The position numbers and the translations under genes were made by a program. A stretch of DNA of 64,000 nt from Patescibacteria group bacterium (GTDB taxonomy: Bacteria; Patescibacteriota; WWE3; 2-01-FULL-39-13), in assembly GCA_048499955.1 (NCBI GenBank), contig JASNYX010000004.1:3249-67248 (forward strand), in the 5' to 3' direction. Under the pieces are notes generated by a model. It made no database searches and was not told where the DNA came from. It saw only the letters and a program-made list of their open reading frames with translations. Numbering within the stretch: position 1 is the stretch's first letter; each line of letters opens with the position of its first letter. Positions 1 through 64,000 of this stretch are shown piece after piece.

Positions 1-551
1 CTGGAGGGCTGAATCAGGCTTGGATTGCTAACGCTTTTGATCCGGCTAGTCTGTCTCTCGATGAGATCGCTTTTATCACCCTTATATTCATGATTCTGTT
101 TGTAATCCTGGCTGTAGTGTTGCTACTTTTTTATATTACCCGCCTTATCACCATCGCTCTTGGTGCTGTGTTATCTCCGTTTATCTTTCTTCTTTGGGCA
201 TTACCAAAATTTGCGGACTTTGCTGAGATTTCCGCCAAAACCTATCTGACTACGATTTTCTCTATCTTGGTACATGTAGTGGTTATTCAGTTGGCAGCCG
301 CTTTCCTAGCATTGCCCGATCAAGTGGGCACCAATTCTTTGATCTCTATTTTGGTAGGCGTTGGACTGCTTCTGACACTACTGAAAACCCAGTCATTTAT
401 GGTTCAGCTCATGTTCTATAACTCTGGCCGGACGCTGGTCAAGAAAATGGGTGGACAAATTATGAATGTGTTCAGCAGTAAACAAAGCGAGGCTGCTCCG
501 GCTTCCAAACCCAGGACGGTTAAGATTCCCAGAAAGGTGGTGGCAGCATGA
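1..551 (+). CDS. VirB6/TrbL-like polytopic membrane protein of a type IV secretion/conjugation module (3' part; ORF runs off the window start)
   Basis: Frame 3 is open from nt 3 to the stop at 551. It encodes several hydrophobic helices (LFVILAVVLLLFYITRLITIALGAVL, IFSILVHVVVIQLAAAFLAL, ILVGVGLLLTLL). It lies immediately upstream of VirB3-like, VirB4 and hydrolase genes with 4-nt overlaps (ATGA). Confidence 0.45.
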   Translation, partial: GGLNQAWIANAFDPASLSLDEIAFITLIFMILFVILAVVLLLFYITRLITIALGAVLSPFIFLLWALPKFADFAEISAKTYLTTIFSILVHVVVIQLAAAFLALPDQVGTNSLISILVGVGLLLTLLKTQSFMVQLMFYNSGRTLVKKMGGQIMNVFSSKQSEAAPASKPRTVKIPRKVVAA

Positions 552-1030
552 GAAGTACTGTGATTCCGGCACAAGTGACAACGGTTGAGGATACTATTGC
601 TGGCAATTTGACTCTAACGCAGATAATTCTGTTGATTATGCCGGTGCTGTTATCAACCGCTGTTTATGCTGTTATGCCGGAACGACTGGTTTTATCCACC
701 TATAAAATTCCCTTGATCGTTATCTTATTTGCCGTATTTGTTGTGCTGGCCTTGCGTATAAAAGGCAGAATTGTCCTGAGCTGGCTTTCGGTTATGGCTA
801 TCTATTATTTCCGTCCACATATCTTTGTATTCAACAAAAACACCATTTACGCAAGGAATATCTTATTGCCACCAGTGAGAAAACCTACGACTGCAAAAGC
901 CAAAGTGACGATTAAGGTTCAAGATGAAGAGAGAAACGACTCATTTGATTACGAATCATTGCTTAGAAACCCCAGTATAAACATCCGCTTTACCAGAAAA
1001 GGATTACTTGTCGTCAAAAACTATGATTAA
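548..1030 (+). CDS. small two-TM membrane protein, VirB3/PrgI-like (conjugation ATPase partner)
   Basis: 160 aa with two adjacent TM helices (LIMPVLLSTAVYAV; IPLIVILFAVFVVLAL). It sits in the position of VirB3/PrgI between the VirB6-like and VirB4 genes and its start overlaps the upstream stop. Confidence 0.4.
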   Translation: MRSTVIPAQVTTVEDTIAGNLTLTQIILLIMPVLLSTAVYAVMPERLVLSTYKIPLIVILFAVFVVLALRIKGRIVLSWLSVMAIYYFRPHIFVFNKNTIYARNILLPPVRKPTTAKAKVTIKVQDEERNDSFDYESLLRNPSINIRFTRKGLLVVKNYD

Positions 1031-1628
1031 CAAAGCTTCATCCCGCCACCAGATTAATATCAAAGAAGTTAAAGATGGAGTACTCATTTTGCCGGGCAAC
1101 AAATACCGGATGATCCTGGAAACTTCCGCCGTCAACTTTGAACTAAAAAGTGAAGATGAACAGGATCAGATTATCGATACCTTCCAAAACTTCTTAAATG
1201 CACTGCCATGCTCGGTGCAGATTTTAATCAGAACCCGTGAGATTGATATCGACGGTTACTTGGCTGATTTTATGTATCACAACAATCACGAGACCAACAA
1301 AATCTATAAGGAACAGTTGAAGGAATACGGGCAGTTTATCAAAAAATTAGTCTCCGGCAACAAAATTTTGACCAGAAAGTTTTATATTGTTATTTCTGAC
1401 TCCAGTGAATCGAGCAAAGTTGATTTTTCTATCATCAAAGAGCAACTCAAGTTGAACCAAGACATTATTATCAAAGGCTTAGAGCGTCTGGGGATGAAAA
1501 CTAGAAAACTTGGCAATCTTGAGATTCTGGACTTGTTTTACAGTTTCTACAATCCATCAAAACTAAAGACTCAACCCTTAACACACAAAACTTTTGAAGC
1601 AATCAACAACCATGCAGATATTCTCTAG
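1008..1628 (+). CDS. virB4: VirB4/TrsE-family N-terminal domain (first part of a VirB4 gene split over two frames)
   Basis: The segment ...IKEVKDGVLILPGNKYRMILETSAVNFELKSEDEQDQIIDTFQNFLNALPCSVQILIRTREIDIDGYL matches the characteristic N-terminal region of Gram-positive VirB4 (TrsE/PrgJ/TcpF type). The ORF ends 35 nt inside the next ORF, which is in frame +1. The combined length of 206+604 aa equals a canonical ~800-aa VirB4. Confidence 0.55.
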   Translation: MSSKTMINKASSRHQINIKEVKDGVLILPGNKYRMILETSAVNFELKSEDEQDQIIDTFQNFLNALPCSVQILIRTREIDIDGYLADFMYHNNHETNKIYKEQLKEYGQFIKKLVSGNKILTRKFYIVISDSSESSKVDFSIIKEQLKLNQDIIIKGLERLGMKTRKLGNLEILDLFYSFYNPSKLKTQPLTHKTFEAINNHADIL

Positions 1629-3408
1629 TCCATACAAAACCATCACTAAAAAATACAAAACCTGGAACAAGAAACGCCGGGATCAAAAGAAACGGATTGA
1701 ACTGGCGTTTGGAGATCAGGATCAAGTCGATCTTATTTCTTACTCCAGCCTCCGCGAAAACTCAGGTTACATTGAGCTGGAAGAGAAGTTTATTCGTACC
1801 ATCTTTGTGTCAGGTTATCCATACATCGCTTCCACCGGCTGGCTCTCGATGCTGACTAATTTCAACCACAATGTTGATATTTCTTACCACATCGAGCAGG
1901 TTGATCCTCTGATGGCTCTGCCTAAACTAACCAGAAAAATCACAGAACTGGAATCAACCAGGCGTACGATGCAGCAGCAAGGGAGAATTATTGGCTCAGA
2001 AATTCTAGATCCGCTTGAGTCTGCCATGAACCTGAAGGACCGGATACTCCGAGGCCAGGAAAAACTATTTCAGGTATCAATTTACGTGACCTTAATTGCG
2101 GATTCATTAAATGAGTTAAATAAAATCACGACACTCCTTGATACCACTCTAGCGACCAAACTTTTCTACACCAAAGTGGCCGGTTTCCAGCAGTTGGAAG
2201 GATTGCAGTCAATTCTCCCTAGAGGTGAAAATCTCCTGGCTCAGAAAAGAAATCTTGACAGTTCTTCCGCCGCCTTAACGTTTCCCTTTACATCCTCTGA
2301 ACTGGTTCAAGAATCAGGAATCCTTTACGGGATCAATAAATCCAACAATTCTCTGGTTATTGTTGACCGATTTTCTTTACACAACGCCAACAGTATTACC
2401 TTTGCACAATCGGGCAGCGGTAAAAGCTATGCAGCCAAGGTGGAGATCTTAAGACAACTAATTCAAAAAACCAAAGTGATTGTGATCGATCCCGAACGGG
2501 AGTATCAGCAGCTTTGCAATAGTCTGGGTGGCACATATATTAAGCTCTCGGCAAGATCCCAGGAGAAAATTAACCCCTTTGACTTCTCACTTAGCAGTAG
2601 TACAGATAGCAACAGTCTGGCCGAGCATATCCAAGATTTAACTGAAGTAATTTCACTGATGGTGGAGGGACTATCTCCTCAGGAAAAAGCGGCACTAGAT
2701 AAAGCGATTATCAAAACCTACAGAGAGTTTGGCTACACTCTCCATGGCAATCACAAACGGGCAAAAGGGTCATATCCGCTTCTTAAAGACTTAAACAAAG
2801 TCCTCAAAGCCGACAAACAAAATACTTTAGCAACACGACTGGAAAAATTCGTCAAAGGATCGCTTTCCAGTGTGTTTGACTCCCAGACCAATATTGAATT
2901 GGATAACCGGCTAATAGTATTTGATATCAAAGATCTGCCGGAGTCGATCAGGCAGATCATGCTGATTATTGTGGCCAACTATGTCTATAACCAGGTCAAG
3001 AAAGAGCCACAGAAACGCCTCCTCGTAATTGATGAAGGCTGGTTGCTACTTGAACATGAAGAAAGTGCCAGGTTTGTCGCCGGGCTTACCAGAAGAGCCA
3101 GAAAATATTATTTAGGGGTCAGCATAATTTCCCAGCAAGCCAACGACTTTCTGAACAATCAGTATGGCCGGGCAATCGCCTCACAGGCTTCGCTTCGAAT
3201 CTTAATGCGGCAGGACACGACAACGATCAAGGATGTGGCTCGAGAATTCAAGCTTAGTGAATATGAGGAAAAGTTTTTGCTTACCAGTGAGCGCGGTGAG
3301 GCAATTATTATTGCCGATCAAAATCATGTGGCGATAAAGATCGTTGCTTCGGAAAAAGAACATCCTCTGATCACCACTGACCCCAAGGAACTATATCAAC
3401 CGTCATGA
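1594..3408 (+). CDS. virB4: VirB4/TraC/CagE-family conjugation ATPase (linker plus C-terminal ATPase domain)
   Basis: Walker A is FAQSGSGKSYAAKV and Walker B is RLLVIDEGWLLL. The upstream linker motif FIRTIFVSGYPYIASTGWLSMLTNFNHNVDISYHI is typical of VirB4. The stop overlaps the next start (ATGA). Confidence 0.8.
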   Translation: MKQSTTMQIFSSPYKTITKKYKTWNKKRRDQKKRIELAFGDQDQVDLISYSSLRENSGYIELEEKFIRTIFVSGYPYIASTGWLSMLTNFNHNVDISYHIEQVDPLMALPKLTRKITELESTRRTMQQQGRIIGSEILDPLESAMNLKDRILRGQEKLFQVSIYVTLIADSLNELNKITTLLDTTLATKLFYTKVAGFQQLEGLQSILPRGENLLAQKRNLDSSSAALTFPFTSSELVQESGILYGINKSNNSLVIVDRFSLHNANSITFAQSGSGKSYAAKVEILRQLIQKTKVIVIDPEREYQQLCNSLGGTYIKLSARSQEKINPFDFSLSSSTDSNSLAEHIQDLTEVISLMVEGLSPQEKAALDKAIIKTYREFGYTLHGNHKRAKGSYPLLKDLNKVLKADKQNTLATRLEKFVKGSLSSVFDSQTNIELDNRLIVFDIKDLPESIRQIMLIIVANYVYNQVKKEPQKRLLVIDEGWLLLEHEESARFVAGLTRRARKYYLGVSIISQQANDFLNNQYGRAIASQASLRILMRQDTTTIKDVAREFKLSEYEEKFLLTSERGEAIIIADQNHVAIKIVASEKEHPLITTDPKELYQPS

Positions 3409-4010
3409 ACTTATTTCTTGCCTGGAATATCTTCTCGTACCGCCGGGAGCTGGCGTATGTAGCTACCGCTTTTTTACTCGTTATTCTGCTTCCGATAATC
3501 GCAGTGAGCGTGCTGACACAGACCGGTATCAATGTTGTCTCTGACACACTGGCAGAGATTAACGAAGTTACCCAAGTAGTAGAGCTGAAAAATCCCTTGG
3601 ATGGTTCGATTTACAAGACCATAGAAGGCCCGTTTGCCTGGCCAACTACGGGAGTAATCACGCTTGAGTTCTCCAAATCAAGCCTTTACCAACTTTTCCA
3701 TACTGGACTTGATATCGCTGGCATGCGGGGTGACCCGATCACTCCTTTTATGGGCGGCAAAGTGATTTATGCAGGCGAAATATCATGGGGCTATGGCAAA
3801 CACGTCGTGATTGATCACGGAGATAACGTAACTTCCATATATGCCCACCTGGACAAAATATATGTTGCTCCGGATCAGGAAGTAGAGCCGAGAAAAGTAA
3901 TCGGGACCGAAGGCAGCACCGGCTGGGCCACCGGCCCACACCTACATTTTGAGACGAGAGTGTTTGGAATACCAGTAAACCCGAGAGTGTTTTTAGGGCA
4001 AGAATTGTGA
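3405..4010 (+). CDS. membrane-anchored M23 (LytM-type) peptidoglycan hydrolase, the cell-wall hydrolase of the T4SS module
   Basis: N-terminal TM helix. M23 motifs HTGLDIA, GKHVVIDHG and GPHLHFE are present. It is translationally coupled to VirB4. Confidence 0.8.
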   Translation: MNLFLAWNIFSYRRELAYVATAFLLVILLPIIAVSVLTQTGINVVSDTLAEINEVTQVVELKNPLDGSIYKTIEGPFAWPTTGVITLEFSKSSLYQLFHTGLDIAGMRGDPITPFMGGKVIYAGEISWGYGKHVVIDHGDNVTSIYAHLDKIYVAPDQEVEPRKVIGTEGSTGWATGPHLHFETRVFGIPVNPRVFLGQEL

Positions 4011-4040
4011 AGTTAGCAGAAGCGAGACAATTGTGTTTAT

Positions 4041-4832
4041 CTAATATTTAGAATGATTAATCAGTGCCGCATCTTTAAGGTATATTGGAGTAATCAATTT
4101 GTCTTCACTTGCTTTTAAAAGAGCAATACTGATATCTTTTGTGCCGCCCGTGTAGTCTGAAATAATTTCATAAGGTTGATAATCTGCTGCTAATTTTGCA
4201 AAAAGGCTTTCTAGTTGACTCTTAATTTCTAGTACCGATTTATCGGTGATTGTTATATTAAAGACCTCAACATGTCGGTCGCTCTTTTCTATTTCAGTCT
4301 TAAAGGTCTCAGCAATTTGCTTTACTTGTGTGGCTTCGGTAACAATTAAAACTACTTTCTCAAGAGAATTGATTGCTGAGTGTCCACCATCGTTGTAGAT
4401 TAACGATTTATAAACGTTATAAGAAGGAATATCTTTAAAATCAGACCGACTATTTGAAACAACCGTTACTAACACCTTCTTTTGATTCAATGGTGTTGGT
4501 GTAAATAAATCTTTATGGATTGATCTTATTCTTATATACACCCAAAGAGGAATACTCGTAAAAAGCAAAACCAATAGAAATAATTGTGTAGCTACTTGCA
4601 TTTCTAAAATTGCTGAAGTGACCAGATATTTAAATAGCTCAAAAAGCGCATTTGTAAGCAATCCGAACGATAAGATAAACAATAGGCTTAGCCACGGGTG
4701 ATTCGTGGAGATGCTGAGAATATTGCGGAGTAAAATACCTTTTTTGGTAAATTCCCGTTGCTGGTTTTCAATAAGATCAAAATTTTCTTTAAATTTGCTC
4801 ATAAAATGGCGTTGTTGGTGATATATCAGCAA
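4041..4832 (-). CDS. CBASS-type effector candidate: 2-TM N-terminus fused to a C-terminal CARF-like Rossmann domain (Cam1-like architecture)
   Basis: Two TM helices (WLSLLFILSFGLLTNALFELF; LFLLVLLFTSIPLWVYIRI). They are followed by an alternating beta/alpha domain: KVLVTVVSNS, VVLIVTEATQVKQIAETF, HVEVFNITI, EIISDYTGGTKD. The last segment fits the CARF signature [DN]x[ST]xxx[RK] after strand 4. This is the last gene of the CD-NTase operon. The likely start is the internal Met (MSKFKE, ~4802). Confidence 0.5.
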   Translation of the reverse strand: MLIYHQQRHFMSKFKENFDLIENQQREFTKKGILLRNILSISTNHPWLSLLFILSFGLLTNALFELFKYLVTSAILEMQVATQLFLLVLLFTSIPLWVYIRIRSIHKDLFTPTPLNQKKVLVTVVSNSRSDFKDIPSYNVYKSLIYNDGGHSAINSLEKVVLIVTEATQVKQIAETFKTEIEKSDRHVEVFNITITDKSVLEIKSQLESLFAKLAADYQPYEIISDYTGGTKDISIALLKASEDKLITPIYLKDAALINHSKY

Positions 4833-5697
4833 TTACCTTGGTTACCGATTCAAAATCTATCTTTTTATCTGGATAGCCAGTAAGAACTATCGCCGGGAAC
4901 ACTTTTTGTGTGAGATCTGAATACGTATATCCATAAGTTAAACCATCATAAGGCACACACATAGCTACTAGTTGATTTATCTGGTCTTCTGTCAACTGCA
5001 AATCATCTAAATATGTTTTAAGTAGGGTGTAACATTGATCTCGTGACGGACGATCAAATTCAAAGGTGACAGCACTTCGCCGTCGAACCGCTGGATCAAT
5101 TGCCGAATGTCTATTCGTGGACATTACGATCATTACCGGTGTTGGTAGGTCCTTCAAAGAGTCAATACCGCGAATGAGTGCATTTACGCCGGCTTTATCT
5201 TCATGGTGCATCTGTGTCACTTCTCTTGATTGTGCCAGAGCATCCGCCTCATCAATAAGTAGAATCAGTGCAGTATTAGTTTTTGCCTGAGAATGAGCCT
5301 CTTTCCGTACAAACTCAAATGAGTCGCTAATTAATTTAGTCATTTCTCCCACAATTCCAGATCCTCTTGCGTTGAGGCTTAACTTATAAAGAACTATCTT
5401 AACTTCTTCAGACCTAGCGATTTGATCTCCAAATGTTTCGGCAAGAGCCGTTTTGCCTGTTCCAACATCTCCAGAAAAAATAAATAAAGGTGGCCTATTT
5501 TTAAAAAGCTTAATAATTGGAATTTCCCTTTTGTAAAATTTTTTTGTCCACTCATCTAAGCCGGATGGGTTGAGTATGATTGATGCCTCTTTAGCTAATC
5601 TATCCTTTATATGGTCTATCCCAACAAGCGACAAATACCTCTCCTGTGCGACGGGATCAGGAAATGCAGTAATATTTTCAAAAGTCTCGCTATTCAT
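4789..5697 (-). CDS. AAA+ ATPase, TRIP13/Pch2-like (CBASS Cap6-like)
   Basis: Single AAA+ module of 302 aa with a ~75-aa N-terminal domain. Walker A is FSGDVGTGKTALAE and Walker B is LLIDEADAL. Sensor/Arg-finger region is MSTNRHSAIDPAVRRR. The size and position after the CD-NTase and a small protein match CBASS type III. Confidence 0.6.
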   Translation of the reverse strand: MNSETFENITAFPDPVAQERYLSLVGIDHIKDRLAKEASIILNPSGLDEWTKKFYKREIPIIKLFKNRPPLFIFSGDVGTGKTALAETFGDQIARSEEVKIVLYKLSLNARGSGIVGEMTKLISDSFEFVRKEAHSQAKTNTALILLIDEADALAQSREVTQMHHEDKAGVNALIRGIDSLKDLPTPVMIVMSTNRHSAIDPAVRRRSAVTFEFDRPSRDQCYTLLKTYLDDLQLTEDQINQLVAMCVPYDGLTYGYTYSDLTQKVFPAIVLTGYPDKKIDFESVTKVIADISPTTPFYEQI

Positions 5698-5698
5698 A

Positions 5699-6217
5699 TC
5701 AGTAACTCCTAAATTGTTGACGGCTCAGTCCGACTCCGTTACGAGAATAAGAATCGTCTGTTGCCCACGTCCCATTTGCCGATCCTGGTTCTGTACCGTT
5801 TGATCGCTTTATTGGTAATAGCTCTTCTACTTGACCTAAATCCTCTCCGCTTAAGCTAGGATTGTGGCGTCTTGTCAAAAAGGAATGCCAAGATGCTCCG
5901 TTAAGGTTTGTAGGAAGATCAATAATGCTAGGCTCATCGTTTGCTGATTCAACTTGCCCAAGGTTATTTACTGAATACCCGATGGCATAAATCCAGTTCC
6001 CGTTCCTCTGATAACCATACTTAACACTTTCCAGTAGACCAAACCTCAATAATATCGCTGCCTCCAGGGCTAAATCCTGAACCTTCTGTGGGGTAAGTTG
6101 GCCGCAATAAACGCGTAATAGGGTTAAGCCATGAGCAATGCGTGAGGCAAGATATTTTGCGTCAGCAATCGTAAATGTTTCCGATAAGCTTCTTGTTTGG
6201 GTATTGCTGTATGTCAT
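5699..6217 (-). CDS. small protein between CD-NTase and the AAA+ gene; HORMA (Cap7)-like by position only
   Basis: The longest ORF starts at 6289 and overlaps the CD-NTase by 68 nt. The internal Met at 6217 starts 4 nt after the CD-NTase stop and gives ~172 aa, a HORMA-like size. No diagnostic motif is recognisable by eye, so the assignment is purely contextual. The C-terminus is low-complexity (G/S/N-rich). Confidence 0.35.
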   Translation of the reverse strand: MTYSNTQTRSLSETFTIADAKYLASRIAHGLTLLRVYCGQLTPQKVQDLALEAAILLRFGLLESVKYGYQRNGNWIYAIGYSVNNLGQVESANDEPSIIDLPTNLNGASWHSFLTRRHNPSLSGEDLGQVEELLPIKRSNGTEPGSANGTWATDDSYSRNGVGLSRQQFRSY

Positions 6218-6221
6218 GCGT

Positions 6222-7235
6222 TTATCCTCTAAAAGTTGACCCCAAAACGGTCCTCCAATTTTCAACTGCTTCTTGTTTTGTTGTGGCATTCATGGCTATA
6301 GCGATCGCATTTAACGCCTTTTTAGCTTCATCAACTATTCTTTGTCGTTGATCCTCCGTATAAGTGCTTGCTATATTATTTTTGGGGTTAACCGGATCAT
6401 ATATCCGAATAATTGCGTTATCTGATTGATCAATTTTGTCTCTACTGTAGTAATCAGCAAAGAATATCGGCTCTTTGAGGCCAGTTCGTACGATATATGA
6501 AAAGAAATTACTTATCGCCTCGGTATAGTTACTAGTGTCCAGACCACTGTCAGCCAAGTGAGAACAGATAAGCTCAATCATCAGCGATTTAAACCTGAAA
6601 TGATCTCCGCGGGTTTTATATTGTTCCTTTATTAGCTTAGCCCAGTATTTTGTGAATCGAACGAATTGTATGTAATGGTCGGGCTGAGTATTTTTTCTTT
6701 TCTGGATAAACTCAAGATGCTGTGAAATACTTGTCAACACTCGCTCGCCATTGCTAGTAACTAAATAACCTTTGTTGTCTGGATCTCCTTCATAAAGGAC
6801 AGGTACAACATCTACATCCATAAGGCCGGGGGTTTTATAGTGAACAGTTACGCAATGATCGTGGGGTTCCAACTGGTTTTCATCAAAATCCGAATAAACC
6901 TCTTTAAGTCGATCTCGTAACCATGCAATAAGGCCACTGTTGTCTGAATCTGGTACAGCAGCAGCTTTAATGTAAATGGCAGTATCAAGATCGTTTAGCT
7001 GACGCAATGCTGAACCTTTTGCAAGACTCCCAGAGTGAAGCATCTTTACTAAATTGTAATCAGGGTGCTCATCAATGTATTTTTTTAACCTATCACGAAG
7101 ACTCTTGACTTGCTCACGATATTTTTTTGCAAGATCTGGGGGGAGGTTGACATGAGTTGTGGCGTAAGCCAATAGCTCTGCGTTAGTAATTGGTTGATCA
7201 ACCGTAAAATCATCAAGGCTATAATTCGTATTCAC
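6222..7235 (-). CDS. cGAS/DncV-like nucleotidyltransferase (CD-NTase, SMODS-type)
   Basis: Pol-beta NTase signature HSGSLAKGSALRQLNDLDTAIYI (GS-x9-DxD) plus a downstream acidic residue in GLMDVDVVPV. A C-terminal helical domain follows, for a total of 337 aa. It is the first gene of an operon with a TRIP13-like ATPase and a sensor-TM effector. Confidence 0.65.
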   Translation of the reverse strand: MNTNYSLDDFTVDQPITNAELLAYATTHVNLPPDLAKKYREQVKSLRDRLKKYIDEHPDYNLVKMLHSGSLAKGSALRQLNDLDTAIYIKAAAVPDSDNSGLIAWLRDRLKEVYSDFDENQLEPHDHCVTVHYKTPGLMDVDVVPVLYEGDPDNKGYLVTSNGERVLTSISQHLEFIQKRKNTQPDHYIQFVRFTKYWAKLIKEQYKTRGDHFRFKSLMIELICSHLADSGLDTSNYTEAISNFFSYIVRTGLKEPIFFADYYSRDKIDQSDNAIIRIYDPVNPKNNIASTYTEDQRQRIVDEAKKALNAIAIAMNATTKQEAVENWRTVLGSTFRG

Positions 7236-7292
7236 ATCATTTAGTGTCTTCTATCTTTGGGAGGGTTAGGGTCATTTGCCGGGGGCACAGTA

Positions 7293-7475
7293 TCACTGTC
7301 TCGAATAGGACCGTTGATGCTGTGGACTCTCCTTCACCACCTGAATTAGATGAAAGTCTTTTGCCTTGGATTCTGCTGCACTTTGAGTAGGAAAATAGCC
7401 AGAGGCACGAGATGCGCCTTCTCGTTTTATCCGGTATCCTTCCTTCCTATTTCCTGAAACATGGTAGTTTGCCAT
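7293..7475 (-). CDS. DUF2188-family small protein
   Basis: MANYHVSGNRKEGYRIKREGASRASGYFPTQSAAESKAKDF resembles the DUF2188 consensus (HV.p...gW.vk.eG..ra...f.tq.eA...A). It lies directly upstream of the CD-NTase on the same strand. Confidence 0.4.
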   Translation of the reverse strand: MANYHVSGNRKEGYRIKREGASRASGYFPTQSAAESKAKDFHLIQVVKESPQHQRSYSRQ

Positions 7476-7503
7476 AATATATTTCCAAGTAATAAACTGT
7501 CAT

Positions 7504-7540
7504 TTGACATTATGGTAACATTACCATAAAATTTATGGTA
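7504..7540 (+). promoter_or_regulatory. sigma70-like promoter of lexA (TTGACA 7504-7509, 17-nt spacer, TAAAAT 7527-7532) overlapped by nested palindromes
   Basis: Read directly from sequence. The -35 and -10 hexamers have an exact 17-nt spacer and lie ~19 nt upstream of the lexA ATG. The spacer contains the inverted repeat TGGTAAcaTTACCA (7513-7526). The -10 is embedded in the 9-1-9 perfect palindrome TACCATAAAaTTTATGGTA (7522-7540). TGTCAtttGACA lies at 7498-7509. Confidence 0.55.
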
Positions 7541-7550
7541 TAGCAATACT

Positions 7551-8153
7551 ATGCTTCCCCAAAAACAAAAAGAAATTCTAGACTTCATCTTAAACTATCA
7601 ACGCACTCACGGACATGGCCCTACGCTCGATGAGATCGCCTCAGGTTTTGGAAGGTCAATCGCCACCATACACCAACATGTTCGCGCATTGAGAGCAAAG
7701 GGCTTTCTTAAGGCCGCTGGTTCCTCAGCCCGCAGTATAGGTGTTTTTGACGCCAGTGAAGAAGTTGAAGAAATCCCATTAATGGGCTACGTATCTGCGG
7801 GAGGTGGACTGGAGAACATAGAAAATCCAGAGCCAATTAAGGTACAAAAAAGTCTTTTATCGCATTCCGGCAATCATTTTGCCTTAGTGGTAAAGGGTAC
7901 ATCCATGATTGATGATGGAATCCTGCCAGACGATATTATTATTGTGAGACACCAGAATCATGCAGACAATGGTGATGTAGTTGTAGCCTTGATAGGTTCG
8001 GAAGAAAATTCTCTAGCAACGGTAAAAAGGTTTTATAATTTAGGCAAAAAAATAGAATTGAGACCCAAAAATCCGACACTACCATCACGGGTCTACGATC
8101 AGGGTGCAGTAGAGATTCGTGGGAAGTTTGTGGGTCTACTGCGACACGGATGA
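7551..8153 (+). CDS. lexA: LexA repressor (wHTH plus S24 peptidase)
   Basis: N-terminal wHTH. S24 catalytic motifs are GTSMIDDGILPDDIIIV (Ser nucleophile) and TVKRF (Lys). It is transcribed divergently from the CD-NTase operon. Confidence 0.8.
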   Translation: MLPQKQKEILDFILNYQRTHGHGPTLDEIASGFGRSIATIHQHVRALRAKGFLKAAGSSARSIGVFDASEEVEEIPLMGYVSAGGGLENIENPEPIKVQKSLLSHSGNHFALVVKGTSMIDDGILPDDIIIVRHQNHADNGDVVVALIGSEENSLATVKRFYNLGKKIELRPKNPTLPSRVYDQGAVEIRGKFVGLLRHG

Positions 8154-8198
8154 AGGCATTTAGAACCTGATTTTGGTACAATTGGAACTGTACCAAAT

Positions 8199-8408
8199 AT
8201 GAGTCCGAAAAGTAATAACCCCAAGAATAAACTAAGAGTAAATCGTCTCAAAGCCAAACTCACACAAAAAGAGCTGGCTGAAAAGCTTGGTGTACACGTA
8301 AATTATTATGCTCGGATTGAGCGTGGAGAAGAAAATCCTTCTTTGGAGACGTTGAAAAAACTAACCAAGATACTCAAGATCAAATCTTCGGATATCCTAT
8401 CCTTCTGA
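8199..8408 (+). CDS. XRE-family helix-turn-helix transcriptional regulator
   Basis: LTQKELAEKLGVHVNYYARIERGEENPSLETLKKLTKIL is a typical Cro/C1-type HTH. It is 69 aa long. Confidence 0.7.
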   Translation: MSPKSNNPKNKLRVNRLKAKLTQKELAEKLGVHVNYYARIERGEENPSLETLKKLTKILKIKSSDILSF

Positions 8409-8651
8409 TTGATTCTCTTTTTCTTTCTGCTTCTTTAAATCTTCGAAAATCTCCAACAGTAGATCGGGGTTGGTATGACCGAGTTCGTGAACTGTGGCTT
8501 GTAAATGCTCCAAGATGGCAATGGCCATCTCTGGGGTGGCATTGTCCGGATCAGTTTTTTTGAGAATATTGAGGACAGTATCAATGTCTTTCTCGTTGAT
8601 TTCGTAGTCTTGAGAACTCTTGTTCATACCAGGCAAGTATATCACGCTCAT
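8397..8651 (-). CDS. hypothetical acidic protein, co-oriented and overlapping with the PLD nuclease gene
   Basis: 84-aa ORF with a 4-nt overlap with the upstream gene. No recognisable motif. Confidence 0.3.
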   Translation of the reverse strand: MSVIYLPGMNKSSQDYEINEKDIDTVLNILKKTDPDNATPEMAIAILEHLQATVHELGHTNPDLLLEIFEDLKKQKEKENQSEG

Positions 8652-9112
8652 AAAAACCTTTCTAAATTAAGAAAATTAAGTGTATCTATCGTGGTTTGCT
8701 CATCATCAATCCGGCGCATGATTTCCCGGCTCCTGGTCTGAGACAGAATGTTCAGACTACCTTCCCATAACACTTTCCGGTCAAGTATCGCCATTTTCCT
8801 ATGATGATTGCCGGTGCAAAGAAGTACCTGCACACCCAATTCTTCAAATCTCTGAATTTCAGCCTCAGATTGGTATTCTAGGGATTCAGAATGTTCTCTA
8901 GGGTCTCGTGTGAGGACATATACTTTTACTCCGCGCTCAATCAGTCTTTCAAATACTGGAAACAATCCTCTCATTCTTTCTGCTGTTATGTATGGACTTT
9001 CAATTACGACTTCGCGCGAAGCGTGAAGTAAATCCTGGACAAACTTCGGGTAGAAAGTAATCTCGTCGTAAAGGGAGGACTTAAACATTGTTGTCCTCCT
9101 CTCCGGATTCAA
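8648..9112 (-). CDS. phospholipase D-family (Nuc-like) nuclease domain protein
   Basis: Single HKD motif HHRKMAILDRKVLWEGSLN (H-x-K-x4-D ... GS.N). It is ~150 aa long, the size of standalone Nuc/BfiI-type PLD nucleases. Confidence 0.6.
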   Translation of the reverse strand: MNPERRTTMFKSSLYDEITFYPKFVQDLLHASREVVIESPYITAERMRGLFPVFERLIERGVKVYVLTRDPREHSESLEYQSEAEIQRFEELGVQVLLCTGNHHRKMAILDRKVLWEGSLNILSQTRSREIMRRIDDEQTTIDTLNFLNLERFL

Positions 9113-9233
9113 TTACACAGACTTTGCCGTTATAATAGGTGAAACCGAGTTCCTTGAGTTTCTCGTAGGTACGAATCAGGCTATCAAATAGCTCTTGGGG
9201 TTCCACCTGAGGGACAGCGGGCTCACCAAAATA

Positions 9234-10004
9234 ATGAATATAAAACGAAAATCTACATCTTGGCAAAACCTTTCACGCTGGTACGACGCAATTGTCGGAA
9301 GCGAAGGTACTTACCTACATCCAACTCTGGTAATCCCGCAGCTGGCTGAAACCCTAAATATAAAACCCGGAAAAACCGTATTGGATATCGGATGCGGAAA
9401 CGGATTTCTTTCAAAATTTATAACTAAAAGCGGGGCGAACTATCATGGAATTGATAGCAGTAGAAGTTTAATTGACAGAGCAAACAGCTTTGATCAAAAA
9501 GGGGCAAGTTACACAGTCGGAGATATCTGTAACGCAAAATCTTTAAAATCATTGAAACCCAAATCATTCGATACAGCACTTTTTATTTTGAGCCTGCAAG
9601 ATATCGATCCCCTAGAAAGGGCCATAATGAATGCTTCCCAACTTTTAAAGGACAGGTCTGAAATAATAATATTTATGCTACATCCGGCATTTAAAACTCC
9701 AAGACAAACCGGTTTCGTGTTTGATGAAAACCGAAAAATGATTTCGAGAAGAATCGATAGTTACTTAAGCCCTAACCATATTCCCTTCAAAAAAGATAAA
9801 AGAAATAGAAGTTATGTAGCCAATTTCTATCACCGCCCATTACAAGATTATATAAATACTTTATCAACTCATGGATTTGACACCAAGCATCTATCCGAAA
9901 TGCCTGCTTACTCCGAAAAAATCGATCAAAGCAGAATCGAAAAAAGAATATTAAATGAAATTCCGATGTTTATGATGATAAAAGCTGTTAGATCAAACCC
10001 ATAA
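9234..10004 (+). CDS. class I SAM-dependent methyltransferase
   Basis: Motif I VLDIGCGNGFLSKFI. The start is chosen at the ATG at 9234 (MNIKRK); the longer track ORF starts at 9195. Confidence 0.65.
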   Translation: MNIKRKSTSWQNLSRWYDAIVGSEGTYLHPTLVIPQLAETLNIKPGKTVLDIGCGNGFLSKFITKSGANYHGIDSSRSLIDRANSFDQKGASYTVGDICNAKSLKSLKPKSFDTALFILSLQDIDPLERAIMNASQLLKDRSEIIIFMLHPAFKTPRQTGFVFDENRKMISRRIDSYLSPNHIPFKKDKRNRSYVANFYHRPLQDYINTLSTHGFDTKHLSEMPAYSEKIDQSRIEKRILNEIPMFMMIKAVRSNP

Positions 10005-10053
10005 ATTTGTTACAATTATAGGATATTAGTTACAAATCATCTCTCTTAACTAA

Positions 10054-11019
10054 ATGCATATTTTGCTGGTAATTTTAATTTCAGCCCTATGCGGAGGCTC
10101 TGCACCGGTTTTCGGAAAAATTTTACTAAGTGTCTTTGGATCATTCACGCTGCTTACTCTCAGATTTTATTTGGCATCTCTGACTCTATTACCTTTTATA
10201 AATCGCAATGAACTTAATCTAAAAACTTGTAAAAGTTTATTATGGATATCGTTACTAGGTGCACTTAATCCGATTTTCCTATTTTTGGCACTTCCTCACC
10301 TAGTTACGGCAGTCGTACCAATTCTTTACGCCTGCACTCCAATGCTCACATTAGCTTACATGTGCTACATAAAAAAGATGCGGTTTAACAGAATACAAAT
10401 CGCAGGATTGATATCCGGAATCTTAGGAATATTCATTGTAGTAAGCAACTCGATATTCGACCAACAGAGCAATACCACAATATAGGGACTTTTACTCGGA
10501 TCTCTTGCTGTTATGGCATTTGTAGCCTTTGGAATTTTATCAAGAAAGACCCAACTAAAATATAACGTGTCACCACTATCGATAACTTTCTATTTCTGCG
10601 TTATGACAACGTTGATATCGCTACCTTTTTCGTTAAGTGAAATTGCCAATAACCCGGTAAAAATTTCGGAATTAACTGCATTCCATATCTTTTCGATTTT
10701 CTTCATTGGAGTAATATCAACCAGCATTGCGTTTTATTCGTATCAAAAACTTCTAAAAGCAGACTCCCCGCTTGCGGGGCCGGTCGTTACTTATTTTCAA
10801 CCTTTAGCAACCGTATTCTTAGGAATCATTTTATTATCCGAAAAAATCACATTAGGATTTATAGTCGGAGGTATCCTCTCAATAACCGGTGGGCAATTAT
10901 CATCTACAAGCAATGGGGCATTTATGTCATCTATTGGTTTCGCAAATCGATTTAGCAAGGTCCCGCAAATTTTTAGTTCAATATCTCGAAACGTCCTCGC
11001 TTTAGGTAAAAGTCACTGA
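10054..11019 (+). pseudogene. DMT/EamA-family transporter interrupted by an in-frame TAG (10483-10485)
   Basis: ORFs 10054..10485 and 10513..11019 are in the same frame. Translation reads ...SNTTI*GLLLGSLAVMAFVAFGIL, which is the junction between the two EamA half-domains. So one gene carries an internal amber codon. Confidence 0.5.
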
Positions 11020-11973
11020 ATAAACAATATAAGATAAATATAGCCCTAGAAATAATACCCCTTCCCATTTAGCTAGGTGAAATTTCCGACCAATAAATAA
11101 AGTAATGAAGAGAGCGATGCTGGCGACTAGTAAGAACCCAAGGTCAGTTTTCACTGCGGTTGGAACAGGTACTGTTTTGATTACACTACTCAATGCAAGA
11201 ATCCAGAAAATATTAAAAATATTTGAGCCTACAACATTGCCGATCGCGATATCAGCTTTTTTCTTAATGGCTGCGTTAATAGATGTAACTAGCTCGGGCA
11301 ATGATGTTCCGAAAGCAACAACTGTAAGCCCGATTACACGTTCAGACATTCCAATCTGCTGAGCAAGAGATACGGCTCCATCAACCACCCATTTTCCACC
11401 GATTAGCAAACCAACCAAACCCGCACCGACAAGCAACAAATTTTTGGACATCGGCAACTCATCAGCGATGTCATCAGAAGAAGATCCTTTCCGTGCCAAT
11501 GAAATCAGATAATACATAAAGATAATAAAGAATGATAATAGTATTAACCCATCAGCTCTTGAAATCGAATCCAAAGTTCCCAAACCGATTGATGTATCAG
11601 AAACTAAAATAGCAAGTACAACAACGGCCAACAACGAAAACGGAATTTCTTTCCAAACAGTAGTGCTTTGCACTCTCAGAGGGTAAATAATTGCAGCCGT
11701 TCCCAAGATGAGCAATATATTTGCGATGTTCGATCCAATAATGTTTCCCAATACCAAGCCTGATCGATCTGTGTAACTTGCATAAACATTAACAACCAAT
11801 TCAGGGAAAGATGTACCGAAGGCAACGATTGTCAAACCTATAACTAAGGGAGAAACTTTCATTGAGACCGCTAAACTGGATGCACCGTTCACTAACCAGT
11901 CAGCACTCTTAATCAATAATATTAAACCGATAATAAGTATAAATATATCTATCACAGGGCCTAATATTAACAA
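11002..11973 (-). CDS. CaCA-family Na+/Ca2+ exchanger (YrbG-like)
   Basis: Duplicated alpha-repeat motifs GTSFPELVVNV and GTSLPELVTSI. Polytopic membrane protein. Confidence 0.75.
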   Translation of the reverse strand: MLILGPVIDIFILIIGLILLIKSADWLVNGASSLAVSMKVSPLVIGLTIVAFGTSFPELVVNVYASYTDRSGLVLGNIIGSNIANILLILGTAAIIYPLRVQSTTVWKEIPFSLLAVVVLAILVSDTSIGLGTLDSISRADGLILLSFFIIFMYYLISLARKGSSSDDIADELPMSKNLLLVGAGLVGLLIGGKWVVDGAVSLAQQIGMSERVIGLTVVAFGTSLPELVTSINAAIKKKADIAIGNVVGSNIFNIFWILALSSVIKTVPVPTAVKTDLGFLLVASIALFITLFIGRKFHLAKWEGVLFLGLYLSYIVYSVTFT

Positions 11974-12007
11974 TTACGGCGGTAGAATTCTATAGCACAA
12001 AGAATTC

Positions 12008-12424
12008 ATGTATACTTTAAATATGTTATCGTCTAACACGATTATTTTTCTTGCAATAGTAATATGTGGAGTTGCAATTGAACTTTTAATTTCGCAATTG
12101 TTCATCGATCACAATAAAATAAATAAAAAACATAGACGAGTACATTTTCAACTTTCAAGGTATATTTTCTTACTTACCATGCCAACAATAGCTACATTGA
12201 TCATGACTTATTTGGCTGGCTTGTCAGTCTTGAAATTCTTTGTTTCCTTTGCCATCCTCGGTACCTTGCTTGAATATTGTATCGGTTACTCTTACCAGGC
12301 AATCGTAGGCCAAAGACTTTGGAAATACTATCGATATTCCATCAACGGACATACCAGTTTACTATCAATTCCTCTATGGGGGCTGTGTGGTGTACTGATT
12401 TATTTAATTGCGACTACGACCTAG
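12008..12424 (+). CDS. hypothetical membrane protein
   Basis: 138 aa with 3-4 hydrophobic helices. No recognisable motif. Confidence 0.35.
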   Translation: MYTLNMLSSNTIIFLAIVICGVAIELLISQLFIDHNKINKKHRRVHFQLSRYIFLLTMPTIATLIMTYLAGLSVLKFFVSFAILGTLLEYCIGYSYQAIVGQRLWKYYRYSINGHTSLLSIPLWGLCGVLIYLIATTT

Positions 12425-13168
12425 ACCTAAATGCATGAGACTCCAAAGACTGCCTTGACGTTTCGTATAGGGTAATTCCAACAGAGACCGAAAGATTCAA
12501 AGAATCTACTTTATTTGAATGAGATATCTTAACTGTTTGTGAATTGGATTTTATGCTGTCTGGAAGTCCTGAGCCTTCATTACCGAATATAAGTGAATAG
12601 GGACTTTGAAATTTTGTTTCCCGTAAATCGAATTCTCCGTCTAAAAAGAAGCTGTAAACGGTATTCTCTTTATACTTACAGCAATATATACCGGCACTCG
12701 TAAAGTATTCGAAGTTTACTAAAAAATCGATCCCATAGACGAACGTGCTACTTTCTGGATCAAAGATGTCCGCAGCTGGCGAGATCAGTGCTAAGTTCCT
12801 CATATCAAACCTGACATAGATCTTAGTATTGTTCCTAAATTGCCTAAATTTGATGGGTTTACCAAAACCAAATGATTATCGCCTAACTCCAATGATGATT
12901 GGTATTTTTCGAAAACTCCCATTACATATGTGTTTTCTTTAGGTGCAAGTTTTTCAATGATACTTCGACTAACTATCATCGGAATATTTTTCTGTTCACA
13001 AATGTGTTTTATTTCTTCAACGATGCTATTTTCTTCACCATTGGGGTTGATGATAACTTCCAGCACTTTCTCCTGTTTGAGTTTAAGTAAATCTAAAGTC
13101 GGGTAAGTTCCATACGTATATGAAAAATTAAATTTTTTGTCGTAGCGTTTTAATTTTGGAAGACCCAT
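12414..13168 (-). pseudogene. TrmH/SpoU-family (SPOUT) RNA 2'-O-methyltransferase split by a frameshift near 12800
   Basis: The N-terminal ORF (13168..12800) carries SPOUT motif 1, LVLVNPSNLGNLGTILRSMSGL. The C-terminal ORF (12803..12414) carries motifs 2 and 3, LIFGNEGSGLPDSI and LNLSVSVGITLYE. The two overlap by 4 nt in different frames. The junction aligns to the conserved AAGVDGVILP..ADPFSPK segment. Confidence 0.55.
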
Positions 13169-13180
13169 ATATTACCTGTT

Positions 13181-14293
13181 TCAATTCAAATTGTTTTTAG
13201 CTAACTCGATAATTTTTGAATATGTTCTTAAATTATGTATCGTAGATAATCGAAAAGCCAGAGAATCCTCAATCTTAAATAAATGATTAAGGTAGGATTT
13301 CGAATAATTTTGACAAGAAAAACAATCACAAAATTCACTAATCGGCGACGAATCACGCACATATTTTTCACGTGAGATATAAATATATTCAAACCAATCT
13401 GATTCTTCAAAAATATCTCTAATTGATTCAGGGGGCTTGCTGAAGTTATATAATCTTTTATGCCTAGCATCCCGGGTAGGCAAAACGCAATCAAAAATCC
13501 CATAGCCCATAGCGATTGTATCAACTAAGGTTTGTGGACCTCCAATGCCTAAACCATATTTTGGCTTGTGGTCCGGAGTAACTTCGGCAACGTGTTTAAT
13601 AATTTCCAAATCGATCTTACCTTCCTGATCAAAAGTCCATCCACCTAATCCGTACCCATCGAAACCTATTTTCTCAAGATCGACAGCACTTTTTTCCCGA
13701 GCCGCTTTATCGTGTGCTCCCTGCACTACAGCGAATAACATAGGACGATTATCCTCATTGTAACCTCTGATCTCGCATTGCTTTTCAAACTCAACTTTGC
13801 ATCTTTCCCCCCAATGTGTCGTCAATTCTACACTTCGTTTAATTTCATCATCTTTAGCATTAAAAGGTGTGAAGTAATCAAGCACAATCATAATATCGGA
13901 ACCAAGTGCGAACTGGATTTGAATACACTTCTCAGGAGTTATCTCATATTTGCGTCTACCACCCTTTGAATGTAAATGAAAAGTCACCCCATCTTCTGTT
14001 ATATTTCCCAAGGATTTATTCTTATGAATAAGTGAGAACATCTGAAATCCTCCGGAATCTGAAATAATCCAGCCGTCCCACCCCATTAAATTTTTTATTC
14101 CACCCAATTCATCTATTACTGAAGTTCCCGGCTGAGATAACAAGTGATATGTATTAACAATTAATCCTTCAATACCTGAAGCTTTTAGATCTGTTGAGTC
14201 TAAGCTACGAATTACACCTCTTGTTGCATCCGGAAAAAATACCGGCATATTAAAATTCTGACCTTTTAGTTTAAAACTTTTCAGAAAAGACAT
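13181..14293 (-). CDS. tgt: queuine tRNA-ribosyltransferase
   Basis: FFPDATRG, LIVNTYHL and DSGGFQMFSL motifs. The C-terminal zinc site is CDCFSCQNYSKSYLNHL. Confidence 0.85.
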   Translation of the reverse strand: MSFLKSFKLKGQNFNMPVFFPDATRGVIRSLDSTDLKASGIEGLIVNTYHLLSQPGTSVIDELGGIKNLMGWDGWIISDSGGFQMFSLIHKNKSLGNITEDGVTFHLHSKGGRRKYEITPEKCIQIQFALGSDIMIVLDYFTPFNAKDDEIKRSVELTTHWGERCKVEFEKQCEIRGYNEDNRPMLFAVVQGAHDKAAREKSAVDLEKIGFDGYGLGGWTFDQEGKIDLEIIKHVAEVTPDHKPKYGLGIGGPQTLVDTIAMGYGIFDCVLPTRDARHKRLYNFSKPPESIRDIFEESDWFEYIYISREKYVRDSSPISEFCDCFSCQNYSKSYLNHLFKIEDSLAFRLSTIHNLRTYSKIIELAKNNLN

Positions 14294-14422
14294 ATTTCTG
14301 CAATTTTACTATCAAGACAATATATTCACCACACCACCTTAAATAACATAAGAGATCGGGAAAGGAGCAAATATCTATAATAGATTTTGGAATTCCTCCT
14401 TTCCCGTATTAGAATGCACCAC

Positions 14423-16057
14423 CTAACGCAAGATCATCGGAAGATTAATTCTTCCGGTTTTAGGGTTGAAGGGAAAAGTTTCAGATGCTTCATAATCTTT
14501 TACCGGAGACTCCCCCGCTTCAACATCCGGATCAACAAAGAACGAAAGCTTGATCAAGTGTCCTTCTTCAGTGATTCCTGAAAAGTCTTTTCGGAATACT
14601 GCATTATCTGTAGAAACAAACAATGTGGCTGAAAACATCCCCAGATCTGTCCCACGAAGAGTCAATGCGTGTGCTCCCTTGTTCAGACTCCAAACTTCAA
14701 TACGTTTGGATGACATTGTCCCCAATTGACTTTCAAAAGGTGAAATCTGATCCACATAGTAATTTGAAGCAGGAATTTCATCCTTGAATACTCCGCGATC
14801 GTATCCGATTGAACGACCCATCGAATCAGTCAGTAAAACCTCTGTCTGAGAATGAACTACAACCTCCAGAACCGCATTTGACTGAACATTTGAGAAATGC
14901 CTAGAGGACCTGTATTCTCCGTGATACTGTAACCCAAGAGTTTCATCTGTACTCCACGGATCTTTAATTCCAAAGACTCCGGAAGCATATGAATTGGCTA
15001 CCACAAAATGCATGCCACGCGACGAATTCACATGCAAGACCACAGGAAACCCATTACAAATGTAAGCACCAACAACCTTGTCATTCCGTTGACTCAACTG
15101 TCCATTAAACCAGAGATCAAGCTTCATAACGTCCCGACCATACCTGGCAACTTGTGAAAAGAGAATATAACCTCCGCTATATCCGTTATTGTGCTTGAGC
15201 CACTGATTAAGCTCTCCCGGATTTGTGCTAGTTCCCTTTTCAAATCCATAATAGTTCAACAACATCACTGAAGAGACTAAGGCACATCCCCAGTTCTTAA
15301 TATTGGCAGGATATCTGGAATCAGGACTTACCCATCCGTGTTGACCATAGTGATCCCCCGCCCAAGCTGAGTCAGTTTGCAAGAAATGTTTAACACCAAG
15401 ACTACAGATCGGACTAGCAGAAAATTCGAAATCATCAACAGTAAAAGTGTTCCAACGTCTCATGCCAGGTGAATCGATTTCACCACGAAAGTCATCTGCG
15501 GGTATAAATACCGAGTGGTTTACCTGCTTATAGTGACTATTGAAAGTGAGCTTATGGATCGGAACAACAGATCGCAAGACAACTTCTTTGTTTGGTTCAC
15601 CTTCGAAAATATGGTTCGGAGAAAGTTCCGCTTGATCGACCGAATTACCATTCTTGTCGTAAGCCTTCACAGTCAAACGGCTATTCGTGGTTACAAAAAA
15701 ACGCACTTCTCGAACTGAACCCGCAAGTAGTTGATCGAAATAGATATTCACACCTCCATAAAACTCGGCATCTGCACCATCGTAGATAACTCCCAAACCC
15801 GAATGAGGTGGGAATTGCTCATAGTTCAGGGTGTCGCCTTTTCTCAGAAAGCTAGCTCCTTCAAATTTCACCCCCAAGCTGGCGTATTTGTCTCGAACCG
15901 TTTCACGATTGGCCCCATCCTCAAAGTCCAGAATAAAATTTACCGAGCTAGTTTCCAAACTGCTCGACCAAACCACTGAACTTGACGAAGAAGCAAACAC
16001 CGCAAAGCCGAAGAAAAAAACAACCAAAAGACATCGATGTAACAATCGGACTTTCAT
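14423..16057 (-). CDS. secreted protein with a papain-fold (C39-like) cysteine-peptidase-like domain
   Basis: A signal peptide starts at MKVRLLHRCLLVVFFFGFAVFASS, so the start is set at 16057 (the track ORF extends to 16138). Candidate catalytic Cys lies in NIKNWGCALVSSVMLLNYYG. It resembles the CGHAAFSMALSYYG segment of ORF 26605..27765. Confidence 0.4.
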   Translation of the reverse strand: MKVRLLHRCLLVVFFFGFAVFASSSSSVVWSSSLETSSVNFILDFEDGANRETVRDKYASLGVKFEGASFLRKGDTLNYEQFPPHSGLGVIYDGADAEFYGGVNIYFDQLLAGSVREVRFFVTTNSRLTVKAYDKNGNSVDQAELSPNHIFEGEPNKEVVLRSVVPIHKLTFNSHYKQVNHSVFIPADDFRGEIDSPGMRRWNTFTVDDFEFSASPICSLGVKHFLQTDSAWAGDHYGQHGWVSPDSRYPANIKNWGCALVSSVMLLNYYGFEKGTSTNPGELNQWLKHNNGYSGGYILFSQVARYGRDVMKLDLWFNGQLSQRNDKVVGAYICNGFPVVLHVNSSRGMHFVVANSYASGVFGIKDPWSTDETLGLQYHGEYRSSRHFSNVQSNAVLEVVVHSQTEVLLTDSMGRSIGYDRGVFKDEIPASNYYVDQISPFESQLGTMSSKRIEVWSLNKGAHALTLRGTDLGMFSATLFVSTDNAVFRKDFSGITEEGHLIKLSFFVDPDVEAGESPVKDYEASETFPFNPKTGRINLPMILR

Positions 16058-16211
16058 GACTTTCCCTCCTAAATTTTGAACGTGCGAAATATGCCGTGGT
16101 ATCATTCCGGCATGAGTAATCACTATTGCACTCCGCATCGGAGTGGGCTGGTGATAACCATAAATTCAGAGTAAGATATTGGTTGTAAAATCACGTTAAA
16201 TAATAATTAAA

Positions 16212-16619
16212 ATGTCCGAAAAAATAGCAGTAATACTCATTATCACTTTATTACTCACCCCTGCGCTATTGGGAGTCTATTCGTATATATTTTTTAATAC
16301 TTCCCAAGATTGGAAAGACTTAACCTTAAGGAAAGATGCTGAAGTTGCAGGTATAGCAGATAGTGCTCAAATAGAAAACCTCACAAAAGAAATACCATTA
16401 CTACCGGGTTCGGAAATATACAGTTTTACAACAAGTAATAATGATATCAACGTAATTATCGAGTTTTCGCATAAGGAAGAAGAAGTTAAGAGTTTCTATG
16501 ATGACCACTTTTTCAAACAAAATTGGCAACAGATTGATAAAGATATCTACCAGAGAAACGGTAAAATCGTAAAACTTAACATATCGGGGAATTTAATTTA
16601 TATTTCGATCACAAAATAA
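16212..16619 (+). CDS. small signal-anchored hypothetical protein
   Basis: N-terminal TM helix followed by a ~110-aa soluble domain. Confidence 0.35.
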   Translation: MSEKIAVILIITLLLTPALLGVYSYIFFNTSQDWKDLTLRKDAEVAGIADSAQIENLTKEIPLLPGSEIYSFTTSNNDINVIIEFSHKEEEVKSFYDDHFFKQNWQQIDKDIYQRNGKIVKLNISGNLIYISITK

Positions 16620-16623
16620 TTAT

Positions 16624-18408
16624 TTATTCTCTTGTCCCGACCATGTAAACTGCCCCCCACGCTCTGTAATTGCTTTTAAAAGTGTCATTGTACAGAATTT
16701 CTTCACCTTTCTTTACTGTTCTATTAAAAACTACATTAGCTCCCCAAATTGCAGATTCAACCTGTTTTCTAGCTCCTTTATCAAGACTAGGATCATCAAT
16801 ATATGTTTCACCCGGAGGTGGGGTTCTAGACAAAATCTTAGGTTCAGAAACCTCAACAGTTCTACCGTCATTTTTTCCGTATATTGTATATTTCAATTTG
16901 TAGTTTGCTTTATCAATTTCAGCGGCGACTAAAATATAATTCGAAGTGTCGTTTTTAAATCGAAAATCTACGGATGGACTATAGATGGTAGCATCCAAAC
17001 CGGGAGGCGAACCTTGCTCGTAGTAACCGACCCGATACGAATGTGCACTTCTACTGGTAATCTGCAAGCCGGAGTTCAGTGCTGCCCGAAATACAGTTGT
17101 TGAAACCTGACATACACCACCACCATCACCTAAAACAGTTCGTCCTCCACTGATTACTTTCGCAGAACCGAAACCTGCTGCTCTGTTAATTGGACCAATA
17201 GCTTCCACAAAAGAAAATTCATGCCCCGGTGCGACGAGAATCCCGTTAACTTTATTTACAGCAGTTTCAATATTATGCACTCTTCCGGCATCAGAACCCC
17301 TAAATTGTGAAGTTCCTTCGCCTAAAACATCAGTTATTTGATATTCATTCTCAGAGTCAGGCGGTTCTGTCTGCTCTACAACCAAAGTGGTTTTTACTGC
17401 TTCGGAATTTTGTGCAAGTATAGCTTTTTCCACTTCTTCGTATGTTTCTTTGACTTTCAAACGTTGACCATTTTGAGAGGCGACGAATTTTTTAACCCTC
17501 TCATTCTCAACCTCTAAAATTTGTCCTCTAGGATTCCGATTAATTTGCTCGGCAATACTATCAAGTTTAGTTAATAACACGTTCTTATCGATTCCTAGTT
17601 CTAATCCGTCATATTTTTGTATTGGCTTAATGAGGCTGATGATATCTTCTTTGGAAAGCTTCCACTCGGAATCTTCATAAGTTAGTGAGAATTCATTTTT
17701 TAGTTTTTCCTCAAGTACAGGTTTCAACTTTTCAAGATCCTGGGCGACAATCGAAGGATTAACTACAGCCACGTTTACGCTAAAACGTCGTTCATTCTTA
17801 CCTGAAGAGAATGCTTCAATAATTTGGGATTTGAATTCGTGGTCATTTATATCCTCACCTGACTTGCCGGGGATAATCGCAAGTTTCCCATTTGAGTACT
17901 CAAATCTGGCATCTTCATATTCATCCAAGTTGCCTAGCTCAAAAAGTCGCATAGAAGTTTCCAGAAGACGCTGGTCATAATCATATAAGGCACTCACTTT
18001 TGTCTCATCAAACATGCTTAGTATCTTGAATTTTATATCTCTTAAGAAATTATTCGATCTGCCGAGATCAAAAGCCTTTTTAACCGAGGCGACGGGGAGA
18101 AACCTAAAATTCAGTTCGGAAGACTTCATTTCAACCTCATTACCTTTTACCAGAATTTTCACCACTTGGTCCTGTGGTAAATCATCACCCAGTAAGTCAA
18201 TTGCTTCATCCGGGGTTAATCCACCTATATTAATGCCGTTCACCTGAACGTTAGGGAGTATTTTATTTGCGAAATATAGGTGATAAGCAATAAACGTGGT
18301 TATCAATGCGAAATACGCTAAAAAAGTGGCTTTTTTCACGATCTTAAAGATTGGTATTTTTGCTAGAGTTTTATTCTTATTTTTAAAGTTTCTGATTTTT
18401 CGAACCAT
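16624..18408 (-). CDS. VanW-family protein (YoaR-like, with peptidoglycan-binding N-terminal region)
   Basis: N-terminal TM helix. The VanW core is GGGVCQVSTTVFRAALNSGLQITSRSAHSYRVGYY. The C-terminal G5-like region is TYIDDPSLDKG. Confidence 0.75.
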   Translation of the reverse strand: MVRKIRNFKNKNKTLAKIPIFKIVKKATFLAYFALITTFIAYHLYFANKILPNVQVNGINIGGLTPDEAIDLLGDDLPQDQVVKILVKGNEVEMKSSELNFRFLPVASVKKAFDLGRSNNFLRDIKFKILSMFDETKVSALYDYDQRLLETSMRLFELGNLDEYEDARFEYSNGKLAIIPGKSGEDINDHEFKSQIIEAFSSGKNERRFSVNVAVVNPSIVAQDLEKLKPVLEEKLKNEFSLTYEDSEWKLSKEDIISLIKPIQKYDGLELGIDKNVLLTKLDSIAEQINRNPRGQILEVENERVKKFVASQNGQRLKVKETYEEVEKAILAQNSEAVKTTLVVEQTEPPDSENEYQITDVLGEGTSQFRGSDAGRVHNIETAVNKVNGILVAPGHEFSFVEAIGPINRAAGFGSAKVISGGRTVLGDGGGVCQVSTTVFRAALNSGLQITSRSAHSYRVGYYEQGSPPGLDATIYSPSVDFRFKNDTSNYILVAAEIDKANYKLKYTIYGKNDGRTVEVSEPKILSRTPPPGETYIDDPSLDKGARKQVESAIWGANVVFNRTVKKGEEILYNDTFKSNYRAWGAVYMVGTRE

Positions 18409-18459
18409 CTGGGTAATTCTACCCCAGAGGCCTATTATACGGAAAGGACAGCAAATAGC

Positions 18460-18819
18460 TTAAACAACAATATACCGGTGAGCATTTTCTCTAATCCATT
18501 TATGATGGCTGCGATATTGAGGGTCAATCCGCGAAACCTCTTTCCAGTAATGTTCGCTATGATTTTGATGAGTTAAATGCGCCAATTCGTGTTTTATGAT
18601 GTATTCCATAATCTTTTTGGGGAATTTTATAATCTGCCAATTAAAGTTGAGGTTTTTCTTTGAGGAACAACTTCCAAGCCTGGTTCGCTGATTTCTTATA
18701 GCAATTCTATTGTATTTATAGCCATGCAGCTGAGCAATTTTTTCAACATTTGAGACTATAACTTCGCGGGCAAGGTCTTTATTCTTGTAATATTGGGTTT
18801 TCCTCACGGTCTTTTTCAT
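18460..18819 (-). CDS. DUF45/YgjP-like (WLM/M48-like) metal-dependent hydrolase, short form
   Basis: HExxH-type motif IIKHELAHLTHQNHSEHYW. The 119 aa correspond to the C-terminal half of typical YgjP proteins. Confidence 0.5.
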   Translation of the reverse strand: MKKTVRKTQYYKNKDLAREVIVSNVEKIAQLHGYKYNRIAIRNQRTRLGSCSSKKNLNFNWQIIKFPKKIMEYIIKHELAHLTHQNHSEHYWKEVSRIDPQYRSHHKWIRENAHRYIVV

Positions 18820-19048
18820 GCTTAGAGGAACATTGGAAAATCCTCTTAAGCTAATTCCGAAAGCCGGAATTTCTCAATATTACAATTGAAATCTTTAAGA
18901 AGATTTTGCAATGATTTCCAACTTAAAAATACGCTAGAAATCAGCTTTTTGGGCTGAATGGGCGTTGCTCGTAATTTCTTCCGAGAGTAGCCCTATATAG
19001 GCAAGATGCCAACAGCGGTAGCTTAGATATGAGCTGTTACTGCTTGCT

Positions 19049-20410
19049 ATGGCTGGGGTGGAGCCAAAATATGTTAGCATTATAACAGCTATGGATTTGA
19101 AAAGTACATACAAAAGATTACTTGAGAAAAGCGTTGAAATTCAGAGCATTTCAACCGATTCGTCATATCAAAGTCAAGTTGAGGTAATGGCCAAATGGTG
19201 TGCATCGGAGCTGTCGGAAATCGGCTTTGAAACCGAATATATCGAGGGATATGGTAACCCAATTATTCTCGCAACGCTTTTAATTAATCCGAAACTCGAA
19301 ACTGTAATTCACTATGGACACTACGATGTTCAACCCGCCTCGGAAGATGAAGGATGGGATTCAAACCCCTTTAAACTAGTCGAACAAGACGGAAGATACT
19401 ATGCTAGAGGTTCCACCGACAATAAAGGACAATTTCTTGCATATTTCGCAGTTATAAAACAACTGATCAGAGAGGGCAATCTAGGCTACAACATAAAGTT
19501 TATACTCGAAGGAAATGAAGAAACCGGGTCTCCGCTTCTAAGCAAGTTTATCCGAGATTATAACCATAAACTCCAAGCTGATTTCGCATTAATCTCTGAT
19601 GGTGAACAGGTTAACGGGCAACCTACAATCGATATTTCTTACAGAGGATCAATCAATGCCGAACTTACTGTTTATGGGCCGGTAAACACGCTTCATTCCG
19701 GACTATATGGAGGAATCATTACAAATCCGGCAAACCTACTTACACAGGTGATATCACAAATTACTCAGCCAACAGGGTCAACTACAGTTTTCGGACTAAC
19801 CAAATCTTTGATCTCCCCTGAAGACGAACTCAACATGAGCGAAAATCAATTCAACTATAAAGAGTTCTCAGAATCTACAGGAATCGAACGTCCCTTACAA
19901 AGTAGCACCAGAGAAATATATTACACACTGGGGTTTACAAACGTTATTGAAATTACCGGGATTACCTCAGGGTATACAGGTGAAGGATTCAGAAATGCTA
20001 TTCCGATTAGTGCCACAGCAAAAATCAATATCAGGTTTGAACCGGGTTTAAAACCGGAAGAAGTCACTGAGATGATTACTAATAAAATTAATGCACTAAT
20101 TTCTCCACAAACTAAATACAGCTTTGAAATAAAAGATACTTCTTACGGGATAAAAATGGAAACTCAGAATATATATGCGCAGAAAGCGATAAAATTACTC
20201 GTAGAAGCTTATAATAAACCGATATTTTACAACTACTGTGGTGCAACACTTCCTATTGCCTACGATTTACAAGAAGGACTTAAAATCCCCACTATTTTTA
20301 CCGGACTAGCAAATGCTGACTGCAACATGCACGGAGCGAATGAAAATATAAGCGTAGAAGTTATAGAAAAAGGTCTCAACTTTCTCAGAAACTTTTTAAA
20401 GTCGAATTAA
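19049..20410 (+). CDS. M20-family dipeptidase/metallo-hydrolase
   Basis: Metal-binding motifs HYGHYDVQPA, RGSTDNKGQ and LEGNEETGS. Confidence 0.75.
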   Translation: MAGVEPKYVSIITAMDLKSTYKRLLEKSVEIQSISTDSSYQSQVEVMAKWCASELSEIGFETEYIEGYGNPIILATLLINPKLETVIHYGHYDVQPASEDEGWDSNPFKLVEQDGRYYARGSTDNKGQFLAYFAVIKQLIREGNLGYNIKFILEGNEETGSPLLSKFIRDYNHKLQADFALISDGEQVNGQPTIDISYRGSINAELTVYGPVNTLHSGLYGGIITNPANLLTQVISQITQPTGSTTVFGLTKSLISPEDELNMSENQFNYKEFSESTGIERPLQSSTREIYYTLGFTNVIEITGITSGYTGEGFRNAIPISATAKINIRFEPGLKPEEVTEMITNKINALISPQTKYSFEIKDTSYGIKMETQNIYAQKAIKLLVEAYNKPIFYNYCGATLPIAYDLQEGLKIPTIFTGLANADCNMHGANENISVEVIEKGLNFLRNFLKSN

Positions 20411-20475
20411 AGATACCCGCAAACAAAAAAAGCCCCAGTTTTCCCTGAGGCTTCATGAAAATTTATTAAAGAGAA

Positions 20476-21456
20476 TTATTTCAGATATTCATCGATAATA
20501 ACTTTTAGCTGTTCAAACGGAACGGCACCTTCGATCTGTCGACCCATAATAGTTCCATTAGAGGTGCTTTTACCCACAAAGAAAGTAGGAGTTCCATATG
20601 CTTCCACGTTTATAGCATCGTTAATATCTTTTCTTACCTCATCACCGTATTTTTCAGTGTCTAAACACTGTGAAAAATTGTCCATATTCAAATTTAGATC
20701 TCTAGCAATGGATATAAGATCTGATTTTTGCAGAGGCTGAGCACCTGGTGTGCCTGGCTTTGGAGCACGAGCAAATAGTTGATCATGATATTTCCAGTAA
20801 GCATCATCGCTACCCTGCTCGAATGCACAGTTAGCAGCAAGTGATTTTTCGAATGCCAATGGGTGAAGTTGCTTAACAGGTAAATCACGATAAACAAATT
20901 TCACTTTTCCGGTATCAACATATTCCCTCTTTAAACTCGGATAAATTTCATCATAAAAATATTTACACCAAGGACAATCATAATCCGAGAACTCTATAAT
21001 AGTGACGGGTGCATCTTTAGAACCTAAAACCGGATCATCATCAATTGATACTTCCATAATCTTCGGTTCATTCGGATTTCGTTGGGCATTATTCGCAGCA
21101 TTGTTAGCAGAAGGCTGAGAGCTAGCGGTATTAGCAAAACCAATATGCTTTCCGATTTTATTTTCGAACCAAGTAGTTCGAGTAAAAATCATCATGAAAC
21201 AAATCAACAATGCGGATCCCAAAACAGCCGAAGCCAGAATTAATGTATTCACATCATATTTCGAAGACTTTTTATTTTCAGGGTAATACTTACCGTTATT
21301 CTCAAGTAAGTCAGATTTCAGTTCTTTCTCAAGATTTCTATCGTAAAAACCAAAATGATTTAAGACATTCAATTTTCTTAAAAATCTGATGTCCTTTTTC
21401 ATATCGCTTAAATTTTTAATAATTTCGTCGTGGGATTCAGATGGGTTAGAAGACAT
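20476..21456 (-). CDS. membrane-anchored DsbA-like thiol:disulfide oxidoreductase
   Basis: TM helix. The thioredoxin-fold active site is CPWC, in FSDYDCPWCKYFYDE. Confidence 0.7.
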   Translation of the reverse strand: MSSNPSESHDEIIKNLSDMKKDIRFLRKLNVLNHFGFYDRNLEKELKSDLLENNGKYYPENKKSSKYDVNTLILASAVLGSALLICFMMIFTRTTWFENKIGKHIGFANTASSQPSANNAANNAQRNPNEPKIMEVSIDDDPVLGSKDAPVTIIEFSDYDCPWCKYFYDEIYPSLKREYVDTGKVKFVYRDLPVKQLHPLAFEKSLAANCAFEQGSDDAYWKYHDQLFARAPKPGTPGAQPLQKSDLISIARDLNLNMDNFSQCLDTEKYGDEVRKDINDAINVEAYGTPTFFVGKSTSNGTIMGRQIEGAVPFEQLKVIIDEYLK

Positions 21457-21475
21457 ATATCCACATAATACTTTT

Positions 21476-22579
21476 TTAGTTTGCCAAAAGCAAACTGATA
21501 TTCTTCAAGTTATTTAGGATTTCGTCACGATGATAATTGCTCAATATTTCAGGTTGCCCATAATCATGAATATAAGTTGGTATAAATTCAATGTCGACTA
21601 ATTCTTTACCGGAAAAATAATATTTCCCGATAACACCTTCCCTGGTTTTTTCCGACCACATTTGATCAAAAATTAAATTTCCATGCGAATACATTATTAC
21701 TTTACCTTCGTAAATCTCTATCGGTTGATACCAATGTGGGTGATTTCCTAAAACTAAATCAGCACCTGAATCTATACTTAGCCTAGCAAAATCGATCTGC
21801 CGTTGAGTTGGTTGATGGGTATATTCATTTCCCCAGTGGTACATTACTATTACTAAATCTGAATTATTCTGTGCATACTTAATTTCGTTTTCTATTGATT
21901 TTCTTTCAATACAAGCAATTCCACCATACAGACACTCAATATCGTTGTAAGCCAAAAATGCGATTTTTATCCCCTTAACTTCTTTATATACCGGGTTTTT
22001 AATCCCTACAGAAAGCATATTATTTTCGGTTAAAACTTCTAATGTGTCGTTTAATCCGGAAATGCCGTAATTCATAGTGTGATTATTGGAAATCCCCACA
22101 ACGTCTATCCCTGCATGAAGTAGACCTTCAACGTGTCTGGTGCTTGAACAAAAAATCATTCCATCGTTTTTTACCGGACAATTTTTTATCATCGGATTTT
22201 CAAGATTAATAAAGGCGATATCAGATTCTCTTAAAGTATCTGCAACGTTCCTAAAAGCCCAAGAATAATCACTATATTGGATAGTTTTATAGTTTACCGT
22301 TCGTCCGAGCATTACATCACCTGTAACGGCTAGGGACCAAATAGTTTCATCTGCCTCAGGAATTGTTCCGTCAAATATAGAGTCAATCGTTATAGTCTGT
22401 GGAGTTTTTTGTCTTGTCGGATCACTAGGAAAAGTATTAAGTTCTTCAGTCTGAACCTCAACCCGGGGCACATTATTCGAATCATCTAACACCGAAGAGT
22501 CAATGTCTGATGTAAGGGCAAAGAACAATATAGTAACAGCTAAAATATAAGGAGTATATTTGAACTTTTTAAGTCCCAT
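21476..22579 (-). CDS. CapA/PgsA-family metallophosphatase (poly-gamma-glutamate capsule synthesis-like)
   Basis: N-terminal signal/TM. Motifs GDVMLGRTV, GISNNHTMNYG and HWGNEYTHQPT. Confidence 0.7.
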   Translation of the reverse strand: MGLKKFKYTPYILAVTILFFALTSDIDSSVLDDSNNVPRVEVQTEELNTFPSDPTRQKTPQTITIDSIFDGTIPEADETIWSLAVTGDVMLGRTVNYKTIQYSDYSWAFRNVADTLRESDIAFINLENPMIKNCPVKNDGMIFCSSTRHVEGLLHAGIDVVGISNNHTMNYGISGLNDTLEVLTENNMLSVGIKNPVYKEVKGIKIAFLAYNDIECLYGGIACIERKSIENEIKYAQNNSDLVIVMYHWGNEYTHQPTQRQIDFARLSIDSGADLVLGNHPHWYQPIEIYEGKVIMYSHGNLIFDQMWSEKTREGVIGKYYFSGKELVDIEFIPTYIHDYGQPEILSNYHRDEILNNLKNISLLLAN

Positions 22580-22628
22580 CGTTAATTATCAGAGAGGTGT
22601 ATAGGCATATTTTACGATAAATCCGCTA

Positions 22629-23915
22629 TTAAACAATAAGGAAGCTAGCGTAAATCAATAATATCAAAGCAGAAATGATGGGAGATATTTCAGATATATA
22701 GGCAACACGATTAAAAACCGGTTTTTTCAAAGCACTAGCCAAAAAAACTACGAGTGACAAGGCAATCAGGATTCCAAATCCAAAACTAAGAATCGACGGA
22801 ATTATTAGCCAGATTTTTTTAGCTGAAATTACCAACATAAAAATCGACCAACCAAAGATACAAGGAGCTAAACCTGAGATGAATCCGATCCATATCTGTT
22901 CACGATAGGATCTTCTATCATCGAATAATTCTTCATGACTGTGTTCAAACTCACCATGTGAATGTGTATGTGGCTTCATTATTGGATTCTTATTATCAGA
23001 AGATTTTCCATCCCTTAATTTATCTTCTCGATATGCTGCAATATTTCTAAATAACATATAAAGTGCCATGAAAAATAGTGCGTATGCCGCAAACTTCTCT
23101 AACATATTGAACTTCGAATAAATATCAACAAAGTTATTAATAAATAGGAAAATTAGGCCGATAATAATAATGTCACCAATATGCGTAAGCGTGAAAATAA
23201 CGCTATAAATCATGCCCCTTTTTACGGTCATACTGCGATGAAGCATCGCAGAAGTCAAAACAACCTTACTATGACCGGCTTCAACTGTGTGTAGAAATCC
23301 CAATAAGAATATAACGCTCAAAATGGAAAGTGCACTCATATCTCTAAAATCCTGATTGCCTGTTAGTGTACTTTTAAGCTTATTCCAAATCTTCTTAATA
23401 TTCGTAGTTAAACCCGATGCACTAACTAGGCCGGAAGATAACTCGGGATCTTCACGCTCAGAATATGAAGGATCATCCGGTCCGATGGGGATATCCGTAG
23501 ATATAAAATTTTGAGGTTTTATTAAATTAACGGAACCATTCTCCAGAACCATTTCGGATTCCTGATAGTACTTGTTCATCTCTACCTTATCCAGAAAAAG
23601 ATCTCCATTATAGATGCTCACAAAATTTGACTCATACTCGAAGAGTTCTAAGAATAAGCTATTTTTTAGCTTTAAGTTATTCAGCGGCTCACTACACTTG
23701 AATTTAAATACAAGCCTTGCTCCGATTGATAACGGATAATCACCATCGCTTTGAGGAAGATCCTCAAAACCGGATTCACACTTAGTACCGTTATTATAAA
23801 TCTCAAGGTGTGAAAGCACATATGCACTGTACACAGACTTATACTCCATCAACTCATAAATATCGCGTGCATCAACTCCTTTTTCCTTCGAAGCAAAGCT
23901 GCGGCTTGAAACCAA
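22629..23915 (-). CDS. RcnA/NicO-family nickel/cobalt transporter fused to an N-terminal ~200-aa soluble domain
   Basis: NicO signature LHTVEAGHSKVV (HxxExGHxK). His-rich loop HTHSHGEFEHSHEE. The annotated start is a TTG. A 52-aa signal-peptide ORF abuts it upstream (see findings). Confidence 0.55.
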   Translation of the reverse strand: MVSSRSFASKEKGVDARDIYELMEYKSVYSAYVLSHLEIYNNGTKCESGFEDLPQSDGDYPLSIGARLVFKFKCSEPLNNLKLKNSLFLELFEYESNFVSIYNGDLFLDKVEMNKYYQESEMVLENGSVNLIKPQNFISTDIPIGPDDPSYSEREDPELSSGLVSASGLTTNIKKIWNKLKSTLTGNQDFRDMSALSILSVIFLLGFLHTVEAGHSKVVLTSAMLHRSMTVKRGMIYSVIFTLTHIGDIIIIGLIFLFINNFVDIYSKFNMLEKFAAYALFFMALYMLFRNIAAYREDKLRDGKSSDNKNPIMKPHTHSHGEFEHSHEELFDDRRSYREQIWIGFISGLAPCIFGWSIFMLVISAKKIWLIIPSILSFGFGILIALSLVVFLASALKKPVFNRVAYISEISPIISALILLIYASFLIV

Positions 23916-24172
23916 TTTATATACAGATAACCTACGGAAGTTCTTGCATCAATTCGGAATCATCCGCATCCTTATAAAAATACAAGTATAGATCAGTATT
24001 ATCTAACGGATGTGCATAAACAGGAGAAGCAAATATCCCCTGCATGCATAATGTAATCAGTAAAACAAAAAGAATTTTAATTTTCATTAGCAAATAAATT
24101 GTTCCAAACCACGCAAAGTATACTACTATTTCAGGTAAGGATTATGCGTTAAAATCATTTTAAATTAGTGTT

Positions 24173-24850
24173 ATGAATACAAAGAAAATATCAATATTAG
24201 CCTTAATATCTTGTTTTATCATCGTTGCGAGCTTACTACTTTATACTTCAACCATTTCCAAAAGTAAGTCAGATACATCAAGCAACGGGAACACCCAGAT
24301 CACAGAGCTGGAATTCGAATCTGATAATAACTTAGATATATATGAGATCCATGACGCAGAAGTAACCTATGAAGCAGTCAAAAAGTTTTTCAACAAACCC
24401 GAGGAAACCGTAATAGGTGTTACAAAGAGCGTTTCAGGCAAAGCAACATGGAATCCTGAAACAAAAGTCGTACAGGCAGATATTCGGGTTAATCTTGCTG
24501 ACCTTCAAACAGATAATCCTAAAAGAGATGAGCATGTAAAAGGTTTCTTTAATGACCTAAACGCTATATTCCAAATTCATAATCACATGGCCGAAATTGA
24601 GGTAGACACTATATTTAGAAATGAGGTTCAAGGTAGTATCACTATTAACGGAGTTACCAAAGAACTAACCTTTGAAGTCGAAGGCACTATCACTGAAGCC
24701 TCATTCGACGTTTCGGGCTACACGGACACCAGAATTTCCGAGTTTGGGATTAACCCTCCCTCTATGATGGGCGTTTTTACTGCAGCAGATGAAATCAAGC
24801 TGGGATTTAAAATCTCAGGGTCGAGAATTACTGATTCTACCCATCAATAG
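24173..24850 (+). CDS. YceI-family periplasmic protein
   Basis: Signal peptide. YceI motif NPKRDEHVKG. Confidence 0.65.
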   Translation: MNTKKISILALISCFIIVASLLLYTSTISKSKSDTSSNGNTQITELEFESDNNLDIYEIHDAEVTYEAVKKFFNKPEETVIGVTKSVSGKATWNPETKVVQADIRVNLADLQTDNPKRDEHVKGFFNDLNAIFQIHNHMAEIEVDTIFRNEVQGSITINGVTKELTFEVEGTITEASFDVSGYTDTRISEFGINPPSMMGVFTAADEIKLGFKISGSRITDSTHQ

Positions 24851-24986
24851 CCACGATCTGGTATAATTACCTCATAGTTAAATATTCTCTTTTCGTGCGT
24901 GCGTCAGTGACTTCTTTCCCCAAAGTGAAATGTCATCCGTCAAGCAAAAAAGGTCAACATCTTTGGAGGTGAAAAAATAAATTCAT

Positions 24987-25295
24987 ATGTCAACAAAATT
25001 ATTCGTAGGAGGACTTTCATGGGGTACAACCGATGAAACACTTCGAAACTTCTTTTCTCAGTACGGTAATGTAGTCTCAGCATCTGTCATCATCGACAGA
25101 ATGAGCGGCAAATCCAAAGGATTCGGATTCGTCGAATACGCTACCGAAGCTGAAGCTCAAGCAGCTATGCAGGCAAATGGCCAAGAACTAGATGGTAGAA
25201 CTATCTCCATCAGCGAAGCCAGACCTCAGGCTCCTAGAGAAAACCGTTTTGGAAACGGGAATTCCGGTAGAGACGGAAACAGGAATAGATATTAA
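24987..25295 (+). CDS. RNA-binding protein, single RRM domain with Gly/Arg-rich tail
   Basis: RNP-2 is KLFVGGL and RNP-1 is KGFGFVEY. The upstream promoter-like element is TGGTATAAT. Confidence 0.8.
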   Translation: MSTKLFVGGLSWGTTDETLRNFFSQYGNVVSASVIIDRMSGKSKGFGFVEYATEAEAQAAMQANGQELDGRTISISEARPQAPRENRFGNGNSGRDGNRNRY

Positions 25296-25474
25296 TCGAT
25301 TCCTAAAGCAAATACTATTCCGCCACACCATATTTCATTATGAGTCGTGGCGGATGGTTTTGTGTATATCTCCCCCAAAATTGTCGTGAAACTATTTTTC
25401 TTTTCACAAAATCTTTCATAAAACTGCATCCATTAGAATTTGACCTAATTTGTTTACTAAAATATGATAGTGTT

Positions 25475-26164
25475 ATGGACGAGCTACTCAGGTACATAAA
25501 ATCTGCAATAGACAAAGGACAAACACGTCAAGAAATATCCGATAAATTGAAAACAACCGGATGGTCGGAAGAAAAAATTGCACTAGCTTTTTCTAGTATC
25601 GATGAAAATATACCTCTACCACCGACACCTTCCCTAGAATCCGCATCCGTATCCGTCAAACAGGAGGAATCTTCCGGAAATGTCAGCATGTGGGACAGTT
25701 TTGAGCACATATTGCTTTTCATTAGCTTGTATTCAATGGGTACTTCGATTGCACTAATACTTCACGCGTTAATCGATCAATGGATATTAGATTCTGCTAT
25801 AAATCAGTACGATTACTATGGAACCGAGTGGAGGGCAGACTCTTTAAGACTTTATCTGGCATTTCTCATCGTGTCCTACCCCATTTTTGCTTATATGTTT
25901 AATAGGGTAAGCAAAAAAACCGATATCGAACCGGCACTTAGAAGATTGAAATCGAGGAAAATACTTATATACATCACTTTGATCGTAACATTCCTGCTTT
26001 ACATGACCAGCATTGGGCAGACAATTTATAAACTGCTGAGCGGTTCTTTAACCGCAAATTTTATGGCACACGCACTAACAACAATTATATTAACCGGAAT
26101 AGTTTTCTACTATTATCTTCAACAAGTAAAGGATGATAGAAGAGCAGCCTCTACAATAAAATGA
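25475..26164 (+). CDS. hypothetical membrane protein (N-terminal soluble domain plus 4 TM)
   Basis: The start is chosen at the Met of MDELLRYIK. The C-terminal half is hydrophobic. Confidence 0.35.
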   Translation: MDELLRYIKSAIDKGQTRQEISDKLKTTGWSEEKIALAFSSIDENIPLPPTPSLESASVSVKQEESSGNVSMWDSFEHILLFISLYSMGTSIALILHALIDQWILDSAINQYDYYGTEWRADSLRLYLAFLIVSYPIFAYMFNRVSKKTDIEPALRRLKSRKILIYITLIVTFLLYMTSIGQTIYKLLSGSLTANFMAHALTTIILTGIVFYYYLQQVKDDRRAASTIK

Positions 26165-26616
26165 AAAGTCATCAGGCATTTTTAACTTTATTCACAATAC
26201 TTACGATCATAAGTGCAATTCTGGCCTTTTCGACAGCTGGAGCTCCCTGGAAAGCACGTGAAGAAAAAATTGATAATCAACACGTACAAAACATCTCTAG
26301 AATTGCAAACGATCTATATAGTGAATTTACACAGGCAAATCAACCTCTTCCTATGACTATCGAAAGTAAAAATTACTATGTAAACCCGGAAACTAATCTG
26401 CCTGACACCTATAACTATAGGAGACTTTCGGAACTCTCTTTTGAGCTATGTGCCGATTTTAAGACCAACACTTCAAACAGGCCTCCGTACATGCAATATG
26501 CAGGAAGTACGAATATCGATTTCAGACATAACGAAGGTTACCAGTGTTTCAAATTCAACTATTCCTATCCGGATAATTCAAAAATGATTCCAGTATCACA
26601 GCCACTAAATAGATAA
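26161..26616 (+). CDS. signal-anchored hypothetical protein
   Basis: The N-terminal hydrophobic helix is LTLFTILTIISAILAF. There is a 4-nt overlap with the upstream gene. Confidence 0.35.
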   Translation: MKSHQAFLTLFTILTIISAILAFSTAGAPWKAREEKIDNQHVQNISRIANDLYSEFTQANQPLPMTIESKNYYVNPETNLPDTYNYRRLSELSFELCADFKTNTSNRPPYMQYAGSTNIDFRHNEGYQCFKFNYSYPDNSKMIPVSQPLNR

Positions 26617-27765
26617 GGATTTTAATAGCTCTTTAGGTTCATCCAGGCTGATATTATAACGAATTGATTTTCTAAACTCATCAGCCGCTGCTTGATTATT
26701 ACCCTGTTTCTGATGAATTTTCCCTCGAATAATATATAATTCTGAAAATGCTCGGTTTCCGCTTTCTAAAATGCGATCTGAGATTTCAAAAACCCTATCA
26801 TATTGTTGAAATTCGTAATATGAAATTAGTGGTTCAATTTGATACCACAAAGTTCTACGAGAGATAAAAGGTTCGACTTTTTCAAATTCTTCAATTGCTT
26901 TCACATGATCCCCCGTGTTTGTATACGCAACTGATAAGTTGAACCTCGCATAAACATCGCTCTGATCCTCATTTATATGCATTAATGAATTTTTAACTGC
27001 ATTTTCCCATGAAACCCTAGCATCCGACTCTGGGCCTAAAGCTCTATCAACAATATCTTTTTTTTCTGCAGGAACAAGTAGCAGGTATTCGTAGTTAAAT
27101 TTTCTCCATAAAACATCAAGATCTTCATATGTGTAAACTAGATTTTTACCTTGTAAGGAATCGTCCTGAATAATAATCCGTTTATTCTCATCATAACCTT
27201 TAATAACTCTATAATGTCCAATGTCTTCATTTTCTTTGAGCCAGGTTCTTACAATAACAGGCATATCGTTAGTAATAAATACTTTTAGTAAATCGATAGT
27301 GCCATTTGGACGATGGTAAGGAATTAATCCGTAATCTGTTGATTTTACAGCAAGCTCTTCCAGAGTTGTGGATTTATCATCATTATCACCTTTTGGATGC
27401 TGATACGGACGTAACTCACGCCCTAAGGTTTCTTGGCTTTCATTTATTCCATAGTAGCTAAGGGCCATGGAAAAAGCTGCATGTCCACAGTTATTGAAAG
27501 TTTGAAAGATGTGGTAATTGTTAAACAAAGTTTTTTGAGCGGGTATCGCCAATTCATTACCCGGATGATCCACTTCACTGCCACGAAGTCGTTCTTCACT
27601 TTCATAATTATCAAGTCGAGACGATCCGTTTAGGTCGTCGACTTTGTTCGTTACAGAAGGTCCAGAAGGATAAAAGGAAACCCAAAAAGAGAGAATTAAT
27701 ATAGCAGCTGAGTAAGCAATCGCAACATATTTAAGCACAATAATATTTTGAAATTCACAAAACAC
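26605..27765 (-). CDS. signal-anchored C39-like papain-fold peptidase domain protein with C-terminal TPR-like repeats
   Basis: N-terminal TM. Candidate catalytic Cys lies in FNNCGHAAFSMALSYYG. The C-terminal helical repeats (NLSVAYTNTGDHVKAIEEFEKV...YIIRGKIHQKQGNNQAAADEFRKSI) are TPR-like. Confidence 0.5.
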   Translation of the reverse strand: MFCEFQNIIVLKYVAIAYSAAILILSFWVSFYPSGPSVTNKVDDLNGSSRLDNYESEERLRGSEVDHPGNELAIPAQKTLFNNYHIFQTFNNCGHAAFSMALSYYGINESQETLGRELRPYQHPKGDNDDKSTTLEELAVKSTDYGLIPYHRPNGTIDLLKVFITNDMPVIVRTWLKENEDIGHYRVIKGYDENKRIIIQDDSLQGKNLVYTYEDLDVLWRKFNYEYLLLVPAEKKDIVDRALGPESDARVSWENAVKNSLMHINEDQSDVYARFNLSVAYTNTGDHVKAIEEFEKVEPFISRRTLWYQIEPLISYYEFQQYDRVFEISDRILESGNRAFSELYIIRGKIHQKQGNNQAAADEFRKSIRYNISLDEPKELLKSLSI

Positions 27766-27842
27766 ACAGCAAGTAGATACTACAGCTCGGACCGGAATTC
27801 CCCCTGTAGCTCCAATTTCGTAAGAAGATCCACGTAGGAAAT

Positions 27843-28085
27843 TTATCCCGCAATCATCGCAATAGCAACACCTGTTGCCACTCCGAAAACTGCGCCAAAA
27901 ATTCCATTCATAACAACACCTTGTACGATGCCCAATCTAGATAAACTTTCTGTGAAATAATTAAAACTGACACTCCGGCCTAAAATAGGCATATCTTTCG
28001 GAAAAACCCCATGTCTGAACTCTGAGACTACTTTCCCTATAGCCGATTTTGATCCACCAAATAAACCTGACATTAATTGGGACAT
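27843..28085 (-). CDS. glycine-zipper small membrane protein
   Basis: GIVQGVVMNGIFGAVFGVATGVAIAMIAG is a GxxxG-repeat helix. Confidence 0.4.
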   Translation of the reverse strand: MSQLMSGLFGGSKSAIGKVVSEFRHGVFPKDMPILGRSVSFNYFTESLSRLGIVQGVVMNGIFGAVFGVATGVAIAMIAG

Positions 28086-28479
28086 TATTGCCTCCTCCTT
28101 AAATCATAAACACATACAAACTGATTTCGAGACTACACTAGGAAGCTTTAGAAAATGATAAACGAAATGTAAGAAATCTGTAAATAAAACCCAGCTCATA
28201 CTTCTTATTAAATTCTTACCGTAATTTTCCATATTTTTATATTCATCAGGTATCATTGTTAACTATGGAAGCAGCTGAATTAATGTACTACACCGTAACC
28301 GCAGGAATAATAATATTCATAATAATAATGTTATTTCTTGCTTACCAGATTACTTTATTTTTAACAGCCTTAAAGGTTCTGCTGTGGCAATTGAGAAGTA
28401 TTCCCCAAGCCGCAAGAGTGGCCTTTAGTGGCTTTCAGCTAAGTTTAATTCGCCAATTGTTAAATATTTTTAAAAGGAG

Positions 28480-28755
28480 GTGATAATGATGGCAAGATAT
28501 GACAACTATAATAGAGATAATGGTGGCTCAATGCTGGCGTTTTTTTTTGGAGCAGTTGCAGGAGCCTTAGCTATTATTTTACTGGATCGTGATTTGAGAG
28601 ACAAAGTTGAACATAAACTTCACGAAACTAAAGATAAAATTAGAGACAAAGCAACTGAAATAACAGAGCAAGTCGAAGGCACGGCCCACCAAAAACTACG
28701 TGAAGCAGAAGATATGATCGATGAAAGACGAAACAAGCGTGAAGGTGAAAACTAA
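28480..28755 (+). CDS. YtxH-like small membrane-anchored protein
   Basis: The N-terminal helix is FFFGAVAGALAIILL. It is followed by a charged coiled region. A strong RBS, AAGGAGGTGATAATG, lies upstream. Confidence 0.5.
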   Translation: MIMMARYDNYNRDNGGSMLAFFFGAVAGALAIILLDRDLRDKVEHKLHETKDKIRDKATEITEQVEGTAHQKLREAEDMIDERRNKREGEN

Positions 28756-29077
28756 TCGGTATTGGTGAATCGTATTAATAATAATAGCGAAAGTCCGAGA
28801 ATGACTGAAAAAATAAAGCTCAACTCCGGGCTGGCGGGGAATACATAAATATCAAGCAGTCCCCAAGTGCCTCTCCATAGCAAGATAGCCGCTAAATCCA
28901 CAATAAGGGATGCGGCTATGCTCCGGTTGTTCTTACGTCTGTATATGATTTTGCCTAGAATCTCATTTAACACTTTATTGATTATATTCCAACAGGAGTG
29001 AAATCAAAACGGCACAAAATAATCACCTTAACTTCAGCCAAATCTCAGGAAAAGACTTATAATATGACATATAAATT

Positions 29078-29761
29078 ATGAGGATATTAATAGTTGAAGA
29101 CGAACATAAAATTGCCTCGGCTCTAAAACGGGGGCTCACCCAAGAAGGGTTTTCCGCAGATACTGCATTTACAGGAATTGACGGATACGACCTAGCAAGC
29201 ACTGAAGACTATGACTTAATAATTCTTGACCTCATGTTACCGGGTATGGAAGGCACTGAAATTTCTCAGAAACTACGCAAAGAAGATATTCATACTCCGA
29301 TTCTGATGTTAACTGCGAAAGGAATGCTTGAAGATAAAGTGACCGGATTGAATTCCGGGGCAGATGACTATCTCACCAAACCATTTGCATTTGAAGAACT
29401 CCTTGCCAGAGTTAGAGCATTACTAAGAAGACCTAAAAATGCAATTCAGAATGAATTATCTTGCGAAGACCTAACTCTGGATACTATCAATTTTCATGTA
29501 TCTCGAGCAGGAAAAGAAATAAACCTATCAAGAAAGGAATTTGCCTTATTAGAATTTTTGATGCGAAATAAAAATAAAACACTTAGCAAAGAACAAATTA
29601 TTTCTCACGTATGGGACTACGACTCAAATGTACTTCCTAATACAGTAGAGCAATATGTAGGGTATCTTCGTGAAAAAGTCGATAAAAATTTCAAAAGTAA
29701 AAAACCACTGATAAAGACAATTCGAGGGTTTGGATATAGAATTGTCGAAGACGATGTTTAA
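29078..29761 (+). CDS. OmpR-family response regulator
   Basis: The receiver domain has D10/D11, phosphoacceptor D51 (IILDLMLPG), and T79/K101. The C-terminal winged helix is LSRKEFALLEFL. Confidence 0.85.
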   Translation: MRILIVEDEHKIASALKRGLTQEGFSADTAFTGIDGYDLASTEDYDLIILDLMLPGMEGTEISQKLRKEDIHTPILMLTAKGMLEDKVTGLNSGADDYLTKPFAFEELLARVRALLRRPKNAIQNELSCEDLTLDTINFHVSRAGKEINLSRKEFALLEFLMRNKNKTLSKEQIISHVWDYDSNVLPNTVEQYVGYLREKVDKNFKSKKPLIKTIRGFGYRIVEDDV

Positions 29762-30779
29762 AGAAGCAAAATTAAAATTAACCGGGTGGTATTTAGCAAT
29801 TATCATGTCAATTACCATCGCGTTCAGCTCAACCGTCTATTTTGGAGTGGTGCAATATACACAAATTGCACTCGAATCACAAATGCGTAAGATCGAACGC
29901 CAAATGGAAATCTACGGGGAAAATTTTCCCCTTCCAAAGATATTAGAAGCGAGATACGATATCGAGGCCTTACTCGAATTTAGAAAAAATACATTCGTAA
30001 CCCTACTAGGAATTAACCTGTTAGTTCTAATCATATCTGCTGTTCTAGGTTACTTTTTAGCAGGAAAAACACTTGATCCCATAGAACAAATGATACAAAA
30101 GCAGAAGAGATTCATCTCAGATGCCGCACACGAGATACGAACTCCACTAACTGCAATGAAAACCGATCTTGAGGTAACACTTCGAGATAAAAATCTCAAA
30201 ATATCTGATTCGAAAGCTGCCCTGAGCAATACTATTGAAGAAATAGACCGACTACATATTTTAACCACCCGATTACTTGAGAAATCGCGTGCACAAAATA
30301 GCGAGGAATTAGTTGACCCTAAAATTATTCATGCAGATGAGATACTGAATAAAGTTGTTTCAAAGTTCAGTAATCTGGCCAAAGAAAAAAATCAGGTAAT
30401 AAAAACTTTCATTAAACCTTCAAAAGTAAAAGGTGATCCGCTAAAAATTGAAGAGCTTTTTTCCAATATTCTTGAAAATGCCATAAAGTATAATTTTCCA
30501 CAAAAAGAAATAATAGTCAGGATGGAAATAAAAAGAGGAAACTCAGTTACTCAAATCATTGATCATGGAATTGGAATATCTGAACAAGATCTACCAAATG
30601 TATTTGAACCTTTCTATCGTACGGACCAATCTCGAACAAACTCCGGCAAAGAAGGTTACGGACTAGGTCTATCCATTTCAAAAGAAATAGTAAGTAGCCA
30701 CAAGGGACATATTCATATCAGAAGTAAACCGAGCCAAGGCACTACAGTCACTATTACAATTCCGGCCATCCAATCATAA
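29730..30779 (+). CDS. sensor histidine kinase (partner of the upstream response regulator)
   Basis: Two N-terminal TM helices. The H-box is DAAHEIRTPLTAM. HATPase_c motifs are NAIKYN and DHGIGI / GYGLGLSI. Confidence 0.85.
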   Translation: MDIELSKTMFKEAKLKLTGWYLAIIMSITIAFSSTVYFGVVQYTQIALESQMRKIERQMEIYGENFPLPKILEARYDIEALLEFRKNTFVTLLGINLLVLIISAVLGYFLAGKTLDPIEQMIQKQKRFISDAAHEIRTPLTAMKTDLEVTLRDKNLKISDSKAALSNTIEEIDRLHILTTRLLEKSRAQNSEELVDPKIIHADEILNKVVSKFSNLAKEKNQVIKTFIKPSKVKGDPLKIEELFSNILENAIKYNFPQKEIIVRMEIKRGNSVTQIIDHGIGISEQDLPNVFEPFYRTDQSRTNSGKEGYGLGLSISKEIVSSHKGHIHIRSKPSQGTTVTITIPAIQS

Positions 30780-32096
30780 GCTAAATTCTTCGTAGTGGAT
30801 TTTATCACTCACTACCCCTAAAGAAATGAGCATAGCTTTGTAACCGTCGTAAAACCCTTTACTCCCACATATAAAAAAACGAGCCTCGTCTAGTAAAGTC
30901 TTTGGTATAAGCTTTGAAATATCTTCCTTACTCAACCTACCATTTAGAATATTTTCTTCGTCTTTTATTTCGTCTGAAAGCACGTCAAAGTACCGTTCTC
31001 CAAGTTTATCTTTTAATAGATCCCGTCTAACCGCATTGTTTAAGAATGTATTCGCGTAAATCATATAGGTCGAGTCATCCCCATACTTACGGACAAGATC
31101 AACAAATGGTGTAATTCCGATACCTCCTGCGATTAAGACTTTAGGCGCTTCATTATGACCTTCCCTAGTGAACACCCCATACGGTCCATCAATCAGGATG
31201 CTATCACCCATTTCCAATCGACTAAGCTGCTCCGTAAACTTCCCGAAAACTTTGATACCGAATGTTAGCTCTCCGGTAGAAGCATCTGTTTCCATTACAG
31301 TAAACGGATGATTCTCGCCAAATCTACCAATTTGCATATAACAAAATTGCCCTACAGATGGAATAACAGGTTGCCCAACAGGCCGAAATTTCAATACATT
31401 AATCTGATCGCCTACCTTATGTTTATCAATTAGTTCGTATTTTCGTTTCCCCCATCCGTAAAATTTCGCCAATCTATACAATGTGAAAATAACAAAAGAT
31501 CCCAACATGAAAGTCCAAAGGTGGCCTAAATAATCATAGCGATTTAAGAAAGTACCAATCGACCTAGCATGCCAAAGTGAAAAAAATAACATAGGGTAAG
31601 CTAGATAATGAATATATAGCCACGGCCGATACTTCAACTTTTTTCTTAATATGGCACTAGTAACGAAAATTATCAGAAACAGTAGAAAGGCAATACGTCC
31701 ATAGGAAACATTTGCTTCAAATGAATTACTAAAGTTGTACTTAAAGGAATATAAAAATGAATTCGAGTAATGCATCGAAATAATGATCGGATGAAGCAAT
31801 ATTACTATCACTCCATATTTGCCTAACTTTTGATGAAGTTTATTGAACCATACGAGGTCGTTAGAAAATAGCGATGATATGAATCTACTTCCTAAGATTA
31901 CTTGCCAAAAGAGTAGTATTGTTCCCGCCAAACCGGCAAAACTCCCTAACAATGTGAGAAATGATGACTTATCTAAACGCGTAAATACTAATAAGAACGG
32001 GGCAAGGCTGGAGAAGATAAGAATTAGTAATATAGATTTATAATCTGTCTTCATGTAGTAATAATAACCGATTTTGAACAAAACAGCCCCGTACAA
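30774..32096 (-). CDS. NOX/ferric-reductase-like flavocytochrome (heme TM domain plus FAD/NAD(P)-binding FNR-like domain)
   Basis: Six TM helices with conserved His. The FAD site is HPFTVM and the NAD(P) site is GGIGITPF. Confidence 0.65.
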   Translation of the reverse strand: MYGAVLFKIGYYYYMKTDYKSILLILIFSSLAPFLLVFTRLDKSSFLTLLGSFAGLAGTILLFWQVILGSRFISSLFSNDLVWFNKLHQKLGKYGVIVILLHPIIISMHYSNSFLYSFKYNFSNSFEANVSYGRIAFLLFLIIFVTSAILRKKLKYRPWLYIHYLAYPMLFFSLWHARSIGTFLNRYDYLGHLWTFMLGSFVIFTLYRLAKFYGWGKRKYELIDKHKVGDQINVLKFRPVGQPVIPSVGQFCYMQIGRFGENHPFTVMETDASTGELTFGIKVFGKFTEQLSRLEMGDSILIDGPYGVFTREGHNEAPKVLIAGGIGITPFVDLVRKYGDDSTYMIYANTFLNNAVRRDLLKDKLGERYFDVLSDEIKDEENILNGRLSKEDISKLIPKTLLDEARFFICGSKGFYDGYKAMLISLGVVSDKIHYEEFSL

Positions 32097-32164
32097 AAAC
32101 GGGGCTGTATGAAAAATCTAATTTAAAACCGGAGAACTATATATCTCCAATTTTAACGTGTTAA

Positions 32165-32665
32165 TTACTCTATAATAAGTTTACCTACCATGCCCATTGC
32201 CCGATGCTCACCAACACTGCAGTAATATTCATAAGTTCCCGGTTCAGATGCTACAAATGACACTTCGGCATCTTGACCTGCACTTAAGATAGGTGTTCTC
32301 ACATTGAGTTCATCTATCACAAGGTCATGATTACCTTCGAGGTTTCTAAACATAATGTTTACTGTGTCACCCACGCTTACCCTAATTTCATTCATTGAAT
32401 ATGCAAAGTCTGAGGCAGTAACTTCAAAATTACGCTCGGAATCCATTTCCTCATCTAACATCATCAGGTCGTCTTCATTCAAGACAACGGATTCGTCCTC
32501 TACCAATTCCATACTGCTCGACTGCATGTCGGCAGGGCTATCCTCTGAATTCGAATTCATAGCGTAAACTAAAGCCGCTAGACCCAACAATGCAACTGCT
32601 GCGACGATTACCGGTGTCATGTTTTTTGCAGGAGCACCAGAAGGATTTTGATTTGTGTTATCCAT
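32165..32665 (-). CDS. cupredoxin (plastocyanin/azurin-like blue copper protein), membrane-anchored
   Basis: The type-1 Cu ligand set is in NLEGNHDLV ... YEYYCSVGEHRAMGMVGKLII (His, Cys, His, Met). N-terminal TM. Confidence 0.7.
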   Translation of the reverse strand: MDNTNQNPSGAPAKNMTPVIVAAVALLGLAALVYAMNSNSEDSPADMQSSSMELVEDESVVLNEDDLMMLDEEMDSERNFEVTASDFAYSMNEIRVSVGDTVNIMFRNLEGNHDLVIDELNVRTPILSAGQDAEVSFVASEPGTYEYYCSVGEHRAMGMVGKLIIE

Positions 32666-33025
32666 ATTTATCTAATCAACATAAGTTTAAAACTACACTG
32701 ACGAAAAATTTATTCCCCAGAGATACTTCTAAAAAAGTTGAGTATTTTAAAATTATTAACCACTAAATGCACTAATAAGAGAGCCTAATAGAAACATTTT
32801 TATCAATCATTTCTGAGAAGGATCTGATAGTGACTCATAAACTGGATTATTGCTTAATTATTAATATCAATCAACCATTTTATAGAAAGAATTATTAAAC
32901 AAGTTCTCAGACTCCTCTCAGTAGATACAATTATTGTAAAACGGTGTTTAATAAAATAGCATTTACCTGACAATTAATATGCTCGGTTTAATATAGTAAG
33001 GGTAATTTATCGAATTAATACTAAA

Positions 33026-34099
33026 ATGAAAATCTTCGGTCCAGCAATACTCGTGTTATCACTTTTTGGAATAATAGGACTTCTGTATCACTTTAGATCT
33101 GAATTAACCACAATAAATAGGAGTGAAACAGTTGATTATCTTGCAGAAGATAGCGACATTATAAGTACAGAAAATAATAAAATCGAGGAACTACATCCCT
33201 TATCGATTGAGAAACTTCGGCAACAGGACTACCCGGGCAGTGATCTGATTATAGAGCAAACACTCTCACCCGGATCAAATTATAAAAGATATGTTGTTTC
33301 CTATCTTTCTGAAGGACTAAAAATATACGCGTTACTTACCGTTCCAAATGGTGCAAAACCTGATACAGGCTGGCCGGTCGTAATCTTTAATCATGGATAT
33401 ATTCCACCTGCACAATATCGTACGACGGAAAGATACATCGCATACACAGATGCATTTTCCAGAAACGGATACATACTACTTCGACCGGATTATAGAGGTC
33501 ACGGTAACTCAGAAGGCACCCCTGCAGGCGGATATGGGTCAAATGCATATACCATCGATGTGCTGAACGCACTTGCTTCAGTCCAAAAACATCCTGATGC
33601 CGACCCCAAAAGGATAGGTATGTGGGGTCATTCTATGGGGGGATCCATCACTCTTAAGTCTATGGTTACCAATAAAGATATTAAGGCCGGGGTTATTTGG
33701 GCAGGCGTCGTGGCTTCATATCCGGATTTGCTGAATAACTGGAGACGAAGGTCCGTGACGCCTGCACCAACGATAATTACCCAAAACCCAAGCAGAAGCT
33801 GGAGAAGCACATTAGTCGAAATATACGGTGAACCTGAAAATAATCCGGAATTCTGGGATTCAATTTCTGCAAATTCCTATCTGGATGATATTTCCGGACC
33901 CATTCAACTTCATCATGGCACTTCAGATTCATCAATTCCGGTTGAATTTTCAATAAAATTAGATCAACAAATGAAAGATGCCGACCGGACTTCAGAATTA
34001 TTTGTCTACAATGGCGACGACCACAACATCAGTCGAAATTTTAGTGCAGCCATCAATAGATCTGTACAATTCTTTGACAAATATGTAAAAGCTCTATGA
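33026..34099 (+). CDS. alpha/beta-hydrolase, prolyl-oligopeptidase (S9)-like
   Basis: The nucleophile elbow is GMWGHSMGG, with a downstream Asp/His. N-terminal signal anchor. Confidence 0.65.
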   Translation: MKIFGPAILVLSLFGIIGLLYHFRSELTTINRSETVDYLAEDSDIISTENNKIEELHPLSIEKLRQQDYPGSDLIIEQTLSPGSNYKRYVVSYLSEGLKIYALLTVPNGAKPDTGWPVVIFNHGYIPPAQYRTTERYIAYTDAFSRNGYILLRPDYRGHGNSEGTPAGGYGSNAYTIDVLNALASVQKHPDADPKRIGMWGHSMGGSITLKSMVTNKDIKAGVIWAGVVASYPDLLNNWRRRSVTPAPTIITQNPSRSWRSTLVEIYGEPENNPEFWDSISANSYLDDISGPIQLHHGTSDSSIPVEFSIKLDQQMKDADRTSELFVYNGDDHNISRNFSAAINRSVQFFDKYVKAL

Positions 34100-34111
34100 T
34101 AGAATCAAATA

Positions 34112-34957
34112 ATGAAGAAACTAATACTTTTTGCTTCTATTGCTTTAGCTACTCTTACACTCTTCGGACTTTTTACTCTATACAAAAATGGAATAAATAT
34201 TGCTCAAAAGAAAACGAGCGATGACTCACCTATAGACTCTGAAATTATTGTGAGCGTCGAAAATCTGGAAACACAGGCATCTGAGGTTGATTATTACAAT
34301 GGTGTGAAGGGTTATCTGGCAAAGCCTGCTGCAGGATCAAATTATCCCGGAGTAGTAATGATTCATGAGTGGTGGGGCTTGAATGACAATATAAAAGATA
34401 TGGCTGAAAAACTTGCTTCTGAAGGTTACATCGTTCTTGCAGTAGACCTTTACGCAGGTAAAGTAGCTCTGAACCCGGACGAGGCTAGGCAACTAACAGG
34501 GTCTATCGACAACGAAGAATCCATTAATAACATGAGAGCAGCTGTTGCCTATCTCAAATCTCAAGGTGCAGAAAACACCGCAGCTCTAGGTTGGTGTTTT
34601 GGAGGAGGACAATCCCTTCAGTTAGCACTTAGTGGAGAAAAATTAAACGCAACTGTTATTTACTACGGAAACCTCGAAACCGACAAATCCAAACTAGCTG
34701 CAATTAGCTGGCCGGTTTTAGGAATTTTCGGAGAACAGGATACTTCGATACCTGTAGATACCGTCAACAAATTTGATACGGCTTTAGACGATCTGAAAAT
34801 TGAAAATGAAATATATATATACGAGAATGTCGGTCATGCATTTGCAAATCCATCAGGTCAAAATTTCGCCCCGGAAGAAACCAAAAATGCATGGTCAAGA
34901 ACTCTTAATTTTCTAGAGATTCACTTAAGTCAAAAAAAAGGGCCTCTTGCCGAGTAA
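34112..34957 (+). CDS. dienelactone-hydrolase-family protein
   Basis: Nucleophile motif GWCFGGG. Signal peptide. Confidence 0.6.
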   Translation: MKKLILFASIALATLTLFGLFTLYKNGINIAQKKTSDDSPIDSEIIVSVENLETQASEVDYYNGVKGYLAKPAAGSNYPGVVMIHEWWGLNDNIKDMAEKLASEGYIVLAVDLYAGKVALNPDEARQLTGSIDNEESINNMRAAVAYLKSQGAENTAALGWCFGGGQSLQLALSGEKLNATVIYYGNLETDKSKLAAISWPVLGIFGEQDTSIPVDTVNKFDTALDDLKIENEIYIYENVGHAFANPSGQNFAPEETKNAWSRTLNFLEIHLSQKKGPLAE

Positions 34958-34994
34958 TCGGAAGAGGCTTCCCACCATTAAGTAACCTGTCTAT

Positions 34995-35513
34995 TTAATC
35001 CTGTTGCATAGGATAACCAAACTTACCTTTCATCATCATTCTTTTGTTATGACCATCCTTCATCTTTGAATGCATGAATACAGGAACATCCTTCGGGTTC
35101 ACACCAATAGATTCCAGAAAACTTTCCCACTCAGTTCTGTGCGCTTCCATGTTGGTTTTCATTTCTTCTCGAGAAAGGCTTTTCCACTCTTCTTTCCGAG
35201 GTTCCCACTCTGCCATCTTAGACAAAATTTGAGCCCGCTGATCTTCGGTAATTTTCCCATCCTGAACCAAAGTATTAAGGCTATTTTCGAATCTAAGTTT
35301 GTGACCTGCTTTCATTTCGCCCCTAACCTCGGACACTACCTGATCTACCTCAGACGGATCTAAGTTAAATCTTTCAATAAGCCTCTGAATCAAAAGAGGG
35401 CGACTTTTCTCTTCGCCTTGAGCTATGGCATTGTTCGATGCAAATATGAAGTATCCTGTCGCTGCTACAACACCTACCATAGTCAAAACTGAAAATGTTA
35501 TTAGTTTACGCAT
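34995..35513 (-). CDS. periplasmic LTXXQ-motif (Spy/CpxP-like) protein
   Basis: Signal anchor. The helical protein carries KITEDQRAQI and LDPSEVDQV motifs. Confidence 0.35.
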   Translation of the reverse strand: MRKLITFSVLTMVGVVAATGYFIFASNNAIAQGEEKSRPLLIQRLIERFNLDPSEVDQVVSEVRGEMKAGHKLRFENSLNTLVQDGKITEDQRAQILSKMAEWEPRKEEWKSLSREEMKTNMEAHRTEWESFLESIGVNPKDVPVFMHSKMKDGHNKRMMMKGKFGYPMQQD

Positions 35514-35842
35514 ATTAAATCACCCCCTTTTGATAACTATGCTCAATCTAACGGATAAGTCTGAAAATACGCTGAAACGGGAGTAAGAATTATCTACTAT
35601 AGATATTGTTAGGTATTTATGCTAGACTTACGCTCGTAAGTCAGGAATTTATCTTTCTGGATGAAAGAAAGACGCTGCGCCAGTAAAAACCGCCGCCTCT
35701 TATGAGATTCATTTACTGCGGTTACGGGCAAGGTGCCTACTTAACAAATAACTTCAGTTTCCACTCTTCATTAAATTTCCTCAACATTAATTATTAAAAA
35801 GGGACTAACCGATCATAAAGTTGTCTACGACAACCCTGATCT

Positions 35843-37075
35843 TTGCGTCCAAAAAGCAATATGTATCAAAATAAATACAGGCAATTTAGCCGAAACAGTT
35901 TTAGTCGAGGAAATTCAAATGTGCGAAGTCGCAATAATAGACGTGGAAACGGGAGAAATAATAGCTTGAATGATCACACGCTTTACATTCGTAAAGCTGT
36001 CGAAATTCAAGAGATTCCCGAATATAAACCTGCTTACACTTATGCAGAACTGCCTATCAACGAAGTATTAAAAAATAATATTCTAAGAAAAGGTTTCAGT
36101 TCCCCTACACCTATACAAGATCTGGCAATTCCATCCATTTTAGACGGAAATGACTTTATAGGAATGGCGAATACAGGAACAGGGAAAACTGCAGCATATT
36201 TAATTCCTCTAATTGAGAAAATCTCAAAGAATAATCAAGAACGCATACTAATAATTGCTCCCACTAGAGAATTAGCCAACCAGATAAACAGCGAGTTTAT
36301 TTCGCTTAAACAAGGTTTGAATCTTTATTCAGCCGTACTAATCGGTGGTGCCCCTATGGGTCAACAAATTCGGGAATTAAGAAGAAACCCTAATCTGTTG
36401 ATTGTAACTCCGGGAAGACTCGGCGATCATATCGGAAGAGGATTCATTAATTTCAGCAAATTTAAATACGTTGTTCTTGATGAAGTAGATCGTATGTTAG
36501 ATATGGGTTTTGTTAAAGAAATCAAGAAAATTCTAGGACAACTACCTGAATCAAGACAATCACTGTTTTTTTCCGCAACCCTATCAAATCAGGTTGAAGA
36601 ACTAATTCGAGAGAATTCAAAGAACCCGGTTAAAGCAAATGTTGTCACCGGAAAAACATCCGATCATGTCGATCAGGACATTGTTAAAGTTGGTAGAAGC
36701 GAGAATAAAATTGAAATTCTTCATGAGCTACTCATAAAAGATAATTTCACGAAAACTTTAATCTTCGGAAAAACAAAAATCGGAGTACAAAAACTTCATA
36801 AAGAATTAAATGAAAGAGGATTCAAAGTTGAATCTCTGCATGGAGATAAAACTCAGTACGCAAGACAAAGATCTTTATTAAAATTCAAAGAGGGTCACGT
36901 AAACATTCTAATTGCCACTGATGTAGCCGCAAGAGGTTTAGACATCGCTGACATTTCACACGTGATCAATTTCGATCTACCTGACTCATACGACGATTAT
37001 ATTCATCGTATCGGAAGAACCGGAAGAGCTAATAAAATAGGCCAAGCATTAACGTTTGTATCTTCAGGATATTAA
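35843..37075 (+). CDS. DEAD-box ATP-dependent RNA helicase
   Basis: The Q-motif is PTPIQ. Motif I is ANTGTGKTAAY, motif II is VLDEVDRM, motif III is SAT and motif VI is HRIGRTGRA. The N-terminal R/N-rich tail is disordered. Confidence 0.9.
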   Translation: MRPKSNMYQNKYRQFSRNSFSRGNSNVRSRNNRRGNGRNNSLNDHTLYIRKAVEIQEIPEYKPAYTYAELPINEVLKNNILRKGFSSPTPIQDLAIPSILDGNDFIGMANTGTGKTAAYLIPLIEKISKNNQERILIIAPTRELANQINSEFISLKQGLNLYSAVLIGGAPMGQQIRELRRNPNLLIVTPGRLGDHIGRGFINFSKFKYVVLDEVDRMLDMGFVKEIKKILGQLPESRQSLFFSATLSNQVEELIRENSKNPVKANVVTGKTSDHVDQDIVKVGRSENKIEILHELLIKDNFTKTLIFGKTKIGVQKLHKELNERGFKVESLHGDKTQYARQRSLLKFKEGHVNILIATDVAARGLDIADISHVINFDLPDSYDDYIHRIGRTGRANKIGQALTFVSSGY

Positions 37076-37097
37076 CCAGATCCGGAAATTTCAAAGA

Positions 37098-38915
37098 TTA
37101 GGAATTTTTACGAGACTCTTTGTATCTAAGTGCAGCGTTGAGGATCTTTTTTCTTAAACGGATGTTATTGGGCGTTATCTCCAAAAGCTCATCGTCTTCC
37201 AGAAATCCGAAATATTCTTCCAAGCTCATTAGTACAGGAGCACTTAAGAAAATTGTGTCTTCACCTTTAGATCTAATATTTGTAAGCTGCTTTCCTTTGC
37301 ATACGTTAATTTCCAGATCATCATCTCGTGAATTCATTCCAACGGCCATACCTTCATAAACCATAGTTCCGGGTTCGACAAATGTAGAACCTCGCTCTTG
37401 AGCATTTCTTAGGCCGTAGGTTACAGCCTTTCCCGTCTCTGAAGCGACCAACACACCTTTTCGGATTCTTTTTGTTCCACTTGATAGCTTCTCATATCTT
37501 GAAAACGTTGATCCCGCAACAGCGGTTCCTTTTGACAAGGTCAATAAAGTTGTACGAATACCTAGGGTTCCCCTAGTTGTTATGTCAAAAACCAGACGTG
37601 AGTACCCGGGAATTGTTTCAGTTTGAGAAATTAATGAACCCTTCCGCTTGGAAAACTCACCTGTAATTGCACCTACATATTCAGACGGGACATCTACCGA
37701 ATATTCTTCAACAGGTTCCATTTCTACTCCGTCGACTATCTTTGTGATAACTCTTGGCTTACCAACTTCAATCTCGAAACCTTCTCTACTTAGAGTCTCT
37801 AAGAATACGCATAAGTGTAGTTCCCCTCGACCGGATAATATATATTGGCCGTTTTCATCTATTTTGAAGCTCATCGCAACGTTGGTTTGTAGCTCTTGCT
37901 CAATTCGACTGAGAATTTGTCGACCGGTAAGAAGCTTTCCTTCCAACCCTTTAAAAGGTGAAGTATTGGGTCCAACAGAAATGCTAATAGTGGGTTCGCC
38001 GATCTTAATGGGGGGTAACATCTCCGGATTGGCCGGATCTGCAATCGTATTGCCTATTTCAGCGGGTTTTATGCCGGTTATGGCAATGATATCTCCGGCG
38101 ACGGCCTCCGTAGCTTCAACTCGCTTTAAACCCTGATTCACATATACTTTATCAACGATAGCCGATTCTTTAATCGACTCTGATTTGATAAGTGTAATTT
38201 CATCACCGGGCTTAATCTTACCCCGGTTTACTCTTCCGATCGCGTATTTTCCTTTATAGTTATCCCAATCAAGAGAAGAAACCATCATTTGGAATGGTGC
38301 GTTTTCATCGGTTTGTGGAGATGGGATTACATTTATAATCGCTTCAAAAATAGGAGTGAAATCGGCAGGTTGAGATGTATCTTCCGGCATCTCGTTCCAG
38401 GATTGACCGTCTCTTCCGATTGCATAAAGTACCGGAAACTCAAGTTGATCTTCAGTTGTGGCTAATTCCAGAAACAAATCAGAAATCCGACTTATAGTAT
38501 CAGAAATTCTGGCATCTTTTTTATCGATCTTATTAATGATTACAACAATTTTAAGCTTTAATTCGAGAGCTTTCCTAAGAACAAATTTAGTCTGGGGCAT
38601 CGGTCCTTCCTGTGCATCCACCAATAAAAGTGCTCCATCAGCCATATTTAGTGTTCTTTCGACTTCGCCACTAAAATCAGCATGCCCTGGTGTGTCAATT
38701 ACGTTGATTTTCACATCTTTATATGTAACCGCGGTGTTTTTAGCCAAAATTGTGATGCCTCGTTCCCGTTCCTGGTCGTTTGAATCCATGATTAGATCCT
38801 GACTCATAAAAGATTCGTTTTCTCGGAAAGTCTTTGATTGTTTCAATAACCCATCTACAAGGGTGGTCTTTCCGTGGTCTACATGAGCTATGATGGCTAT
38901 ATTTCTTATTTCCAT
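37098..38915 (-). CDS. typA: translational GTPase TypA/BipA
   Basis: G1 is AHVDHGKTTL, G3 is DTPGHADF and G4 is NKID. The 605-aa EF-G-like architecture lacks domain IV. Confidence 0.9.
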   Translation of the reverse strand: MEIRNIAIIAHVDHGKTTLVDGLLKQSKTFRENESFMSQDLIMDSNDQERERGITILAKNTAVTYKDVKINVIDTPGHADFSGEVERTLNMADGALLLVDAQEGPMPQTKFVLRKALELKLKIVVIINKIDKKDARISDTISRISDLFLELATTEDQLEFPVLYAIGRDGQSWNEMPEDTSQPADFTPIFEAIINVIPSPQTDENAPFQMMVSSLDWDNYKGKYAIGRVNRGKIKPGDEITLIKSESIKESAIVDKVYVNQGLKRVEATEAVAGDIIAITGIKPAEIGNTIADPANPEMLPPIKIGEPTISISVGPNTSPFKGLEGKLLTGRQILSRIEQELQTNVAMSFKIDENGQYILSGRGELHLCVFLETLSREGFEIEVGKPRVITKIVDGVEMEPVEEYSVDVPSEYVGAITGEFSKRKGSLISQTETIPGYSRLVFDITTRGTLGIRTTLLTLSKGTAVAGSTFSRYEKLSSGTKRIRKGVLVASETGKAVTYGLRNAQERGSTFVEPGTMVYEGMAVGMNSRDDDLEINVCKGKQLTNIRSKGEDTIFLSAPVLMSLEEYFGFLEDDELLEITPNNIRLRKKILNAALRYKESRKNS

Positions 38916-39007
38916 GATATTTTGGGAGTTTATTGTTCTACTTCACTAAATTTCAACACTGGTATGAAATTATAGCCTATTGGGCAACTAAAAGGAATGA
39001 TCGGCTC

Positions 39008-39286
39008 TTACTTAACATATTCAGGAGATGTATTAATCAGAGCTAACTTATCTAGCCTTGAAAGTTTTTTTAGCTTATATTCTCGGGATTTTGCGAGACT
39101 TTGGTTTTCAACTTTCTCGCAGTAAACAAGTTTTACAGGTCGTCTCCCTGAAGTGTACTTAGCACCTTTGTCAGAGTAATTATGTTCATTAATGCGCCGA
39201 TCCACATCAGTAGTGATACCTGAATAGTAAGTACCATCAGCACATTCCAGAATATAAACGTAATACGTAACTGATGTACTACTCAT
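39008..39286 (-). CDS. GIY-YIG nuclease-domain protein (UPF0213-like)
   Basis: YYVYILECADGTYYSGITTDVDRRINEHN. Confidence 0.75.
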   Translation of the reverse strand: MSSTSVTYYVYILECADGTYYSGITTDVDRRINEHNYSDKGAKYTSGRRPVKLVYCEKVENQSLAKSREYKLKKLSRLDKLALINTSPEYVK

Positions 39287-39338
39287 ATTTTAATTGTAAT
39301 GCTTTTCACAGTAGTGCCAACTGGGCTATTATTTAATC

Positions 39339-40064
39339 ATGGATCAAGGTTGGCAGATATTATTAGTTTTTTACTTTACTTTTAAACACTTTCTATTTTC
39401 CAGGCTAAAACTAATCAAATTAAAAACTTCGGGAATCGCATTTTCAATATTGCTATCTGTTCTTGCCATAATTATTAATTATGAACTAGTCCGAGTCTAT
39501 GAATCAGCTAATACAACCGGAATCATCAAGGGCTTGGTTTGGTTGCCGAATATTACGTTGATCTTTATTATTGCAGATCTGCTATCTTCATTACTAATCC
39601 TTCCAATATTCAGTAAAATAAATTTTGGAAAAAATCGCTTACATCAAATACCCATTATTGGAAATCCTTACTCAGTCTTTGAAATAAGCCGATTAATATT
39701 CATGGGAATTATATTTCATTTAATTACAACGACATTCTGGACACACTCCTTCGTAAAATTTGACATTTCAGAACATTATTGTTTTCAAACTATTTTGAAG
39801 AAAGATTTAATCACCTACTATAATGAACATTACACATTCCCCAACAACTTGAATGAATTAAAAACCTATACCCTAAATCCATCAAACGGATCTCCTCTGT
39901 ATATCGAAAATAAGGGAAACGGAACACCATATTATATTAAAGATCTTGAAGGAAACATTCTGATTGATTCACACAAAGATATAATTACTCAATTAGATAA
40001 TCCAGAGTTAAGAAACAAACACCTCAATCTATTAAATTCAATAATTAAAGAACGCTGTCAGTAA
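39339..40064 (+). CDS. hypothetical polytopic membrane protein
   Basis: Four to five TM helices. No recognisable motif. Confidence 0.4.
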   Translation: MDQGWQILLVFYFTFKHFLFSRLKLIKLKTSGIAFSILLSVLAIIINYELVRVYESANTTGIIKGLVWLPNITLIFIIADLLSSLLILPIFSKINFGKNRLHQIPIIGNPYSVFEISRLIFMGIIFHLITTTFWTHSFVKFDISEHYCFQTILKKDLITYYNEHYTFPNNLNELKTYTLNPSNGSPLYIENKGNGTPYYIKDLEGNILIDSHKDIITQLDNPELRNKHLNLLNSIIKERCQ

Positions 40065-40088
40065 TGATAAAATGAGATCTACCTATCT

Positions 40089-41222
40089 ATGGATCTAAAA
40101 CAACAAGCTCTCGAGCTACACAAAAAACATGGCGGGAAAATTGAAATCACAGTATCCACTCCAATCAAAAATAAGGATGATTTATCACTGGCATACACCC
40201 CGGGAGTTGCAGAGGTGTGCAAGGCAATACACGATAACAAAGAAAGTGTTTACGAATATACGATTAAAAGGCACACAGTAGCGGTTGTAACTGACGGCTC
40301 AGCCGTACTCGGACTTGGAAACATCGGTCCGGAAGCAGCTCTCCCGGTTATGGAAGGCAAAGCTGCATTATTTAAAACATTTGCAGGAATAGATGCGTTC
40401 CCGATTTGCCTTAATACTCAAGATCCCATCGAAATTATTAATATAGTCAAAGCAATCTCGCCTGTATTCGGTGGCATTAATCTCGAAGATATTTCAGCAC
40501 CACGTTGTTTTGAAATTGAAGAAGCCCTCCAAGACCTCGGAATTCCGGTTATGCATGATGACCAACATGGAACTGCAATAGTTGCTCTAGCCGGGCTAAT
40601 CAATGCAACCAAAGTAGTAAATAAAAATATGCAGTCACTTAAAATTGTGATATCAGGAGCCGGAGCCGCGGGTTTCGCGATTACCAAACTACTTACTAAC
40701 TTCACTCAAGATATTATCGTACTCGACAGTAAAGGAATTATCTGCCGAAATCGGCCTGACTTGGATAATCATAAAATGAAACTTGCAGAAACAACAAATC
40801 ATGCAAATATATCAGGAGACTTAAAAACGGCATTAAACGGGGCTGATGTTTTCATTGGTGTTTCGGCTCCAAATATCATGACCTCTGACGATATTTCATT
40901 GATGAACAAAGATGCCATAGTATTTGCTATGGCAAACCCGATTCCTGAAATTATGCCCGAAGAAGCAAAAAATGGCGGAGCTGTAGTTGTAGCAACCGGA
41001 AGATCTGACTTTCCAAATCAAATAAATAACAGCTTAGCGTTCCCCGGAATCTTTAAAGGAGCACTTGAATCACGAAAATCAAAAATTACTGATGAAATGA
41101 AAATTAATGCAGCTAAAGCGCTAGCTAATCTTGTTAAGGAACCGAGCCCTGACAAAATTATCCCGGGGCCTTTTGATCCAGGGATTGTGGAGGCTGTTTC
41201 AAACGCTGTAAAAGAAAGTTAA
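40089..41222 (+). CDS. NAD(P)-dependent malic enzyme (short bacterial form)
   Basis: [41 protein letters not shown]. The nucleotide site is ISGAGAAG. Confidence 0.85.
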
Positions 41223-42196
41223 TCGTCTAATTTAGGCTTTATATTTTCACCGCGAAAGAAATCAGAAATTATTTCTTCAACCTCACTATATTTGTGTGTT
41301 TTCATTAACTGATCTTTTAGTTTCCCTGCATTTCTAATACCTTTTACATAGATTTTGAAAAACCTTTTCATTTCTGCGAAATTATGCCGTCCATACCAAA
41401 AATCTTCATATAATTTGGTATGCACTAATAAAGTTTGAATCAAATCTTCTGTTGTGGGTTGTTTATTATGATTAAAGAAAAACGGATTTGAAAAAATACC
41501 TCTACCTACCATTAGACCATCAACTTTATATACACTATGTTTTTCCAAACCGTCTTCGTAGCTTAAGATGTCACCATTACCGATGAATACTATATCCGGG
41601 CTTATCGTATTTCGATACTCGACACACCTGCCGATTTCATCCCAATCTGCCGGAACATCTGATAACTCCTTGGCTGTCCTTGCATGCACAGTCAAAGCTT
41701 GTATATCTTTACTTAAAAGAAATGGAATCCACTCTTCCGTTACACGAGACTTAACTCCAAGTCGAGTTTTTATACTCAATGGAATATCCGGAACTGATTC
41801 CCGAACGGCCGAAATAAGTTCAGCAACTAAGTTTGGGTTATCAATAAGTGCTGCACCTGAACCACCTTTCATCACAGATTTATCGGGACAGCCTAAATTA
41901 ATATCAATGCCATCAACTCCTTGATCCGCAGCAATCCTTGCTGCTGAAAAAAAATGTTCCGGTTTTGTTCCCCAAATTTGAGCTACAAGCGGACGTTGAT
42001 TTTCAGAAAAATAAAATCGGGTAATTGCGTTGTCGTATCCCTTTGAGTTCAACGCATCGGTATTAGTGAATTCAGTAAATAGGACATCCGGTTTACCTAT
42101 CTGGCTGATAATCTCGCGAAACACATAATCAGTAACACCTTCCATAGGAGCCAACACAAAAAATGGTTTCGGTAAACTCTTCCAGAAATTTTTCAT
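41219..42196 (-). CDS. dus: tRNA-dihydrouridine synthase
   Basis: VLAPMEGVTDYVFR and DINLGCPDKSVMKGGSGAAL. Confidence 0.85.
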   Translation of the reverse strand: MKNFWKSLPKPFFVLAPMEGVTDYVFREIISQIGKPDVLFTEFTNTDALNSKGYDNAITRFYFSENQRPLVAQIWGTKPEHFFSAARIAADQGVDGIDINLGCPDKSVMKGGSGAALIDNPNLVAELISAVRESVPDIPLSIKTRLGVKSRVTEEWIPFLLSKDIQALTVHARTAKELSDVPADWDEIGRCVEYRNTISPDIVFIGNGDILSYEDGLEKHSVYKVDGLMVGRGIFSNPFFFNHNKQPTTEDLIQTLLVHTKLYEDFWYGRHNFAEMKRFFKIYVKGIRNAGKLKDQLMKTHKYSEVEEIISDFFRGENIKPKLDD

Positions 42197-42211
42197 GAAA
42201 AAAATATGAAT

Positions 42212-42487
42212 TTAAAATAGAGTAGCAACCGGATCTTCATCTATGGGTGAATCAGTGTTGGTTGTGTCTGTAGTGTCTTCTTGTTCAATATCGCTCTGGA
42301 TTTCCTTGAATTCATTCTCGATCGACTTTAAACGTTCCCGACAAGCTTTCACCAGAACTGCACCTCTCTTTACCTTATCCAAACCAACTTCAACATCAAC
42401 ATCTTCCTGATCCTCAAACCATTTCACGATTTCGGAAAGTTCTCTTAATGAATTGGTTAAATTATTGTTTTCAAGTGTTTTTGCCAT
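42212..42487 (-). CDS. xseB: exodeoxyribonuclease VII small subunit
   Basis: The helical hairpin is LSEIVKWFEDQEDVDVEVGLDKVKRGAVLVKACRERL. It is adjacent to xseA. Confidence 0.8.
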   Translation of the reverse strand: MAKTLENNNLTNSLRELSEIVKWFEDQEDVDVEVGLDKVKRGAVLVKACRERLKSIENEFKEIQSDIEQEDTTDTTNTDSPIDEDPVATLF

Positions 42488-43836
42488 TAATGTTTTTCTG
42501 TAATTTTGGAACTAACTTCTCCGTCGAAAAGCTTAACTTTTATTATATCACCGGACTCCAGGAACTTAGCACTCTTAATCAATTTACCGTTTTTCATTAT
42601 TAAACTATATCCTAATTTAAGCTGTCGAATCGGGTCGTTGAGCTTAACCTGTTTTTCAAGATTTTGTAAGTTTTTATTATAAGAATCAATTGATAATGAA
42701 TATCTGTTTCCGATGTAATATAGATTCGAACTTATGGACGTTCCAAAAACTTTCAAACTTTTGTAGTATTCACTTTTAATTGAGCTCGTCCACATAGTTT
42801 CCACAGTTCTATGCAATTCTCTTAACTTATGGCCAATCGAATGCACAGCGTTTGTTTCTAAGGCGGTAGCGAACTTTTCAAAACGAGTGAAAATGTCTTT
42901 AAAATTTTCTTTTATATGAGAGTAGGATTTTTCAATGTTAAACTTACTGTCGCCCAATGCTGCCTCGTATCGAATTAAAACTTCTTTCTGTAGAGAATTA
43001 ACTTTACCCTCGGCATGTTCCCAGCTTTTATTTAAGGTTTCTGCAACTTTTGTTGGAGTTGAAACATTTAAATCGGATACCATTCCACAAAGCGGCAAAT
43101 CCTTATCATGACCTAATCCGGTAATTACAGGAACGGGGAAATTCGCGATTTCCATCACAAGTGCCTCGCTATTATATGCCTGAAACGATTCAAGCGAACC
43201 TCCTCCTCTCATCATTACCAACACATCCAGATCACGTTTAGCAAAGGTTTTTACAGCCGATATCAGTTCCTTTAATGCCAGTTTACCTTCGACTCTTGAG
43301 TTGATGAATTGTAGATCGTATCCGAAGTTACCGATGTTTGATAAGAAATCGTTTATAACCGCTCCATCTTTTGAAGTAATAATTCCAATCTTGTGAGGAT
43401 ATTCACGTATTGGCTTCTTTCTTGATACATCAAAGAATCCGGCTGATTCAAGTTTTAATTTCAGTTCTTCGTAAGCTTTCTTTAGTGCGCCATCTCCGAC
43501 AAATTCAAGATATTCAGATTGAAAGGAAACCCCGCCGTTCGGTTTGTATATCTTCGGATAACCTGTAACAATAACTTCCAAGCCTTCTTCTAAGTTGACA
43601 CCGCTTAAATTGTAATCACGTTTCCACATAAAACAATTTATAAGACTGTCATCTTTTTTATCCTTTATCGAAAAATATAAATAAGAACGACCTTCATAAA
43701 GTTTTAAGTTGCATATTTCACCGGAAACTCTCCCGGTAAATGCCACCAAACCCTCATTTAGTACATCAAGATAATCACTTACGGATAAAATCGGTAAGTC
43801 AGGATTCTTAACATTTGATCTCCCATTGCTAAACAT
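42487..43836 (-). CDS. xseA: exodeoxyribonuclease VII large subunit
   Basis: N-terminal OB fold and the catalytic region GGGSLESFQAYNSE. It is 449 aa and adjacent to xseB. Confidence 0.85.
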   Translation of the reverse strand: MFSNGRSNVKNPDLPILSVSDYLDVLNEGLVAFTGRVSGEICNLKLYEGRSYLYFSIKDKKDDSLINCFMWKRDYNLSGVNLEEGLEVIVTGYPKIYKPNGGVSFQSEYLEFVGDGALKKAYEELKLKLESAGFFDVSRKKPIREYPHKIGIITSKDGAVINDFLSNIGNFGYDLQFINSRVEGKLALKELISAVKTFAKRDLDVLVMMRGGGSLESFQAYNSEALVMEIANFPVPVITGLGHDKDLPLCGMVSDLNVSTPTKVAETLNKSWEHAEGKVNSLQKEVLIRYEAALGDSKFNIEKSYSHIKENFKDIFTRFEKFATALETNAVHSIGHKLRELHRTVETMWTSSIKSEYYKSLKVFGTSISSNLYYIGNRYSLSIDSYNKNLQNLEKQVKLNDPIRQLKLGYSLIMKNGKLIKSAKFLESGDIIKVKLFDGEVSSKITEKH

Positions 43837-43927
43837 ATAGTGATTATAAGCTTAAATTCAAAGTTAAGCTTTAGTTTCGGATTAGTGAAAAACATATTAT
43901 AATAGCCACAGCAATTCAATCTATTAT

Positions 43928-44593
43928 ATGTCTAAGATACTTGTTTTCTCCGATACACACCTAACTACCAAGTTCAGCACGTCTAAATTCGAGAAGCTGA
44001 GGAATTTGATCGAAAAGGCAGATAAAGTCATCATAAATGGTGATTTCTGGGAAGGTCTGCAAATAACATTTGACGAATTCTATAATAGCCCTTGGAAACA
44101 ACTGTTCCCGCTTTTAAAAGCCAAGAATGCAGTCTATATTTATGGAAATCACGACTCACCGTTCCTTTCGGATGAACGAATTTACGAATTTTGCGATATC
44201 GCCGCGAAAGAATATAAAATTGAATTACCAAAAGGTAAATTCTTTTTTACCCATGGCAGTGAATTTCTATTTCCTCAATGCAAGGTTCTCTACACACCAC
44301 ATGAAGTAAATTTTGAGCGTAAATGGAATTCGATAATAGGAACTTGGATCCAAACTGTATTATTCGCAATATTCGGTCCGAATATTTTCCCTGAGAAGTT
44401 TAACAAAATGACAAAAGAAGAACGTGTTGCTGTGGCTCCACTGGATTATTTACTCGTATGCGGACATTCACATAAACCACAGTACAAAGAAGATCTTAAT
44501 TTTATTGATATAGGGTTTTTCAATTTCGGATGGGCGAACTATATGACAATATCCGACGAAGGTGATTATGAATTCTTTAGCGAAAAATATTAA
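43928..44593 (+). CDS. calcineurin-like metallophosphoesterase
   Basis: VFSDTHL, INGDFWEG, GNHD and CGHSH motifs. Confidence 0.7.
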   Translation: MSKILVFSDTHLTTKFSTSKFEKLRNLIEKADKVIINGDFWEGLQITFDEFYNSPWKQLFPLLKAKNAVYIYGNHDSPFLSDERIYEFCDIAAKEYKIELPKGKFFFTHGSEFLFPQCKVLYTPHEVNFERKWNSIIGTWIQTVLFAIFGPNIFPEKFNKMTKEERVAVAPLDYLLVCGHSHKPQYKEDLNFIDIGFFNFGWANYMTISDEGDYEFFSEKY

Positions 44594-46173
44594 CGCCCAT
44601 TTCTTTCAACGCCTTTTCTGCTATTAATTTCATCCAAAAGCAATTTCATCTGATCGTCCGTCAATATATATTTTAAATCCGGATCAGAGTATAAATAGGA
44701 AGACAACTTATTATATGCCGCTTCAGACGCTCTGTTGTCATTCCCAAGGTTATCGTAAAATTTAAGGCGCTCTCTTAATGTATTTATTAAAACATCAAAC
44801 CCACCGACAAATGTTAAGTGATAAAGCTCCTCAATAATATATTCAGGTCTACTTGCTACGGGTCTTTCTAAAACTCCGCCGTAATATTCAACAGCTGATG
44901 AGTGCAACGCTTTGGATAATTCAGGATTTAAAACAGTCAAGCACGCTTGAGTAATTTCCCTTAACGGATGTTCGATCTTGACGCCCAAACGGTTCAAACT
45001 GTTCCACTCGATAAAAGGCATTCGACTCGCCTTCATCCGACTAAGTAAAATGCCAGATTCCGCAAGGCTGAGTTCACCTTCATCTTGCTGGTTATGAGAT
45101 CTCATTTTATTTACAAGCAATTGCAAAGAAACATAATCCAAGCTTCTTAAAGTGCTTGCCGCAACAAAACCTTCATAAACATCCTCACTCATATTGGGCT
45201 TTATGCCACTAATAATAAAATCTCTTAAAACCCCCATATAAACTCTTAATAGAAAGTTCTCGTTGTCAAAAGTACCGTCTTCACCGGAAATCAGCGTTAT
45301 CTCTTCAATGACACTCGCAAGTGCTCCGCGATTCCCCCGTGTCAAATAATATACATAGCCAGCGAAATCTTCGGGAACCCCAAATTTGTTTTTTAAAAAA
45401 ACACGCACATTCTCTGAAGAAAGGTTTGATAATGGGACATCAATACTCACGTTTCTATATTCCGGCTTTAACCAAATTCCGGGGCGGGCACTGAATTTAA
45501 CCAAATGCGAATTTCCCCTTCGATGCAAAGGCGGAATAACAAACTCCTCCAGAAATTGCTGGCGTGATCTTGTCAAGAAATGACCATTATCAAGTACTAT
45601 CAACTTGTGTCGATCCCGCTGAGAATCTATAACTGCATTGAAATCATTGCTTATTTCTCTTAGAGCCATATACCAAGGACTTCTAGTGGGTTTTTCACCC
45701 GCTCTACGTATTTTAGTCAGTGAATCGCTAAGCTCTTCATCAATATTTATAGTCGGATAGGATAATTTAAAGGCTTCGATCTTTTGTATCAATGCATGAT
45801 AAAGTGTCTGCTGATCTTCGCTTAAATTTTCACTCCATCCAACTGTGCCGATAAGATCGATAAACGGTAATTCGTCAGATGGAACAGCACAATCAATAAC
45901 TGTACAATCAGTTCTTGGACTAACAGCATACATTGATCCGATTTCGTTTGCTAAATGACTTTTACCTGAGCCGTAACCTCCCAAAACCTGAATGAGTGCA
46001 AATCTTCTTTGAGAGATCTCGTCAATCAACGTCCCTTTTTCGGGGAACAAAAATAGAGTTTCTATTTGGAGAGCTTCAACAGACTGGGTAGTCGTCTCGT
46101 CATATTGGTTCGATGTTATGTTTGACATAATTCTTCTGAATAAATGGGTGGGACACCCGGAATCTATCACCAA
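44590..46173 (-). CDS. orphan STAND-like P-loop NTPase with C-terminal helical-repeat domain
   Basis: Walker A is LGGYGSGKSHLANEIG and Walker B is HKLIVLDNGHF. A GxP-like segment, YLTRGNRGALASVIEE, is present. The ~250-aa C-terminal helical region follows. There is no recognisable effector or DNA-binding domain. Confidence 0.45.
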   Translation of the reverse strand: MVIDSGCPTHLFRRIMSNITSNQYDETTTQSVEALQIETLFLFPEKGTLIDEISQRRFALIQVLGGYGSGKSHLANEIGSMYAVSPRTDCTVIDCAVPSDELPFIDLIGTVGWSENLSEDQQTLYHALIQKIEAFKLSYPTINIDEELSDSLTKIRRAGEKPTRSPWYMALREISNDFNAVIDSQRDRHKLIVLDNGHFLTRSRQQFLEEFVIPPLHRRGNSHLVKFSARPGIWLKPEYRNVSIDVPLSNLSSENVRVFLKNKFGVPEDFAGYVYYLTRGNRGALASVIEEITLISGEDGTFDNENFLLRVYMGVLRDFIISGIKPNMSEDVYEGFVAASTLRSLDYVSLQLLVNKMRSHNQQDEGELSLAESGILLSRMKASRMPFIEWNSLNRLGVKIEHPLREITQACLTVLNPELSKALHSSAVEYYGGVLERPVASRPEYIIEELYHLTFVGGFDVLINTLRERLKFYDNLGNDNRASEAAYNKLSSYLYSDPDLKYILTDDQMKLLLDEINSRKGVERNGR

Positions 46174-46250
46174 ATCTGTAGAGTTACAAGATTCTTCCCA
46201 ATAAATATTCGCAGTAATATCTCAGTAACTTAAATTACAATGATCCGGAA

Positions 46251-47063
46251 ATGAACTATGTATCCTTCAAAATCTTCATATCGGCATTTTTGATTACACT
46301 TACAATCGTGGGTTATGAATACAAATTCCCGGGAAATTTGTTCAACAAATCAAATATTATTGAATATGAAAATCCGGATCCGGTACAATCACCTACTTGG
46401 AAACGATTGGATGGACCTCCTCGAGTCGGATTACAGGTCGGACATTGGAAAGCAAATGAGTTCCCCGAAGAACTTGCCCGGCTTAGACAAAATACCGGTA
46501 CTTCAGGCGGCGGCAAATGGGAATGGGAAGTGAACCTCGACATCGCGAATAAAACCGCAGAATTACTACGAAATCAGGGAATCGACGTAGACATTCTTCC
46601 GGCTACAGTTCCACCAAGCTATTGGGCAGATGTGTTCATTTCAATTCACGCCGACGGAAGTCTCGATAAATCAGCAACAGGTTTCAAAGTTTCTCCTCCA
46701 AGAAGAGATCAAACAGGGAAAGCATCCAAACTTGCCGAAAAAATCCCAACTCATTACCAAGAAGCTACAAAGCTCACGGTTGATCCAAACATCACAAGAA
46801 ACATGACCGGATATTATGCTTTTTCTCACGGAAGATATAAGCATGCAGTACATCCAATGACAACTTCTGTTATTTTAGAAACAGGATTTTTAACGAATCC
46901 TAATGATAGAAAAATTATAGTTGATGCCTCACAAGTTGCTTCACAGGGCATCGCAAATGCACTTATTTCCCATCTCGCATCAGAAGGTTTAATGGAACTT
47001 GCTCATAAAAATATACCTACAGATTTAACAGCAATAGAAGATAATTCTCCAAATATGCCATAA
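46251..47063 (+). CDS. N-acetylmuramoyl-L-alanine amidase (Amidase_3 family)
   Basis: Signal anchor. VFISIHADGS and ILETGFLTN motifs. Confidence 0.75.
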   Translation: MNYVSFKIFISAFLITLTIVGYEYKFPGNLFNKSNIIEYENPDPVQSPTWKRLDGPPRVGLQVGHWKANEFPEELARLRQNTGTSGGGKWEWEVNLDIANKTAELLRNQGIDVDILPATVPPSYWADVFISIHADGSLDKSATGFKVSPPRRDQTGKASKLAEKIPTHYQEATKLTVDPNITRNMTGYYAFSHGRYKHAVHPMTTSVILETGFLTNPNDRKIIVDASQVASQGIANALISHLASEGLMELAHKNIPTDLTAIEDNSPNMP

Positions 47064-47082
47064 ACTTAGGTATAATCGCATC

Positions 47083-47634
47083 ATGGAAATATTAAAAGCG
47101 AAAGTAGAGAAACTCTTGTTGACACATCCATTTGATCAACCACCAACTAAGCACGAGAAAGTTGAGCTTGTTCTAGAAGGACTAAAATTTGACAAACACT
47201 TTGGGAAAACACGCTGTGCAGATGTCCGAACTGTTAAATTACTTCCAAAAGGTATCGAGGTTACTAATTTAAGATCAGTAACAATTGTTTCTGCCGAAGA
47301 ACTCGATGAAATTTCCACAGCACTTGGATTTGAAGTTCTTCCGGAAGATCTCGAAGCAAACATCACACTCAGCGGTGTCAAAAATTTAACTAAATTACCA
47401 CCGGGAACCTACCTTAAATTCCCAAACCAAGCCATACTTTTTATTACTTCCGAAAACCTTCCGTGTTCCTATCCTGCTGAAAACATGATTAAAAGAGGCA
47501 TGGACAAAAATGCTGCTCTAAATTTTCCAAAAGTAGCAATGGGTAAAAGAGGAATAACAGCAATGCCCTTTGCTTCCGGATTTATCAAAACAGGCGATAT
47601 GGTCGAGATCTATCCACCACAAAAGTTAGAATAA
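47083..47634 (+). CDS. MOSC-domain protein
   Basis: 183 aa with a conserved Cys (ENLPCSYP) in a beta-barrel-like context. Confidence 0.55.
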   Translation: MEILKAKVEKLLLTHPFDQPPTKHEKVELVLEGLKFDKHFGKTRCADVRTVKLLPKGIEVTNLRSVTIVSAEELDEISTALGFEVLPEDLEANITLSGVKNLTKLPPGTYLKFPNQAILFITSENLPCSYPAENMIKRGMDKNAALNFPKVAMGKRGITAMPFASGFIKTGDMVEIYPPQKLE

Positions 47635-47744
47635 GAATTGTTGACATTGAATGCTTCACATACATAATGAGGATATGAATCCTGTTTAGTATCTAGATAC
47701 TAAACCTAAAGATCGTCAAAAAATAAAAAGTTCATAACAATAAA

Positions 47745-48470
47745 ATGGCAATCAACTTAACAAATCAAACCGCACTTATCACAGGATCAACCGATGGGCT
47801 CGGCAAATTACTTGCAATCGAATTAGCTAAACATAAAGCTAACGTTATAGTTCACGGCAAAAACGAAGTTAAGATTGCAAGTGTGATTTCAAATCTTAAA
47901 GAAATAAATCCAACGGGTAAGCATGATAGTGTAGTTTGTGACTTTCGAACTCCTGAGAGTATTTCAAATAGCTTCAGTAAAATCAGAAATCTTGATATTT
48001 TAGTAAACAACGCAGGAGTCTGGCTTGAGGGAAATACAATTGATGCACCTGAAGAAAAAATACTTGAGCTCGCAAATGTTAACCTTATTTCAGCTATGAT
48101 GGCTACGAAAACGCTGCTTCCGGCCTTACTCAAGTCTAAATTCGGACAAATCCTAAACGTTTCGAGTGTCGCCGGAATCGAGATTCCATTTGATTATTAT
48201 CATACAATTTACACCGCAACAAAATTCGGGGTACAAGGTTTTTCCGAGGCACTCTCAAAAGAATTCAATGACAAAAATTTACGGGTAATGGGATTTTATC
48301 CCGGAGGAATGGAAACAAAGATTTTTGAAAAAGCAGGAAACGAATATGAAGATCATGAGCCTTGGATGTTCGATCCGAAGGAATCAGTTGATGCTATGAT
48401 TTTTATGCTAACAAGAAACGAAAAAGTAAATGTAAAAAGAATGGATCTGTTAAATCACTTACAGGCTTAA
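47745..48470 (+). CDS. SDR-family oxidoreductase
   Basis: The TGxxxGxG-type site is ITGSTDGLGK, with NNAG and YTATKFG (YxxxK). Confidence 0.8.
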   Translation: MAINLTNQTALITGSTDGLGKLLAIELAKHKANVIVHGKNEVKIASVISNLKEINPTGKHDSVVCDFRTPESISNSFSKIRNLDILVNNAGVWLEGNTIDAPEEKILELANVNLISAMMATKTLLPALLKSKFGQILNVSSVAGIEIPFDYYHTIYTATKFGVQGFSEALSKEFNDKNLRVMGFYPGGMETKIFEKAGNEYEDHEPWMFDPKESVDAMIFMLTRNEKVNVKRMDLLNHLQA

Positions 48471-48507
48471 ATTCACACGAGGTTTCTAATTGTCGAATTA
48501 ATAGGAA

Positions 48508-49011
48508 CTACAATACATATAAGCGAAGCAAAGAAACAACATAGTACGAGAAAAGCAGAAGACTTCCCCACCACCCAAAAAATGAAACAATAAAACTTAT
48601 CATTATTTTGTGCTGCAAATTAGTAGGTAGCAATTCTTCTGATCGACCTTCTTTTTCTTTAAGTAACAAAAGAGGGCTTACATGAAAGGTTAAGAAAAGT
48701 CCGTTCAGCATTAAAAGTGAGATTATAATCCAATGTAAAATTGAGATCGTATTAACCCCGTACAAAGAATAAAACCATACAGTACCGATCAGGTTTAACA
48801 GTGTCCCGATCCAAATAAGTGGCTTAGTAACTTTATGAGCCGAAATAGTCGCCCGTGTCCAATATTTTGATTTTCTACCCAAAAATCCATGAAGGTCTAT
48901 TACAGTGACAGCTCCCAATCCAATAATATAACCGGCAATCAAAACGAATAAGCTAATTATATGTTCATCCATAAAATTGAAACCTGCAAAATAGTTGCAA
49001 ATAAAACCCAA
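48508..49011 (-). CDS. hypothetical polytopic membrane protein
   Basis: Four to five TM helices. It overlaps tspO by 55 nt, so the real start is probably the internal Met (MDEHIIS). Confidence 0.35.
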   Translation of the reverse strand: MGFICNYFAGFNFMDEHIISLFVLIAGYIIGLGAVTVIDLHGFLGRKSKYWTRATISAHKVTKPLIWIGTLLNLIGTVWFYSLYGVNTISILHWIIISLLMLNGLFLTFHVSPLLLLKEKEGRSEELLPTNLQHKIMISFIVSFFGWWGSLLLFSYYVVSLLRLYVL

Positions 49012-49355
49012 AGAAAATATGGGATCTGAGCGTAAAAAACCAACTTAGAGTAGCCTTTTATCAAAATCATAAACCAAACCAACGAAAACAATACAATCAA
49101 AATATCGATTGTGGCAAGCAAATTATTCTGAAGCGTAAATTGAATGTAAGAAAAAAATAAATTTGAAAATAAGTTTATGAAAAGCGGAATCAATACCTTC
49201 CGGGGTATTTTTCCTTTATAAACCAAGTAACATACATACCCAAAACTCACAAAAATTATCGGGTAAAGTATCGACCAAGCGACACCGAATAGATACGCAG
49301 GGGGTGCAAACCAAGGCTTATTTATGCGCTCATACCAAATGGAAACATTGCTCAC
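48957..49355 (-). CDS. tspO: TspO/MBR-family tryptophan-rich sensory protein (short form)
   Basis: NKPWFAPPAYLFGVAWSILYPI and the C-terminal WVLFATILQVSILWMN. Confidence 0.65.
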   Translation of the reverse strand: MSNVSIWYERINKPWFAPPAYLFGVAWSILYPIIFVSFGYVCYLVYKGKIPRKVLIPLFINLFSNLFFSYIQFTLQNNLLATIDILIVLFSLVWFMILIKGYSKLVFYAQIPYFLWVLFATILQVSILWMNI

Positions 49356-49396
49356 CTACTAATCATATCAGATCTATATAATCTAGTTGTGAGTCT

Positions 49397-50392
49397 TCAT
49401 ACTTTCATGCTGATGTTTGCCATTGACCATGAAATAATATGATTTACAGGGTGAAGCAGATTACCGTTTTCATCGGTCGAGGCATACTCCGCTTCCCTAG
49501 CCTGCAAAATTGAAGAGTACTCATCTCCGGCATATTTGCCGATTACCGACCAAAAAGCCTCGTCATTTACCGGCATTCCACCATAGGTTCGAGGTTGTCT
49601 TAAGGGGCTCAAAGATGAATAAATATTGCGTGCGATTCCCAACCCTTCAGAGCTTCCCGGTTCTATTTGATCCGCTTTTAACCGCTCAATAGTCTCATCA
49701 CTAAAACCAACAAGACTTTGATTGCATCCAAGCCATTCCGCTTGTATGGATTTTGCGCTATCTCTTACAAATTCAATACCACGTTCCAGATTTTTTCTCT
49801 CTGCGGCAATTGTCGAAGTTGTCTCGATTAAATCAACCACGCTAGGGTGTGCAAAATCCGATTGAACCGCCTCGTAAGCTCTCGTAAGCTCTTCATCTCT
49901 TAGCCCCTCTAACGTAGCAAGTAGCTGGCGTTCTTCGGGCTTGTCTACTCTATCAACAAAATTATCAGGCGAATAGAACTCAGCGTAACCCAAAGACCCT
50001 ATACCACTTCGTGCTTCAGTATCGATCATTATTTCCCAAGCAGAATAGCCAACGATAGTAGCAATACGACGGTTTATCCCTAATACACAGGCACTAGGAT
50101 CGCCTTTCAATATTTCAGCTCGTATTTTATATAACCAAGATGCAATAAGCCTTTGCTGCTCATGTAGTTGTATAGGATTTGTGTAATAGGAGTAAACTGT
50201 TTCAAGTTCATCAGCAAGCTGTCTTAGACTTGAAATGCGTCTCCGTCCGACGCGATCGTCCGGACCAGTGTGATTCTCCCTCTCCTGCACGTCAATTTTA
50301 AGGCCTTGAACTATATCATCCTTTGACGTAATAGCCACACCGGATAATCCATAATCGGGTAATTGTTCTGTTGGATTGGGGAATGAATCCAT
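49397..50392 (-). CDS. hypothetical protein (no motif recognised)
   Basis: 331-aa soluble protein. It is GC-richer than its neighbours. Confidence 0.4.
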   Translation of the reverse strand: MDSFPNPTEQLPDYGLSGVAITSKDDIVQGLKIDVQERENHTGPDDRVGRRRISSLRQLADELETVYSYYTNPIQLHEQQRLIASWLYKIRAEILKGDPSACVLGINRRIATIVGYSAWEIMIDTEARSGIGSLGYAEFYSPDNFVDRVDKPEERQLLATLEGLRDEELTRAYEAVQSDFAHPSVVDLIETTSTIAAERKNLERGIEFVRDSAKSIQAEWLGCNQSLVGFSDETIERLKADQIEPGSSEGLGIARNIYSSLSPLRQPRTYGGMPVNDEAFWSVIGKYAGDEYSSILQAREAEYASTDENGNLLHPVNHIISWSMANISMKV

Positions 50393-50399
50393 AGACTAA

Positions 50400-50744
50400 T
50401 TGTATCAAAGGCTTTTAGATCTATACAATATTAACTATACTTACGATATGAATTATAAAATCATCCCCGCAATCATATTAGGAACAGAGGCAATTTTATC
50501 GTTCTATAGAGCCCTTAATCCGGCACACCCATTTGATTTACCACCCGCACACGCACTTTTCGGAGCCATCTTTGTCTTACAAGCACTGGCAATTTATTAC
50601 AGACCCAATAATAAACCATTACAATTCACCGTATTCTTATTCAGCTTTCTGCTTGGACCGGGAGTGGGCTATGGATTCGGACTCGGTTGGATATTTGCAA
50701 TAGCGTTGGTAGTTTCCTTTGTATTAATAGCCAAGAAAAAGTAA
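50400..50744 (+). CDS. small membrane protein
   Basis: Three TM helices in 114 aa. Confidence 0.35.
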   Translation: MYQRLLDLYNINYTYDMNYKIIPAIILGTEAILSFYRALNPAHPFDLPPAHALFGAIFVLQALAIYYRPNNKPLQFTVFLFSFLLGPGVGYGFGLGWIFAIALVVSFVLIAKKK

Positions 50745-50820
50745 TTAAAGATTGTGAGGAAAATATTTCTGTTCTACCAAAATACCACTCATAACCTGGT
50801 GTAGACCTCCGAGCATATTT

Positions 50821-51312
50821 TTATAAATCAATCTTACTCACGGAATTCTTTTCAGTATCAAATATTACAAAACTGGGTTTGCCTGTTTTATAGCCCTGTA
50901 CTTCGCCGGGGTTTATTAAAACTGCATTGCCAACTTTATCTTCTCCATAAATGTGGGTGTGCCCGTATATACAAAGATCAAATTCACCTGATTTAGCAGC
51001 TAATTCAGCAACACGAGGGTAATGATCCATGAAAATCTTAGTTCCATCGATCTCTCCTTCAAAGATATCTCCACATAGTTCTATCTTTTCAGAAGCATCA
51101 ATCATTCTCGTCAATCCCATTCGTTCAGCTTCATTATTTCCCCAAACAAACTTAACTTTGCCATTAAATTTTTCTAAGATAGCCAGCTGAGGTGGGGCAA
51201 TTAGATCTCCTGCAAATAATAGGAATTCGCATTTCTGCTCATTAGAAATGAGCACAGCTTTCTCTAAATTTATCCAGTTATCATGACTATCAGACATTAT
51301 TGAAATTTTCAT
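50821..51312 (-). CDS. YfcE/MJ0936-family metallophosphoesterase
   Basis: IMSDSH, FAGDL, GNNE and GHTH motifs. Confidence 0.75.
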   Translation of the reverse strand: MKISIMSDSHDNWINLEKAVLISNEQKCEFLLFAGDLIAPPQLAILEKFNGKVKFVWGNNEAERMGLTRMIDASEKIELCGDIFEGEIDGTKIFMDHYPRVAELAAKSGEFDLCIYGHTHIYGEDKVGNAVLINPGEVQGYKTGKPSFVIFDTEKNSVSKIDL

Positions 51313-51369
51313 ATTTTCAATATACCATCTGTTGATAAATATCAGAATTGGAATAAAATTCTAGCTAAT

Positions 51370-52287
51370 ATGACAACTTACATCTTAACTGCATTAAGCA
51401 ACGATAAATTTACAAAAGCACTTAATGCGATCACCAGTGATGTCGTCTACTTAACATCCCCCGCAAAATTATCTAGCATTAATGAACTACATAAAGACGA
51501 TGAGAAAATAATAGTAATTGACCCCGACTTTGTAGATTGGGAAGTTTCTCAGCAAGACTTGTCGTCAATTCCAAATTTAAAGGCTGTTCTTGTCTCTAGC
51601 ACTTCGTTTGGTTGGGTTGACCAAAACTATTTAAACGAAAAAAATATTCCCCTGATAAACGTAAAAGATTGGTGTACGCACGCGGTAGCAGAATATGCAA
51701 TCATGATGACATTTAATCTTGTTAGGAAAATGCCGTTACTTATTAAAGATGGCTTTCCATTGGATTACGAAAAATACTGTGGGTTCGAATTAAAAGGAAA
51801 AACGACAGGTATTATCGGAATGGGCAATATTGGTAAAGCATTAACAGAAAAATTAAATGGACTGGGAATGAAAGTAGTCTACTGGTCTAAAAATAGCAAA
51901 ACTGACAAAGCCGAATATATTTCATTGGAAAAGCTATTTCAATCTTCCGATTTTATTTTCCCAACAATGGCGGATAATACCGAAACACAACAAATTATCA
52001 CCGACAATTTGTTGAAATCGCTTATGCCAAGTAGCTACTTTGTAAGTATTGTTCACAGATACTACAACCACAATCTACTTTTAGAAATGGTAAAAGATGG
52101 AAATCTTTCAGGTTACGGATTCGAAGATAGTAAAACTAAAATGTCGGATTATGTAGGTAATATATGGGTAGCACCTGAATATGCCTGGTGCACAAGGGAA
52201 TCATTTGAAACAAATGATAAGAAGTTATTGGATAATATAAAATCTGCATTAAGTGGGAACTATGACGGAAAGGTGAATTTTATCTAG
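51370..52287 (+). CDS. D-isomer-specific 2-hydroxyacid dehydrogenase-family protein
   Basis: The NAD site is GIIGMGNIGKAL. It is 305 aa. Confidence 0.65.
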   Translation: MTTYILTALSNDKFTKALNAITSDVVYLTSPAKLSSINELHKDDEKIIVIDPDFVDWEVSQQDLSSIPNLKAVLVSSTSFGWVDQNYLNEKNIPLINVKDWCTHAVAEYAIMMTFNLVRKMPLLIKDGFPLDYEKYCGFELKGKTTGIIGMGNIGKALTEKLNGLGMKVVYWSKNSKTDKAEYISLEKLFQSSDFIFPTMADNTETQQIITDNLLKSLMPSSYFVSIVHRYYNHNLLLEMVKDGNLSGYGFEDSKTKMSDYVGNIWVAPEYAWCTRESFETNDKKLLDNIKSALSGNYDGKVNFI

Positions 52288-52448
52288 GCTGTTCGGTTAC
52301 CGAATGAACGCATACTACATTTCATAATAATCAATCTCGAAATCTAATACCGGACTTGGTAAGATTTCATCAAAAAATTCTGATTGATGCTCTCGGAAAA
52401 AACCTTAGGTCTATAATGTAACCACCAACGTTGCAAATAAAACTTATA

Positions 52449-52886
52449 TTATTCATTTTCTGATTTGGTATGTAGGAGGCCAGATCTCTCCCTAAAAGTT
52501 TGAATCAATTGATCTTTTACTAATTGAGCTAAAGCAGCATCATTTATTATAGTTTCAACAATTTTTGATAACTCACCTTCCATATGCATTCCTGCTGTCA
52601 AGGAATCATTACCCCCGCTTAAGCGTCTTTTTCCTATTAACTCTTCGACTGTGTTCTCTACCTGAAGTAAAAGATTTAGAACAACTCCTTCCTTAGATAA
52701 TTCTGCCCCACCCAACGAACTTGCAATATGGCCGTATAGCTCATCAAACCCATTTCCTCTAGGTAACTTAGACACCTCAAAAGTTTCCTCCAAAGTTTCT
52801 TTAGGAGGGAATACAATCGAAGGTTCATTTGCTGACTCACTTATTCCCGGTTGGTCTCCTGAAAATGGAGTAGTATCTAGTGACAT
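52449..52886 (-). CDS. hypothetical protein
   Basis: 145-aa acidic ORF with no motif. It lies at the 3' flank of tRNA-Gln. Confidence 0.3.
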   Translation of the reverse strand: MSLDTTPFSGDQPGISESANEPSIVFPPKETLEETFEVSKLPRGNGFDELYGHIASSLGGAELSKEGVVLNLLLQVENTVEELIGKRRLSGGNDSLTAGMHMEGELSKIVETIINDAALAQLVKDQLIQTFRERSGLLHTKSENE

Positions 52887-52930
52887 ATAAAATGTATTAT
52901 AACAAATAACTACTTATACTAGCATATCAA

Positions 52931-53004
52931 TGGCTGCCCAGCCTGGATTTGAACCAGGATTCTACGCTCCAGAGGCGCATGTCCTACCGTTAGACGACCG
53001 GGCA
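52931..53004 (-). tRNA. tRNA-Gln (anticodon CTG), CCA encoded
   Basis: The reverse complement folds as a cloverleaf. The acceptor pairs TGCCCGG with CTGGGCA. The D-arm is GTCGTCTAACGGTAGGACA. The anticodon stem is TGCGC/GCGTA with loop CTCTGGA. The T-arm is CCTGG-TTCAAAT-CCAGG. It has a discriminator G plus CCA. Confidence 0.8.
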
Positions 53005-53226
53005 ATAGTTTTATCCTTATATATACAGTATAGCCTCAAAATCTGCGTTTTATAGCCGTGGGGATGTAACAAACGCTCACGAGACTAGCGTAATTTTACT
53101 ATATTTGGGCACTTTTAACGACCATTATACAGGCAGCAGACCTCCCATCGGCAAACGCCCTATAGTATGATATACTCTCGCCAGAAATCTCGAATCGCTC
53201 GAGATTAATTCAGAGGAGGTCCTGCG

Positions 53227-53403
53227 ATGTCACAAAAAAACGTGATGGCCCGGATGCTTTTTTCATTACTGGTGGCGATAATCACCATCGGGTTACAAGA
53301 CCCGAAGGTGGGTATCACACTCGTATTATTCGCATCGTTGACGTTCGCCGTAGTAACCCTCGTTGCCGACATCATCCACTTTGTACGGATGATTAAGCGG
53401 TAA
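53227..53403 (+). CDS. 58-aa hydrophobic two-helix peptide with a strong Shine-Dalgarno sequence (candidate small membrane toxin-like peptide)
   Basis: GAGGAGG lies 6 nt upstream of the ATG. The product is MSQKNVMARMLFSLLVAIITIGLQDPKVGITLVLFASLTFAVVTLVADIIHFVRMIKR. It was not in the ORF track because it is under 60 aa. The track instead lists an antisense ORF, 53205..53471. Confidence 0.4.
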   Translation: MSQKNVMARMLFSLLVAIITIGLQDPKVGITLVLFASLTFAVVTLVADIIHFVRMIKR

Positions 53404-53547
53404 CACATCCCCCCTCCCAATTTCGGGATAGCATGAGCACATGCTAATAGATCATAATCTATAGGGAACAATTTTTTAAATCCTAGAAAATCAAATAAAA
53501 AAATATAAGCTCTGAAAACGAATGAAGAATTATTTCTGAATGAGTAT

Positions 53548-54251
53548 TTAGCGATTTCTTTCGTTCTTCACAAACACAAATGTTCCGATTGCTATGAATA
53601 CGACCATCATGGCAGCTACAACAGCGATGTTAAGCATCGGATTAAACAATACAGCTTTATCATATTCAGGAGTTCCCCAGTAATAGATGCTGCGCATTAA
53701 GTCTACTGCGTATGTCATTGGAGAAATTCTCGACAGTATCAAAAGTGGCAATGGCAAAATCTGAATCGGATTAAAAACTCCGGCAAGAAAAAATTGCGGA
53801 AACAACAGAAACGGAAAAATCTGATTTGCTGCTCTTTGTTCACTTAGATTCGCCATAACCAAAAGTCCGAATGATCCACCTAATAATGCCGCTATAAACG
53901 CAAAAGGAATTAAACTTAATAACGCACCGTAAGAAATCGGAACGCCAAATAGAATTCCAAATAGTACAATTCCGAAAACCTGCAGAAACGAAACTACTGT
54001 TTCACCTAGGATTTTTCCTATTACAATTGTGTATCTTGAAATCGGAGATATAAACATTTCTTGTGCAAAATCGTTTTGTCTATCTTCTATTAATGAAATT
54101 ATCCCTGCTGCGGTTGATTGAAATAATGGGGAAAGCTAAACTCGCAAGCACTCTCGCTCGATCTCTCATTAGCTTTGTAATATCACGCGAAGCTATAGTT
54201 ATAATTGCGTTAATTTCATTTTTCAGTTTCATGTTGTCCATTTTCAATTAA
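53548..54251 (-). pseudogene. ABC-2-type transporter permease, apparently disrupted (N-terminal segment in another frame, internal TAG, TM1-TM2 region missing)
   Basis: The C-terminal 169-aa ORF has the ABC-2 core ISPISRYTIVIGKILGE plus 4 TM helices. Its frame continues upstream to a TAG. The N-terminal 39 aa (MKLKNEINAIITIASRDITKLMRDRARVLASLAFPIISI) are in a different frame downstream of the ATPase gene. Confidence 0.45.
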
Positions 54252-55178
54252 ATTTATATAAGCTTCTTCCAAACTTGGAGCATATACATTAACTTTTGTT
54301 AAAGGCGTTTCTATTTTTTTCATTAAATCCTGTACTTCACGGCTTTGCTTGATATCAATTTTATAGGGACCATCTCCGGTAAATTTAATATTTCGACCTG
54401 AAAGTTCACGAATCAAATCAGACCTGTTACCGGAATCTACAATCAGGTGTTCATCTATTAATTTTTCTTTTATTTGTTGAGGAGATCCTTCGGAAATTAT
54501 TTTGCCGTGATTTATTATGCAAATATGGTCTGCACCCTCGGCCTCATCTAAGTAATGTGTTGTTAAAAATATGGTTATGTTTTCTTTACGCCTGACTTCC
54601 TGTAAATATGTCCAGAGATTTTTTCTGCTAACCGGGTCTAACCCTATAGTAGGTTCGTCCAAAAATAAAACTTTGGGATCATGCATTAAGCCACGAATGA
54701 TTTCGAGTTTTCGTTTCATGCCTCCGGAATATGACTTGATGGGATTAAAAAGTTCATCCATTTTTAGTCCGATTACTTTTGCCAGTTGCTCAACTTTTTT
54801 GCGATAGCTTTCAGGCATCATTCTAAACGCGGGAGCATACGAATAAAGCCCATATAAATTAGCATGGAACCTGATATTTTCTTCTGCAGTTAGGTTAGCA
54901 TCAAGGCTCGGGTTTTGAAAAATTACACCAATATTACGTCTTACTTCTGAAGAATTCTTATCAAGATTATATCCTGCAACATAAACTTCTCCGGAAGTCT
55001 TAGATAAGGTAGTGGTTTTTCCAGCACCGTTTGGTCCAAGTAAAGCGAAAAAACTGCCTTCTGCAACCTCGAAACTTATATCATCAACTGCGTTTACAGT
55101 TCCCTTTTTATATTTTTTTATTAGATTTTTTACTTTTACGATTGGTTCACAAACATGAATTATAGCACCAAGCCCCAC
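54216..55178 (-). CDS. ABC transporter ATP-binding protein (possibly carrying a short in-frame deletion after the P-loop)
   Basis: Walker A is GPNGAGKTTT. The signature is YSGGMKRKL and Walker B is VLFLDEPTIGLD. The segment between the P-loop and SGEVYV is ~7 aa shorter than usual (TTTLSKTSGE). Confidence 0.7.
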   Translation of the reverse strand: MGLGAIIHVCEPIVKVKNLIKKYKKGTVNAVDDISFEVAEGSFFALLGPNGAGKTTTLSKTSGEVYVAGYNLDKNSSEVRRNIGVIFQNPSLDANLTAEENIRFHANLYGLYSYAPAFRMMPESYRKKVEQLAKVIGLKMDELFNPIKSYSGGMKRKLEIIRGLMHDPKVLFLDEPTIGLDPVSRKNLWTYLQEVRRKENITIFLTTHYLDEAEGADHICIINHGKIISEGSPQQIKEKLIDEHLIVDSGNRSDLIRELSGRNIKFTGDGPYKIDIKQSREVQDLMKKIETPLTKVNVYAPSLEEAYINLIENGQHETEK

Positions 55179-55224
55179 AGGGCAGTCTAGAGGCGATATG
55201 GTTTATTCTGTGACGATGAGAATA

Positions 55225-56742
55225 TCAAATAGATTCGATGGCTTCGCCAATGGATCTTAATGTCTTAGCTTTCCCTAATAAAAGCATGGATTCAAATAAA
55301 GGTGGAGAAACTTTACTTCGGCAGATAGCTATTCTAATCGGATAAAAAACTTCCATGATTTTCCAACCTAATTCAGCTGCACGAGCGGATACAATCGATT
55401 CAGTATTTTTTAAGCTTTCTAAATTCCATTCAGTTTCCTCCAGTCGGTGCAGAACCCAATTTAAGTGTCCATCAATTTCGGCAGCACCACGGTGAGCGGA
55501 AATTAATTCCACATCGACGGGTAACCTTTTAATAAAAAAATCGTTCATCGGTAACAAATCTTCGAACTTCTTAATACGTTCTTTGTTAATATCTATAAAC
55601 AGTTTTTTTAAATCGGGTTCAAGATCATTTAAGAAGGCCTTCATCGTGACGTGATCTTCTGTTTTCCAATGTGATTCATATTCAACTGCCCCTCGATAAG
55701 GATAAGTCATACAGTGATCTAACCAAGAGATTAACTTCTCATATATTTCAACTGAATCACCTACCCGCAAATATTGCCCGTTCATCCATTCAAGTTTTGT
55801 TAAATCAAATTTCGGATTAATAGGTGATAAATCTTTCGGATCAAACTTATTAACAAATTCTTCAAAATTGAAAATTTCTTTTTCTTCAGGATGACTCCAA
55901 CCAAGCAGTGAAATAAAATTTATTACAGCCTGTGGCAAAAATCCTTTTCGTAAATACCAATCTACGCTGGCGTGCCCCTGACGTTTGGACACCTTCGAAC
56001 CATCCATATTCGAAATCTGTGCAGTATGAATAAATTGAGGCATTTCCCAACCAAAATAATCATATAAGAGTTTATGCTTGGGAAACGAAGTAATCCAATC
56101 CGGACCTCGCACCACATGGGTAATTTCCATTAAGTGATCATCTACCACAACTGCCAAATGATAAGTCGGAAAACCATCGCCTTTAATTATTACCTGATCG
56201 TCAATAACAGAAGAATCGAATTCGATATTTCCACGAATAAGGTCATGTACAACAACTTTTTCGTTATTCGGGATTTTCATGCGAATAACATGGGGCTCAC
56301 CACTTGAAGCCCGACGAGCGGATTCTTCAGGATCAAGATCTCGGCAATGTTTATCGTACATCGGCATTTTACCGTTTTTTTGCTGTTCTTCTCGGATTTG
56401 AGTCAGCCTATCTTTAGTACAAAAACAATAATAAGCGTGTCCTTTATTCAAAAGTTCCTGTGCGTGTTTTTGATAAATTTCGAGCCTTTGTGACTGATGG
56501 TATGGTCCAAAATCCCCACCATAATGAGGACCTTCATCCGGAACCATTCCGAAATTACTCAGTCCTTCGTAAATTGCCGATTCGGCATCTTCCACTAACC
56601 GACTTTGATCGGTATCTTCAATCCGCAAGATAAACTTACCTGTATTCTTTAGGGCAATTGCTTTATCCAACATTGCCTGATAAAGCGTACCTAAGTGCAT
56701 GTATCCTGTCGGGCTTGGGCCGACTCTAGTTCTTATTGCCAT
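55225..56742 (-). CDS. gltX: glutamyl-tRNA synthetase
   Basis: The HIGH region is PSPTGYMHLGTL and the KMSKS-like motif is KVSKRQG. It is 505 aa. Confidence 0.85.
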   Translation of the reverse strand: MAIRTRVGPSPTGYMHLGTLYQAMLDKAIALKNTGKFILRIEDTDQSRLVEDAESAIYEGLSNFGMVPDEGPHYGGDFGPYHQSQRLEIYQKHAQELLNKGHAYYCFCTKDRLTQIREEQQKNGKMPMYDKHCRDLDPEESARRASSGEPHVIRMKIPNNEKVVVHDLIRGNIEFDSSVIDDQVIIKGDGFPTYHLAVVVDDHLMEITHVVRGPDWITSFPKHKLLYDYFGWEMPQFIHTAQISNMDGSKVSKRQGHASVDWYLRKGFLPQAVINFISLLGWSHPEEKEIFNFEEFVNKFDPKDLSPINPKFDLTKLEWMNGQYLRVGDSVEIYEKLISWLDHCMTYPYRGAVEYESHWKTEDHVTMKAFLNDLEPDLKKLFIDINKERIKKFEDLLPMNDFFIKRLPVDVELISAHRGAAEIDGHLNWVLHRLEETEWNLESLKNTESIVSARAAELGWKIMEVFYPIRIAICRSKVSPPLFESMLLLGKAKTLRSIGEAIESI

Positions 56743-56924
56743 AGTTTGTTAGAAAATAAATTAGAACTCATCTAAAAACCTTTCCAAAGTTCGAAACGGT
56801 TTCGGCAGATGTCGTTGTCCTTTCCATACCTTTCCGCGCCTCAAGCTCACTTTGGAAAGCTTTTTAGATCCGTTGTAATTATGAGGGTTCTCGAGGTTTT
56901 CAGATAGCTTTTAGTTTTCAAAAG

Positions 56925-58097
56925 TTAATTTCCTGATAACACGTAATCACCTCTTATTGCAGGATAGTATATTATAATATCACCCTGTTGAGCCAGTTGT
57001 CCTGAGAGAGGTTGAGTCACAAATCTTCCCTCAAATACATACATAGGTTGCAAATAAGGCTGATATTCTCGGGGTTCAAAATATGCGAGTGAAACATTTT
57101 TAATATCAACTCTATTAACTGGAAGATCATTTCTGAACGGATCAAAAGCATCTTCACCGTCAACTCTTAAATACGAAATAACACCCTTATTTTCAGCAAC
57201 AGTAGTCCAAACATTTTCAACCGGAGAAATAAAATAGGCTGAAAAACCTTCGTAATTAACCGACCACTGTATAAAGTTAATAATCGGAAATTTAAAAGGA
57301 GCCTGAGAATTCGTGACATAAAAATTCATTAGAGAATTTTTAGGGTTTGGGCCATAAATTTTATAACTGATTTCAGGTATTTTGTTCCTCTCACTTGCCG
57401 CTTGTACAACGAGTTTTTTGAAAACATCTACCCGCATCATCTTAGCTCTTTGAGTATCCAGTTTTGACTCGCGGATTCTTCCCAAACTCACTAATGCCGG
57501 AGTTGTTGTAAAAGTAAGATTTGGAATATCTTTAGTACCCAACAAACTTTTTGAGCGGATTAACCCCGAAACCTCATTAGTAGCATCTGTATTCGTAATT
57601 GCCAATGCAGCATTTACAACCGTATTAAGCTTATCGATTGACGTGCCTAACTGAAAGTTACTAGTAACCGCATCCGCAGCGTAATTACGATTGTTGGTTC
57701 CATCGACCCAAACGAATTCAGAAGCACTCTTCTTCTGGAAATTATTGCCAAAACCAAAGTCGGTTGCCAAATTCTTAATAGATTGTTCAGCCAAAAGGGT
57801 ACTTCTCGGCTCAGGAATCTCATAAACATTAACGCGATCAGGAAAAGCCGGGAGTCTCCCATCGGGTGTGTCCAAAACATACTGAGGATTACCCTCGATT
57901 TTGATAGAACTCATCCGAAGCTGAGGTAAAGATCCATATTTTGATTCAGGAGGAGGTACTTTTTTAGGGAAAAAGTATCTATAAACATTAACCGATTGAT
58001 TAAAACCAAAACGAAGGCTATAAAAAATTATTGATCCCACAAACAAAACTACAATAGCTCTGCGAAATTGTACCTGAGTATTTGTGAGGGAAGCCAT
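56925..58097 (-). CDS. signal-anchored hypothetical protein
   Basis: N-terminal TM helix. The remaining 360 aa are soluble with no motif. Confidence 0.35.
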   Translation of the reverse strand: MASLTNTQVQFRRAIVVLFVGSIIFYSLRFGFNQSVNVYRYFFPKKVPPPESKYGSLPQLRMSSIKIEGNPQYVLDTPDGRLPAFPDRVNVYEIPEPRSTLLAEQSIKNLATDFGFGNNFQKKSASEFVWVDGTNNRNYAADAVTSNFQLGTSIDKLNTVVNAALAITNTDATNEVSGLIRSKSLLGTKDIPNLTFTTTPALVSLGRIRESKLDTQRAKMMRVDVFKKLVVQAASERNKIPEISYKIYGPNPKNSLMNFYVTNSQAPFKFPIINFIQWSVNYEGFSAYFISPVENVWTTVAENKGVISYLRVDGEDAFDPFRNDLPVNRVDIKNVSLAYFEPREYQPYLQPMYVFEGRFVTQPLSGQLAQQGDIIIYYPAIRGDYVLSGN

Positions 58098-58139
58098 GCT
58101 TATATTGTACCAAAGTTCGCAGTAAGGTTTACGATAACA

Positions 58140-59201
58140 CTACTCTTTAGATTTAGTTTCAACCTTGGATTTTTGACGAGACTCGGGCGTGCTTGCCATA
58201 TCCGTGAAGTCGTACCCGTAAAGATATCTGAATATTTCCGAAATTATAATCAATAGAGGCAACGACAAGATACCACCAACAATTCCAAACAGTTCAGCCC
58301 CAACCATGAAGGCAATAATTGTCAAAAGCGGATTAAAACCGATTGCCCGCTCCATTATCTTTGGAACTATTATATGATTCTCCAACTGCTGAATTAAAAT
58401 ATATAGGCCAATGACTCCCAAACCGATTGCAGGTGAATAACTAAACCCTATTATTGCAGCCGGAATAAGCGAAATTGTTGGACCGATGATCGGTATTATC
58501 TCCAACAAACCTGCAAAAACTCCAAGAGCTAAAGCAAATTCTCCCAACCCCAAGATAGTCAAACCCAAGTAACTCAAAGCACCTACCACAACCATAAGGA
58601 GTATCTGCCCACGTAACCAGTCTTTTAGTTTGAATTCAATATCCGTTAGCGTTTTCTGAACACCAGCTCTTCTGTCAGGTGGGAAAAATCCGATTACGTA
58701 TTGCCTAATGTTTTTGAAATCCAGCAGTATATAAATTGTAAAAACAACGATCAGAAGTAGCGATAATACGCTGGAAAAAATGCTCAAGGTAAAGTCAAAA
58801 ATTCGTTGGCCACCCGAACTTAGCTGAGCCAAAATTGTATCAATATATGAGTCATACCCCGGCAAATTAAGTACCGAATCAACATAATAGGGGAAATTCA
58901 CAGTCAGTAACCGAATCTGTTGAATAAGTGGTGTAAAAGCAATGCTTCCCAAAAGTCCGAACGTCGATAATGATAAAAGGATCACTATCATTACAGATAA
59001 ACCGTAGGGGATTCTCTTTCTAACAAACCATTCAACGGAGGGCTCTAATGCCAAGGCCAATATCAACCCCAAAAAAATAAGAACTAATACATTCTTTATG
59101 AGAAAAAGTAGATATAATAAACCGATTATTGAAAAAAAGGTTAGTATACTTTGAGAGGTAATCGAAAGATGGAAATTTTTACTACTATCGTTTTTTTTCA
59201 T
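58140..59201 (-). CDS. AI-2E-family (UPF0118/PerM-like) transporter
   Basis: Eight TM helices with the characteristic LLEIIPIIGPTIS and VPKIMERAIGFNPL segments. Confidence 0.7.
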   Translation of the reverse strand: MKKNDSSKNFHLSITSQSILTFFSIIGLLYLLFLIKNVLVLIFLGLILALALEPSVEWFVRKRIPYGLSVMIVILLSLSTFGLLGSIAFTPLIQQIRLLTVNFPYYVDSVLNLPGYDSYIDTILAQLSSGGQRIFDFTLSIFSSVLSLLLIVVFTIYILLDFKNIRQYVIGFFPPDRRAGVQKTLTDIEFKLKDWLRGQILLMVVVGALSYLGLTILGLGEFALALGVFAGLLEIIPIIGPTISLIPAAIIGFSYSPAIGLGVIGLYILIQQLENHIIVPKIMERAIGFNPLLTIIAFMVGAELFGIVGGILSLPLLIIISEIFRYLYGYDFTDMASTPESRQKSKVETKSKE

Positions 59202-59236
59202 TTCTCTCCAAAAAATTTACTGTTTTTTCAGCGGAT

Positions 59237-60190
59237 TCAACAAACCAATTCTACAATTCTGCGTACTTCCAAGTCAAAGCCCGGATTTTCAGGGTCAAGA
59301 AAATAAGCATTAGGAAATTGTTTGTATTTCTTGAACCAAGTTTCCTGCCTTCTGATATAGGCGTGAAGATCAAATTGAATACGCTCGATTGAATCCCTTT
59401 CGTTTTTATTCCTACTCTCAACATATTCTAATGCAGTCTTATAAACAAGCCCTTTCATAACATTTGAATCTTTATAACCTAAATCTATCAATTTTATGAC
59501 TTCCTTTTTTAATTCCTCCCAGACCGATTCAACCCAACGATCAACACGCAAATAAATTGCATCACGAGTTCTGTTTAAAACAATAATAGTCGAATCAACA
59601 TCAGCCGGATTTAGCAGCTGATTTTCAGCTTTATCTATGGAATTAAGAAGCTCAATCTTTCTTATCAATCTACGCTTATTATTAATATCGCTATAGTTCA
59701 TTTCTGATTTTACATCTTCTGGAATTAACCCTTGAAGATCCTCTTTAGTTTTAATTTCGAGTTCTTTTCGTAATTCCCAGTTGGGTTCAGACCCCTGAGA
59801 AACCGGTATGCCCAAAAGCGAGTCAAGATAGAGTCCTGTACCTCCGACAATAAACTTAGTTTTAGGATTTTGAGTTAAAATCTCAAGTGATCGTGTTTGA
59901 AAATCATGAACAGTAAAAGTAGCTAAGGGATCAACAACATCATACATCCAGATATTGATGCCATCAATTTTCCACTTATCATCCCCTTTAGATACGATTG
60001 AGTCAGAGTGTATAGGCAATTTACCGGTTCCTACATCAAAATCTTTGTAGATTTGTCGAGAATCGGCTGAAAGCAGTGCTGAATCGAACTCTTCGCACAA
60101 CCTTAAGGCCAACGATGTTTTCCCTGAAGATGTCGGACCTGCAATGAAGATCTTGTTTTTAGTCTGATTAAACCCTCGTAAAGACGGCAT
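59237..60190 (-). CDS. miaA: tRNA dimethylallyltransferase
   Basis: The P-loop is IFIAGPTSSGKTSLA, with SADSRQIYKDFDVGTGK. The start is set at ATG 60190 (MPSLRG); the track ORF extends to a TTG at 60247. Confidence 0.85.
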   Translation of the reverse strand: MPSLRGFNQTKNKIFIAGPTSSGKTSLALRLCEEFDSALLSADSRQIYKDFDVGTGKLPIHSDSIVSKGDDKWKIDGINIWMYDVVDPLATFTVHDFQTRSLEILTQNPKTKFIVGGTGLYLDSLLGIPVSQGSEPNWELRKELEIKTKEDLQGLIPEDVKSEMNYSDINNKRRLIRKIELLNSIDKAENQLLNPADVDSTIIVLNRTRDAIYLRVDRWVESVWEELKKEVIKLIDLGYKDSNVMKGLVYKTALEYVESRNKNERDSIERIQFDLHAYIRRQETWFKKYKQFPNAYFLDPENPGFDLEVRRIVELVC

Positions 60191-60253
60191 ATTTATATTA
60201 TACCCGAGCATACATAGTTTTATTCGATATAATTGTCGGGAAAGCAAACATCT

Positions 60254-61222
60254 ATGCCTAAGAAATATAATTATGAAAACATAAATAAATTTATTGAAAG
60301 CTTAAAGGAAATTTATCCATTTGATTTTCCGAACGTCGAAAAAGGCCTGAAAATTAAACGTCAAACAACATTTAGAGTTAACAAGCTAAAGGGCAATTCT
60401 CAGGAAGTCGAAAAAAGCCTGGAAAATGAGGGTTTTTTGGTCAAGAAAGGGACGTTTCCGGAATCTTACATCGTTACTTCGAAGCCTGAGGACAAACACC
60501 TTTCTGATACAGCTGCCTTTATTGAAGGGAAATTATATGTGCAGGAACTGGCAAGCATGATTCCACCATTAGTATTAAATCCCAAACCGGGTGATAAAAT
60601 CCTCGACATGGCATCTGCCCCGGGAAGCAAAACCACACAAATGGCCGCCATGACGAATAACGAAGCTGAAATACTCGCTCTCGAAAAACACCCACTAAGA
60701 ATTAAAACCCTTCAACATAATCTAAAAATACAAGGTGCCGATAACACCACCTCATTGAGAATAGACTCGATGGAATTCCAACGCAGAAATCCTCAATTCA
60801 TAGAATACTTCGATAAAATTCTGGTGGATGCCCCATGCTCAAGCGAGGGAAGATTCAACCTTAACGATCCCAAGTCTTATAAATACTGGAATATTCACAA
60901 GAGAAAAGAAATGAGCCGAATTCAAAAAGGCCTGTTAATGTCAGGAATAAGAATGCTTAAACCGGGAGGCACACTTGTGTATTCAACTTGCACCTTCGGA
61001 ACAGAAGAAAACGAACAGGTATTACAATGGCTCAAAGACAAAATCCCCGAGATATCGATAGAAAAGATAGAGATACCAATAAAAAATGTGAAGCCCGGAT
61101 TAAACTCGTGGAAAGAAAAAAAGTTCGATTCCCAGATTAGAAATGCTATACGAGTTGTTCCCGATGAACTTTTTGGTGGCTTCTTTATCGCAAAATTAAA
61201 AAAGAAGAAGGCGACACATTGA
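60254..61222 (+). CDS. RsmB/NOL1/NOP2/Sun-family RNA m5C methyltransferase
   Basis: The SAM motif is DMASAPGSKTT. Catalytic motifs are DKILVDAPCSSEG and VYSTCT. The start is set at ATG 60254; the track start at 60233 is a TTG. Confidence 0.8.
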   Translation: MPKKYNYENINKFIESLKEIYPFDFPNVEKGLKIKRQTTFRVNKLKGNSQEVEKSLENEGFLVKKGTFPESYIVTSKPEDKHLSDTAAFIEGKLYVQELASMIPPLVLNPKPGDKILDMASAPGSKTTQMAAMTNNEAEILALEKHPLRIKTLQHNLKIQGADNTTSLRIDSMEFQRRNPQFIEYFDKILVDAPCSSEGRFNLNDPKSYKYWNIHKRKEMSRIQKGLLMSGIRMLKPGGTLVYSTCTFGTEENEQVLQWLKDKIPEISIEKIEIPIKNVKPGLNSWKEKKFDSQIRNAIRVVPDELFGGFFIAKLKKKKATH

Positions 61223-61243
61223 TCTGTACATGCGTATGAAAGA

Positions 61244-62482
61244 CTAAAGTGGATTTTCTTTTTGCCACAAATCGAGGAGTAACGCGTGTCTGCGTTTTTT
61301 TTCCTTCAGTGGGACATCATCTTTCATTGATTTGGATGCATTAGTTCCTTCCCTTGGCGAGTATATTGAAATATAAGCGGATTTAAATTTCATCCATTTA
61401 AATAAATCATAAGTTTTCATGAACTGTTCTTCGGTCTCACCGGGGAATCCGACAATAATATCCGTTCCAAACTCCATATCAGGAACAACCCTTTTCATTT
61501 GAGTTATAAGTTCTTTAAACTCTTCAATGGTATGTCGACGGTTCATTCGTGCGAGGATTTCGTTATCAGCACTTTGAACTGCAATATGTAGATATCTGGC
61601 TATTTTCGGTAACGAAAGTGTATCTATTAAATCTTGAGTAAAATCAAAAGGATTCGAGGAAATAAAATTGATTTTTTCTACGCTATCGATTTGGTGAACT
61701 TTTCTTAATAACCTTGCAAAAGGGATCTTATGTTCAGAACCCGCACGTAATTTAAATTTTGTAGCACGATCCAAACCCCAAGAGTTCACATTCTGGCCCA
61801 CGAGCATTATGTTTTTGTATCCCCTACCTGATAGATGCTTTATCTCAGAAATAATGTCTTCTTCGGAACGACTTTTCTCTTCGCCTCGAGCGTACGGCAC
61901 AACACAAAACGTACAAAAGTTATCACATCCTGAAGATATATTAACGTATGCCCACTCAGTTTCGTTGTACTCATTGGGATTTATCAACGAATTTTTCAAT
62001 ACTGATAATGCCCATTCATCTACCAAATTCTCATTTACCAGGATCCCCGGTATCAAAGATTCTTCTTCCGGAGACAACAAATAATCAGCCCAATCAAGAC
62101 GTGCTTTTAATTCATCGTATGACACTCTGATACGGTCACCTTTTGCACTACCGACCATACATCCGGTTACAAAAACAACCTGATTTCCCTTTTTATCATA
62201 ATAAGAGCCTTTGCCTGTCTTGCTTTCCCCGACTTTCATTCCCCATCCGTAAACTTTATCCTCTGATTTTTGCCTCACAGAGCATGTATTTATAATAAGA
62301 ACGTCGGCGTGCTGGTAATCTTTTGTAGGAGAAAAACCGAGAACATCTAAAGTTCCGGCCATTGCCTGACTGTCTCGAATATTCGCCTGACACCCATAAG
62401 TCTGGATAAAATAAGTCTTACCTAATGGGTTCTTGTATTCAGTGCTTTCTTGTTTTTTTGCAGTTTTTATGAGCTTTTTCAC
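61244..62482 (-). CDS. miaB: tRNA-i6A37 methylthiotransferase
   Basis: The MTTase N-domain Cys is in YFIQTYGCQAN. The radical-SAM site is CDNFCTFC. The TRAM-like C-terminus is present. Confidence 0.85.
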   Translation of the reverse strand: MKKLIKTAKKQESTEYKNPLGKTYFIQTYGCQANIRDSQAMAGTLDVLGFSPTKDYQHADVLIINTCSVRQKSEDKVYGWGMKVGESKTGKGSYYDKKGNQVVFVTGCMVGSAKGDRIRVSYDELKARLDWADYLLSPEEESLIPGILVNENLVDEWALSVLKNSLINPNEYNETEWAYVNISSGCDNFCTFCVVPYARGEEKSRSEEDIISEIKHLSGRGYKNIMLVGQNVNSWGLDRATKFKLRAGSEHKIPFARLLRKVHQIDSVEKINFISSNPFDFTQDLIDTLSLPKIARYLHIAVQSADNEILARMNRRHTIEEFKELITQMKRVVPDMEFGTDIIVGFPGETEEQFMKTYDLFKWMKFKSAYISIYSPREGTNASKSMKDDVPLKEKKRRHALLLDLWQKENPL

Positions 62483-62540
62483 AATTGGAATTATAGAACA
62501 ATTATAGACAACTCCGAATAGTTAACTTCTGAACGTAATT

Positions 62541-63032
62541 TCACCAAATACCATGAGAGGTATCAGTGTTATCTAAATACTCACGAATGCGTTTTTCAGT
62601 TCCGATCGAAGCATCCTTCGGAAGGTTATCAACACCGAACCAAGCAACTTCCTGAATTTCACGTTCGTCTGCCTTTAAATCATTGGGATTCACAATATTT
62701 TCGGTTACATAAACGATTGTCGTATTTGCTTTATGCTCATGAAAATCACGGTATACGCCAAGCAAACGAAGATCTTTTACCAAGAGGCCTGTTTCTTCAA
62801 AAACCTCTCGTTCTGCTGACTCAATAAGGTTTTCATCACTTTTGATGCCTCCCCCGGGCATATAATACTTAGGCCGATAAGTATGTCTTAATAGCAATAC
62901 TTTATGATCATGTACTATCAACACTCTCACACCTAAGGTGGGAGTCCTAAAGATGAAATAGTATGCCCTAGACAGCCAGTAAAGAATAGTAAGAATAAAT
63001 TTGTGTAAATTCAATGAATTGATAGCGCTCAT
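62541..63032 (-). CDS. NUDIX hydrolase
   Basis: The Nudix box is GGGIKSDENLIESAEREVFEETGL. Confidence 0.8.
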   Translation of the reverse strand: MSAINSLNLHKFILTILYWLSRAYYFIFRTPTLGVRVLIVHDHKVLLLRHTYRPKYYMPGGGIKSDENLIESAEREVFEETGLLVKDLRLLGVYRDFHEHKANTTIVYVTENIVNPNDLKADEREIQEVAWFGVDNLPKDASIGTEKRIREYLDNTDTSHGIW

Positions 63033-63388
63033 AAGACTTCCGAGCCGTTTAAGACTTCCTTACCCGGATGCAAGAGTACCGCAGATTCATTAAAATCAGC
63101 AGCAAGAATCATTCCCTGGCTTTCTACTCCTCTAAATTTGCGGGGCTCAAGGTTTATAAGTACTGGGATTTGCTTGCCGATCAGATCTTCAGGAAAGTAC
63201 CAGGCAGCGATTCCTGAAACGATCTGTCGTTTTTCAGTCCCTATATCAACAATGAGCTTTAGAAGTTTATCAGCATCCGGAACCTTTTCAGCTTCAATTA
63301 TTTTTCCAATCACAATCTTGAGTTTTTTAAAATCGTCGTAAGTAATTGATTCCATAATTTTAGGATTTAGGCTTATCAAATTTATCAA
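63029..63388 (-). CDS. tRNA-binding (CsaA/Trbp111/EMAP-like OB-fold) protein
   Basis: KIVIGKIIEAEKVPDADKLLKLIVDIG ... GVESQGMILA. Confidence 0.7.
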   Translation of the reverse strand: MINLISLNPKIMESITYDDFKKLKIVIGKIIEAEKVPDADKLLKLIVDIGTEKRQIVSGIAAWYFPEDLIGKQIPVLINLEPRKFRGVESQGMILAADFNESAVLLHPGKEVLNGSEVL

Positions 63389-63674
63389 ACTTTAGACCTC
63401 GAACTACAAAATAGATAACTGCTGCTACCACAATAAAGTCCAGCAAAGTCGCAACGAAATGCCCCCACATAAATGTCACCTGCCCGACGGAAAATTGTGC
63501 TTCTTTGAGATTTCCGGCAGCTCCTACCATTAAACCTAGTATAGGACTTATAAAATCAGCAATCAGTGCATTTACTACATCTTTGACAGAGTTTCCCAAA
63601 ACAATACCGATTGCTAAACCGACAACACCCTGTTGTCTAATAAATTCTGCGAAACCTATTATTTTTGACCCCAT
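63360..63674 (-). CDS. mscL: large-conductance mechanosensitive channel (short form)
   Basis: The N-terminus is FAEFIRQQGVVGLAIGIVLG. The TM2 segment is VTFMWGHFVATLLDFIVVAAVIYF. It overlaps the downstream gene by 29 nt. Confidence 0.7.
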   Translation of the reverse strand: MGSKIIGFAEFIRQQGVVGLAIGIVLGNSVKDVVNALIADFISPILGLMVGAAGNLKEAQFSVGQVTFMWGHFVATLLDFIVVAAVIYFVVRGLKFDKFDKPKS

Positions 63675-64000
63675 TGATTGAACCCTCCTATGTTAAATGA
63701 ATATACACGGCTTGGAAAGCCCAAGCCACGGCAATTATAAGAAATTATAGGAATAATCGCAAAAGGGCACCTAAAAAGGTGCCCTTAATATCAATGCGTG
63801 TGTGGACTTCTATGGTCTAGCTCGATCCGTTACTCTATGAGATCCACTATTTGTATGATCCCTAGCGTAGCTTCTCAACCGATCAACCCACTGCTGTGCA
63901 TCAGGTTCTAGTGCTCTACCAAAAGCTAAACCTACTGCTATTGCTATCGCAAAGGTTAAACTGTTGGTAATCGCTGCAATAACATTGCTTCCGATACTTA

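Follow-up and report, generated by a model that had tools for sequence, protein, structure and literature searches.

The order CD-NTase, HORMA, TRIP13, effector defines the type III CBASS anti-phage systems. In the system of E. coli MS115-1 (CdnC-HORMA-Trip13-NucC; PDB 6p80, 6p8v, 6p7o), the effector is the cA3-activated nuclease NucC and the regulator is CapH/CapP. DNA-damage-responsive repressors of E. coli type III CBASS lie in a divergent layout (PMC9122588; 10.1101/2022.04.27.489752): the genes for CapW and CapH/CapP are divergent upstream of the CBASS core, with a common promoter region, and DNA damage or ssDNA triggers derepression. Operons that begin with DUF2188 are also found behind CapH/CapP (10.1101/2022.04.27.489752). 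Other CBASS effectors, namely Cap14 (2TM-SAVED), Cap15 and Cap16, bear TM segments and act on the membrane after nucleotide binding, through SAVED, beta-barrel or NUDIX sensors. In type III CRISPR-Cas, where Cas10 generates the signal, Cam1, Cap1, Chp1 and Csx23 have their TM helices at the N terminus and a cytosolic CARF domain after them; experiments have shown Cam1, Cap1 and Chp1 to be cOA-gated depolarising membrane effectors (PMC10808066; 10.1101/2025.11.13.688252; 10.64898/2026.08.05.743128).

The window analysed here, 64,000 nucleotides of Patescibacteria group bacterium DNA (GCA_048499955.1), contains on its minus strand (7235-4041) four tightly packed co-oriented genes in the order CdnC-HORMA-TRIP13-2TM-CARF (Table 1). 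Judged by its sequence, this operon probably works as a type III CBASS like that of E. coli MS115-1 (CdnC, single-HORMA), but with a CRISPR-derived membrane effector in place of the soluble nuclease. It shares with MS115-1 the three upstream components and their order, the single-HORMA (bacHORMA_1) type and a divergent DNA-damage-responsive repressor upstream. It differs in having a 2TM-CARF membrane protein as effector, the self-cleaving S24 protein LexA as regulator and a DUF2188 gene at the head of the operon, and in being hosted by a candidate-phyla-radiation (CPR) bacterium. The same four-gene order, with stops and starts that overlap or abut, is found again in ~15 independent Patescibacteria contigs (contigs sharing it: L001-L004, L006, L007, L010, L011, L020, L024, L025, L047), so the arrangement is not due to chance, and purifying selection acts on all four genes (dN/dS 0.04-0.16). 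The initial annotation had proposed a complete type III CBASS made of four co-oriented, tightly coupled genes; all four ORFs are in place, and HMMs and PDB sequence matches confirm their families.

Table 1. Features of the CBASS locus and its flanks (positions in the window).
Feature	Position	Strand	Basis
VirB4-like ATPase, end of T4SS module	1594-3408	+	NCBIfam conju_CD1110 1e-108
M23 peptidase, convergent with effector gene	3405-4010	+	Pfam Peptidase_M23 8e-29
Exchanged cassette block: DUF2188 3' end and four CBASS genes	~4000-7300		window versus L007 identity
2TM-CARF effector, 253 aa	4041-4802	-	Pfam CARF_Card1, PADLOC CARF_2M, AF2 and Foldseek
Trip13/Pch2-like AAA+ ATPase, Cap6 type, 302 aa	4789-5697	-	PADLOC TRIP13, PDB 6pb3, 6p8v_A
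HORMA, bacHORMA_1/Cap7 type, 172 aa	5699-6217	-	Pfam PF18138, PADLOC HORMA, PDB 6p8v_H
CdnC-type CD-NTase, 337 aa	6222-7235	-	PADLOC, NCBIfam, Pfam, PDB 6p80
DUF2188 leader gene, disrupted	7293-7475	-	Pfam DUF2188 1.7e-8; PADLOC PDC-S16 8e-8
lexA promoter and candidate LexA operators	7504-7540		promoter scan, palindromes, conservation across loci
LexA, 200 aa	7551-8153	+	TIGR00498, Pfam LexA_DNA_bind and Peptidase_S24
HTH_3	8199-8408	+	Pfam HTH_3 3e-17
84-aa ORF	8397-8651	-	
Small PLD-family protein	8648-9112	-	Pfam PLDc_2 2e-12

The CD-NTase matches PADLOC Cyclase PDLC00808 (5e-114), NCBIfam CBASS_cyclase_a (6e-110) and, above its cutoff, Pfam SMODS, and its residues 20-337 match PDB 6p80 (EcCdnC; 6e-85). 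By these profiles and this structure it is a close relative of the MS115-1 CdnC, a signalling enzyme, and the predicted signal synthase; it does not group with antibiotic NTases or MNT toxins. Its length was correctly given at first, but the active site reads G69-S70-x11-D82-L-D84 rather than GS-x9-DxD, with D142 as the third Asp; G69, S70, D82, D84 and D142 are invariant across an alignment of 29 homologues (dN/dS 0.075-0.086). The second ORF spans 6289-5699, HMM matches begin at its residue 28-30, and the real start is taken to be ATG 6217, 4 nt past the CdnC stop; of the ~170-196 aa first suggested, 172 aa stands and the longer ORF start does not. The HORMA assignment, made originally from size and position, is now backed by the bacHORMA_1 family profile (1.6e-29), PADLOC HORMA (2e-36) and homology to the MS115-1 HORMA (PDB 6p8v_H, 1.7e-16); the gene has dN/dS values of 0.11-0.16. 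HORMA is presumably the infection sensor and CdnC activator. The single-module AAA+ protein belongs to the bacterial Trip13/Pch2 clade (PADLOC TRIP13 4e-116; PDB 6pb3 2e-83, 6p8v_A 1e-80), with matches ~65 orders of magnitude better than those of Cdc48/Rix7 type. As initially described, its motifs are intact: Walker A (G76-T83, including K82), Walker B (D149-E150) and the arginine finger (R205-R207) can all be read from the sequence (dN/dS 0.04-0.08). It is presumed to be the negative regulator that resets HORMA.

The effector gene likely starts at ATG 4802, which yields a protein of the length seen in homologues, and not at TTG 4832. Hydropathy gives two hydrophobic helices, at ~36-58 and ~70-93. 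Together, hydropathy, alignment and model define cytosolic N-terminal helices (residues 2-34), TM1 (~36-60), TM2 (~68-94) and a CARF domain (~108-240), the layout of Cap1 (cytosolic N terminus, TM1, TM2, sensor). The original description, a 2-TM protein with a C-terminal Rossmann-like sensor, holds on both counts, and the sensor can be specified as a canonical CARF. Indeed, the protein scores above cutoff with Pfam CARF_Card1 (29.2 bits versus 24.6; 1e-6), and residues 49-243 match PADLOC 'CARF, 2 TMs' (PDLC01168, CARF_2M; 9.5e-18). An AF2 model of the monomer, of moderate quality (pLDDT 76, pTM 0.53), retrieves only CARF proteins as top Foldseek matches, with Cam1 first (E 1e-5, probability 1.00), together with ring nucleases, Cdn1, Cad1 and Csa3. 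The likeness to Cam1 is one of fold, no sequence-level match between the two being found. Among PDB sequences, the CARF domain matches Cdn1 best (PDB 8z4i); the two are alike in sequence and fold, but Cdn1 is a soluble RNase that belongs to a type III-B CRISPR locus (PMC12825302). A SAVED sensor is rejected by profile and fold; the effector has no Pfam SAVED and no PADLOC CBASS-effector match. A DYTGG(T)K motif is invariant at residues 216-222 of the homologue alignment, and dN/dS is 0.13-0.14.

CdnC operons outside the 2TM-CARF group carry NucC, Cap4-SAVED or TIR-SAVED, and the nearest outgroup CdnC operon in Patescibacteria has a true NucC; this and the two TM helices of the fourth gene product support the early proposal of a membrane effector instead of NucC. 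The effector family is very small: among 1.84 billion representatives, 16 clusters match at E<=1e-30 and the next match is at 1e-7. Outside CBASS, the nearest relatives (L014 and L017, 22-25% identity) are 2TM-CARF ancillary proteins within type III-D and III-B CRISPR loci. A profile-level match and the same 2TM+CARF layout connect it with the PADLOC/Makarova 'CARF, 2 TMs' and CARF8--CARF_TM CRISPR ancillary families; however, PDLC01168-type members such as these two sit in CRISPR loci, and the CBASS-linked proteins cluster sharply apart from them. No cas genes were found within the window. Taking into account the effectors of sister CdnC operons, the CRISPR-linked relatives and the Cam1 fold, the locus is therefore read as one in which NucC was swapped for a CRISPR-derived 2TM-CARF protein. 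The expected output, as for Cam1, Cap1, Chp1 and Csx23, is signal-gated membrane depolarisation and would thus be membrane-disrupting, although the signal would come from CD-NTase, HORMA and Trip13 instead of Cas10, and would be sensed by a single canonical CARF rather than by the sensors of Cap14, Cap15 and Cap16.

By analogy with these systems, at rest a Trip13 hexamer would hold HORMA open and inactive, keeping CdnC off. Upon infection, HORMA would close on a phage- or infection-derived peptide and then bind CdnC, which would convert ATP into a cyclic oligoadenylate. Binding of this signal to the cytosolic CARF domain could open or reorganise an oligomeric pore, as in Cam1 and Cap1, leading to membrane depolarisation and to cell arrest or death before phage release. 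Both pore formation and the phage trigger are what we infer from the characterised relatives. Transcription is probably SOS-gated, RecA-stimulated LexA cleavage upon phage replication or DNA damage raising expression.

The presumed ligand is cA3, the most likely CdnC product at slightly better than an even chance, with cA4 or another species at slightly less than one; in this the system may differ from Cam1, Cap1, Chp1 and Csx23, whose ligand is cA4. The CdnCs of the 2TM-CARF group differ from NucC- and SAVED-linked CdnCs at only seven group-specific, conservative positions, and an unchanged cA3 product is therefore mildly favoured. A cA3-CARF pairing would nevertheless be unprecedented, since all characterised TM-CARF effectors respond to cA4 (PMC10808066; 10.1101/2025.11.13.688252; 10.64898/2026.08.05.743128), cA3 is not bound by Cap1, and activation by cA3 is not known for any CARF (PMC12825302; 10.1101/2025.11.13.688252). 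The Cdn1 CARF dimer binds cA3 at ~23 nM, yet cA3 leaves Cdn1 inactive (PMC12825302). It is possible, if doubtful, that the same architecture works with cA4 or another non-cA3 signal, the CdnC product having changed to suit an unmodified CRISPR-type cA4-sensing CARF pore that acts just as Cam1 or Cap1 does. The two-fold pockets of CARF dimers suit cA4 or cA6, cA4 is among the CBASS signals reported in a review (PMC8284326), and the group's CdnCs form a separate cluster (at least 60% identity within, at most 59% to others). The few substitutions, the tight cA3 binding of Cdn1 and the use of NucC, a cA3-specific effector, by the nearest Patescibacteria outgroup operon argue the other way.

A lexA gene, whose adjacency the initial annotation did not record, lies divergent from the DUF2188-led operon across a 75-bp region. 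Its product (TIGR00498 lexA 5.5e-46, 156.7 bits versus a cutoff of 111) combines a winged-helix DNA-binding domain with an S24 self-cleaving domain, and the motifs VSAGGG, GTSM and ATVKRF are legible. It has relatives in 513 clusters at E<=1e-10; the best 120 of 513 are 63-74% identical, and named matches among these come from the Microgenomates group and Ca. Gottesmanbacteria. The gene appears to be a conserved CPR host orthologue rather than a system-specific one. Its promoter (-35 TTGACA 7504-7509, -10 TAAAAT 7527-7532; 11/12 match in the scan) has its 17-nt spacer filled by the palindrome TTATGGTAACATTACCATAA (7510-7529), which is overlapped by a second one, TACCATAAAATTTATGGTA (7522-7540). 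GGTA-N4-TACC lies between TTGACA and TAAAnT in eight of nine orthologous lexA loci; in the 64 kb the LexA box occurs once, no more often than such a pattern is expected by chance. The two overlapping palindromes largely fill the shared region, and LexA cleavage should therefore raise operon expression. In all seven orthologous loci the cargo is divergent from lexA and starts ~25-110 bp from the lexA ATG, so the operator-bearing region is common to both; in each of the six sampled, this slot is occupied by another abortive-infection system. The layout is that of CapW and CapH/CapP, the repressor here being LexA instead (winged helix plus S24 autoprotease), and a link between LexA-family genes and CBASS was not reported in the literature searched.

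LexA-like genes also stand directly upstream of CdnC in seven co-directional 2TM-CARF-type loci (L003, L004, L010, L011, L020, L024, L025) and in L019, L021, L049 and L061, the lexA-like stop in L019 overlapping the CdnC start by 4 nt. In loci of the Saccharimonadia type, lexA and CdnC are preceded by different palindromes (TACGCTAnnTAGCGTA and AAATAGACCGTCTATTT, respectively), with a terminator-like hairpin between the genes; there, LexA control of CBASS has no common operator to support it.

The DUF2188 gene was rightly placed directly upstream on the same strand, but compared with L006 and L007, where it encodes 79 aa, it has indels of -1 and -4 nt that break its reading frame; the gene may be decaying, or the assembly may contain an error. 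The stop of the intact form would be TAA 7243-7241, 5 nt ahead of the CdnC start. In L102, L104 and L106 the same leader stands before defence cargo of other kinds. Nucleotide identity between the window and L007 is 86-95% within the block at ~4000-7300 and 57-82% in both flanks, the junction falling inside DUF2188, which indicates that the cassette has been exchanged horizontally. Such exchange, with its diverged flanks, would also fit a lexA-T4SS interval that is a recombination hotspot for cassettes, lexA being adjacent by position without regulating them. The cargo of L103, L105 and L107 lacks DUF2188, RM and other defence genes lie across lexA in L103 and L105 as is typical of a defence island, and a minus-strand promoter for the DUF2188/CBASS transcript finds no convincing placement, the best match setting its -10 box against the ATG. 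This purely positional account is unlikely, though it deserves some weight: against it stand the consistently divergent cargo with its common operator region, the divergent damage-responsive repressors of E. coli type III CBASS (PMC9122588; 10.1101/2022.04.27.489752), and the placement, in other phyla, of unrelated LexA-like genes (~33% identical) immediately before CdnC operons, one of them with its stop overlapping the CdnC start. LexA may thus control the CBASS promoter.

That the 2TM-CARF protein is instead a membrane-anchored regulator, a ring nuclease or signal sink, with the real output elsewhere or the system effector-less, is very unlikely. The stand-alone CARF ring nucleases Sso2081 and Sis0455 are among the top fold matches and the TM2 sequence varies in the alignment, but conservation of TM1 is strong (H35, P36, S39, G47 and N51 among others), as fits a functional membrane element. 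Moreover, none of the ~15 loci has an alternative effector gene beside the operon, the 2TM-CARF gene holds the place of NucC or SAVED effectors in sister operons, and CRISPR relatives of 2TM+CARF architecture are effectors.

The operon adjoins a T4SS module, as first noted (CD1110-family VirB4 and M23 peptidase); this left flank (1594-4010) recurs in L006, L007 and L107. A conjugative-element maintenance or exclusion module of that T4SS, rather than an anti-phage system, is highly improbable: only 30 nt separate the operon from the last T4SS-module gene and T4SS genes flank L003, L006, L007 and L107, but in L001, L004 and L020 the operon has no T4SS next to it and lies beside serine recombinases or housekeeping genes, other recognised phage-defence systems occupy the same slot, and every component belongs to bona fide CBASS families. 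On the right, the HTH_3, 84-aa and PLD-family genes (8199-9112), with PADLOC MkoC/DrmC-like matches, also flank L003, L006, L007, L104 and L107 and are conserved with the slot.

The minus strand from 7475 to 4041 carries five ORFs in succession. The first long one encodes a CD-NTase that matches the PADLOC Cyclase profile PDLC00808 (5e-114) and the NCBIfam model CBASS_cyclase_a (6e-110, 367 bits against a cutoff of 200), exceeds the cutoff of Pfam SMODS, and has the CdnC of E. coli MS115-1 (EcCdnC) as its sole PDB match at E<=0.01 (6e-85, residues 20-337). None of its catalytic residues (G69-S70, D82-x-D84, D142) varies among 29 CD-NTase homologues; the motif reads GS-x11-DLD, correcting the GS-x9 spacing of the initial annotation. 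Given its nearest affinity with EcCdnC and the presence of HORMA1 and Trip13 genes in the operon, the enzyme is assigned, on sequence grounds, to the CdnC clade.

The small protein that follows is a bacHORMA_1 protein (Pfam, 1.6e-29; PADLOC, 2e-36) homologous to the MS115-1 HORMA protein (PDB 6p8v_H, 1.7e-16). HMM matches begin only at residues 28-30 of its ORF, and the ATG at 6217 is therefore the true start. The third protein matches PADLOC TRIP13 (4e-116) as well as PDB entries 6pb3 (2e-83) and 6p8v_A (1e-80), with runner-up AAA+ proteins in the PDB comparison at 1e-17, and its motifs read as intact: Walker A GDVGTGKT with K82, Walker B D149-E150 and arginine fingers R205-R207. These matches bear out both the HORMA identity and the TRIP13-like identity that had been proposed for the two genes. 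All four operon genes are under purifying selection, with dN/dS values of 0.04-0.16 in comparison with two near-identical copies of the cassette (L006 and L007). The operon thus contains a cyclase, a HORMA protein, Trip13 and a sensor-bearing effector, that is, every testable feature of the type III CBASS system initially suggested, and is classified by homology as type III CBASS of the CdnC single-HORMA kind.

Features of the window, and of related loci referred to in the text (coordinates of related loci are those of their own contigs)
Feature	Position	Strand	Remarks
DUF2188 leader	7293-7475	-	frameshifted
CD-NTase (CdnC)	7235..6222	-	337 aa; CBASS oligonucleotide cyclase
HORMA	ATG 6217	-	172 aa; begins 4 nt past CdnC stop
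Trip13/Pch2 AAA+	5697..4789	-	302 aa
Effector (2TM-CARF)	ATG 4802 (most likely start)	-	253 aa, matching homologue length; overlaps TRIP13 stop
lexA	7551-8153	+	full-length; divergent from operon over 75-bp gap
lexA promoter	7504-7532	+	TTGACA, 17 nt, TAAAAT; 11/12 consensus positions
Second palindrome, lexA promoter	7522-7540		
lexA slot, window	7476-8153		
T4SS module	90-4010		TrbL-like membrane protein, PrgI-like, TraC-like, VirB4 (CD1110 family), M23 peptidase
HTH_3 gene, 84-aa ORF, 154-aa PLD-family protein	8199-9112		
tRNA gene	52934-53004	-	sole Rfam match in the 64-kb window
lexA slot, L102	around 6001		DUF2188 + CD-NTase + Cap15
lexA slot, L103	around 6001		Bil system, BilA-D
lexA slot, L104	around 6001		DUF2188 + TIR + caspase-like C14 + DUF2321
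lexA slot, L105	around 6001		patatin + SMODS/AGS-C cyclase
lexA slot, L106	around 6001		DUF2188 + 178-aa protein + SMODS/AGS-C
lexA slot, L107	around 6001		TIR + C14; M23/T4SS and HTH_3/PLD flanks as in window
L035, CdnC-HORMA-TRIP13 operon with Cas10/Cmr2 gene	6001-10345		Cas10/Cmr2 gene directly 3' of TRIP13, in the effector's place
L004, conserved leader	5425-5560		between LexA-like gene and CdnC
Regions with large serine recombinases (Resolvase/Recombinase) flanking CBASS operons	L001 1251-10596; L021 3942-11951; L004 1986-3587; L020 3172-4737		

The last gene of the operon encodes the output of the system. Hydropathy and an AlphaFold2 model (26-sequence alignment, pLDDT 76) predict cytosolic N-terminal helices (residues 2-34), a first transmembrane helix (TM1, ~36-60), a short outside loop, a second transmembrane helix (TM2, ~68-94) and a Rossmann-type domain (108-240), in which the model places a beta-alpha-beta core at 110-240. 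The protein scores 29.2 bits against Pfam CARF_Card1 (cutoff 24.6), and matches the PADLOC models 'CARF, 2 TMs' (PDLC01168; 9.5e-18 over residues 49-243, spanning the TM and CARF parts) and 'TM+CARF' (PDLC01053; 7e-12); by profile match it belongs to the 'CARF, 2 TMs' or CARF8--CARF_TM ancillary family. In a Foldseek comparison with the PDB, the top 49 among the 50 matches listed are CARF proteins. The CARF domain of Cam1 leads; the ring nucleases Sso2081 and Sis0455 come next, ahead of Cdn1, Cad1, Csa3, Can2 and Card1. The CARF loop motif, DYTGG(T)K (residues 216-222), is invariant in the homologue alignment, and conservation is strong in TM1 (H35, P36, S39, F42, G47, N51), whereas TM2 is variable. 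No SAVED domain (Pfam PF18145) is found in the effector at E<=0.1, and in length the sensor domain corresponds to one CARF; SAVED is matched at 1e-16 to 1e-24 in sister operons. The two transmembrane segments and the C-terminal Rossmann-like sensor reported earlier are thus both present, the identity of the sensor being that of a canonical CARF rather than SAVED, and the effector is a member of the CARF superfamily. It differs in this respect from the SAVED-domain CBASS effectors Cap4, Cap5, Cap14 and TIR-SAVED.

The effector resembles Cam1 in architecture and fold, but the likeness is at fold level only (18% identity, TM-score ~0.55-0.65 on the target), and Cam1 is not among the phmmer matches to the PDB at E<=1. 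At sequence level it does not belong to the Cam1 family, nor is it CRISPR-linked; the 64-kb window yields no match to Cas10, Cmr3 or Cas7. The effector family is small, amounting to 25 clusters among 5.8 billion proteins, and a profile search of 1.84 billion representatives returned 16 clusters at E<=1e-30, the next match lying at 1e-7. A phage origin of the effector finds no support in a scan of viral contigs, which gave no relatives. None of the PADLOC (v2.0) CBASS effector models matches the protein, and software that relies on these models would be likely to report the system without its effector.

The gene order CdnC-HORMA1-TRIP13-2TM-CARF recurs in L001-L004, L006, L007, L010, L011, L020, L024, L025 and L047, several of which lie on contigs named Ca. 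Saccharimonadales or Saccharibacteria, and in all loci the 2TM-CARF gene is the fourth of the CBASS operon. Some 30 CdnC clusters share 60% identity or more with the window CdnC, and the 2TM-CARF gene is limited to the subgroup that is at least 64% identical. The next CdnC relative (P0057, 59% identical), on a 1.17-Mb Patescibacteria contig, belongs to an operon that ends with a true NucC, matching 6p7o at 5e-47. Among 80 further CdnC loci surveyed from metagenomes, NucC is the fourth gene in 22; others carry Cap4-nuclease-SAVED, TIR-SAVED or, once, a small TM protein, and in one a Cas10 gene directly follows TRIP13. Outside the CBASS group, the nearest 2TM-CARF proteins (22-25% identity) are those of L014, from Chloroflexia, and L017, which sit within type III-D and III-B CRISPR loci beside Cas5/Cas7/Cas6 or Cas10/Cmr3/Cmr6/RT-Cas1. 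NucC and TIR-SAVED are effectors common to CBASS and type III CRISPR, and canonical CARF effectors have hitherto been regarded as CRISPR-specific and responsive to cA4 or cA6. The pattern is most simply accounted for by a 2TM-CARF effector of CRISPR ancillary origin having displaced NucC from a CdnC-type CBASS within Patescibacteria. A CARF-TM effector may already stand in an earlier CBASS catalogue.

The Cas10/Cmr2 gene of L035 matches Pfam Cas10-Cmr2_palm2 (1e-32) and Cmr2_N (4e-19), and this locus may be a CBASS/type III CRISPR hybrid island. Separately, cassettes with 92-96% protein identity occur on the short MAG contigs L006, L007, L008 and P0155, the near-identical copies being labelled Gammaproteobacteria, Pseudomonadales, Brocadiaceae and Flavobacteriales. 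Such inconsistent taxon labels are likely to reflect mis-binned CPR contigs, the alternative being real inter-phylum transfer.

The homologous MS115-1 system is known to work through HORMA, which Trip13 keeps open until a closure peptide shuts it, the closed form being the activator of CdnC. By homology, Trip13 would hold HORMA open here too, and a closure peptide arising at infection would close it, with closed HORMA then switching on CdnC. The output would be a ligand-gated depolarisation of the membrane through the 2TM-CARF protein, by analogy with Cam1, Cap1 and Chp1. As to the ligand, we give cA3 a slightly better than even chance of being the CdnC product. Characterised CdnC operons use cA3 as their signal, which counts in its favour, and we know of no CARF that is activated by cA3, which counts against it. 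A scan of specificity positions between the CdnCs of this subgroup and NucC- or SAVED-linked CdnCs revealed only seven group-specific differences, all conservative, which mildly favours cA3 but is not decisive. Against cA3, Cap1 fails to bind this ligand, and Cdn1, though it does so at 23 nM, is not switched on (PMC12825302; 10.1101/2025.11.13.688252); Cam1, Cap1 and Chp1 are gated by cA4 in experiments (PMC10808066; 10.1101/2025.11.13.688252; 10.64898/2026.08.05.743128). The production of cA4 or of another species is accorded a chance just short of even. With a 2TM-CARF protein as the sole output of a CdnC-HORMA-Trip13 operon that is conserved and under selection, nature provides a test of module exchange, namely whether the signal of a CD-NTase, perhaps cA3, can be sensed by a CARF. 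The effector is also compact enough, at 253 aa, to be considered for structural studies of membrane effectors gated by a ligand.

The gene divergent from the operon encodes a LexA protein by both profile (TIGR00498, 5.5e-46, 156.7 bits, cutoff 111) and domain content (Pfam DNA-binding and S24 domains), and on reading it keeps the Ala-Gly site and the Ser/Lys dyad (VSAGGG, GTSM, ATVKRF). A palindrome scan of its promoter located a palindrome, ATGGTAACATTACCAT, that fills the -35/-10 spacer, and a second that overlaps it; an inverted-repeat search of 7200-7620 gave none. A GGTA-N4-TACC box between TTGACA and TAAAnT is kept in eight of nine orthologous lexA promoters, making it a candidate LexA operator in lexA's own promoter. 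No further LexA box is present in the window beyond this copy, and for the pattern by itself a single occurrence does not exceed chance expectation. The window LexA is a member of a family conserved in CPR bacteria, with 513 clusters at E<=1e-10, of which the best 120 are 63-74% identical; named members come from the Microgenomates group and Ca. Gottesmanbacteria. These LexA relatives point to the Microgenomates group or Gottesmanbacteria, and not to Saccharibacteria, as the affinity of the window. As one of these 513 clusters, the window LexA is rejected as a CBASS-dedicated regulator, and control of the window operon by LexA is suggested by position. A predicted minus-strand promoter, ATGACA-16/18-TATATT, abuts the DUF2188 ATG and is therefore not trusted as the operon promoter.

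To sample the same position in other genomes, six lexA orthologues (L102-L107) were taken with long contigs as the sole criterion, and all six have a different abortive-infection system divergent from lexA. The cargo so far comprises type III CBASS, type I CBASS with Cap15, patatin CBASS, AGS-C CBASS, TIR-caspase (Thoeris IV-like; twice) and Bil. The lexA slot looks like an SOS-linked defence hotspot. Comparison of the window with L007 (6400-9740) shows 86-95% identity from ~7300 to ~4000 and 57-82% in both flanks, the right-hand junction falling within the 3' part of DUF2188. The higher identity of the block than of its flanks indicates that the cassette moved between lineages into the same slot by recombination. 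L006 and L007 keep an intact 79-aa DUF2188 ORF that stops 5 nt short of CdnC; compared with them, the window copy has indels of -1 and -4 nt near 7330-7365 that shift its frame, and the frameshift may represent decay to a pseudogene or an assembly error. The HTH_3 gene, 84-aa ORF and PLD-family gene also accompany the lexA slot in L003, L006, L007, L104 and L107; the PLD-family protein is MkoC/DrmC-like by PADLOC (2.6e-12), and the three genes may be another small defence or toxin module. On the other side, the T4SS module is convergent with the effector gene across a gap of only 30 nt.

These observations lead us to a two-part reading, advanced tentatively and more doubtful than probable when taken jointly: that the 2TM-CARF protein, activated by cA3, is a canonical CARF effector with a natural link to a CD-NTase, the first of its kind; and that in a large CPR clade the promoter region of the host lexA is a dedicated SOS-gated slot for interchangeable abortive-infection cassettes, with DUF2188 as a frequent leader and a homology anchor for exchange. 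The interest lies in the wiring of a CD-NTase to a CARF, which makes the question of a cA3-responsive CARF directly testable, and in the lexA-adjacent, DUF2188-led defence slot of CPR genomes. The slot suggests how genome-reduced CPR bacteria, poorly studied for defence, silence and swap toxic abortive-infection systems. CapW and CapH/CapP, regulators of type III CBASS in E. coli, have the same divergent layout and are DNA-damage-responsive, and CapH/CapP also precede DUF2188-led operons (PMC9122588; 10.1101/2022.04.27.489752). A tie to the SOS repressor would extend this theme to the LexA family, regulators from which received no mention in connection with CBASS in the literature searched.

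LexA-like genes of another, unrelated set (~33% identical) stand immediately 5' of CdnC and run in its direction in seven Saccharimonadia-type loci and in L019, L021 (Pirellulaceae), L049 and L061. A LexA-family neighbour is found in 11 of the 12 distinct 2TM-CARF-type loci with upstream sequence, against 4 of ~53 other CdnC loci. L019 has a TACGC-N5-GCGTA palindrome ahead of the two genes, whose lexA-like stop and CdnC start overlap by 4 nt. The only remaining candidates for a CBASS-dedicated regulator are the unrelated LexA-like genes found in L003, L004, L019 and L021. A search for an operator shared by the lexA promoter and the CdnC promoter in L004, L010, L011, L020, L024 and L025 was negative; the two conserved palindromes preceding these genes differ, and LexA control is therefore unsupported in the Saccharimonadia-type loci. 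The serine recombinases that flank co-directional LexA-like loci suggest that these operons lie on a mobile island, a setting unlike the lexA slot of the window. The conserved leader of L004 is found in the same region of L010, L011, L020, L024, L025 and L001. It contains a terminator-like hairpin (CAGTCGCGCTAACGACTG, then a T run), a palindrome, AAATAGAC(C)GTCTATTT, adjoining the -10-like element TATTATAC, and the conserved sequence ACAGTCATGyGTGACGGCGC...GGAGGG. L001, the sole locus without a LexA-like gene, has a degenerate form of the palindrome.

Follow-up and report, generated by a model that had tools for sequence, protein, structure and literature searches.

The locus examined here raised the question of whether a classical SOS repressor, LexA, controls an anti-phage operon from its own promoter. 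In the stretch of DNA that was analyzed (64,000 nucleotides, referred to below as the window), a lexA gene stood back to back with an operon of the CBASS type, and nested perfect palindromes lay between the two. The genes concerned were as follows.

4041 to 4832, minus strand: effector with two transmembrane helices and a CARF-like sensor (PADLOC 'CARF, 2 TMs', 9.5e-18; Pfam CARF_Card1, 1e-06).
4789 to 5697, minus strand: TRIP13-like AAA+ ATPase (PADLOC TRIP13, 4.4e-116; Pfam AAA).
5699 to 6217, minus strand: bacterial HORMA protein of 172 aa, with its ATG at 6217 (Pfam bacHORMA_1, 1.6e-29; PADLOC HORMA, 2.4e-36).
6222 to 7235, minus strand: CD-NTase, the CBASS cyclase (PADLOC Cyclase PDLC00808, 5.4e-114; Pfam SMODS).
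7241 to 7475, minus strand: DUF2188 gene, which opens the divergent operon (Pfam DUF2188, 1.7e-08; PADLOC candidate PDC-S16, 8e-08).
7551 to 8153, plus strand: lexA, 200 aa, with a winged-helix DNA-binding domain and an S24 self-cleaving peptidase domain.
8199 to 8408, plus strand: small helix-turn-helix protein of the XRE family, encoded downstream of lexA (Pfam HTH_3, 3e-17).

The initial annotation had called the lexA product a canonical LexA, and the protein comparisons agreed. The product matched Pfam LexA_DNA_bind (PF01726; 2.3e-10) and Peptidase_S24 (PF00717; 3.6e-25), scored 156.7 bits with the TIGR00498 lexA equivalog model (cut-off, 110.95), and had an N-terminal LexA-type winged-helix domain, with PTIHQHV as the recognition helix. 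Both the Ser/Lys dyad of the C-terminal S24 peptidase and an Ala-Gly site for cleavage were present; specifically, the A83-G84 cleavage site, S118 (in GTSM), and K159 were invariant in 24 relatives. Solved LexA structures (3k2z and 1jhh) matched over the full length, with the alignment running from residue 2, and the LexA-DNA structure 3jso was among the structure matches listed. Judged by its sequence, the gene belongs to a bacterium of the Microgenomates (candidate phyla radiation) and encodes a canonical LexA, which by homology would be expected to be RecA dependent.

The operon on the opposite strand had been described as CBASS-like, and its gene content made it a type III CBASS: CD-NTase, HORMA, TRIP13-like ATPase, and effector genes lay in one operon behind DUF2188. 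In intact relatives, the CBASS genes behind DUF2188 were separated by gaps of at most 5 nt; the CD-NTase gene started 5 nt past the DUF2188 stop codon in L001 and L176 (loci of relatives carry L numbers), and the HORMA gene was also called in L176. No internal promoter was predicted within the operon in a scan of positions 3900 to 9300. Alignment with L001 and L003 indicated that two deletions, of 1 nt and 4 nt, had broken the window copy of DUF2188 and left it an open frame of only positions 7293 to 7475 (60 aa); an intact, 79-aa DUF2188 was present at the same locus in the conspecific contigs L176 to L179. Through polarity, the frameshifted gene could reduce translation of the downstream genes in the window.

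The lexA/DUF2188 intergenic region was 75 bp long and held the following elements.

7498 to 7509: palindrome TGTCAtttGACA, overlapping the -35 of lexA.
7504 to 7532, plus strand: lexA promoter, with -35 TTGACA (7504 to 7509), a 17-nt spacer, and -10 TAAAAT (7527 to 7532).
7510 to 7529: 9-2-9 palindrome TTATGGTAAcaTTACCATAA, made up of an upstream half-site (GGTA, 7514 to 7517) and the shared middle half-site.
7518 to 7546, minus strand: putative promoter of the divergent operon, with -35 TTGCTA (7546 to 7541), a 17-nt spacer, and -10 TAATGT (7523 to 7518) after TGG.
7522 to 7540: 9-1-9 perfect palindrome TACCATAAAaTTTATGGTA, a candidate LexA operator with the conserved core TACC-N11-GGTA.

The rightward promoter and the nested perfect palindromes had been proposed from a first reading of the DNA, and all of them were present. 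TTGACA-N17-TAAAAT matched 11 of 12 consensus positions and was the top match in the promoter scan of positions 3900 to 9300, and its -10 ended 18 nt before the lexA ATG (7551). Among 30 distinct promoters taken from orthologous lexA genes (65 to 95% identity), TTGnnn was kept in 29 and TAnnnT in 28. The promoter of the divergent operon had been expected in the same short region, and a putative minus-strand promoter indeed lay within a shared stretch of about 50 bp. On the minus strand of the 30 orthologous promoters, TTGnnn at a spacing of 17 to 18 nt occurred in 27 and TAnnnT in 24; the -10 was mostly TATATT or TATCTT, and TGn preceded it in 22. The spacing of this leftward promoter was kept where the TACC-GGTA distance changed. 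The leftward -10 of the window was weak (TAATGT; 3/6 positions). The rightward (7527) and leftward (7523) -10 hexamers were 3 bp apart, and the two promoters overlapped. Another leftward candidate, ATGACA-N16-TATATT (7503 to 7476; 10/12), was set aside because its -10 abutted the start codon and it was absent in L003 and L004. On balance, the 75-bp region appears to be a compact two-way promoter with a candidate LexA operator in its core.

The inverted repeat TGGTAAcaTTACCA, noted earlier in the promoter spacer, was part of a larger structure: it extended to a perfect 9-2-9 palindrome (TTATGGTAA/TTACCATAA; 7510 to 7529), and the -10 of the opposite-strand promoter lay between the arms. The 9-1-9 palindrome spanned the -10 of lexA together with the likely start of transcription, and it occupied the spacer of the opposite-strand promoter and the edge of that promoter's -10. 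Each long palindrome was single copy in the 64-kb window, even at 3 mismatches, and shuffles gave a chance expectation of 0.05 to 0.08 matches (0.08 for the 9-1-9 palindrome). In the case of TGTCAtttGACA, the palindrome was in place over the -35, but it was not conserved beyond the closest relatives (L001 and L002), and it probably reflects chance or just the -35. A possible fourth half-site, TTGCCATAA (7469 to 7477), was rejected because it was the reverse complement of the DUF2188 Met-Ala-Asn codons and broke the invariant TACC. Positions 7476 to 7550 of the lexA promoter, when read directly, contained no CTGT-N8-ACAG, GAAC-N4-GTTC, or GTTC-N7-GTTC direct repeat, in agreement with the earlier statement that neither the E. 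coli nor the Firmicute LexA-box consensus was matched.

The palindromes had also been put forward as LexA boxes, and the orthologous promoters supported one part of this proposal more than another. The 7522-to-7540 palindrome rested on a conserved core, with TACC (29/30) and GGTA (27/30) bracketing the lexA -10. In the 27 promoters with GGTA, the two arms were separated by N11 in 22, N10 in 4, and N12 in 1; variable arm spacing is unusual for LexA boxes. The perfect 9-1-9 and 9-2-9 forms were local elaborations of this TACC-N11-GGTA core. The upstream GGTA of the 9-2-9 palindrome was kept only in the window and its nearer relatives (L001 to L004, L083, L093, and L099) and was degenerate elsewhere; the upstream and right-hand half-sites shared the form TWAWGGTA. 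The core was kept regardless of the genes flanking lexA. Such conservation at lexA promoters is as would be expected of an autoregulatory operator, and we regard TACC-N11-GGTA as a candidate LexA box for this uncultured lineage.

The position of the repeat over the lexA promoter fits a LexA box, but its symmetry was due in part to the overlap of the two promoters. Bases 1 and 2 of the opposite-strand -10 were the TA of TACC, CCA read as the TGG of an extended -10 (22/30), and the ATAA after TACC began the lexA -10. Because the repeat doubled in part as a leftward extended -10, the conservation of that part was not independent evidence. The palindromes might then be mainly a geometric by-product of overlapping divergent σ70 promoters, with LexA binding elsewhere or weakly and the cassette expressed constitutively or subject to promoter competition only; the variation of the arm spacing from N10 to N12 is consistent with this idea. 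On the other hand, the right-hand GGTA (27/30) lay in the spacer/start-site region, where no consensus is expected, and the second G of the middle half-site was invariant although it occupied the free n of TGn. The GG of this half-site was also invariant in the promoters that had lost the T of TGn (8/30). Since the right-hand GGTA is no promoter element and the GG was kept without the T of TGn, promoter constraint alone does not explain the repeat. Moreover, the promoter held no other conserved element fit to be a LexA box.

The initial annotation had proposed a search for further copies of the motif, and this search found none. We used the exact motif TACC-N11-GGTA, a symmetric half-site matrix with N10 to N12, and half-site clusters in any arrangement. 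With the matrix, the lexA promoters gave the sole site of at least 14 bits within some 300 kb of clade sequence, and no second operator was detected in the 64-kb window or in the approximately 300 kb of related loci, a body of sequence without the recA, uvrA, and uvrB genes of the clade. The absence of another copy from this sequence is a point in favor of a promoter by-product. ATACC-N19-GGTAT (41393 to 41421) lay inside dusB, had the wrong spacing, and was treated as a chance occurrence. There was no classical SOS gene among the 20 large window ORFs annotated, and exonuclease VII (xseA) in the window had no motif nearby. When the window and all loci were searched by tblastn with E. coli RecA, recA was found only in L019, a member of a different clade.

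Sister clades provided a second line of comparison. In sister Microgenomates, lexA was divergent from uvrB in 40 loci, 32 of which also contained uvrA; thus, a control region shared with a damage-inducible operon is normal for the LexA of this phylum. The lexA promoters of sister Patescibacteria carried TTCGGTA repeats (TTCGG-type direct repeats) at the same position, and the half-site TWAGGTA differed from TTCGGTA by about 1 base. One sister lineage had the repeat TTTCTAT in its lexA promoter and a recurrence of it, as TTTCTAA, upstream of recA. The upstream and right-hand TWAWGGTA half-sites resemble LexA-box repeats that occupy the same position in sister clades, which also argues against a by-product of promoter geometry, and we consider that explanation unlikely.

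The E. coli SOS box is TACTGTATATATATACAGTA. Like this box, the palindrome at the window lexA is AT rich and 19 to 20 bp long, has TAC...GTA ends, and lies over the lexA -10. It differs in its inner arm (CCAT/ATGG rather than CTGT/ACAG) and in its exact length (19 bp rather than 20 bp). The candidate box TACC-N11-GGTA is likewise distinct from GAAC-N4-GTTC, CTGT-N8-ACAG, and the TTCGG direct repeats that sister clades carry.

The genes divergent from lexA formed a recognizable immune system in 19 of the 23 informative loci, and the slot contents included type III, Cap15, and patatin CBASS, Thoeris, TIR-caspase, and Bil/Bub ubiquitin-like systems. The other slots (4/23) contained genes of unknown function. 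All of these immune systems were transcribed away from lexA, with the first gene typically about 60 to 140 nt from the lexA ATG. The slot was a fixed one between conserved genes, with an M23 peptidase and a T4SS-like cluster on one side and lexA on the other; in the window, the T4SS-like cluster comprised a VirB4 of the CD1110 family, a TraC-like protein, and an M23 peptidase, and further defense-like genes lay beyond lexA. Two loci, L087 and L088, encoded identical LexA proteins next to different cassettes, and the homology between them began exactly at the -35 hexamer. The promoter core went with lexA, on the conserved side of the locus, and the leftward transcription unit was an exchangeable slot. 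The breakpoint at the -35 suggests that cassettes were plugged into a ready-made regulated promoter and did not bring their own.

The TACC-GGTA site persisted in loci that lacked XRE and DUF2188, which left lexA as the only gene always accompanied by the site. This result bears on the idea that the conserved palindrome is bound by a different regulator (XRE, DUF2188, or an unlinked factor) as its operator, and not by LexA. The XRE gene follows lexA, and its product matched HTH_VI, control protein, and, weakly, capH (6.6e-09) in PADLOC; DUF2188, for its part, is a conserved leading gene with no known function. However, XRE was confined to loci with the T4SS-like frame and was missing from most site-bearing loci (L002, L004 to L010, L083, L085, and L087), and a gene with so limited a distribution cannot explain why the site is conserved. 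DUF2188 was missing from L005, L009, L081, L083, L085, L088, and L089. Furthermore, XRE had its own inverted repeat at 8172 to 8197, just before its ATG (12-nt arms, 92% complementary), and this repeat was unlike the one in the lexA promoter. Control by a regulator other than LexA thus seems very improbable. The 8172-to-8197 repeat was rejected as a terminator because its RNA fold was not significant (z = -1.4) and it had no T-tract.

The XRE gene had been described as divergently paired with the CBASS operon, which was incorrect; it lay downstream of lexA on the same strand and was divergent from nothing. A CapH/CapP pair was not found, as the XRE protein with the capH match had no metallopeptidase among the neighbors scanned. 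No WYL domain (CapW/BrxR, wHTH-WYL-WCX) was present in any gene from 3405 to 10004.

It was also conceivable that this LexA is a dedicated self-cleaving repressor of a defense island or mobile element, comparable to CI or SetR, and that a separate, uvrB-linked LexA runs the SOS response. The lexA gene sat between the T4SS-like cluster and further defense-like genes, serine recombinases or a terminase were nearby in some loci, the operator was seen only at lexA in the approximately 300 kb of clade sequence, and lexA was beside uvrB-uvrA in sister Microgenomates but not in the window clade. Yet the 80 best genome matches all came from different assemblies, none of the loci examined contained a second lexA, and no relatives were found on viral contigs. 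Several loci had housekeeping flanks (trigger factor, FtsA, and Cys-tRNA ligase), and the window beyond 13 kb was ordinary chromosome. In addition, LexA retained 65 to 75% identity across loci with unrelated cassettes, which suggested vertical descent. We therefore view a dedicated local repressor as a rather doubtful explanation.

The reading that we prefer, with a probability of roughly 0.6, is that LexA represses a two-way promoter driving exchangeable defense cassettes and that immunity is consequently SOS inducible. Both SOS-regulon membership and LexA binding of the candidate operator are inferred. In the proposed mechanism, a LexA dimer on the 7522-to-7540 palindrome, possibly joined by another on the upstream half-site (7510 to 7518), would keep RNA polymerase away from both promoters. 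This occupancy would autoregulate lexA and keep expression of the toxic defense operon low. Once DNA damage or intermediates of phage replication had activated RecA, the activated RecA would promote self-cleavage of LexA at A83-G84, and both promoters would be freed, allowing CD-NTase, HORMA, TRIP13, and the effector to accumulate. Phage defense is thus probably switched on by DNA damage in a clade of ultra-small groundwater bacteria.

A broader proposal, to which as a whole we give somewhat less than even odds, is that the lexA promoter of this Microgenomates lineage is a chromosomally fixed, LexA-repressed two-way expression site. Abortive-infection cassettes (CBASS types I to III, Thoeris, TIR-caspase, and Bil/Bub) would have been recombined in just downstream of the leftward start, and restriction-modification genes would often be co-transcribed downstream of lexA. 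Much accessory immunity would then be induced via RecA and LexA, and LexA may have moved from repair (uvrBA in sister clades) to defense.

Classical LexA autoregulation combined with a divergent SOS operon is known from B. subtilis lexA/yneA. As in that case and in the lexA/uvrB-uvrA loci of the sister clades, where the region between the genes contains the LexA boxes, transcription at the window locus runs back to back from one short control region; unlike in those cases, lexA is partnered by an anti-phage cassette that can be exchanged and not by a repair or cell division gene. SXT elements, which contain a defense hotspot, are under SOS-responsive SetR control. The window locus resembles SetR/SXT and defense hotspots with conserved flanks in having a fixed slot, varying defense systems, and an S24-type repressor nearby, but here the slot directly adjoins the promoter of the repressor itself. 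Sanchez-Osuna, Barbe, and Erill reportedly described, in 2017 (Environ Microbiol 19:3465; cited in PMC8565304), an SOS network and LexA motifs of Patescibacteria by comparative genomics, in the same superphylum as the bacterium analyzed here. Literature searches that combined LexA with CBASS, Thoeris, or defense islands, and that stand apart from the 2017 Patescibacteria SOS study, turned up no account of this arrangement.

CapW, CapH/CapP, and CapK/CapS are DNA-damage-responsive regulators located beside CBASS and other immune operons (bioRxiv 10.1101/2022.04.27.489752; PMC11662680; PMC13373217). The window locus is similar in that a repressor gene lies beside an immune operon with a short control region in common, and in that a single kind of regulator is used with many unrelated immune systems. 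Derepression in the known systems is caused by DNA damage or single-stranded DNA, and the logic that we propose here would be the same. The regulator, in contrast, is a single-chain LexA with a winged helix and an S24 serine peptidase; it is neither a WYL protein (CapW), nor an HTH and metallopeptidase pair (CapH/CapP), nor a kinase and repressor pair (CapK/CapS). The part of the literature on these three systems that was checked for LexA did not mention it.

How toxic abortive-infection systems are silenced and induced is an active question, and three dedicated families of DNA-damage sensors (CapW, CapH/CapP, and CapK/CapS) have been described. If our reading is correct, the classical SOS repressor itself would be a fourth solution, and a regulated promoter would serve as a fixed docking site for interchangeable defense cassettes. 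A high density of defense systems has been reported for candidate phyla radiation bacteria (PMC12259885). In these bacteria, the locus would connect immunity with the SOS response in a way that can be tested, and the gene divergent from lexA of this clade would be a simple genomic marker for new defense systems.

The initial annotation described a lexA promoter overlapped by nested palindromes, and all of these elements were present when the sequence was reread. It also held that the 75-bp intergenic region must contain the promoter of the divergent operon, and promoter elements were indeed identified there on the minus strand. The elements of the rightward (lexA) and leftward (DUF2188/CBASS) promoters were as follows.

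Elements of the lexA control region in the window
7498-7509: TGTCAtttGACA
7504-7509, plus strand: lexA -35 hexamer, TTGACA
7510-7529: perfect 9-2-9 palindrome, an extension of the spacer repeat
7522-7540: perfect 9-1-9 palindrome
7527-7532, plus strand: lexA -10 hexamer, TAAAAT, after a 17-nt spacer
7551, plus strand: lexA start codon, ATG
7546-7541, minus strand: leftward TTGCTA
7523-7518, minus strand: leftward TAATGT

Together, these elements make up three copies of a single half-site, TTATGGTA(A), two of them in forward orientation (at 7510 and 7533) and the third reversed (at 7521). Each long palindrome was single-copy in the window with up to 3 mismatches tolerated (0.05-0.08 expected); the 9-mer by itself was not above chance frequency.

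Orthologous lexA loci (65-95% identity) were drawn from genome and metagenome collections and an exact-protein look-up. They yielded 30 distinct promoter sequences, which aligned without gaps from the -35 hexamer through the middle half-site. A -35 of the form TTGnnn was found in 29 of the 30 promoters, a -10 of the form TAnnnT in 28, and TACC directly 5' of the lexA -10 in 29. The downstream GGTA was present in 27 promoters, and its spacing from TACC was N11 in 22, N10 in 4, and N12 in 1. The arm consensus of the conserved repeat was ATACCWTAW. An intact upstream half-site was restricted to nearer relatives, and TGTCAtttGACA, which had been proposed as a further palindromic element over the -35, showed no conservation among the 30 promoters. 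Based on these results, the conserved object is TACC-N11-GGTA, and the perfect 9-1-9 and 9-2-9 palindromes of the window are elaborations on it. A matrix derived from the arms detected no further site of at least 14 bits in the window and about 240 kb of clade loci. At window positions 41393-41421, within the dusB coding region, ATACCAAAA...ATTTGGTAT contains two good half-sites that are inverted, with a TACC-GGTA gap of 19 nt; this match was judged to be due to chance.

In the 30 orthologous promoters, the minus strand of the same 50 bp carries a second promoter. A leftward TTGnnn was present in 27/30 promoters, 17-18 nt upstream of TAnnnT; the leftward -10 TAnnnT was present in 24/30 (chiefly as TATATT or TATCTT) and was preceded by TGn in 22/30. 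The leftward and rightward -10 hexamers are 3 bp apart, and in the N10 promoters the leftward TTG is shifted outward such that promoter spacing is preserved. The leftward -10 begins with the TA of TACC, and its TGG corresponds to CCA, an overlap that qualifies the palindrome argument. The second G of the middle half-site is invariant, though it occupies the free position of TGn, and GG is retained in the 8 promoters that lack the T of TGn. In addition, the right-hand GGTA falls where neither promoter demands a consensus. These three observations argue for an operator superimposed on two promoters.

The product of 7551-8153 is a canonical LexA, as initially annotated. It has LexA_DNA_bind and Peptidase_S24 domains, scored over the NCBI lexA equivalog cut-off, and aligned full-length with solved LexA structures; A83-G84, S118, and K159 were invariant in all 24 relatives compared. 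Judged by the source names of its closest homologues, it belongs to the Microgenomates/Gottesmanbacteria branch within the candidate phyla radiation. The candidate operator was present beside lexA in every locus. Since the XRE gene was limited to loci having a T4SS-like frame and DUF2188 was absent from about half of the loci, LexA is the sole constant candidate for binding TACC-N11-GGTA. The half-site TWAGGTA differs by one base from the TTCGGTA-type direct repeats that lexA genes of more distant Patescibacteria carry at this position of the promoter. In one more distant lineage, the lexA-promoter repeat TTTCTAT reappears as TTTCTAA repeats upstream of recA, which supports the idea that promoter-embedded repeats can be read as LexA boxes in this phylum. 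In L019, a lexA-bearing locus of this Parcubacteria-like lineage, four to five tandem TTTCTAA units lie in the leader upstream of recA (~6725-6790), and the lexA promoter contains TTTCTATT-N3-TTTCTATT (9949-9967); these repeats are probably the LexA box of that lineage. A 19-bp AT-rich palindrome with TAC...GTA ends resembles the E. coli SOS box in its geometry. We infer that LexA binds TACC-N11-GGTA.

An inverted repeat, TTTGGTACAATT/AACTGTACCAAA, is located at window positions 8172-8197 and ends 2 nt ahead of the XRE start codon. A different repeat occupies this position in L003, a related lexA locus, and none was found in L081, another such locus. The repeat may serve the XRE protein as an operator of its own, and it was not convincing as a terminator.

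On the strand opposite lexA, DUF2188 is followed by a complete type III CBASS (cyclase, HORMA, TRIP13, and 2TM-CARF effector). The DUF2188 gene of the window (7241-7475, minus strand) is disrupted by 1-nt and 4-nt deletions relative to the related locus L001, either because it is a pseudogene specific to this strain or through an assembly error. In the conspecific contigs L176-L179, an intact 79-aa DUF2188 is in the same place, the cyclase follows after 5 nt, and the other genes are tightly packed. Thus, the five genes appear to be one transcription unit starting in the 75-bp intergenic region. To the left, positions 1-4010 contain a T4SS-like cluster that encodes a CD1110-family VirB4, a TraC-like protein, and an M23 peptidase and is either the host's own or an integrative-element remnant. 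This cluster is the conserved left flank of the divergent position in six loci, and T4SS pilin/TrbL lies further left in relatives. At 8397-10004, 3' of the XRE gene, are a convergent 84-aa gene, a PLD-family nuclease (PADLOC MkoC/DrmC-like), and, after these, a methyltransferase-like gene that matches PADLOC mad2; the trio of XRE, small ORF, and PLD is kept in L081, L089, L093, and L176. Past ~13 kb, the genes of the window are those of an ordinary chromosome (Tgt, TypA, GltX, MiaB, DusB, and XseA).

The transcription unit divergent from lexA (the cassette) varies by locus, and a recognisable immune system was found in 19 of 23 informative loci.

Cassettes divergent from lexA in the window and related loci
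Type III CBASS: window, L001, L003
CD-NTase and Cap15: L004, L093
Patatin and CD-NTase: L083, L098
Other SMODS/AGS-C cyclase systems: L010, L087, L088, L097
ThsB-TIR and caspase: L002, L081
Thoeris (ThsB-ThsA-ThsB): L102
TIR-like: L008
Multiubiquitin/E2/E1, Bub and Bil systems: L005, L009/L109, L089, L085
Cassettes of unknown function: L006, L007, L099, L105

Every cassette is transcribed away from lexA, with the first gene typically ~60-140 nt from the lexA ATG. Unrelated cassettes are frequently headed by DUF2188, which PADLOC treats as a defence-candidate family. Six loci share a frame in which T4SS-pilin/TrbL, TraC-like, VirB4, and M23 peptidase genes are followed by the cassette, lexA and XRE, and the PLD nuclease. 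Three loci whose cassettes lack a recognised defence domain (L006, L099, and L105) carry a 105-aa protein plus GIY-YIG, MBL-fold proteins, and a PD-(D/E)XK protein; these genes are candidates for undescribed defence systems.

The CBASS proteins of the window (4041-7300) and L003 (6484-9800) are 90-93% identical, whereas LexA and the flanking proteins are 52-82% identical, and the jump to near-identity sits within DUF2188, at its conserved 3' end (DSDTVPP..DP.PP.D). Such a pattern indicates that the cassette was exchanged by recombination, and it points to a recent transfer through homologous recombination. L087 (7600-8000) and L088 (2560-2965) have identical LexA proteins, unrelated divergent cassettes, and identical downstream genes (257-aa protein, ParB-methylase, terminase, XRE, and serine recombinase). 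Because their DNA homology starts exactly at the -35 hexamer despite the different cassettes, the two-way promoter core belongs to the lexA side, with cassettes inserted just past the leftward start site. Restriction-modification/methylase genes often start 0-20 nt after the lexA stop and, given this gap, would share the lexA transcript.

Among more distant Microgenomates, whose LexA is 36-41% identical, 40 loci (within L022-L080) had uvrB divergent from lexA, and uvrA was additionally detected in 32 of these. The uvrB and lexA start codons are only ~40-60 bp apart (e.g., L056 4998-10600), and TTCGG-type direct repeats are found in the shared region. Given these 40 uvrB pairings, a control region common to LexA and a damage-inducible operon is the norm in this phylum; in the clade studied here, a defence slot has taken the place of that partner. 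An intermediate clade (LexA 42-47% identity) was mixed, with pAgo and a DpnII-type nuclease, Eco57I-type restriction-modification, SMODS, and AbiEii, as well as housekeeping genes. In one of its loci (L011 6614-9888, LexA 46%), a Piwi-domain (prokaryotic Argonaute) protein and a DpnII/MboI-type nuclease are divergent from lexA; other members have SMODS cyclases or an Eco57I-type enzyme at this position. No assembly was represented twice among the best 80 of 295 genome matches and no locus had two lexA genes, which argues against a second LexA in these genomes.

What the sequences show is how the promoter is built and conserved, that the cassettes turn over, and where the breakpoint lies. In the mechanism that we propose, LexA would occupy TACC-N11-GGTA and block both promoters, and RecA-triggered LexA self-cleavage would then derepress lexA and the defence operon together. 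Weak points of this mechanism are that the arm spacing varies, that the repeat overlaps promoter elements, that no second site was found in the window and ~240 kb of clade loci, and that the window has a poor leftward -10.

CapW, CapH/CapP, and CapK/CapS are established examples of immune operons being controlled in response to DNA damage (10.1101/2022.04.27.489752; PMC11662680; PMC13373217), and LexA is unmentioned in the CapH/CapP and CapK/CapS papers. No description of the present arrangement was found in literature linking LexA to CBASS, Thoeris, or defence islands, or in that on defence in the candidate phyla radiation. The regulatory logic is already known; the new element, as read from these loci, is a canonical LexA with a previously unlisted candidate box, which would act as a fixed promoter at which interchangeable defence systems dock.
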